Assembly (NCBI RefSeq): GCF_009914755.1
Contig: NC_060935.1
Length of the DNA: 64,000 nucleotides
Reading direction: 5' to 3' (one strand)
Origin: the human T2T-CHM13v2.0 reference genome, Homo sapiens
The notes beneath the pieces are model-generated. The model ran no database searches. It was not told where the DNA came from and saw nothing but the letters and a program-made list of their open reading frames with translations. This document shows positions 1 through 64,000 of the stretch, piece after piece. Position 1 is the first letter of the stretch. The number at the start of each line of letters is the position of its first letter. The translations under genes and the position numbers were made by a program.

Positions 1-224
1 TGCTTGTTATCCCTGGAAGTGGTTATGTAAACACTATTAATACTTGCTCTTGGGTCTCCTTTTAACACTCGTAGCCCCCTACCTTTCGAGTAGCTCTCTA
101 TTACATCATTTGTTTCACTTTTTACACCTTCCCACTCTGTTATCTTTTATCTTTTTATCTATATGCTTACTTGTTTATTGTCTCTCTCCCCCTATAATAG
201 AAAATGTTTCTTTGGATGGGCATG

Positions 225-1000
225 ATGGCTCACACCCATAATCCCAGTCCCTCCTGCAGGAACACTGAATTTCAACAACTAATTGCACACACACAGAAGC
301 ACAAACATAAGAACAAAAAACTGGGTGAGCAACTCCAGTACCTGGTTTTAACTTCACATCACAAAATGAAACACACTTAAGAGGGTAGGAAAGACAGTCT
401 TAAATTGCCAGTAACACCCCTCCTTGATTCCACAGCTGTGGCTGCATGGTGCAAAGAGATAATCTGTGCACTTGAGGAAAAAAGAGTATAGAACTCAGTG
501 CTATCTTGTCACAGCAGAGAGCAAAGCCATGCTGAGCTCAACTGGCACCCACCCATGGAGACTGCATTTGGACCAGCTCTAGCCAGAGGGGAATCATTCA
601 TCCAAGAAGTCAAAACAAGAATTTCTTGGCAAGTCTAACCACTGTGGGCTAAAGTGCTCTGGGGTCTTGGGTAAACTTCAAAGGCAGCCTAGGACACAAG
701 GCCTGCAATTCCTAGGCAAGTCCTAATGCTAGGTTGGACTTAGAGCCAATGCAATAGGGTGGCACATGACCTAGGGAGACACCAGCCAGGGCTGCCAAGG
801 GAGTTCTTGTGCCACCCCTCCCCTGACCCCAGGCAGTGTAGCTTGCAGCAACAAAAGTGACTCCTTCCTTCTGCTTGAGGAGAGGAGAGTGCATCATGAA
901 GAGTCAAGAGGACTTTGTCTTGCCTCCTGGATATTAACTAGCCACAATAGGATCAGGGACTGGGAAGAGTTATAAGTCCCACACCCTAGGTCCTAGCTCC
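225..1000 (+). mobile_element. Old L1 (L1M1/L1MA-type) 5' region fragment
   Basis: Resembles L1M 5' consensus: cctgcaggaacac...cagtacctggttttaacttc...gagggtaggaaagacagtctt. Confidence 0.65.
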
Positions 1001-1721
1001 CTTCTATGTGTAGTAGCAAACTTCTATGCATAGAAAAACTTGCACATACATATATTTAAATATATTTACATTTTCAAAGATTATTACCTGAAACATCTTA
1101 AGAAACAGATAATGGTGACTTCCTCTGAGGAAGAGAACTAGGAGACTGCACTCAGAGATGGACAGGAGATTTATTTCTCATTTTACCTCATTTTGTATGG
1201 TTTCCATTTTTACTATTTATGATTATTTTGCTTTCATTTTTAACTTTAAAAGGTAGAAGTATTACACTAAAAATGTGTATATAGTGCAAGTTCAATTGGA
1301 TGAAAAAGACTGCATTGGTATAAAATATTCCATTAACTATTTTAAATAGTATAAGAAGAAGAACTTAAATGACAAGAATCTAACTAAAAATGAAATTAAG
1401 TCTCAGAAAGGCAAAAAGATACATGCATAACTTGATTAAAAATTAATGTAACTCTAAAATGTCTTAACTAATTCCCTACATGTTATTAACTCCTTGCTTT
1501 ATGCATTACTTCTTTACAGATAAAAAGGAAAACAAGACATTATAGATCTTACATGCTAGCAGGGAGATAAACTGTTATTAATAACACAATCATATAGTTC
1601 TTTAATCATAATTGTAAATGGTTTGAAGAAAGGGAATATGGCCTCAGATTTAAGAAAACTCCTGGGTCCCAAGGAGACAGACTGTAAAGTCAAATGACTC
1701 TCTTCATGGTGGGTAACTCAC

Positions 1722-2627
1722 TTATGTACTACTTGATATGAAGTCTCTTCTCCAGAGCTTCTTCATAGCACTTGTCATCTCAGAATTTCTCAGAGTGTAG
1801 ATTAAAGGGTTCAGCATTGGAGTTATGACTGTATAAAACACACTCACTGATTTGTCAATGGGGAAGGTCCTAGCAGGTCTAGCATACATAAAAATACAGG
1901 GAACAAAGAAGAAAACAACCACAGTTATGTGGGAACTGCAGGTTGAGAGGGCTTTTCACCTCCCTTTCTGACTAAGGTTCTTTAGAGAGTGCAGATGACA
2001 CCATAAGAGATGAGTAAGAGCAGAAACACAATAGTGCAACCTAGTCCTCCATTGGCCACCACTAAGAGGCCAATAACATGGGTATCAGTACAGACCAGTT
2101 TCAATAAAGGGTGCATATCACAGAAAAAATGATCAATGACATTGAGGTCACAGAATGGGAGCCCATAAATAACACTAAGTTGAAATACTGAGTGCAGAAA
2201 TCCTCCAACCCAGGACACTACCAGCAGCAAAACACACACCCATTGTCTCATGATAACCAAGTAATGCAAGGTCATAGGCCATCACCAACAGAAGAAAGAC
2301 CTCTGACCCACCAAAAAGGTGCTCTGTAAAGAGCTGGGCCAAGCAAGATGGGAAGGATATGGAATTATTCCCAAAGAACAAGTCTGAAATCAATCTGTGG
2401 GAAATGGATGAAGAATAAATGATATCTATAAATGATAAGCCAGCAAGAAAGAAGTACATTGGTGAGCCCAGGGTCTCACTGACAGTTACGGTGACTACAA
2501 TTAGCAGGTTTCCCACCATGGTCAAAATGTAGAAGAGCAAGAACATAACAAAAAGTACTTTCTGCTCCTTTGGATTCTGCGTGAAGCACAAGAGTACAAA
2601 GTCAGTCACATTGGTCCTTAGCTCCAT
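1722..2627 (-). pseudogene. Olfactory receptor pseudogene, OR4A47-like (possibly OR4A19P by recalled gene order)
   Basis: Three ORF pieces assemble a full OR ([10 protein letters not shown]...PMYFFL...MAYD / LHY...HFFCD / ...[12 protein letters not shown]). Lesions: ~23-nt deletion after MAYD (~2270), 1-nt deletion (~1992), in-frame TGA at 1956-1958. Span is 906 = 930-24 nt. Confidence 0.93.
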
Positions 2628-2671
2628 CTATTCTTTATAGCTGCTTACTTCAGATCATAGAAGCAGTTTAC

Positions 2672-2690
2672 CTATAAAACAAGGGGGAAA
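2672..2690 (-). promoter_or_regulatory. Putative splice acceptor of the pseudogene coding exon
   Basis: Minus strand tttcccccttgttttatAG|G, 44 nt upstream of the ATG. Confidence 0.55.
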
Positions 2691-3299
2691 ACTTTAAATG
2701 TATTATGATTTTAATATTTTGTTTGTTCATTCAATTAAAAATGTGTATGCAGTATCTATGTCAAATCTGTCATAGACTTTGGAATTGCAAAGTTGAAAAA
2801 GGCATGGTTTTGTACTCTCAGTAATTTAGTAAATAAAATACCAAGGGCAATAAATTAAATACCAATTTAATAGGTATCATAATAAATATATTCACATTAT
2901 TGTAAGTGTTCACAACTCTAGAACACTTAAATCAAACTAGGATCAGGAAAGACTTTTCAGAGGAAGCAATGTCTTAGTTGAGCTATAAAGGAAAGGTGGT
3001 AACTACAAGAGAGGATGGGAAGGGAGTTCCACATAAAGATGCATCCTGTATAAATTCACAGATGTATAATACTCAAGAAACCACTTAAGATAACTTACAT
3101 TTTTAAAGTGAGAAGAGCTAATTATGAGTGGATCTTTTGTAGGTGACAACCAACTGATGTGTTCAAATGATATCAATTTTTAATTTTCCAAATTAACCCA
3201 TTTCTTATTTTCATTACATTAAATGTTACTACCTACCACGTTATTGTTTATACTAAAAATTTTACACTCTACTTCACTTCTCTATTTTTTCATATTATT

Positions 3300-3700
3300 T
3301 ATCAATACATTTTTTTCAAACCCTGTTAACTCTCCCTTCAAAATATCCCAATTGGATCCTTCTCACTACAATCTTGTTACCCCCTGGCCTACTCTAATAG
3401 TCTCCTGCAAAGTCTCTCCACTCATATTTTGGCCTTAATAATGTTACTTCATGAAGTAGCCCAGACGATCTTTTGAAAATCTTTTTAATATTATACCACT
3501 CTTCTACTCAAAAACCCCATGGTGGATTTCTATTCTACACTCAATAAAATGCTATCTTTCTACCTTGGCATACAAGACCCTGGATGACCAGGATCCAGGC
3601 TACCTCCCCAAATCCATCCCTTACAATTGTCCACATTTATCCTGCTCCAGACAGTTTTGACACTCATCAAATATACAATGTGCTTTTCCATATCCTTAAT
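3300..3700 (+). mobile_element. L2 fragment
   Basis: cactcttctactcaaaaacccc...caataaaat...taccttggcatacaagaccctggatgacc resembles L2 3' region. Confidence 0.55.
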
Positions 3701-4117
3701 TTCCTCTATTTTTGTAGACACTTATTTCAGAGATTAGAAGCCATTTATTTCTACAATAATCGTCAATATTGTGGAAATGTGTATTGTAAGTTTAATATTT
3801 TATTCATTCAATTGAAAAATGTTTATATGACACCTACATTGTATTATGCCTTTCAAATAAAGTAAACTCCCAGCCACCACAGAATGTTCACAAACTCATT
3901 CAGGTTTAGGGTCTAGGCCAGGAGTAATTATCAGAGGAGAAATACTAGTCTTAACCAAGGAATCACCTTTTCACCATTAGTCACCTACTTTTCCAAATAG
4001 AATTATGCCTCCTACGGTGATAAGATAGATAATAACTCTATTTTAATCTATTCATGACAAGTATTGTATGAATACTAGCCAAAAACTTCTACATTTTCTT
4101 CTCAATGATATTGAACT

Positions 4118-4140
4118 TTCCCCTGAGGAAGTCTCCATTA
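4118..4140 (-). promoter_or_regulatory. Candidate OR promoter core (O/E-like + homeodomain site)
   Basis: TTCCCCTGAGGAA next to CCATTA (TAATGG on minus), ~1.5 kb upstream of the OR4A-like pseudogene ATG. Confidence 0.35.
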
Positions 4141-4307
4141 AGCTAGTTGACTTATAAATGTGTCTAATCAACAGCCTTATTTTATATGCTGTAAACCAAA
4201 AGCCTTATTTGCTGAGCTTTTACATACACCATATGTCTAATATGCATGTAGAAAATGCTTCATTTTTCTCAAAGTGTCTATAACATTCTGGTTTTAGAAA
4301 ATAATTT

Positions 4308-4368
4308 AGATAGATAATGATAGACGATGATGATGATGATTAGAGAGATACATAGATAGATACATGAT
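4308..4368. repeat. Degenerate (GATA)n/(GAT)n simple repeat
   Basis: agatagataatgatagacgatgatgatgatgat...gatagatagata. Confidence 0.6.
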
Positions 4369-4573
4369 AACCATCTTATGGGAAATATCTAAACCAGTAA
4401 ATAATATTTTTCTAACACTTTCTGTAAGATATCAAATGCTAATCACTACTGTGTCATAATTGTAAATGAAATTATAATATAAATTTACTGAGTTTTTCTG
4501 AGTACCTAATGAGTTAAAAAATATGGGAGCATATGTAGTACTGTGCTTGTATCAATATGGATAAGGTATCTGG

Positions 4574-5192
4574 AAGTCTTTTCTGAACATCTTTCGGTGC
4601 TGCTGAGATTATTCCACTGATGGGGATGGTCCATGGCTGCTATGTGACCATCTGCACTGCATGAAAATCATGACTCAATATAGGTGTGGCCATCTTGCTG
4701 GAATGGCATGCACTGGAAGATTTATCCAGGCACAGTTTAGATCCTCTCCCCAGTCTGACTTCCTTTCTATAATTCCAATGTCACAATATGAATAGCCCAT
4801 TCATATGTGACTTAAACACTTTGTTGAAGCTCCTCTGCATAGGTAGTATGATACACTTGGTCTCTTTGTTGCTGCCAATGATGGGTTCAACTGCCTGTTA
4901 AACATCATCTTCTTGATGGTTTCTTAAGTGGCCATCCTATATACTTTGAAATCCCACAGCTTGGAGGAAAGATACAAAGCTCTCTCTACCTGTGTCTCTC
5001 ACACCACCGTGGCCATCTAATTCTTTGTGTTCTGTATACTTGTGTATCTGTGCCCAGTGACCCTTCCCCAGTCAGTAAAGCAGTGGCTGTGCTTTACACC
5101 ATGATAACGCCTACATTAAACCCTTTAGTCTAACCCTCAGAAATGCAGAGGTGAAAAGTGTTGAGAAACTTCTGGGTCAAAAGATGACTTGA
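4574..5192 (+). pseudogene. 5'-truncated, heavily decayed OR4-family pseudogene (possibly OR4R3P)
   Basis: Manual translation across frameshifts and stops gives [88 protein letters not shown]1-TM2 not recognisable. Confidence 0.88.
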
Positions 5193-5759
5193 AGAGAGAA
5201 ATAATCCAAACATAAGATGATTTTACTCTTTCAATGGTGAAGAGAAAAGAATATAATATCTAAAACTAAGGGCCAAGTGAATACTGCATGTCAAAGATGA
5301 TTCTGGTATATAAGCCATTTGAGCAAAGGTCCATATAGAAAACTATTTATCATTATAAAAATATCCTTTAGATTTATTTATTGCCAATTTGGTTGTTAAT
5401 CTTCAGTGTACTGTCAGAATTGCACAATAAAGTCTTCAGACAAAAACCAATTTAGCAAGTGTGATTATAAATAATTTAAATTGTGCTATGGCTTCACAGC
5501 ATTGGGTCTTCTAAATCCAACTGGGCTCTGGGTAGGTTTCCCAGAGGAAGTGATACTTTTGATGAGTTTAAAGGAGAAGTGAAAGAAGAGGATGGAAAAG
5601 GGAATTCCATGAAAAGATGTGCCATGTATAAACTCACTAAAATATCACATTCAAGACTCACTTAAGGTAATATATATATTCATAGTGGGTAGAATGCATT
5701 GTGTGTGCAAGGCTATAGACCAAATTTCTTTGTATTATTCACTAGGGCCACCACCTTAT

Positions 5760-6110
5760 AATAATTATGCTTTTCCTGCACTTTCCAATAACTTGTTCCT
5801 AATTTCCATTTGTAACCTTAAATATGAGTACCTTAACATTCATATTTCTAGCAAAATTCAGCTCATGATGAAATATGTTTTCTCTAAGACAACAGATGTT
5901 TTCTCCTCAGTTCCCCTCTTTCCTTTCTGAGCCTTCACCAGAATCACTTTTCAATGTCCATATTCCTACCCAAGTATCTTCAAGGCAATCCAGGCTCTGT
6001 CTATAATGCACTCTCAAACTCTGCAAGCATCTACCAATTACCCAGTTGCAAAGCCACTTCTACATTTGAGGTATTTATTGCAGCAGTACCTCACTCCCAG
6101 TACCAAAAGC
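5760..6110 (-). mobile_element. MaLR internal (MLT1-int) fragment
   Basis: ttccaataacttgttcc...cccagttgcaaagccacttctacattt...cccagtaccaa abutting an LTR. Confidence 0.65.
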
Positions 6111-6515
6111 TGTATTATTTTGTTAGAACAGCTGCAACAAAGTAGCACAAACTGGGTGCCTTAAACAACAGAAATTTATCATCTCATAGTTCTAGATCTT
6201 AGAAATTCAAATTAGCATATTAACAGTGTTGGTTCCTACAGAAGACTATAAGGGAAGGGGATATTTTCAGCCTCTGCCCTTGGTTTATAGATGACCAACT
6301 ATATGTTAATACAGAATACTCCTTGTATACATGTCTGTATTCAAATTTCTCCTTCTATTAATGACATAAGTCATATTGGATCAGGGTCCACCTCAATCAT
6401 CTTATTTTAACTTGCATACATCTGCAAAGATCCACCTCAAATAAGGTCATATTCTGAAGTACTAAGAGTTAGGGCCCCAAAATATGAATTTGTGGGGGGA
6501 ACATAATGAAACAAT
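6111..6515 (-). mobile_element. MLT1 (MLT1B/C-like) LTR
   Basis: tgtatta...aacaaagtagcacaaactgggtgccttaaacaacagaaatttat...aaataaggtcatattctgaagtact. Confidence 0.8.
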
Positions 6516-7128
6516 AATTATCATACAACACAATGTATGGTCCATAACTGTCACAGTACCAGATATCTTACCGACCCACTGAAACTTTCTTCTTAGTGTC
6601 TTTACTTGAATATTTCTCCTTTCCCTAACTTGTAAATCCTGAAGCACTCTAAAATTGTATGCCTTTACTCCATTTCTCCCCTAATTTTCAAACTCATATC
6701 TGCAGCTATCTAATTGATGCCTCCAAATAGCCTTCAATTTACGATTTATAAAAGCAGATTTTTAATTTTTCATAATGTATCTATTCCTACCTAGGCTTTT
6801 TCTATCAAATTAATAATATGGTACTCCCTTTTGTGTTATTGTTCAGACCAAATTTCAAATGTCCTTCACCCTTTATTCTGTTCACATTGTTTATTTATAT
6901 ACTTAATAAGTCCTGTTCACTCTTCTTCTATAATATATTACAAACTTGATCATTCTCACTACACTGCATTGGTTCCTGGTCTACTGCAATAGCCAGGTCT
7001 ACCAACTTTCTTTTCAGAATTTGACAATCTGTGTTCCTGAAGCAGCCCAAATGATCCTTTTTTTTGTTCTTATATTATTCAGATCCTATTACTCCTTTGA
7101 TCACAACCCCTATAAGATATTCCTATTA

Positions 7129-7203
7129 TATGCTCAATAAAATCCAGTATCCCTACCTTGGCCTGTATGCTCAATAAAATCCAATAATCCCTACCTTGGC
7201 CTA
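7129..7203. repeat. 37/38-bp tandem duplication inside an L2 fragment
   Basis: tatgctcaataaaatccagtatccctaccttggcctg / tatgctcaataaaatccaataatccctaccttggccta. Confidence 0.9.
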
Positions 7204-8339
7204 CAAGATCTTAGATGACTGGGATCCAGGAAACCTATTCAGCTAATTTCCTACAATTCTCTATGTTTACCTGCTCAAGGCTTTTTACTAGTCCTCAAAT
7301 ATTCAAACTGCTTTTGCATCTTTTTAGTTCTATCTATCTTTTGCAGATGCCAATATCAGTAATCATAAGCAGTTTACCTCTAAATTCATGCTAAATATTG
7401 TGGAAAGGTGTACTATAAGTTCAATCTTTCATTTATTCATTCAACCACCAAGTGTTAATTGAACACATACATTGTGTCACACCAATCAAATAAGATAGAC
7501 TCCCAGGCATCACCAAGCATCTACTAACTCAATTCATCTCAGGATCTATACCAGGGGTCATTTTATCAGAGGACTGAAGTCTTGATGCTGTCCAAGAAAT
7601 CACCTTTTCACAATGAGTCTCCTACTTCTCTAGGTGGAGGTATAACTTTTTGGGATATATCATGGTTGCTGACTTAACTTTTCTATTTTTTAAATATACT
7701 CATGACAAGTATCATATAAAACCTAACCAGCAACTTTGCACCAGCAAAAGTTTTTCAACATTTCAATTCTTACAAAATCAAGTGATATAATTTCCTATGT
7801 AGCAAAAAATTCACACATCTGCAAAGCTTGGTTTCACTACCACCTGTTAAAATTTTACCTTTGGGAAGCTTATTTATGATTTGAAAAACATATTACCTCA
7901 CTCAAAGAGCTGGAAGTCTCTCTTCAATCCAATATGCACACAGAAGACAAAAAGCTGTATCATTCCATGGTATATTTGAAATCATATGGCCATGTCTGTC
8001 CATTGTCTTCAGAGTTTCTAAGTATTTCAGAAAATTATGACTTGCATTGTAGAACTATTTTAAAGAAATTCCATGGTGCAAACGGAAAATTAGAACTTTT
8101 CATGTTAGGATAATTTATTAAAAATACAAACAAATCCTATGTCTACATAAGAAGATAGTAATTAGCCTTTTTAAGGGGGAAATTTTTCTCCTGTAACTTC
8201 TTTTCTACTAATTTCAATAAAGAATAACTGCCATTCCAATGTTTATACCATCTCACTTTCTTGTCTTCCTGTGGCCAGGCATTCATGCTTGAAATTTGGA
8301 GAGGAAATTCTGTTTCTTTTTTCCATTGGTAGTAATGCA

Positions 8340-11914
<3,575 letters not shown>

Positions 11915-13639
11915 GAGGAGGAAATTCTTGTGCCTTTTTTATATCATGTGGTAAACCTAATAAAACATCTTCTGAAATAATTAGCCCTTAAAAGGATGAT
12001 AGTATCTTCTACCTGACAGGGGCAAATATTATTGAAGACTTTGTACCTTATAAGCACATTAATCATGGAGTTTTGGAATTGGATTCTGTTCAAGACTGAT
12101 TTTTGCTTAATTAAGTTCACCGGGATTTTCCACATATTTTTAAAGAACATTTGCATGTAGAGATATTGTCAGATCAATCACATAACTAGGGTCAGAAAGA
12201 TGTAACAAGGGAAGAAAAAACAACCATTATAGTAGGATTGCCAAAGAAGAATAAAATATCAGCCTAGCCACTTAGAAGATTAATTTATCATATTTTCACC
12301 ACTTTGCAATAGCAGGCTTTTTTCCTTTTATCTAATTTCCATTTTTTCTGCCTACAAGTGTGGGTTTGGATATGTTTTTAAAATATTTTATTTAGTTGTA
12401 ATAACTATTTATCTATGCATTTATTATTCTAAAAAATTGTTATGAGTATCCTTTTCATGCCAAGTTCTATGCCATAAGCTTAAGATACAATAGTTAATGA
12501 AACAGAAAAAAAAACAACAGCATAAAAGTCCTGCCTACATTAACTTTATATCTTCTAAGAAAGTAAGGAAACAATTTAATAAATTATAATCTATGATCAG
12601 TATTTAAAATACTGTGTATTGTTATGAAAAATAAAAGTGAGATATTACTGTAAAGAAGGTAATCAGAGGTCTTTTTAAATGGTGATACTTAGCTGAGGTC
12701 CAAAGGAAAAAATATTGCTCCATGGAAAATATTGTTACATGTGGAAAGCTCCAATATTTAAAGAGCTGAGCAAGTGCAAGTCAACAGAAGGTCTTAGTGC
12801 CTGAAAGGAAAAGGAAAAGAGAATGGACAGAACAAACTGAGGTTGAAGGGATGGACAGAAGCCAAGCCCTGCAGGGCAGTATAGATCTTGGTAAGGAATT
12901 TGTATTTCATTTAAAGTTCTTTTTAAAAGAAAGTAATGGGGACTTATAGTCTAGCATGTAAAGAGCTTAGAAGTCACCACTGTACCCTAACAACAAGTAA
13001 AAAGCTGAACAAACTAAAATATCAACAATTCATCTTAAATCCATCACAGAAGTGAGCTCACAGCGCAAACTGCTGCCCTCAAAATTGCAGAGATAGACAG
13101 GCAGATAGAGAGAATCACACCTTCCCTGAGCAGAAACCCACAAGCAGAAACCCCACAAGAACCTGTGCCAAGGAGGGTAGATATAGGTAGGAAAAACCTG
13201 AACTTAATTGATGAACTTCTTAATGGAGAAGGCTGAAAAATAAAAACTCTAGGGGAATCAGTCAAGGTGGGGCAGGGCAGAGGGTCTCTCACCTTTTGTG
13301 AGTTTTAACTTCATGATCCCTACCTGATACTCACAGAAGATGTTAGGAAAAGACCTGTCCACATGTTAAATAAACTTTTTACAAAATATATCCAAACCCA
13401 CACTAATGGGAAAAAAATCAAGTATTAGATAAAAGGAAAATAATTGCTATGGCAAAGTAGGGAAATAAGTGATAAATTCATCTTCCTGGAGATGGGGAAA
13501 AACATTTTTAAATATCCACAGTATTCTGTTCTTCTTAACAAGGCTGGCCCTCAGAAGAACCTATTGTTAGCCACACCCTAACTTGCTGGGGTTTTATTAG
13601 AGCCTAACCTACTTGGAGTAAATGAAATACCCAATCATA

Positions 13640-13795
13640 GCCTTCTCTAAGGGCCTCTTATAAGGGCACTAATCCCATTTATCAGGGCTCCACCCTGATG
13701 GCCTCTCAGAGGCTCCACCTCCTAATACCATCACATAGGGAGTTAGAATTTTAATACATGAATTTTGGGTTGACACAAACATTAAGTACATAGCA
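13640..13795 (-). mobile_element. MaLR LTR fragment (MLT1A/MST-like)
   Basis: ttataagggcactaatccc...ccacctcctaataccatcaca...gacacaaacatt...catagca. Confidence 0.7.
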
Positions 13796-14280
13796 CCTTC
13801 CAAAGCAGAAAGCACCAGGTCAGACAGGTTCACTGGTAAATTCTACCAAATATTTAAGGAAGATATTATACCAGTTCTCTAAATTTCTTTTAGAAAATAG
13901 AAGAGGAAAGAAGACTTCCTAACTCATTCAATGAAGCCAGCCATACCCTACTCCCAAGAACAAAGACATTACAACAAAAGAAAACTTCAGACTAATATCT
14001 CTTATTAATATAGATGCAAAATCCTCAACAAAATATTAGCAGATTAAGTTCAACAATATGTAAAGATAATTGTACACCAGGATCAATGGAGATTTAGTCC
14101 AGGTACTTTTGAATGTTGATTCCACCCTGCATACCCGGACTAAATCTCAGTAGATCCTGGTGTACAATTTAGTATGCACGGTGGGATCAACATTCAAAAA
14201 TCAATTGGCATAATCCATTGCCTCGAATGTTAAAGAGAAAAAATCAAATTACCATATTAATAGATGCAGAAAAAGCATTT

Positions 14281-14340
14281 GAAAAAATCTAACACCTATT
14301 TATGATTCTGAAAAAAAATCTAACACCTATTTATGATTCT
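14281..14340. repeat. ~30-bp tandem duplication
   Basis: g(a)n-tctaacacctatttatgattct twice. Confidence 0.9.
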
Positions 14341-14813
14341 AAAAAAAAACTGTAAAGTAAGAATCTACAGCTAGCATCACACTTAATGGTGAGAAACTTG
14401 AAGCTTTCCTACTAAGATCGGGAAAACGGCAAGAATGTCTCTTCTCATCACTTCTTGTCAACATTGTTCTGGCAGTCCTAGCTAATGTAATAAGACAAGA
14501 TAAAGAATAAAAAGTATACTGATAGGAAGAAATAAAACTGTCAATGTCTATAGATGACATGACCATCTATGTAGAAATTTTTTCTAAATCAACAAAAAAA
14601 TACTGGAACTAATAATTAGAACAGAGTGGTAGGATCAAGGTTAATATACAAAAGTCAATCACTTTTCTATATACCAGCAATGAACAAGTATAATCTAAAA
14701 TTCAAAACACAATATCATTTATTTAGCAATCCAATAAAATGAAAAACTTAGGTAAAAATCTAACAAAATTGTGTACAAGTGAGAAAAACTACAAAGCTCT
14801 AATTAACAAATTA

Positions 14814-15121
<308 letters not shown>

Positions 15122-15914
15122 CAAATGAAAAAACTAAATAAATGAAGAAATATTTCATATTCATGGATAGGAAGACTCAATATTTTCAAGATATCTATTC
15201 TTCCCAACTTTATCTATACATTCATTTTAATCACAGTAAAAATTCCAGCAAGGTATTTTGTAAATATTGACAAACTAATTCTAAAGCTTATATGGAAAGG
15301 CAAAAGACCAAGAATAGCTAATGTGATACTGAGGGAAAGAACAAAGTTGGAGAACTGTTACTACCCAACTTCAAGACTTGCTATAGAGGTACAGCAATCA
15401 AGACAATGTAGTATTGGTGAAGAAATAGATAGATCATACAATAGACAAATGATGTCAGATACTTTGGAAGACAGTTTGGCAATTTCTTATAAAACTAAAC
15501 ATACTGTTATCATATAATCAAGCAACTGGGATTTTTGACATTTACTCAAATAAGGTGAAAATTTATGCCCACACAAAAACTCGAACACAAATATTTCTAG
15601 CAGCTTTATTCATAATTGCCAAAACTTAGAGGCCATGAAGATGCTCTTTAGTAGGTAAGTGGATAAATAAATGTGCGAATCCAGACGATGAAATATTATT
15701 CAGTACTAAAAAGAATGAACTACCAAGCCATGAAAACACAGGGAGAAAACAAAATACATATCACTGAGAGAAAATGCCAATTTGAAAATGTTACATATTG
15801 TATATTTCCAACTATATGGCATTCTGGAAAAGGCTAAACTATGGAGACAGTAAAAATATCAGTGGACATTAGGGTTTATGGAGGAAGGAGGGAAGAATAA
15901 GTGGAGCACAGAGG

Positions 15915-16361
15915 CTTTTTATTTTTAGTTTTACTTTAAGTTCTGGGATACATGTGCAGAACATGCAGGTTTGTTACATAGGTATACACATGCTATGGTG
16001 GTTTGCTGCACCCATCAACCTGTCATCTAGGTTTTAAGCCCCATATGCATTAGGTATTTGTCCTAATGCTCTCTCTTCCCTTGCCGCTCATGGCCTGAAA
16101 GTCCTCAGTGTGTGGTTTTCCCCTCCCTGTGTTCCTGTTTTCTCATTGTTCAACTCTCACTTATAAGTGAGAACATGTGGCGTTTGGTTTTCTGTCCCTG
16201 TGTTAATTTGCTCAGAATGATGGCTTCCAGTTTCATCCATGTCCCTGAAAAGGACATGAACTCATGTTTTTTATGGCTGCTTAGTATTCCATGGTGTATA
16301 TGTGCCACATTTTCTTTATCCAGTCTATCATTGATGGGCATTTGGGTTGGTTCCAAGTCTT
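15915..16361 (-). mobile_element. L1PA (PA7-PA8-like) 3' fragment
   Basis: L1 3'UTR/ORF2 end, TSD gagcacagagg at 15904 and 16362. Confidence 0.9.
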
Positions 16362-16879
16362 GAGCACAGAGGATTTTTATGTTAGTTACTCTATTCTACT
16401 AACAGATACTGTAACAGTGGATACATGTCATTATATATTTGTCCAAGCTCATAGAACATACAATACCAAGAGCAAATCCTAGTGTAAACTAAGAACTTTG
16501 AGTTACATAAGTGTACCAGTAGAGATTTATTGTTGTAAACGTGTACCACTGTGGTGTGTGGAATGTTGATAGTAGAGGATACTATGCATGTGTAGGTACA
16601 GAGGTTATATAGGAACTCTTTGTACTACCTGCTCAAATTCTGTGACACTAAAAAATAAAATTTAGTGTTTAAAACAACAACAACCCAACAAGCAATCAGG
16701 GAAAGGAAGCTCAAAGCTGCCTGAGGATAAATGATTCTGGAGTCTACATTTGGAGCCGAGGTCCAGATAGAGAGATGAGACAATATGAAATGATTTTACC
16801 ATTTTGGACATAGGTGACTATGGATTTTAAACAGGAATTTAAGTTGGAGACAGATTATCAGAGTTAGCCTTCTTACCTA

Positions 16880-17040
16880 AAATGTTATAACTTTAAAAGG
16901 TTATTTTGAACATCTATAAGTCTCATTGTTTCCCTAAAATGAGAATAATATGTAATTCATGACATTATGATGATAATATGATATAAGTTGTGTAAAGTGC
17001 TTACGCAGTGCCTAATACACAATACTGAACAATATATTTT
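16880..17040 (+). mobile_element. MIR fragment
   Basis: taaaatgagaataata...gtgtaaagtgcttacgcagtgcct. Confidence 0.6.
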
Positions 17041-17376
17041 TTGGTTTATTAAAAAACAATGAAAGTACTAATTAGGTTCAACTTAGCTTTCCTTCTGAAA
17101 TCAGAGATTGGGTTTCTTCAGCATGGTAGACCATAGACAAATGAAAAGGTATTTCAGGTTCATGGATAGAAAAAATAAATATTGTTAAAATGTCCATACC
17201 ATCCAAAGTGATATACAGATTCAATGTTACCTGTACCACTGTAATCATGTAAAAATTCCAGTGACATTTTTTAAAGTTTAGACTTTTTTAAATAAATAAA
17301 TAAAATTCAAATGGAACCACAGAAGACCTCAAGTAGCCAAAGCAATCTTGAGGGGAAAGAAAAGTTGGAGGCATCA

Positions 17377-17772
<396 letters not shown>

Positions 17773-17865
17773 CTATTATCATCAAATCAGTATGGTTATA
17801 AAAACAGTATGGATGTAAAAACAGACACATAGACCAAAGAAACAGAATAGAAAGCCAAGAAATAA

Positions 17866-18181
<316 letters not shown>

Positions 18182-19129
18182 CAGGCATCTACTATTAATT
18201 AATCTTTAACAAAAGCACCGAGAATGAAACATAGAGAAAAGTTACTCTCTTCAATTAATGGTGTTAAGAAAGCTGGATATCCACATGCAAAAGAATAAAA
18301 CTGGACACTTATACTATACCATAAATAAAAATCAAATCAAAATGGATTAAAGAACTGAACACAAACTATTATCTATAAAAACCCTAGGACGAAAACATAG
18401 TGGAAAATCTGCATGATATTGGTCTTGCCGATAATTTTTTGGATAGGACACCAAAGGCACAAGAAATAAAAGCAAAAACCAAACAAGTGGGACTACATCA
18501 AGCTAAAAACTTCAGCATATCAAGGAAAACAATCAACAAAAGTAAAAGACAGCCTAGAAATTGGGAGAAAGTATTTGTAACCCATAAATCTGTTAAGGAG
18601 TTAATATCCAAAATATATAAGGAATTCACATAACTCAACAGCAAAAAAAAATTAATAACCCAATTAAATATTACCAAAGAACCTGAATGGATATTTCTCC
18701 AAACAAAACAAAAACTTGGCCAATAGATAAAAGAAAAGATGCCCAATATTACTAATCATCAGGTAAATGCACATTAAAATCACAACGAGACATCACCTCA
18801 CACTTCTTAGGATGGCTTTATCAAAAAGACGAGATAATAAGTGTTGGTGAGGACATAGAGAAAAGAGAACACTGGTACACTGTTGGTGGAAATGTAAATT
18901 GGAACAGCCATTAGGGGACACAGCATGAGGCTCATCGAAAAATTAAAAATAGAACTACCATATGGGTCAGCAATCCCTCTTCTGGATACACACACAAAGT
19001 AAATGAAAGTAGTACTTGTAGATATATCAGCACTCACATGTTCATTGCATTATTCACAATAACCACTATATGAAAACAAAACTCTAATGTTTCCCAACAG
19101 ATGACTAGATTTTTTAAAAAGCATAAAAT

Positions 19130-19360
19130 ATGAATGTGATTATTATTAAAATTTATTATTATGAATTATATTAACATAGCATATTATTACTATATTGATA
19201 ATGTAATATGTTTATTATAATATATTACCTTAATATAATATATAATATACATAATTTATGTTTTATATTATATTAAATATATAACATATATTTTATATTA
19301 TATTAAATATATAACATATATTTTATATTATATTAAATATATAATATTCATATATGAATA
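19130..19360. repeat. AT-rich low complexity with ~30-bp tandem unit
   Basis: ttttatattatattaaatatataacatata ~2.8x at 19261-19345. Confidence 0.85.
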
Positions 19361-20499
19361 TTATTTCCATTTTAAAAACAAGGAGATCCTGCCATTTGCA
19401 ATAATATGAATGAAACTGGAAGTCATTATGTTGAGTGAAATAAGCCAGACTCAGAAAGAAAATTACTGCATAATTTCTCCTATATGTGGAATACAAAAAA
19501 ATAAATAAATAGCTGAATATGTAGAAACAGAGAATAGAACAACAGTGGTTACCAGAGGCAGAGTGTGGGGGAAATGGGAAGATATATAGGATGAATAAAT
19601 CTAAAGATCTAAATAAAGTGTAGTATAAAAACTATAGTTAATAATATTGTATTGTATACTGCAAATTTTCTAACAGAGTAGGCTTTGGGTCCTCTAACAA
19701 AAAAAAAAAAATTACGATGCCAAAAGATAACCATGTGAGATAATGGATATGTTAAAGTGCATACCTGTAGTAATAGTTTCACCATGTACATGTATATCAA
19801 AAAATTGTGTTGTATAACTTAAATGTATACAATAAAAAATAGAAATATTATCTAAAAATGAAAGTAAAGTAAGGGAAGCATTTTTTCAATTGAGGGAATC
19901 TTCCATTAATAAGCATCTCAAATTAAGTTAGAAGAGCTGCTTGAGATTTGCTACCAAATCATATGCTATACAATGCTAGTCCCAGAAGGTTAGACACGTG
20001 ACTTGAGAGATAGGAACCAGGAGCATCCGTGCAAGTCTTTGAGTTGGAAATTAGTTACCTGAGGCTGGGTTCTGACTATGTCAACAAAGGCGAAGTGGAT
20101 CTGCGGTCAGAGAAGCAGCAGCACCTGTGGAGATGTGCCTGTGGCAACATAACTATGGTGTCAGAAGGGCAGCGGCTCCTTGGGAGCACCTGTCCCAACA
20201 GATGAGCTTCTACAAGTTATTCCTGGTCATTCATGTCAGACTCTGTAATTCTAACCTTTCCAAAGGTTCTTTAAAAAACTTAATTGCATATAGCAAATCT
20301 CTTCTGCCTAAACTAGCCAGAGATAATTCTGTGTCATCACCTAAGAACCATGGCTGATATAATAAATTGATCTAAATTTCTCTATTTCAATTTGTCACCA
20401 AGGATGGAAAGCCATCAATTGCAGAAGCATTCTGTTTAGCAAGGGTCCCTTTGAAAACTGCATTTACTTGTAACAGCCCATTCTTGGCACAGAATAAGC

Positions 20500-20960
20500 T
20501 TGACATAGAATAAACACATGGGCATTTCTTGTGCTGGAAATGCCATAGTGAACAAAACAGCCAATACCTCTACTTTCATGGATTTTAATTCTAACTGGAA
20601 AAAGAGGACAAAAAAATTAAATCTGACAATCGTGTGGTGAAAATGTTGAAGATAAAATGAAACAAAGTAATGTGATAGAAGATAACTCAAAGAGAGAGAG
20701 AATGGCTTTACATGGATGGCTCAAGAAGACCTCTAAGGAAGAGAAATTGAACTACAGACTGAGTGATGACAAGGACCTAGCCATGTGAAGATCTAGAAGA
20801 TGAGCATTTGGGGAATAAAGAAGAGCTAGTACAATGGCCCGAGGGCAAGAATAAGGTCACAGCAGCTGGAGCACAGTGAACAAGCGAGAGAGTGGTGCTG
20901 GATGAGATCAAACAGATACATGTTTGGTGGGGAACAATTGTACAGACCCTGACAGGGTGT
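20500..20960 (-). mobile_element. L2 fragment
   Basis: gtgaacaaaacag...agccatgtgaagatctagaagatgagcatt. Confidence 0.6.
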
Positions 20961-21634
20961 GAATACATCAATTACAATTGGTTAAATAGCTGTCCTTTTA
21001 CAAATCAACCTATCTCAACTTCACTAAGTGAATTTTTTACATGGGAAAAAAGATAGAAATTAATTTTAAAACAATAGTCATTCAGAGGCAAACTGGAGAT
21101 CAATGTCATTGACTACACCAAAAAGTCCATCAAAAATAGCAACTGCCAGAGGCACACACAAAGGCTTCTGGGAAAAGGTGGTTGCTTGGATGCATATGCT
21201 TTATTTTACTTCATCCTGATTTTAATTAGAAATGAATTAATTATAATATGATAAATTTAGTTGGTGATATTAGGGTCAAAAGAGAAGAAAGAAATTAAAG
21301 GCAAGAGTTGCATCAGGTCAAATAATATTCCTCCTCCACATACATAAATTTCTCTCTACTGTTTTACTTATGACTTTCAGTTCATTGTTCTGCACCCTGG
21401 ATAGGTTAAACACTAAATTCTTGCACTTAAACCTTTTTCAACACCCAATCTGAAGTGACTCCCACCCTGCCTTCTGAGTTGCTCTCTATCACATCACAGG
21501 TTTCACTTTTTTAAGCCCTTTTCACTCTGAATTTATCCTTTCTTAAAAATGTTTATTTATTGTGCATTTCCCTGACTAGAATTTTTCCTTATTCAAATGT
21601 GTGTCATTTTTCTGGTATATACCACAGTGCCTAA

Positions 21635-21850
21635 AAGTTTAAGTTTCAAAGCAAAACTACATGAGTTTAAATCCTACCTCAGGTACTTGCTACCTCTTGA
21701 CTGAAGTAATTTATTTAAATTTTCCAGGCTTCATCCAATTGTGTTGGAAATCAAGAAAAACAGTATCTATTTCATAAGGCTCTTGTGCAGATTAACAAGA
21801 CAATGACTTTCTAGCATGAACCACGTTGTAGTAAATACTAATAAACTTTA
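21635..21850 (+). mobile_element. MIR
   Basis: gagtttaaatcctacctc...aagtaatttattt...tatttcataagg. Confidence 0.5.
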
Positions 21851-21946
21851 CTAAAATTATTATTATACTATAACTTTCTTATTTGTCATAAGGATTCTAT
21901 TAAATTTTGTCTTCTTTAGCCTGATTTTGATTTGGAGACATTCAGA

Positions 21947-22353
21947 CTTTTTTTTCCATACTTTAAGTTCTAGGGTACATGTGCACAATGTGCAGGTTTG
22001 TTACATAGGTATACATGTGCCATGTTGGTTTGCTTCACCCATCAATTCATCATTTACATTAGGTATTTCTCCGAATGCTATCCCTCCCCCTGACACCGCG
22101 CCCCATGACAGGCCCTGGGGTGTGATGTTCCCTGTCCTGTGTCCAAGTGTTCTCATTGTTCAATTCCCACCTATGAGTGAGAACATGCGGTGTTTGGTTT
22201 TCTGTCCTTGTGATAGTTAGCTCAGAATGATGGTTTCCAGCTGCATCCATGTCCCCGCAAAAGACATGAACTCATCCTTTTTTATGGCTGCATAGTATTC
22301 CATGATGTAAATGTGCCACATTTTCTTAATCCAGTCTATCATTGATGGACATT
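21947..22353 (-). mobile_element. L1PA 3' fragment
   Basis: L1PA 3'UTR and ORF2 end ([12 protein letters not shown]); no TSD found. Confidence 0.9.
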
Positions 22354-22359
22354 GACTAC

Positions 22360-22462
22360 CTAGATTTTGGACTTCCAAGTTTTTAGAGCTGTGAGACATA
22401 AATTTTTATTTTTTATAAATTAGTCTGTGGCATTTGTTATGGCAGCACAAATGAAGTAAGAC
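22360..22462 (+). mobile_element. MaLR LTR 3' end (MLT1A/MST-like)
   Basis: ttggacttcc...gagctgtgagacataaattt...tttgttatggcagcacaaatgaagtaagaca. Confidence 0.65.
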
Positions 22463-22996
22463 AAAGACCAAAATAAACAGAAATCCATCTACTGTTCATA
22501 GATGGAAGACTTAATATAATTGAGGCGACAATAATAGTAGTCAAGAACATTCAGTAGAAAATGAATTATCTCTTCAGCAAATGATACTGGAACAACTGGA
22601 TACCCAAATACAAAATAATAAATTTGGACCCCTTTCTCTTGCCATGTACAAAAATTAATCCCAAATGGATCAAAGATCCAGTGTAAAATCTAAAAACATA
22701 TAACTATTAGAGGAAAGCAGAAGGGTAAATCTTCATGATCTTGGGATTAGACAATGGTTTCTTAAATACAGCAATAAACAAGCAACAAATGAAAAACAGA
22801 CAAATTGAACTTTATCAAAAATTTAAAACTTTTGTGCCTCAAAGGAAATTACCTAGAAAATCAAAGTCAGTTCACAAAATGGGAGAAAATACATCCAAAT
22901 CATATATTTGATAAGGATCTTGTATAAAAATATGTAAAGTACTCTTTACATCTCAAAAATAAAAAGACAAACAACTCAATTAAAAATGCACAAAGG
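22463..22996 (+). mobile_element. L1M (MB-like) ORF2 fragment
   Basis: Decayed ORF2: aacaactggata...ggacccct...aaatggatcaaag. Confidence 0.65.
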
Positions 22997-30710
<7,714 letters not shown>

Positions 30711-31081
30711 AAGGAGGGAAAGAAAAACAACAGCATTTGGAGTCAAGTCCTTTAAACTGGCTGCCATTAATTTCATGCCCTCAGTGCTCTAGATCTCAAG
30801 CAACCAATAACATTTTTCCAAAAATGGTTTCATATTAGATGAAAACACAGCAGCTCTTTCTGTAGCATGAGTTGACAGGGAAACTACATGTGGTGCCCAC
30901 TCTGGAATTATGCCACCTTGCCATTTATGTGGCATTCAGCTTTCTTAGAAACCTGGATTCAGATAGGAAAAAAGGACTCTCACAGGCTTAAGTTTTAAAT
31001 ATAGAGCATTCAATTCCCCATTCAGGATGGGTATTTTTCAACCATGTCTCTCCAGAATATCTGCTTCTAAGACAGTCTTTT

Positions 31082-31175
31082 CATCAAAGGAGATAATTAA
31101 TTCCTGGGAGAGAAAGCAACAGCTACAAGACAAGGTCTCTGAATCTTTATAGAAACCTCTTTAAATATACATGCA
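31082..31175 (+). promoter_or_regulatory. Putative OR4C13 promoter core
   Basis: TAATTA (31094) adjacent to O/E-like TTCCTGGGAG (31101), TATA-like tttaaata ~31160, ~2.6 kb upstream of the ATG, conserved in the paralogous copy. Confidence 0.6.
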
Positions 31176-31314
31176 GTACAAGGTAAAAATGTTTTTTGTT
31201 GTTGTTGTTCACATCTCCAGAGCAAAATTCATCATGAATTGAGTGACTCATTTTCATGTATTTCTTCCACAGTTTCTTCGTCTTACCCTGCGGGGACCAG
31301 AGCCATGTAAAGAT

Positions 31315-31319
<5 letters not shown>

Positions 31320-31371
<52 letters not shown>
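31320..31371. repeat. (GT)n microsatellite, ~26 units
   Basis: Perfect TG run. Confidence 0.98.
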
Positions 31372-31374
<3 letters not shown>

Positions 31375-32159
31375 ATATTCAGTCTTTAAGCTAGAAGAAA
31401 ATATTTAGACTTACAAACAGACTTTCTTAACAACTGTTGATTTGATATTGAATCATCTGAATAAGCTCTTTTGAAGTGTGAAATACCTTTCACATTGAAG
31501 CTTACTTATTCCAAGAAAAGATAATTTCAAATAAGATTGTGTCTGAGCACACCTATACATCATTAAGATCATCAAAGACTCTAAGTTTTTCAATAGTGCT
31601 GAAGCTTATGAAAGATTGTTACTTTCTATATAGAGTAATCGGTATTTTTCAGCACTTTTCAAATAGAGTAATAGAGTCTTGCATTCTCACTCCAATTATT
31701 CAAAAGGTAGTTGGTAAATATCATTAACCTAATTTGACAGTTGAAATATTTGAGGCTTATAGAGATTAAGCAATTTGTAGAACCCATCTCTCTGATATCG
31801 GGTACCATGTTTTGCCATGAGACACCTCCTTAGTGAATGAGACAAGTTATGAGGACTAAAACAAAATTTAAATACACTTCACACACACAAAAGACATAAA
31901 TATGAATATTAAATGGCAAATCATCAGCTGATTAGTCCAAGCACAAACATGGAGAAGCTTTACTGGGATCACTTGCTATGAATAATATAAAGCCCTGTAA
32001 AAGGAAAATTGGAGACCTTTCTTTATGAGCTTAATGTGTGGTCAAATGTTTCTCTGTATTATATTGATCACATTGTCAATTTATCCTGTCTCCTAGGCTT
32101 ATACAGCCATAAAAATAAATGAAAGTCCTGTATATGTCCCTAACAGTAGGGTAGATATA

Positions 32160-32350
32160 TTCATATAGTTCTCCCAATTAATTCGCATAACAGTATGTGA
32201 GGTGAATATTATCATTTTATGGATGATAAGATTAAGATGTAAGGTGCCAAGAAATATACCCCAGGTAAAAGAAGTTATAGGTGGAAAAACGAGGATTCTA
32301 ATCTGGTCTTTCTGATTCTCAAACTAACACACTTAACTATTGTGATAATG
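32160..32350 (-). mobile_element. MIR
   Basis: tattatcattttatggatgataag...ggattctaatctggtctttctgattc. Confidence 0.6.
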
Positions 32351-32659
32351 TTTTTTAACACTTTGCAGAAGTTTCTGGCTAGGGTCCCATGCTTTGCAAG
32401 GGGATCAAGGAGGAATGCATAGGGCTGAGGGAGAGGCTAAGCAAAAACAGCCCTTCAATGAATGTAATACCACATTTTTCTTAATATTTAGGAGTTTCAA
32501 TATATCATTGTGTGTGTGTGTCTGTCTGCTGATGAAGTTACTCATATAAACTTGTCTCTGAAGTTGTATTAAAGTAATTATAAAAATTATGGCCATATCA
32601 AAGGGAAATTACCAGTTCAACATTGTTTATTACAACAATATAAGGCATGAGTTAAGACT

Positions 32660-33030
32660 TAGGGGGAAACAATTAACAAGCATAATCTGAAACTTAATAT
32701 TAGGTCCAGCCTTGATTATCTGCTCGATCTTGGGAAGAACCTTAATTTCTATGTGCTTCTATTTCCTAATGTGTAAAATAAGTGTAAAAAGACAATAGTA
32801 ACTAATACATAGGTTTTCAGTGAGGATTCAATAAGCAAATGTCTGTAAAAGCACTTGAAACATGCTGTGTTCAGTAAATATTAGTTAATGTTAACACTAT
32901 AACTATTAACATTAGTCACTGAGATTGTGTCCTCATCTGTAAAATTGATAAAATGAGATCATGTGTGCAAAGCACAATCTACAATGTCATGCTCATAGCA
33001 ATTATTCAGAGGTGTATATTATTAGCTATT
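32660..33030 (+). mobile_element. MIR fragments
   Basis: tcttgggaagaaccttaatttct...gtaaaagcacttg; cctcatctgtaaaattg. Confidence 0.55.
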
Positions 33031-33678
33031 ATAAAGTTAATAGGACTTAGACAATAGATTATGAATTCTTTTATAGTAGCTCTTGTATTCTTTCTTTACA
33101 TTTTCATCACAAATGCACTGTTATTCTTATGTCAACTTCTACAAATAGTCTGCTAAGTTCCATTATCTGGCTTCCAGCTCCTTACTGGATCTCAGCCCAC
33201 ATCATAAAAAACACACAAAGACCTTCACTAGAGAAATATCCCAAGAATCCCCCTTCTTCAGATTCCTCTTTATCATTTCACTCATATTGTGCATGACATT
33301 TCACATTTCATTATTTTCTAAAAAAAAAAAAAGAGAGAGAGCAAATTTTGAGCTTTGCATTCATATGCTTTACATCTATATTCTATAATCTTTTCAGGCT
33401 TAGTTGCCACTATGTGTGCAATCATTCAACTTTCAGTCATTTCAGATGATTAAGTGTTCACAGATGGTCTCCTGCCTGTGTGCTACAAAAGTTTCTCATG
33501 TCAAAACTCTCAGCACAGTCTTCACCAGGGAGGCAATTTGAGTAAACCTCCAAAACTCAAAACTTTTTCCTATCTCAGAAAAGATCCTCAAATCACAACC
33601 CAGTAGAATCCAAGAATTTATTATATTACATATTACAGTGGAGAAGTTTAACAAATTTAAAGATGTATTAATAAAAAT

Positions 33679-33692
33679 TGTTTTCTTTTCAG
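33679..33692 (+). promoter_or_regulatory. Putative splice acceptor of the OR4C13 coding exon
   Basis: tgttttcttttcAG|G, 29 nt upstream of the ATG. Confidence 0.65.
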
Positions 33693-33721
33693 GTAATGTA
33701 ATTAACCATCATTTGAAATAC

Positions 33722-34651
33722 ATGGCGAATAGAAACAATGTGACAGAGTTTATTCTATTGGGGCTTACAGAGAATCCAAAAATGCAGAAAATCATATTTG
33801 TTGTGTTTTCTGTCATCTACATCAACGCCATGATAGGAAATGTGCTCATTGTGGTCACCATCACTGCCAGCCCATCACTGAGATCCCCCATGTACTTTTT
33901 CCTGGCCTATCTCTCCTTTATTGATGCCTGCTATTCCTCTGTCAATACCCCTAAGCTGATCACAGATTCACTCTATGAAAACAAGACTATCTTATTCAAT
34001 GGATGTATGACTCAAGTCTTTGGAGAACATTTTTTCAGAGGTGTTGAGGTCATCCTACTTACTGTAATGGCCTATGACCACTATGTGGCCATCTGCAAGC
34101 CCTTGCACTATACCACCATCATGAAGCAGCATGTTTGTAGCCTGCTAGTGGGAGTGTCATGGGTAGGAGGCTTTCTTCATGCAACCATACAGATCCTCTT
34201 CATCTGTCAATTACCTTTCTGTGGTCCTAATGTCATAGATCACTTTATGTGTGATCTCTACACTTTGATCAATCTTGCCTGCACTAATACCCACACTCTA
34301 GGACTCTTCATTGCTGCCAACAGTGGGTTCATATGCCTGTTAAACTGTCTCTTGCTCCTGGTCTCCTGCGTGGTCATACTGTACTCCTTAAAGACTCACA
34401 GCTTAGAGGCAAGGCACGAAGCCCTCTCTACCTGTGTCTCCCACATCACAGTTGTCATCTTATCCTTTATACCCTGCATATTTGTGTACATGAGACCTCC
34501 AGCTACTTTACCCATTGATAAAGCAGTTGCTGTATTCTACACTATGATAACTTCTATGTTAAACCCCTTAATCTACACCTTGAGGAATGCTCAAATGAAA
34601 AATGCCATTAGGAAATTGTGTAGTAGGAAAGCTATTTCAAGTGTCAAATAA
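33722..34651 (+). CDS. OR4C13: Olfactory receptor 4C13, 309 aa
   Basis: [10 protein letters not shown] (N-glycosylation site), [45 protein letters not shown]. The first ATG is at 33722; the ORF track start is an upstream GTG. Confidence 0.93.
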
Positions 34652-34959
34652 ATGTGACTGGAGCCCAACATGATTCAACTGAGGCAAGGGTCAAAAGGAC
34701 ATTTTGGGTAATGCCAGCAAGGAATACTTATTTGATAAATAAAATAATTAACCACTGTGATCCATAGATGATGCCTTGAGGGGAGTCAAAATGGGTTCAG
34801 GAAAAAGGAGAAAACCTAACCATGTATCATTCTCACAAACTGGGAAAATTCTACCGATTCGGGGCTTAGTTTCACTAGCTTCATCCATATATATGAAACT
34901 CATAGGCCTTCCTTCTAATAAATGTAAAATAAGTAATAAAATAAATATATCTATATTAA

Positions 34960-35130
34960 GTAATAATGTCCATAACAAACTGAGGGAGGCATTATTCTTA
35001 TCCCCATTTACCAAAGAGGAAACTGAGAGAAGGGGACAGTGTTAAAATAGAAATATAAAATAGACAGTAACCAGAATCTCACTGATTTCCCAAACCATAT
35101 GCTTAACTACCATGATACCCTGCCAAGCAA
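34960..35130 (-). mobile_element. MIR
   Basis: tatccccatttaccaaagaggaaactgag. Confidence 0.6.
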
Positions 35131-35886
35131 TGATGATAGAAATATCAGATCATGATAACAGCTATCATTTATTGAGACAAGGACTAGCTGGACACATTGT
35201 ATATGTTAGTTCATTAAAAATATAAGTTTTTCATTAATAATTGTTTCATTTTTATATATCAAAACTGATGGCCATTGTTTTCTGAAATATTATGCTATCT
35301 AACTACTTCAGGGCTATAAAAGCAAAAATCTATTTAGCATCTGATGGGTAAACAATGAAGTTTATACCATGATTTCAAATGTCCTTGTAGGCTTCAGAAC
35401 CATTTTCTATTATTCATGTTACCCTTTTTATACTGATAATCGACCAGAAAGAGTGATGGTTCAAATAAAGATGTTTTGATATCAAGGAGAAATTTCTATT
35501 TATTGAATATACAGTTATAATCCATAAAGTACTTGCCCGATAGATAACAATAGTTCCTACAAGGTACCACGTCTGGTATACCATAAACAGAATCAATGAA
35601 TAAAAGGATTAATGAAAATGAATAAATTCAATAAAATATAAAGCAAAAGTAGTAGTGGAGGCTAGGAAAGTATTTTCTACCTTCAGACTAAGAATTCTGG
35701 TTGGAACTCATAGGGAAATCACATTTTTTCACTCTTATTGAAACAATGAGAAAGAAATTGAAACTGCATTCTCAGCATATGAACATATAGTTTATCTTGA
35801 TATTTTTCCTACCCCCAGTAAAATTGTATTATCTTATGTATATGGGCTGTTTATATTTTTCTATTAATCAGTTTGCTTTTTGGTAA

Positions 35887-36190
<304 letters not shown>

Positions 36191-36269
36191 TAAAAGCTGT
36201 TTTTCAAATTATATAGCTACACACAAAGCAATTTCAGAATAACTGTATTCCACTTATTCCTTGCATGCT

Positions 36270-37370
36270 TTATTCCTTAATCAACAAATACTTTTTATCC
36301 CCAGGAATGTATCAGGCACATTGATAGTTCCTGGGGCTTAGTGGTGAATAAAGAGAAACCAGGGTCCTCTTTTCACAAAAGTTAGGATACTCTGAGACAC
36401 TTCAAGAAGAGAACAGAGAATTACAACCTAATACTATAAATAGTAAGATCATGGAATTACAGAGTGCTGTGAAAGCATGTTAGAAGGACACACAACAAAG
36501 ACCTAGGAGATCTAAAAAGGATTCCTAGATGAAAAGACATCAAAAACAGAAGCTGACCAGGCACAGTGGCTCACGCCTGTAATCACAGCACTTTGGGAGG
36601 CCAAGGAGGGTGGATTACTTGAGGTCAAGAGCTCTAGACCAGCCTGGCCAACATGGAGAAACGCTGTTTCTACTAAAAATACAAAAATTAGCTGGGCGTG
36701 GTGGCGCATGTCTGTAGTCCCAACTACTTGGGAGGCTGAGGCAGAAGAATCACCTGAACCCAGGAGGCAGAGGTTTCAGTGAACCAAGATCTCGCCACTG
36801 CACTCCAGCCTGGCTGACGGAACAAGACTCTGTCTCAAAAAAGAAAAAGAAAGAAAGAAAAAAAAAAAAAACAGAAGCCAAAGGGAGAAAAAGAGTCCGC
36901 AGAATGAGTAGGCACAAGGTTGAGCTAAGAGTGCATCTATGAGAGGAAATAAGTAACAAAGGCCAGAAGGTGAGAAACAATCAGCAGGAAACCCAAACAA
37001 TTCACTATCACTGTAATTATCAATTTATCTATTAATTCAACAATTATTTATTGAACCCCCATTGTGTGCTGGTGTAGGATACCGAGATTGTAAAAGGGAA
37101 AATACAAGACATGAAGCTGTAAAGTAGGATCTTGGTAAGATCAAAAAGGGTCTCATAATTCTGTTAAAACTAAATACTAAGTACCATGGAGAAAATAGTG
37201 AAAGTACTTTTAAACTAGCAAGAAATGTAGTTGGATTTGTTTTGGGAAGGATAACTCTAGCTACAGTATGGAAAATGGATTGAAGGGTCAAGCCTCCAAA
37301 GAGAAGAGCAACCAGGAGGTAATTATAATGATTTAAGTGTGAATAAATGGGGGTCTGAACTTTGGTGACT
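36270..37370 (-). mobile_element. L2 fragments (interrupted by Alu)
   Basis: tcaacaaatacttt...aggcac...gtgaataaag; ttcaacaattatttattga. Confidence 0.5.
36555..36871 (+). mobile_element. AluS (Sz/Sx-like)
   Basis: Alu dimer, TSD aaaaacagaagc. Confidence 0.92.
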
Positions 37371-37386
37371 CCCAAGAGATGCCGAG

Positions 37387-37830
37387 TGTTAGGGACACTG
37401 TTGCATCCAGCTCAAATGCCTTTTGCCTGGTAAGTGAACTCATGCCCCACCTGCTGTGTCTGGGCTGCTAACAGCTCACAGCCCCACCCTTCCCTGGACA
37501 ATTGCACCACAGAAAATGGGAGGTGCCACACTCAGAAGATTATGCCCACTGTCAAGGCCCAGCAGTGGCCAATGACTAACAGACACGAAAGTTTAAAAGG
37601 TTGTTGTATAATACGATGTATCCTCCAGAGCTTCAATGGCTCCAGACTCAAGGCAGACTTCAATTGAGACCACATCTGAAGCCTGACATCTGAAGCCTGA
37701 CTCCAGTTGAGATCATGTCCTTTCTTCCCTCTACCATAGTTAGCTTCCCTCAAACTCTTCTCCTTATAAATCACTTTTGTAAAAATTCTCAATCTCAGAT
37801 CTGCATCTAAGAAACCCAAACTAACACAGA
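37387..37830 (+). mobile_element. LTR16-like ERVL LTR
   Basis: ctaacagctcacagc...cagtggccaatgact...taaatcactt...aagaaacccaaactaacaca. Confidence 0.6.
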
Positions 37831-37959
37831 GTAATAGAGACAGTTTAAGATACATTAATGAATTTTAAGGAAAATAACTTGATATAGGATGAAGATTAGA
37901 GAGAAAAGAGTCATGGATGAAACTATGTTTCTGCTTCAGAAGGAGGATACTCAGAAGAT

Positions 37960-38200
37960 TGAACAGAGAAAAGATAAGCCTACTTTGCCAGCGGAAGAGG
38001 CCTCCCCACCTCGAGTAGAGCCTTTCCTTCACCCTTAGCAGAAGAAACCTCTTCACCCCTACTGAAGGTTTAACCTTGCATTGCCTGAGGAAATTATATG
38101 TCCTTCCCTGAAGCAGTTCCCCAGCAAAACAATGTTGATTTCCCTCAAGACCCATCTTCATCATCCCTCTTTGCTTCTAGACCTATAACTAGACTCAAGT
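37960..38200 (+). mobile_element. ERVL internal fragment
   Basis: ttaaccttgcattgcctgagg...ctctttgcttctagacctataactagactcaagt. Confidence 0.6.
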
Positions 38201-38429
38201 TTAAACTCAACTGTGAAAGGTTTATCTGTGGCATTGCAGATGGCATCTGAACTCACTCCCAGAAGATGATAAACGTTAACTTCAGAACAAATCAAGAAAA
38301 CTTTATTTGAATGCAAATAAAGCAATGTTCTTCCCTAAAAAGTCATCAGTTTATCACACAGTTTCAGTCAGGTTAGCTGAAGGTGTATTAGTAAGGGAGT
38401 GGGGAAAGAGAAAACAAATGTAGGATTAT

Positions 38430-40650
38430 TCTACTTATCTCTAAGTGCTCATGGAATGTACACCACAATAGAAAATACACTGGGCCACAGTACAAGATGC
38501 AATACATTTCAAAGGACTAAACCATACAGAACACATATCTGATAATAGTAAGCTTCAACTAAAAATTTATAACAAAAGTATAACTAAACATCCCCCAATT
38601 ATTTACAAATCAAGCAACACAATTCTAAATTATTCATATATTAAAGAAGTGCCAATGAAAAATTTTTAATGAATTTTAACTTAAAGGTGGTAAAAACAAA
38701 CAAACAAAAATACTAGATGCAGCTAAAGAATTGCTCAGAGAGAAATATATAGCTTTAAATGCAAGTACTAGAAAATAAAAAAGATTAAAGGAAATGAACT
38801 AAGCTTTCATCTCCAGAAGCTAGAAATAGTAGAGCAAAATAAATGCATAAAACATGGTATAATATGAACAGTAAGTAGAAGACAGATATACTTGAAATAA
38901 AATTAATTTAAAAATAGAGAAAATACATAAAGACTAGGGTTGATTTTGTGTAAAAATTAATAAAACTCATGTCCTTAGCAAAATTGGTTTTAAAATATAA
39001 GGAAAAAAAATTATGAGAATCAGCAGTGAAAAGGCTATGCTGTAGATTAACAAGATAATAAAAGGCCATTACAAATGAATTTTGCTAATGTCCTTGCCAG
39101 TTTAAAAGAAATGGACCTCTGCTTTGAAAAACACAGCTTTCTATTTTTTGTCATTCAAAAATGTCTGTAAAAACAATATTTCGATTGAATAAAGGAAATA
39201 TATGCATCCTCCATATGCAAAGAGTCTTACAAGTTAATTACAAATCATTCAGCTACAAAATGGGCAAAGGAAAAGAACAATTTCCAAAAGAAGAATGAAT
39301 GGTCAATAAATGTATGAAAAAATTTCAACTTCATTAGTAACTGGAGAAATGCAAATTTAAAACATTTGTACTAAGCAACTTTTAATTTTTATTAACAAAT
39401 AATAATTGTACATATTTATGGGGTAAATAGTGACATTTTGATACATATAATGTATAGTGATTAATTCAGGGTAATTAGCATATCCATTATCTCAGACATT
39501 TATCATTTCTTTGGAAAAACACAACTTTCTAAACACACACACACACACACGCACACACACACAAGCAAAACCTGAATAACATACATGTGCTAAATTCACA
39601 CTTGAAAAATTTTCCCCTGACTTCTCCCAAAAATATCAAGATTATATCCCTGTAGCTTTATCAGTGAATTCTACATATCACTTTTAAAAAATACTACCAA
39701 TTTTATATCAACATTTTCAGGGATTAGAGAAAATGAAAAAGGGCATTACAAGAAAAAATATCAGATAAATATCTCTCATTAACACAGTCACAAAAATTCT
39801 GAACCCAATATTTAGCAAATAAAATACAGCCATATATAAAAATAATAATGTATCACGAGCAAGTAAGTTTTGTCCCAGGAATGAAATGTTGATTTCACAT
39901 TCAAAATCAATTCATGGCCACATGCAGTGGCTCACACCTGTAATCCCAGCACTTTGGGAGGCTGAGGTGGGCAGATCGCTTGATCTCAGGAGTTCAAGAC
40001 CAGCTGGGGCAAATATTGAGAACCCCATCTATACCAAAAAATTTTTAATTACCCGGGTGTGGCGGCATGCACCATAGTTCCAGCTACTTGGTAGGCTGAG
40101 GTGGGAGGATCGCTTGAGCCCAGGAAGTTAAGGCTGCAGTGATTGGTGATTGTGTCACTGCCCTCCAGCCTGGGCAACTGAGTGAGACCTTGTCTCAAAA
40201 AAAAAAAAAAAATCAATTCATATAATTCACTGCATGAACAAAATTAAGTAGAAAAAAATATGATCAATTCAATAAATAGAGAAAAAACTTGATAGGATTT
40301 AACATATGTTCATGATTTTTAAAAAGTTTAAGAAAACTAGGAATAGAACTTCCTCAGTAGGATAAAGCCTATTAACAAACACCCTACAGCCAACATCGTT
40401 CTTAATGAGAAAATACTAAAAACTTTCTCTGGGAGTCAGGAACAATGCAAAACTATCCATTATAATTACATATATTCCACATTGTGCTGGAGAATCTAAC
40501 CAGTGCAATAAGGCAAAGAAAAGAAATAAGTGCCATTGATAAAAATGACTAGGAAAAATTTTAAACTGTCATTATTTGCATACAATAATTTTGTGGGTGT
40601 AGCAAATCAAAATTTATAAACTATTAAAACTAATACATTTATGAGATGCT
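38430..40650 (+). mobile_element. Ancient L1M ORF2 fragments
   Basis: Highly decayed A-rich L1 ORF2-like sequence. Confidence 0.6.
39916..40212 (+). mobile_element. AluJ
   Basis: gaggatcgcttgagcccagg...aggctgcagtg...gaccttgtctc, TSD aaaatcaattcat. Confidence 0.9.
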
Positions 40651-40689
40651 ACATGGTATTAAAAATTTACAATTACAAAATATGCAACT

Positions 40690-42660
40690 ACAAGATCACT
40701 GACTAGATTCGGCTGAGGTGCACCTCTTCCACAGAGAGGAACCAAAATATCGAGTCGATATTCACACTTTAAATAGATCATCTGAGAAAGAGCACTGGAA
40801 TTCAACAGAGAGGCAACAGGAGACACAGAAGGTGAAGGAAGGAGATATGGGGCTGCCTGTTTGGGGTTGCTAGGAGCCAAGAGCTGCCCCAGACCCAAAG
40901 AAGGGGTAAGTGAAGGAACCCCAGAGCTCCACATTTCTGCTGCAGACTTCTACAATCCTAGATACAGGAGATTCCCTCAACCCCCATAAGCCTCCAGACT
41001 GGCATAGAGAGCTGCCTGGAGATTGTGCAGAGGTGCTTCTCAAACTTACATGGAGTCTCATAGGCTTCCAAGCACTGGGCAGCTGCAGCATGGTGCCATT
41101 CTGGGAGCCCATTCCCCATGGATCTCTGTCCTGTCCTGAGGCTGCCACTGCCACTACTGGCTGCTGGGCCAGGTAGTGAGAGGGGAGGCCAGGTGCTCTC
41201 ACATCCCTCGAGGAGAGGTTCCACTGCTTCTGCTGTTGGACTGAGGTCATTTGGACCACATGCCTCATGCCTGCCAGTCTCTCCCAAATCTGCCTGCCTA
41301 GCCATTCCTATGGAGAGAGGACCACCCTTCCAAGTGGCAGACCCACAGTGCAGCCACTGTTGCCCTACATGAGTGTTTTTCTAGTGGCCAGGGACCAACT
41401 TGCCCTGCCTATCACCACCAGCACTTGAGTCCAGGGATCCCGAAGACAAGGCTGTTGGCCTGGTCCTATCCCTGCACAATTCCAGCATGCCATCCAGGAG
41501 CATGGAGATGAGACTTGTGATCTGACCTGGAGCCCCCCACAGTCAGAAGTGAGAGGAGAGTGTGGTGTGGGTTCATATCGTGGCACAGGAGCTGGGTACT
41601 CCTCCCTTCATAGGACCAGACCAGGAAGGATGTGGCCTGACAGCCAAAGTTTCTGCCCCAGACAGGGAGTTTCATGGCCTGGGGAGGCTTTGCCATCTGA
41701 ACACAGACAGATTAGGATGGGCCTAGTGGTCCTGGCCAGCTGCTGGTGGCCTAAGGCTGTAGGGAAACCCATGAGGTTGGAGGTTTGGGGGCAGAGCAGG
41801 TCCCACTGCCACTTCCAGCTGCTGATTCATGGCCACCCCTCCCCCTAGCACAAAGGTGCTTTGATGCAGCAGAAATGCCTCTGCCCCTTCCTGGAGGGTT
41901 GCCCTGGTAGCCTGAGACCTGACCCCAAACCCCCAGCAGAATCAGCACTTGCACCAGCCTTGGAGAGCCTGGTCCAGGACTTCCCAGACCCAGCCATGCC
42001 TGGCTTTGCCCCATCCAACCACTGCAGCAGCAGAGCATAGGACAGGGAGTCCTGGGAGTTCCATGGCCCCACCCCTTACATGAGACACCCAGAGCTTCTG
42101 TAATGAACAAAATCCAAGGAAAAATCCCACTGCTCCCTCTCTCCTGGAAATGCCACATATTGGTTTGGAAGTCAACCTTCACAGCTTATTAAACTGCCCA
42201 CACAACTGCACAGTGCTCAGCTGGCTCATATCTGCAAGTGCCACCTACTGACCTGGAGGTAAAACTAAACAACCCAATACAATCTCTGCTGACAGAAGTG
42301 CACAGTGCTGGGGAATAAAATAAGAGACTTCCCCCTGCTCATCTCTGCAGGAGGCAGTGATCCTTCTCACATGCCCAATCCACTGCTGCTACAACATACA
42401 AACAATAGTATTTGAGAAAACCATTACACTAAGGCTATGTATCATCAAAAAATTCATAGATTTGGCTCCCTGAAAGTACCCAGAAACAAAGTCAAAGGAC
42501 CCTACACAATATATCCTATAGTCACACCCTCAAGAGGGGAATAAAGTTCTATCCAAACAAAAGTAAATCCAAAAAGAAACCAGCCTAAGATTTCTGGGAC
42601 CATAGAAAAAAAGAGTGTTGCAATACACCCAAAGGATCACACTACGTCTCTAGCAATGGA
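40690..42660 (+). mobile_element. L1PB-type 5' region
   Basis: aagatc..gactagat...cacctcttccacagagaggaaccaaaatatcgagt, long GC-richer 5'UTR. Confidence 0.65.
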
Positions 42661-43445
42661 CACTGCTCCCCACATCCCAGGCTGCTCCAGCTTCTGCCAC
42701 AGCTCAAAGGGATCCTGGCACAGCTCAGGTTGCCACTCTAGAGGGCACAAGCCATAAGCTTTGGCAGCTTCCATGTGGTATTAAGTCTGCTGGTACACAG
42801 AGTGCAAGAGTGAAGGTGGCTTGGCAGCCTCCATCTACATTTCAGAAAATGCACGAGAAAGCCTAGGTGCCCAGGCAGAAGGCTGCTGCAGGGGTGGAGC
42901 CCTTGCAGAGAACCTCTAATGAGGCCCCACACAGAGTCTCTACTAGGGCACAGACTAGTGGAGCTGTAGGAAGGGAGCTGCTACACTCCAGAACCCAGAA
43001 TGTTTGAGCTTGCAACCTTAGCATGGAAAAGCCACAGGGAAGAGTAGCCCAAGGCTTTGGGAGCCCGCTCCTCACAACACTGTGCCCTGGATGTGGGACA
43101 TAGAGTCAAAGGAGAGTATTTGGGAGTTTTAAAGCTTAATGACTGCCTTGCTGGGCTTTGAAATTGCATGGGGCCTATAGCTCCTTTCTTTTGGCTGATT
43201 TCTCCCTTTTATAAAGGGAATGTTTACCCAATGCCTGTACTACTGTTGTTTCTTGGAAGTACATAACCCGTTTTGATTTTACAGGCTTGAAGATGGAAGA
43301 AACTAATCTCCAGATGAGACTATGGACTTGGACTTGGTACTTTGAGTTAATGCTGGAATGAATTAAGACTTTGGGGACTTTTGGGAAGGAATGATTGTAT
43401 TTTGCAGCATGATAAAAACATGAGATTGGGGGGGATGGGGTGGAA
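42661..43445 (+). mobile_element. MST/THE1 internal fragment
   Basis: ggcagcttccatgtggtattaagtctgc...ccagatgagactatggacttggactt. Confidence 0.85.
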
Positions 43446-43839
43446 TGATATAGTTTTGATATTTGTCCCCACCCAAATCTTATGTTGAAATGTCACCCCC
43501 AATGTTGGAGGTGGGGTCTAATGAAAGGTGTTTGGGTCATGAAGGTGTATCCCTCATGACTTGGTGATGTCCTCGTGATAGTGAGTTCTCATGAGACCAG
43601 GTTATGTTAAAGTCTGTGGCATCTTCCCCCAACTTTGCTCCTGCTCTGGCGTATGACATGCCTGCTCCTGCTTCACCTTCCACCATGAGTAAAAGCTCCC
43701 TGAAACCTCCCAAGAAGTCAAGAAGATGCCAATGCCATGCTTGTTCAGCCTGAAGAACTGTGAGCCAATTAAACCTCTTTTGTTTATAAATCACCCTGTC
43801 CCAGGTATTCCTTTACAGCTATGTAAGAATGGTCTAACA
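43446..43839 (+). mobile_element. MSTA LTR
   Basis: tgatatagttt...cccacccaaatct...gaactgtgagccaattaaacctctttt. Confidence 0.88.
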
Positions 43840-43844
43840 TATTC

Positions 43845-44645
<801 letters not shown>

Positions 44646-44649
44646 AGGT

Positions 44650-47049
44650 GTACAGTGGAATAAGAACAGCTCCAGTCTGCAGCTCCCAGTGAGATCGATG
44701 CAGAAGGCAGGTGATTTCTGCATTTCCAACTGTGGTACCTGGTTCATCTCATTGGGACTGGTTGGACAGTGGGTGCAGCCCACAGAGGACAAGCCAAAGC
44801 AGGGCAGGGTGTCGCCTCACCCAAGAAGTGCAAGGAGTCAGGGAACTTCCCTTTCCTAGCCAAGGGAAGCTGTGAGAGACTGTACCAGGAGGAATGGTAC
44901 ATTGCTGCCCAGACACTGTGCTTTTCCCATGGTCTTGGCAACTGGCAGACCAGGAGATTCCCTCCAGTGCCTGGGTTGGTGGGTCCCAGGCCCACAGAGC
45001 CCAGCAAGCTAAGATCCATTGGCTTGAAATTCTCACTGCTAGTGCAGCAGTATGAGATTGACCTGGGATGCTTGAGCTTGGTTGGGGGACAGGCACCTGC
45101 CATTGCTGAGGCTTGAGTAGGTGGTTTTATGCTTCAGTGTAAACAAAGCTGCTGGGAAGTTTGAACTGGGCAGAACCCACCACAGCTCAGCAAGGTGGAC
45201 TGCCTCCTAGATTCCACCTCTGTGGGCAGGGCATCATTGAACAAAAGGCAGCAGCCTCAGTCAGGGACTTATAGATAAAACCCCCATCTCCATGGGACAG
45301 AGCACCTGGGGGAAGGGACAGCAGGGGCACAGCTTCAGCAGACTTAAACATCTCTGCATGACAGCTCTGAAGATAGCAGTGGTTCTGCCAGCTCAGCCTT
45401 TGAGCTCTGATAATGGACAGACTGCTTCCTCAAGTGGGTCCCTGACCCCAGTGTAGCCTGACTGGAAGACATCTCCCAGTAGGGGCCAACAGTCACCTCA
45501 TACAGGAGAACTTTTGCTGGCATCTGGTGAGTGACCCTCTGGGACTAAGCTTCCAGAGGAAGGATCAGGCAGCAATAGTTGCTGTTCTGCAGCTTCTGCT
45601 GGTGATACTGAGGAAAACAGGGTCCAAAGTGGACCTCCAGCAAACTCCAACAGACCTGTAGCTGAGGGTCCTGGCTGTTAGAAGGAAAACTGACAAACAG
45701 AAAGGAATACCATCAACATCAACAAAAAGGACATCCACACCAAAACCCCATCCGTAGGTCACCAACATCAAAGACCAAAGGTAGATAAAACCACAAAGAT
45801 GGGGAGAAACCAGTGCAGAAAGGCTGAAAATTCCAAAAATCAGAATGCCTCTTCTCCTCCAAAGGAACACAACTTCTCGTAAACAAGGGAACAAAGCTGG
45901 ATGGAGTTTGAATATGTTTGACAAATTGACAGAAGTAGGCTTCAGAAGGTGGGTAATAACATACTCCTCCAAGCTAAACAAGCATGTTCTAAGCCAATGC
46001 AAGGAAGCTAAAAAACTTGAAAAAAGGTTAGAGGAATGGCTAACTGGAATAACAAATGTAGAGAAGAGCTTAAATGACCTGATGGAGCTGAAAAACACAG
46101 CACAAGATCTTTGTGAAGCATACACAAGTTTCAATACCTGAATCAATCAAGTGGAAAAAAGGATATCAGTGATTGAAGATCAACTTAATGAAATAAAGCA
46201 AGAAGACAAGATTAGAGAAAAAAGAGTGAAACGAAATGAACAAAGCCTCCAAGAAATATGGGACTATGTGAAAATACCAATTCTATGCTTGGTTGGTGTA
46301 CCTGAAAGTGATGGGGAGAATGGAACCAAGTTGGAAAACACTCCTCAGGATATTATCCAGAAGAACTTCCCCAACCTAGCAAGGCAGGCCAACATCCAAA
46401 TTCAGGAAATACAGAGAACACCACAAAGATATTCCTCAAGAAGAGCAACCCAAAGACACATAATCGTCAGATTCACCAAGGTTGAAATGAAGGAAAAAGT
46501 GTTAATGGCAGCCAGAGGTAAAAGTCAGGTTACCCACAAAGAACAGCCCATCAGACTAACAGCAGATCTCTCTGCAGAAACCCTACAAGCCAGAAGAGGG
46601 TGGGAGCCAATATTCAACATTCTTAAAGAAAAAAATTTACAACCCAGTGGTGAAATAGGAACGCTTTTACACTGTTGGTGGGAATGTAAATTAGTTCAAC
46701 AATTGTGGAAGACAGTGTGGCAATTCCTCAAGGATCTAGAACTAGAAATACCATTTGACCCAGCAATCCCATTGCTGGGTATATACCTAAAAGATTATAA
46801 ATCTTTCTACTATAAAGACACATGCACAAGTATGTTTATTGCAGCACTGTTCACAACAGTAAAGACTTAGAACCAACCCAAATGCCCATCAATGGTAGAC
46901 TCGATAAAGAAAATGTGGCACATATACTCCATGGAATACTATGCAGCCATAAAAAAGGATGAGTTAATGTCCTTCGCAGGGACATGGATGAAACTGGAAA
47001 CCATCATTCTCAGCAGAGTAACACAAGAAGAGAAAACCAAACACTGCAT
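44650..47049 (+). mobile_element. L1PA7/8-like element: 5'UTR + ORF1 (ATG 45799) fused by internal deletion to ORF2 C-terminus
   Basis: gaacagctccagtctgcagctcccag 5'UTR; ORF1 peptides then KEKNLQP|[14 protein letters not shown] at ~46647. Confidence 0.9.
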
Positions 47050-47435
47050 TGTTGGGAGCAGGCCCCCAAAAATCTGGCCATAAATTGGCCCCAAAACTGG
47101 CCATAAACAAAATCTCTGCAGCACTGTAACATGTTGATAATGGCCCTAATGCCCAAGCTGGAAGGTTGTGGGTTTACAGGAATGAGGGCAAAGAACACCT
47201 GGCCCGCCCAGGGTGGAAAACCACTTAAAGACATTCTTAAGCCACAAACAATAGTATGAGCAATCTATGCCTTAAAGACATGCTTCTGCTGCAGTTAACA
47301 AGCCCAACCTATTCCTTTAATTCGGCCCACCCCTTCGTTTCCCATAAGGGATACTTTCAGTTAATTTAATATCTATAGAAACAGTGCTAATGACTTGTTA
47401 GCTGTTTATAAATATGTGGGTAACTCTCTGTTCAG
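47050..47435 (+). mobile_element. MER9 (HERV-K9/HML-3) LTR, 3'-truncated
   Basis: Begins tgttgggagcaggcccccaaaatctggccataaattggccccaaaactggcc. Confidence 0.85.
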
Positions 47436-50588
<3,153 letters not shown>

Positions 50589-52388
50589 GGAAACAAAAAA
50601 GGAAAAAAATTGGTTGAACAAAATTCAAAATAATAAAAATTATATTCAACAAACACACAGCCAACAGTACACTGGATGGGATACTGTTTAAAGCATTCCC
50701 CTTTAAGAACTGCAACAAGACAAGGATGCCCACTTTCAACACTCCTACTCAATATAGTTGGTACTAGAAGTCATAGCTAGAAAGAGAAATAAAACTTATC
50801 CAAATTGGAAAATAGGAAGTTAAATTATTTCTGTTGACTGATAATATGATCTTATACCAAAAAACAAAAAACAAAACAAAAATAAAAAAACTTCTCCAAA
50901 AGACTCCTAGATCTCACAAGTGACTTCATTAATGTTTCAGGATACAAAATTGACATGCAAAAATCAGTAGCATTTTTATATACCAATAACAATCATGCTG
51001 AGAACTAAATCAAGAAGTGAATCCTATTTACAATAGCTGCAAAAAGAATAAAATACATACAAATAAACTTAACCACGGAGGTGAAAGATCTCTACAAGGA
51101 GAATTACAAAACACTGATGACACAATCATAGATGACACAAACAAACAAACAAAAATCCTATGCTCATGGATTGTAGACTAAATACTGTTAAGGTGGCAAG
51201 CAATCTATAGATTCAATGCAGTTTCTATCAAATTACCAATGCCATTTTTCACAGAATTGGGAAAAATCCTAGAATTCATATGGAACTAAAAATGACCCTG
51301 AATAGCCAAGGCAATCCTAAGCAAAAAGAACAAAGCTGGAGGCATTACATTACCTGATTTTAAATTATACTCCAAGTCTATAATAACTAAAACAGCATGG
51401 CACTGATATAAAATAGACACATAGATCAATGGAACAGAATAGAGAACCCAGAAATAAAGCCACTTACCTATAACCAACTGATTTTCAACAAAGGTGATAA
51501 AAATATGCACTGAGGGAAGGACACCCTATTCAATAAATGATGCTGGGAAAAGTGGATAGCCATATACAGAAGAATAAATATGGACCCATATCTCTCACTA
51601 TGTAAGAAAATTAACACAAGATGGATAAAAAGACTTAAGTGTAAGACCTGAAACTATAAAGATCATAGAAGAAAACCTAAGAAAAGCTCTTCTGGACATT
51701 GGCCTAGGCAAAAAAATTATGACCAAGTCCTCAAAATTAAACACAACAAAAATAGATAAATGGGACTTAATAAAATTAAATAGCTTCTGCACAGCAAAAT
51801 AATTAACAGAATAAACAATTTAAAACTTGGAGAAAATATTTGCAAATTAAGCATCTGACAAAAGGATAGTATCAAGAATCTACAAGGAACTCAAATAAGA
51901 AAAATAATAATAATAATCCCATTTAAAAGTGGGAAAAGGACATAAACAGGCATTTTTCCAAAAAAAAAAAAGACATACAAGCAGCCAACACACAAGAAAA
52001 AGTGCTTAACACCACTGATCATCAGAGAAATATAAATTAAAGCCACAATGAAATTCCATCTTACAGCAGTCAGAATGGCTATTATTAAAAAGTCAAAAAC
52101 AACAGGTAATATACACTATTGCTAGGAATAAAATTAATAAAACCTGCATGAAAAACAGAGGGAGATTTATCAAAGAACTAAAAGTAGTACTGCCCTTTGA
52201 TACAGCAATCCCAATACTGGGTATCCACCCAAAGAAAAAGACATCATTCTATCAAAATGATACCTGCACTACGTTTTTAGCAGCACTATTCACAATAGTA
52301 AAGACATGGAATCAACCATCAACAGATGATGGATAAAGAAAATGTGAGATATATAGATAGATATCACAAATGTGAGATATATATACAA

Positions 52389-52421
<33 letters not shown>

Positions 52422-52427
52422 CACACC
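52389..52427. repeat. (CA)n microsatellite
   Basis: AC run with one interruption. Confidence 0.95.
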
Positions 52428-52551
52428 ATGGAATAGTACTCAGCCATAAAAAAATGCAATCTTGTCTTTTGCAGCAATGTGGATGGAACTGGTGGACATT
52501 ATTCTAAGTTGCATAACCCAGGAACAGAAAGCCAAATGCTACATGTTCTCA

Positions 52552-52825
52552 TTTTTTAAAGTAATTAATCAGCAAGTTTTTATTTAGTTTTTTTGTTATT
52601 ATTATACTTCAAGTTCTGGGATGCATGTGCAGAATGTGCAGGTTTGTTACACAGGTATACACATGCCATGGTGGTTTGCTGCACCCATCAACCCATCGTC
52701 TACATTAGGTGTTTCTCCTAATGCTGTTCCTCCCTTAATCCCCAACCCCCCAACAGGCCCTGGTGTGTGATGTTCCCCTCCCTGTGTCCATGTGTTCTCA
52801 TTGTTCAACTCTTACTTATGAGTGT
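52552..52825 (-). mobile_element. Short L1PA7/8-like 3' end
   Basis: L1 3'UTR, TSD atgttctca (52543, 52828). Confidence 0.88.
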
Positions 52826-53079
52826 AGATGTTCTCACTTTCAGTGAGAGCTAAACAATGGCATACATGGACATACAGGGTGAAAAAGTAGACATTGGAAA
52901 CTCCAAAAGTTGGGAGGGTGGGAGAATGGTGAAGGCTGAAAAGTTACCTACTGGGTACAATGTTCACTATGCAGGAAATGAGTACACTTAAAGCCCAGAC
53001 TTCACCACTACACAATATATCCATGGAACAAACCTGCCCATGTACCCTTAATATCTATTAAAAAAAAACAACAACAGTT

Positions 53080-53190
53080 CTTTGAGAAATCTCCAAACCA
53101 CTCTCCAAAGTAGCTGAGCTAATTTACATTCCCACCAACATTATGTAAGTGTTCCCTTTTCTCTGCAGCTTCAACAGCATCTATTGTTTT
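53080..53190 (-). mobile_element. L1PB-like ORF2 fragment
   Basis: gttctttgagaaatctccaaac...tttacattcccaccaaca. Confidence 0.7.
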
Positions 53191-53229
53191 TATCTTTTAT
53201 CTAAAAGTTCAAAATATGTTTTAAATGTA

Positions 53230-56570
<3,341 letters not shown>

Positions 56571-57376
56571 TTAAATGGCCACAATTAGTTTCATGCCCTC
56601 ACTGCTCTAGATCTCAAGCAACCATTAGCAGGTTTCCATAAAAAGGTGTAATGTTGATTTTTTAAAAAAAGAAGCCTCCTGTGACGTGAATCAACAAAGA
56701 AACTACATCACAGGTCCACATACAAGTTACACTACCTTGCTACTCACACAGCATTCAGCATTCTTAACAACACAGGTTCAGATAGAGAAAGAGGACTCAT
56801 AGGATTAGGTTCCAAGTATAAAGAATGAAATTCCTCATTCAGGAATTGTTTTGTTTTGTTTTATTATTCCCAAACTTGTCTCTCCAGAATACTACTTCTG
56901 TGGCAAAGTTTTTCCATCAAAGGAGATAATTAATTCCTAGGAGAGAAAGCAGCAGCTATAAAATAAGATCCCTGAATCTTTACGGAAACCTCTTTAAATA
57001 TTCATGCAGTACAAGACAGAAATGTTTTTCTTGTTCACTCATCCACAGCAAGATTAATCACAGGCAAAGTGATCCATACATAACTGTTTCCTCCACACCT
57101 TTTGCCTCTTGCACTGTGGAACCAGAGCTATACATAATCAATTCTTCATGGTGTTTCCAGTGAATCGATTTTAATTCAAGTCCCAGGTTTTCTGTGAAAA
57201 TTTTTGAGACTTAGGCCAGATAAAAAGATTTATACTCATAAGAAAACTTTCTTTATTGAATTATAACTGATATACCAAAAACTACACATTTAATGTGTAC
57301 AGTTTTTTAACAACTGTGATTTAACATTGAATTATCTGAATAGACATAGACCTGAGGGGTTATAAAAGGATTCCTA

Positions 57377-58189
<813 letters not shown>

Positions 58190-58591
58190 TCAGTGCAGTA
58201 TGGCCATGATTATTAATTTGCTCATTCATTCAGCAATTATTTACTGAACCCCCAACTTGCGTGCCAGCCACCATGAGAGACACTGAGCTTATAAAGTCTT
58301 GTAAATTGTAAGATATGAAGCTAGAGAGATAGGAAAAGAGAATATCAAGAAGGTGCTTATAGTTGTGTTAAGACTTAACACTAATGACTATGGGAGAAAC
58401 AGGGAAAGTATATTTAAGCTAGTGAGTAATGCAGTTAGATTTTAATTTTATAATGATAATCCTAACTACAGTATGTACAATGGATTGATGGATCAAGACT
58501 GGAAGCAGGAGAGCACCTAGGGGTTATTGTAATTATTTCAGTGTGAAAGGCTGGAGGCCTCAGCCCTGGTGTTGCCAGTAAGGACGCAGAA

Positions 58592-59010
58592 TGTGGTGGA
58601 CACTATTGTGTCCAGCTCAAATCCCCTTCACCAGGCCAGTGCACAAGTGCCCCAGCTACTGTGGGTGTGGGCTGCCAACAGCTCACAGCCTTGCCCTTTT
58701 CTGGACAATTGCACCAGATAAAATGGGAGCTGCATCACTTAGGGTATTTTGTTCCCTCTCCCGGAGCCCACCAGCGATGATTGACTGGAATAGGGTTTAA
58801 GAGGTTAGTTCCTTTGTCTCAAGGTGGAAGCAGTTCTGTAGTACAATGTATACCTCAGAGCTCCCGGGGCTCCAGGCTAGAGACAGATTAGTTGAGACCA
58901 CATCCTTCCTTCCCCTACTATTGTATGTTTCCTTCAGTCTTTTCCCCTTATAAATCACGTTTATTAAAATTCCCATATCATCCTCTGAGCCTAGAGAAAT
59001 CAAATTAACA
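58592..59010 (+). mobile_element. LTR16-like LTR (paralogue of 37387-37830)
   Basis: ccagctcaaat...aacagctcacagcc...ctggacaattgcacca...taaatcac. Confidence 0.6.
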
Positions 59011-59259
59011 TGGAGAGATATAGAAGGTTTCGAAGAATATTTTTGAATTCTAAACAAAAGAACTTGATATAGGATGAAGATTAGAGAGAGAGAAGTCACA
59101 GATGAAACTTGGGCCCTGGCTTAGATCACTGGATGGAAGGAAGAGAGAGAAGATTAATGAGGTTTTGAATACATTGAATGATGTTCAAGTCTCAATGTAG
59201 TAATAAATATTACACACATAGGTAATCCTAGGACCTGTCATCAGAAACAAGACCTGGAG

Positions 59260-59985
59260 GCAAGGCATAGAGGCAGAAAAGTGGTAGACAGGGGTTGGGG
59301 GAATGGGCATAATGGGGAGATGTTGGTCTAAAAGTACAACATTTCAGTTAAACAAACTGAATAAAGTCCTGAAGATGAAATGAACATCCTGGTGATTATA
59401 CTGAATAATAATAATGTAATGTATACTTGAAATTTACTAAGAGAATAGATCTTAAATCTTACAAAAAAAAATAGTACCTATGTGAGGTGAGAGCTATGTC
59501 AACTAGCTTGATTATGGTAATCATTTTACTGTGTATACATATATCAAAACATCACATTGCATATCTTAAATATATGCAATTTTTGTTAGTCAGTATTACT
59601 TCAATAAAGCAAAGAAATATTAGAAATTAAATGGTATGATATAATGATTTTATAATACATAGTTGATTTTTTATTGTACAGATACTAATATTTGTCTTAT
59701 TATTCTAAGTGAAGTAACTCAGGAATGGAAAACCAAACATTGTATATTCTCACTGATATGTGGGAGCTAAGCTATGAGGATGCAAAGGCATAAGAATGAT
59801 ACAATAGATTTTGGGGACTTGGGGAGAAGAGTGGGAGGGGGTCGAGGGATAAATGACAACAAATATGAGGCAGTATATACTGCTCGGGTGATTGGTGCAC
59901 TAGGATCTCACAAAACTCCACTAAAGAACTTATCATGTAACCAAATACCACCTGCACCCCAATAACTTATGGGAAAAAAAATTAA
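59260..59985 (+). mobile_element. Two L1MA/MB 3'-end fragments (~59260-59620 and ~59698-59985)
   Basis: L1M 3'UTR motifs; gtaactcaggaatggaaaaccaaac...cactaaagaacttatcatgtaacc. Confidence 0.75.
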
Positions 59986-60895
59986 AAAACACATACAATG
60001 GATTATACCAAGAAAAAAATTACTAATATTTGTGATTAATATCTTCCTAAATCCAAACTGTTCAAGAAAAGCATAATATGTTAAGTGAAGTTTGGCTTAT
60101 CTATGACAGTTGATGGAATTATTAATGCTAAGTCAAAGTATAAAATCATTCAGGAATGAGCTGGATGTGGAAGGTAGAGCTGGAGGTTGAGGCATAGTGG
60201 TCTCAGGAACACAGATTCAGGGATACAAATGGGAATGGAGAATGAGATATCTCTGATAACAGCTTTTAATCTTTTTTATTACATGAGTAGTAGTAGGAAA
60301 TAGAATTGCGTGGAAAAAAGTTAAACTAACATAAACAGTGAAGTGCACTATGCATATAAGTCATCTTTATTAAGGCTGTTTACCTAATGATCCTCTCTAA
60401 GACTACCTGTACATGCTCAGTGGGGAACACTTATGAAAGTTTTAACAAGTATTACCAGTTTCACTGACAATTTTCTATCCAAACTGTCTAGTCATCTTTA
60501 TTAATTTCTTTACTCTAGAATGAGTCAAAAGACACTCTAGAATTGTGTCCCAGGAATCTCTGCTGCATCCATCTTCTACTCACCACTCTAAAATTTCTTG
60601 AGTATCTTCATGCCAGGTACCTGTCTTGGTGACTTATGTGTGATTTTGCCTTCCTGCCAGATTGAAGTTTCAGTCGCCCTTGGATATCAATTCTGGTTGT
60701 GTCCCTGGATGCTATATATTTCCAGTTTTCTCATAACTTTATCTTTCTACACATTCCTGTTCCCATTCTGGTACCAGTCTAATGCCTAGTGACCCATCAT
60801 ATACCTTTTGACAAAGGAGCAAAAACTAGATCCTTCATGCTTTGAAGAGTATAACAATTGCCAAATCATGAAAATTCAGTTAAAAGTTTAAATAA

Positions 60896-61183
60896 GCCAG
60901 GCACATGCCTCACTTTGTAATCCCAGCACTTTGGGAAGCCGAGGTGGGCAGATCACCTGAGGTTGGGAGTTCGAGACCACCATGGCCAACGTGGTGAAAC
61001 CTTGTCTCTACTAAAAATATAAAAATTATCCAGGCATGGTAGCACCCACCTGTAGTTTCAGCTACTCAGGAGGCTGAGGCAGGAGAATCGCTTTAACCCA
61101 GGAGGTGGAGGTTGTGTTGAATCCAAATCACACCACTGCACTCCATCCTTGGCAGCAGAGTGAGACTCTGTCTCAAAAAAAAA
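60896..61183 (+). mobile_element. AluS (Sq/Sx-like)
   Basis: Alu dimer, TSD aaaagtttaaataa. Confidence 0.9.
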
Positions 61184-61563
61184 GTTTAAATAACAATAAT
61201 GTTTAAGTTTTTTCTACAAGACCACTTCCGAGTAATTGTTCACCCTCTGTCTGTATATCTTCAGTGAAAGGATTAATCAGATACCAGTGCATAACTAATA
61301 GTAAAATTAAATGAAATTATAACATTAGGTAATACAGAATTTTTAATATATGTTTTATTTTCATTTTTAGGCTTTACAATAAAAAAAATAGTTGCAGCTA
61401 CCTACTACCAGCAAATTATGTAGAATAAGGAACCATATCTCAATTTATGTCTCATTCTGCCACTAACTTGAGGTTTGGTCAAATCATGCCATATATATGC
61501 ACTTCAATATCCTGTAAAATGTATTATAAGAATTAAGAATAAAATTTGGGTGCTAGTTATCAA

Positions 61564-62376
61564 TGTATTGCCTCTCAGCTCCAAATACAACCTTCATTTC
61601 CTGTGCATATTAATGAAAATAAGCCCTGTAGGAATTTATCCTCTGCACCTAGTCTGCTTTGATGTTAAGATTTGTCAATATAGAGAATCAAAAGGGGCAT
61701 CTCTTCCTGATTTAAATACGTTTCTGTTTTCATCTTGCTCTCTGTAGCTTCCAGCAGCATGTGTGTTTGGCTGGGCCGGGCAGGGGGAGGGAGAGACATT
61801 CAGAGGTGCTCACTTCCATTGAGTTTCACTGACAACTTCATGGACAATTTCCCATCGAGTTTCAGTGGTGCAGGGAGATTCCAATAAGTCACACAGATAC
61901 TCCAACAATCAGGTTTCCAAAACTGCCTATCGATAATGGGGTAGCCTTGGTCCACCTGCACCCTAGAGGGTTATTTCCTGCTTGCCAGTCCAGGCTACAG
62001 TTCCTCATTTACCAGCCTAAGCCCACCAGTATTCCAGCAAAAGCCTCCTGGCTGGCCAGTCCCAGACAGGTTTCTTGTGTGGCAGCTTCTATCCAGCTAC
62101 CATGAACTAGTTCTGGCCCAAGACTACCCAGTGAACTTCTCCACCATCCAATGGGCAGCAACTACACTTTCTCCAAGATATTGGAATCTCAGCCTTGGGA
62201 AGGGAGCCCAGCTCCCAAATGTGTTCCCTTCTTAGATACTCGTTTCTCAGTCACAGGGCATTCTTTACTTCTTTATAGTTAATCCCTCGATATAATTAAT
62301 AATTTTATGTAAATTTGCAATGCTCAAATCGGGGAAGCTGTGTGATCTGTCTCCTGATTGAACCCTAGCTGATACA
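61564..62376 (+). mobile_element. MER74-like ERVL solo LTR
   Basis: tgtattgcctctcagctccaaat...gatgttaagatttgtca...tctcctgattgaaccctagctgataca (TG...CA ends). Confidence 0.6.
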
Positions 62377-62865
62377 ATATGGAAAAAACTTAATATAATG
62401 CAGTCTTGCGGCATTAGATGAACAGAACATCTTTTTACAATATGACCAACATATTGTGACCAATAAAATTTACAAAAGAAAGTATGTATATATTAAGCCA
62501 GGGTCCAAATTAAAGAAATATCATTAAACATGTAAATTTCAATAATCAGCAGTAACCAACAGCTTAATGTTATATAATAAGATTATTTTAATATCAATCT
62601 AATATTCTACATTTATACTTTTTAGCATCTAGAGATGTTTCAAGTTTCCAGGCAATTGATGAATATGTATTAATTAAAAAGCAATAGTGGTGATGACAAG
62701 AGTGTGGGATAAGAGACAGTAAGCTTTACAGTCCAAGCTTTAGCTTTATGCTTTACTGACTATCTGCAAGCATTAGCCAGCCCCTTGTTAGAGTTGACAT
62801 ATTCATCTACAAATCAAGAAGCTTAAATACCTATTACCTCTATGTTGAGTGCTCAATGGTCTTAT

Positions 62866-63795
62866 TTAATCATTATCTGAAGTCACTTTTTTTCTCCAAA
62901 GCTTCCTTATTGCACTTTTTACCTCAGCATTTCTGAGTGTGTAGACCACGGGATTTAACATTGGGACCACCATAGTATAAAATACAGCAACAGCTTTATC
63001 AATGGGCAGAGTGGTCACTGAGCGCAGATACACAAATATACAGGGCACAAAGAATAAGACAACTACTATGATGTGAGAAATACAGGTGGAGAGGGCTTTA
63101 CACCTCCCCTCCAAGCTATTGTTCTTTAAAGATCTCAAGATGATCACATAGGATACCACCAAGATAAGGAAGTTTAATAAGCAGATAAACCCACTGTTCA
63201 CAGCAACAAAGAGACCAAGGGTATGAGTGTCTATGCAAACAAGTTTTAACAATGGGTACAAGTCACACATGAAGTGGCCTATGACATTGGGGCCACAGAA
63301 GGGCAGCCATACTGTAAAGAGAATCTGAATAGTTGCATGAAGAAATCCTCCCACCCAGGCCACTGCCACCAGGAGAATGCACAGGCTGTGGCTCATAATG
63401 GTTGTGTAGTTCAGAGGTTTGCAGATGGCCACATAGCAGTCACAGGCCATCACTGTCAGCAGGATGATCTCAGTAGCACCAAAAATGTGTTCTGCATAGG
63501 CTTGAGCCATACACCCATTAAAGGAGATGATTTTCTTCTCTTGAAAGGAATCCACAATCAACTTAGGAGCTGAAGAAGAAGAATAAACTGTGTCTATCAA
63601 AGAAAGGTGGGTCAGGAAGAAGTACATGGGGGAGCTCAGAGCCTGGCTGGTGGTAATGGTAACCACAATGAGCAGGTTGCCTGAAAGTGTTATCATGTAA
63701 AGAACCAAAAATACTACAAACGTGACTTTCTCCATTATGGGGTTCTGTGTAAGACCTATTAAAATGAATTCAGTCACATTCTTTTTCTTCTCCAT
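62866..63795 (-). CDS. OR4C12: Olfactory receptor 4C12, 309 aa
   Basis: [57 protein letters not shown]; intact ORF. Confidence 0.93.
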
Positions 63796-63839
63796 CTATG
63801 TAGTGTGGGTGATAAAACCTCCAGGAAGGAATATTTTAC

Positions 63840-63878
63840 CTTTAGAAAAAAGAAAGGAAAAAAAAGAAGCATAAAAGA
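63840..63878 (-). promoter_or_regulatory. Putative splice acceptor of the OR4C12 coding exon
   Basis: Long pyrimidine tract then ctaaAG|G, 44 nt upstream of the ATG. Confidence 0.65.
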
Positions 63879-64000
63879 ATCAAATAGTCCAAAACTTTGC
63901 CTTTTCACTGCTCTGCCATCTCACAGATGATTCCTTCTCTTCCCAAAACTCTCTAGGAATAGGTACCCGTAAACTTCTCTAGCTGACTTCTTAGTTTTTT

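What the first reader, a model, noticed from the sequence alone, without database searches (positions are those of the whole stretch)
56915..57015. Near-invariant homeodomain + O/E core in the geneless copy
Seen: catcaaaggagataattaattcct(g/a)ggagagaaagca is 36/37 identical between 31082-31118 and 56915-56951, while flanks are visibly more diverged. The downstream gaaacctctttaaatat(a/t)catgcagtacaag is also kept. The core has TAATTA abutting an O/E-like TTCCT(G/A)GGAG, plus a TCF/LEF-type ATCAAAG. Known: Lhx2/Emx2 homeodomain and Ebf (O/E) sites define OR promoters, and adjacent Lhx2-Ebf composites mark OR enhancers. Inference: either the CDS loss was recent or the orphan element is still constrained, possibly as an enhancer.
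Basis: partly seen in the sequence, partly recalled or inferred. Interest (0 to 1): 0.7.

Follow-up and report, generated by a model that had tools for sequence, protein, structure and literature searches.

The report
Leftover promoter of deleted smell gene
This stretch is likely the start switch (promoter) of an odorant-receptor gene whose coding part was deleted from this spot but survives in two sister copies of the region; its good preservation is what inheritance alone would give, so it is most likely an ordinary relic rather than a new enhancer.

Summary
In detail: 56915-56951 matches 31082-31118 at 36/37, against 66% flanks (permutation 9 of 20,000). The window is one of three 92-94% identical chr11 duplication blocks. 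In the other two, this element is followed 3.6-3.8 kb later by OR4C46 (intact) or OR4C10P. Here a 6.5-kb deletion at 57343/57344 removed the splice donor and coding exon. The homeodomain + O/E core also lies upstream of OR4C12 and its paralogues: 8 of 9 copies precede an OR4C coding sequence, and mouse orthologues start transcription at matching distances. It is therefore likely an old OR4C promoter motif. The orphan's branch carries only about 3% change, so zero changes in 37 bp is unremarkable (P 0.29), and pseudogene promoters kept the core too. Constraint after gene loss is neither shown nor excluded. The chimp gene table suggests the deletion is over about 6 My old. The core fits the published Lhx2/Ebf composite pattern with 1-bp spacing, but that loose pattern has 198 hits in the window. 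An enhancer role like the mouse P element stays possible (about 10%). Side finding: OR4C13 lacks the donor its four paralogous units keep.

The parts
56571..57060 (+). Promoter-homology block of the deleted OR4C46/OR4C10P-type gene (unit B)
   Evidence: 72% identical to 30752-31234; 94-96% to the same element upstream of OR4C46 and OR4C10P over 56850-57060
56590..56627 (+). Second conserved block upstream of the core; function untested
   Evidence: 35/37 identical to unit A
56915..56951 (+). Near-invariant core
   Evidence: 36/37 against 31082-31118; identical in all three B copies
56916..56922 (+).
   Evidence: Present in 5 of 9 copies; changed in the OR4C9P copy; absent from the 3 OR4C12-type copies
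56927..56932 (+). Homeodomain site TAATTA (predicted Lhx2/Emx2 site)
   Evidence: Invariant in 9 of 9 copies
56934..56943 (+). O/E (Ebf)-like site one base after the homeodomain hexamer; together they fit the published composite pattern (56927-56946)
   Evidence: Pattern from the methods of PMC11643329, matched. B copies carry TTCCTAGGAG, A copies TTCCTGGGAG, C copies TCCCTGGGAG
56993..57020 (+). TATA-like TTTAAATA (56993-57000) and predicted transcription start (about 57017-57020); inferred
   Evidence: Mouse Olfr1257/1258 exon 1 is 359 bp; the conserved donor lies 449-452 bp after TAATTA in A units, which puts the start about 90 bp after TAATTA
57343..57344 (.). Junction of a deletion of about 6.5 kb (2-bp AG microhomology) that removed the predicted exon-1 donor, the intron and the coding exon
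   Evidence: 6,466 and 6,672 bp are present at this point in the two sister blocks; the donor lies 122-125 bp beyond the junction
57377..57713 (+). Young Alu insertion (AluYb8-type; label recalled) with a clean 13-bp target-site duplication, 33 bp from the junction; a separate event
   Evidence: 39 other loci at 99% among 40 scored of 2,150 candidates; 3 of 287 differences to each of 7 fetched hits
31082..31118 (+). Paralogous core, predicted promoter of OR4C13 (unit A), 2,628 bp before the ATG
31580..31586 (+). Place where OR4C13 lacks the canonical AAG|GTAAGT donor kept by the four paralogous units
   Evidence: Alignment, donor scan
33690..34651 (+). OR4C13 coding exon, with a predicted acceptor 29 nt before the ATG as in mouse Olfr1257/1258

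Best explanation
The element is likely the orphaned promoter of an OR4C46/OR4C10P-type odorant-receptor gene: a 6.5-kb deletion removed that gene's coding exon from this one copy of a triplicated block, and the core is likely intact by inheritance rather than by a new job. Shown: the three blocks, the deletion and its junction, the gene behind the element in the sister blocks, and the same core upstream of eight OR4C coding sequences. Inferred: the core was held by purifying selection as an Lhx2/Emx2 + Ebf site about 90 bp before the start while genes were attached, and it has had too little time since the deletion to decay. It would now behave like a pseudogene promoter: usually silent and, if ever chosen, yielding only a non-coding transcript that runs from a truncated exon 1 into the Alu.
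For: Six A/B copies in the genome, in three blocks 92-94% identical. Sister B units are followed by OR4C46 (intact 309-aa ORF) and OR4C10P; the names were assigned by matching gene spacing to the hg38 table. Deletion of 6,466/6,672 bp. The same core lies upstream of OR4C12 and two paralogues, where only about 150 bp aligns at 65-67% (3 of 11 fetched 10-kb loci hit). Or4c10 and Or4c12 are separate genes in mouse, dog and cow, so the motif is old. Core-to-ATG distances are 2.5-2.6 kb (A), 3.6-3.8 kb (B) and 4.2 kb (OR4C12), against mouse start-to-ATG distances of 2.4, 2.5 and 4.55 kb. The orphan branch background is 162 of 4,970 non-CpG sites (3.3%), so 1.2 changes are expected in the core and P(0)=0.29. 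The three pseudogene A/B promoters carry 1, 0 and 0 core changes.
Against: The orphan branch has fewer changes around the core than background: 0 of 99 non-CpG sites in the finding (about P 0.04 at 3.3%, my arithmetic), or 1 of 101 with CpG sites (16% of background windows). In 56895-57060 there is 1 change in 166 sites, matched by only 1.7% of background windows, though that window was chosen after the fact (Fisher P 0.09 with polarised changes). This fits a late deletion but also continued constraint. No human 5' exon is annotated for any of these genes in the tables read, so the promoter call rests on mouse orthologues and motif position. The two OR4C12-type pseudogene copies lie 10.7 kb from their ATG. 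No chromatin data were seen.
Confidence: 0.75

Rival explanations
1. The orphan promoter has been kept as a local enhancer for OR4C12, OR4C13 or neighbours, as the mouse P element resembles the Olfr713 (P3) promoter.
For: The core fits the composite pattern with 1-bp spacing, like the Sfaktiria probe. Composites are enriched in enhancers relative to OR promoters (passages). The P element is a precedent (passage). There is a mild deficit of changes on the orphan branch. The deletion appears shared with chimp, so the element has likely been gene-less for over about 6 My.
Against: The same composite sits in all 9 copies, 8 of them in promoter position, so it is not an acquired feature. The loose pattern hits 198 times in the window. 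There is one composite and two homeodomain hexamers in 400 bp, and no extended H/P 13-mer. The B-type O/E site is further from the palindromic consensus than the C-type one. No significant constraint on the core (P 0.29).
Confidence: 0.1
2. The orphan is still an active promoter that neurons can choose. It would make a non-coding RNA through the Alu towards the 3' end of OR4C12 (antisense) and act as a null choice that forces switching.
For: The homeodomain, O/E and TATA-like sites and the predicted start are intact. Candidate donors (58116) and poly(A) signals (from 58963) lie downstream.
Against: No transcript is annotated here. OR4C46 and OR4C12 are barely detected (3 of 12 samples each) and OR4C13 in 0 of 12 in the table read. 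It needs no selection and would be a minor variant of pseudogene choice.
Confidence: 0.1
3. Gene conversion between units A and B, not selection, made the core near-identical.
For: The A and B coding sequences look converted long ago: 88.6% identical, with 12 of 108 four-fold sites differing, against 70-75% identity in flanking blocks. The promoter-proximal identity is similar (91/101).
Against: The G/A difference in the core sorts strictly by unit type in all three blocks, so there was no conversion at that site after the block duplication. The motif is also kept in the far older OR4C12-type copies, whose coding sequence is 70% identical.
Confidence: 0.05

Closest known systems
Class II odorant-receptor promoters with homeodomain and O/E sites (PMC3247239, passages)
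   Same: Homeodomain + O/E sites and a TATA-like site just before a predicted start; a non-coding exon 1 a few kb upstream of a single coding exon, as in mouse Olfr1257/1258/1259.
   Different: The coding exon and predicted donor are deleted, and the two sites abut in the composite geometry said to be depleted from OR promoters (passage).
Greek Island enhancers and the Lhx2/Ebf composite motif (PMC5608512; PMC11643329)
   Same: One match to the published pattern with 1-bp spacing.
   Different: The element is a paralogue of gene promoters. Binding and accessibility were not tested, and the HOMER matrix score could not be computed.
Mouse P element, an enhancer similar to the Olfr713 (P3) promoter (PMC6744719 passage; PMC7804114 passage)
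   Same: A gene-less sequence homologous to a nearby OR promoter.
   Different: P is described as an enhancer in those passages and carries the extended 13-bp homeodomain motif. This element lacks that motif, has no functional data, and arose by deletion of its gene.

Membership tests
OR promoter (class II) | Homeodomain and O/E sites close together | tested here: met
   TAATTA invariant and an O/E-like site in 9 of 9 copies
OR promoter (class II) | Lies upstream of, and in the same orientation as, an OR coding exon | tested here: met
   8 of 9 copies; the orphan's gene is present in both sister blocks. In the window itself the gene is deleted.
OR promoter (class II) | Sites lie within about 200 bp of a mapped transcription start | tested here: inconclusive
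   Start inferred about 90 bp downstream from mouse exon-1 length and the conserved donor; no human 5' exon in the tables read
Greek Island enhancer | Composite Lhx2/Ebf motif with 1-bp spacing | tested here: met
   Matches the published fuzznuc pattern, but the pattern is loose (198 hits in 64 kb)
Greek Island enhancer | Composite matrix score above 10 | not testable with these tools
   The matrix is a figure; the supplements read give scores and probes only
Greek Island enhancer | Lhx2 and Ebf co-binding and open chromatin in mature olfactory neurons | not testable with these tools
   No chromatin data reachable; a literature search listed no human data for this place
Greek Island enhancer | Constraint independent of an attached gene | tested here: inconclusive
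   P(0 changes in core)=0.29; mild deficit over 100-166 bp; deletion date only bracketed
H/P-type element | Extended 13-bp homeodomain motif (sequence as given in PMC7804114) | tested here: not met
   None in 56700-57100 or 30870-31270

The most novel reading that the evidence does not exclude
A human/chimp OR promoter that carries a Greek-Island-type composite lost its gene over 6 My ago and now serves as a local enhancer or a gene-less decoy choice for the OR4C cluster. It would be a datable promoter-to-enhancer conversion, with its gene-bearing twin (the OR4C46 promoter, identical core) as a built-in control.
Probability: 0.1. Interest if true: 0.6.

Novelty: new member of a known kind. Interest (0 to 1): 0.22.

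Why it matters
As a relic it matters little, but it adds three details not seen in the tables and listings read. A third OR4C46/OR4C10P-type gene was deleted outright next to OR4C13, a loss that pseudogene catalogues cannot list. The likely promoters of OR4C13, OR4C46 and OR4C12 are located, although these genes have only single-exon models in the annotation given and the tables read. And this promoter family carries the composite geometry usually tied to enhancers. If the orphan proved active, the pair of orphan and OR4C46 promoter would test whether context alone turns an OR promoter into an enhancer.

Tried and rejected
Alu-mediated deletion: rejected, because the Alu has a clean target-site duplication and lies 33 bp from the junction. 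AAG|GTAAAA at 31183 as the exon-1 donor, lost in B: rejected, because it is missing in all B copies and in one A copy and falls at the predicted start; the shared donor lies 449-541 bp after the core. A stricter composite pattern of my own found only the element's copies, but it was written after seeing the core, so it is not counted as evidence. A genome-wide 18-mer scan gave 6 exact hits, all known copies, and 44 scattered one-mismatch hits (18 hits for the reversed control); none of the 44 is on chr11. Eight other fetched 10-kb loci near OR4C genes had no homologous block. The chronic-cough GWAS signal mapped to OR4C12/OR4C13 is at hg19 11:49790181, about 200 kb from this element, so it was not linked. 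The human olfactory transcriptome table shows only floor values for the three genes. Searches listed no paper describing this element (listings only; subscription journals are not covered). PMC4721658 was seen as a listing only. Earlier scan findings were not available.

Full report
Observation. Self-BLAST shows it inside an old duplicated unit: 30752-31234 matches 56571-57060 at 72%, and 36514-37924 matches 57700-59109 at 70%. Over 826 aligned columns identity is 66%; a 36/37 window arose in 9 of 20,000 permutations and 91/101 in 0 of 5,000. A second block near 56590 reaches 35/37. The local conservation is real.

Context. A search of the genome found six copies, three like the OR4C13 copy (A) and three like the orphan (B). 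They lie in three blocks 92-94% identical. In the two sister blocks a coding sequence follows B after 3,571 and 3,783 bp: an intact 309-aa ORF near 54.5 Mb and a frameshifted one near 48.6 Mb. Matching gene spacing to the hg38 table of PMC7055050 (supplement rows) names the triplets OR4C7P/OR4C46/OR4C50P and OR4C9P/OR4C10P/OR4C2P, against OR4C13/none/OR4C12 here. The window lacks 6,466 or 6,672 bp at 57343/57344, with AG microhomology. A young Alu 33 bp away has its own target-site duplication and 99% identity to 39 other loci among 40 scored; the AluYb8 label is recalled.

Age of the loss. The deletion postdates the block duplication, because both sister blocks keep the gene. The OR4C13-to-OR4C12 ATG spacing is 30,073 here and 30,078 in hg38. 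In the PanTro4 table of PMC7160942 it is 30,991, with no OR listed between the two genes. Without the Alu, about 29.7 kb is expected if the segment is deleted and about 36.2 kb if not, so chimp likely shares the loss. This rests on a draft assembly, and 1.3 kb of the spacing is unexplained.

What the element is. The same core was found in 3 of 11 further 10-kb loci: upstream of OR4C12 (4,177 bp) and of its two pseudogene paralogues (10.7 kb), where only about 150 bp aligns at 65-67%. GAGATAATTAAT is invariant in 9 of 9 copies and is followed by an O/E-like site. Mouse Olfr1257, Olfr1258 (Or4c10) and Olfr1259 (Or4c12) start 2.4, 2.5 and 4.55 kb before their ATG. The first two have a 359-bp exon 1 and a last acceptor 29 nt before the ATG. 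The human A and B units have a candidate acceptor 29 nt before the ATG, and four of them share a canonical donor 449-541 bp after TAATTA. For A this puts the start about 90 bp after TAATTA, just past a TATA-like site. This is the OR promoter layout described in PMC3247239 (passages). The promoter call is an inference, since no human 5' exon was found in the tables read.

Constraint after gene loss. In three-way alignments the orphan branch differs at 162 of 4,970 non-CpG background sites (3.3%, which includes the branch to the sister pair). In the promoter alignment 20 such differences polarised to the orphan, 8 to the sister pair and 6 could not be polarised. 1.2 changes are expected in 37 bp; none has P 0.29, and 32% of background windows also have none. 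Over all six A/B branches the core has 1 change against 4.6 expected (P 0.06). The pseudogene promoters keep the core too (1, 0 and 0 changes). Against my reading: the finding's 99 non-CpG sites have no orphan change (about P 0.04), and a post-hoc 166-bp window has one (1.7% of background windows; Fisher P 0.09). The region was picked for its identity, and the branch includes time with a gene attached, so a late deletion explains this as well as continued selection does.

Composite motif. PMC5608512 (passages and supplements 2 and 7) and PMC11643329 (passages) define the composite as Lhx2 and Ebf sites 1 bp apart, enriched in enhancers over promoters. The core matches the published pattern once in each copy, with the same register as the Sfaktiria probe, but the pattern has 198 hits in the window. 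All nine copies share the geometry, so it was inherited from a promoter. The P element is the precedent for a promoter-like enhancer (PMC6744719 and PMC7804114, passages), but its 13-bp motif is absent here.

Gene conversion. The A and B coding sequences were probably homogenised long ago (88.6% identity; 12 of 108 four-fold sites differ, against 70-75% identity in flanking blocks). In the core, however, the one diagnostic base sorts by unit type in all blocks, and the motif persists in the much older OR4C12 lineage, so selection is the simpler cause.

Verdict. This is likely an orphaned OR4C promoter left by a dated gene deletion (0.75). An enhancer role (0.10), an active gene-less promoter (0.10) and conversion (0.05) remain as rivals. 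Four literature searches (listings only) showed no description of this element. Subscription papers and bioRxiv supplements with human olfactory enhancer maps could not be seen and may bear on the enhancer question. Interest 0.22.

Noticed in passing
window 31580-31586: OR4C13, an intact ORF, lacks the canonical AAG|GTAAGT donor kept by the OR4C7P, OR4C9P, OR4C46 and OR4C10P units (about 6 bp missing). It has zero expression in 12 of 12 olfactory samples in PMC7055050 file 7, where OR4C12 and OR4C46 are low but non-zero in 3 of 12 each. It may be a regulatory pseudogene or use another donor (a weaker candidate lies at 31707); whether the change is fixed is unknown.
   Followed up: partly
window 33722-34651 against L013/L014 (OR4C46): A and B coding sequences are 88.6% identical, with 12 of 108 four-fold sites differing, while flanking blocks are 70-75% identical; likely old gene conversion predating the block duplication.
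   Followed up: partly
window 57377-57713: Young AluYb8-type insertion (label recalled) 33 bp from the deletion junction. hg38 spacing suggests it is present there too; polymorphism untested.
   Followed up: partly
L011/L012 and L017/L018 (OR4C9P, OR4C7P); L008 (OR4C10P): OR4C9P and OR4C7P share a 2-bp deletion near codon 29, and OR4C10P has a 1-bp insertion in the same T-rich run, a likely slippage hotspot.
   Followed up: no
window 8303-11915, 26839-30537, 47430-50668: Large repeat copies 90-92% identical to each other, likely L1 (label recalled). The one at 26839-30537 ends about 550 bp before the OR4C13 core and is absent from both sister blocks.
   Followed up: no
window 31319-31372: A (GT)n microsatellite inside the predicted exon 1 of OR4C13, absent from the paralogous A units.
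   Followed up: no
L033:3868-4017 (minus strand): Predicted OR4C12 promoter, 4,177 bp before its ATG and just outside the window, with a near-consensus O/E site in composite spacing.
   Followed up: partly
window 3540-4088 and 7170-7736: A 69% identical direct repeat pair around OR4R3P, not examined.
   Followed up: no
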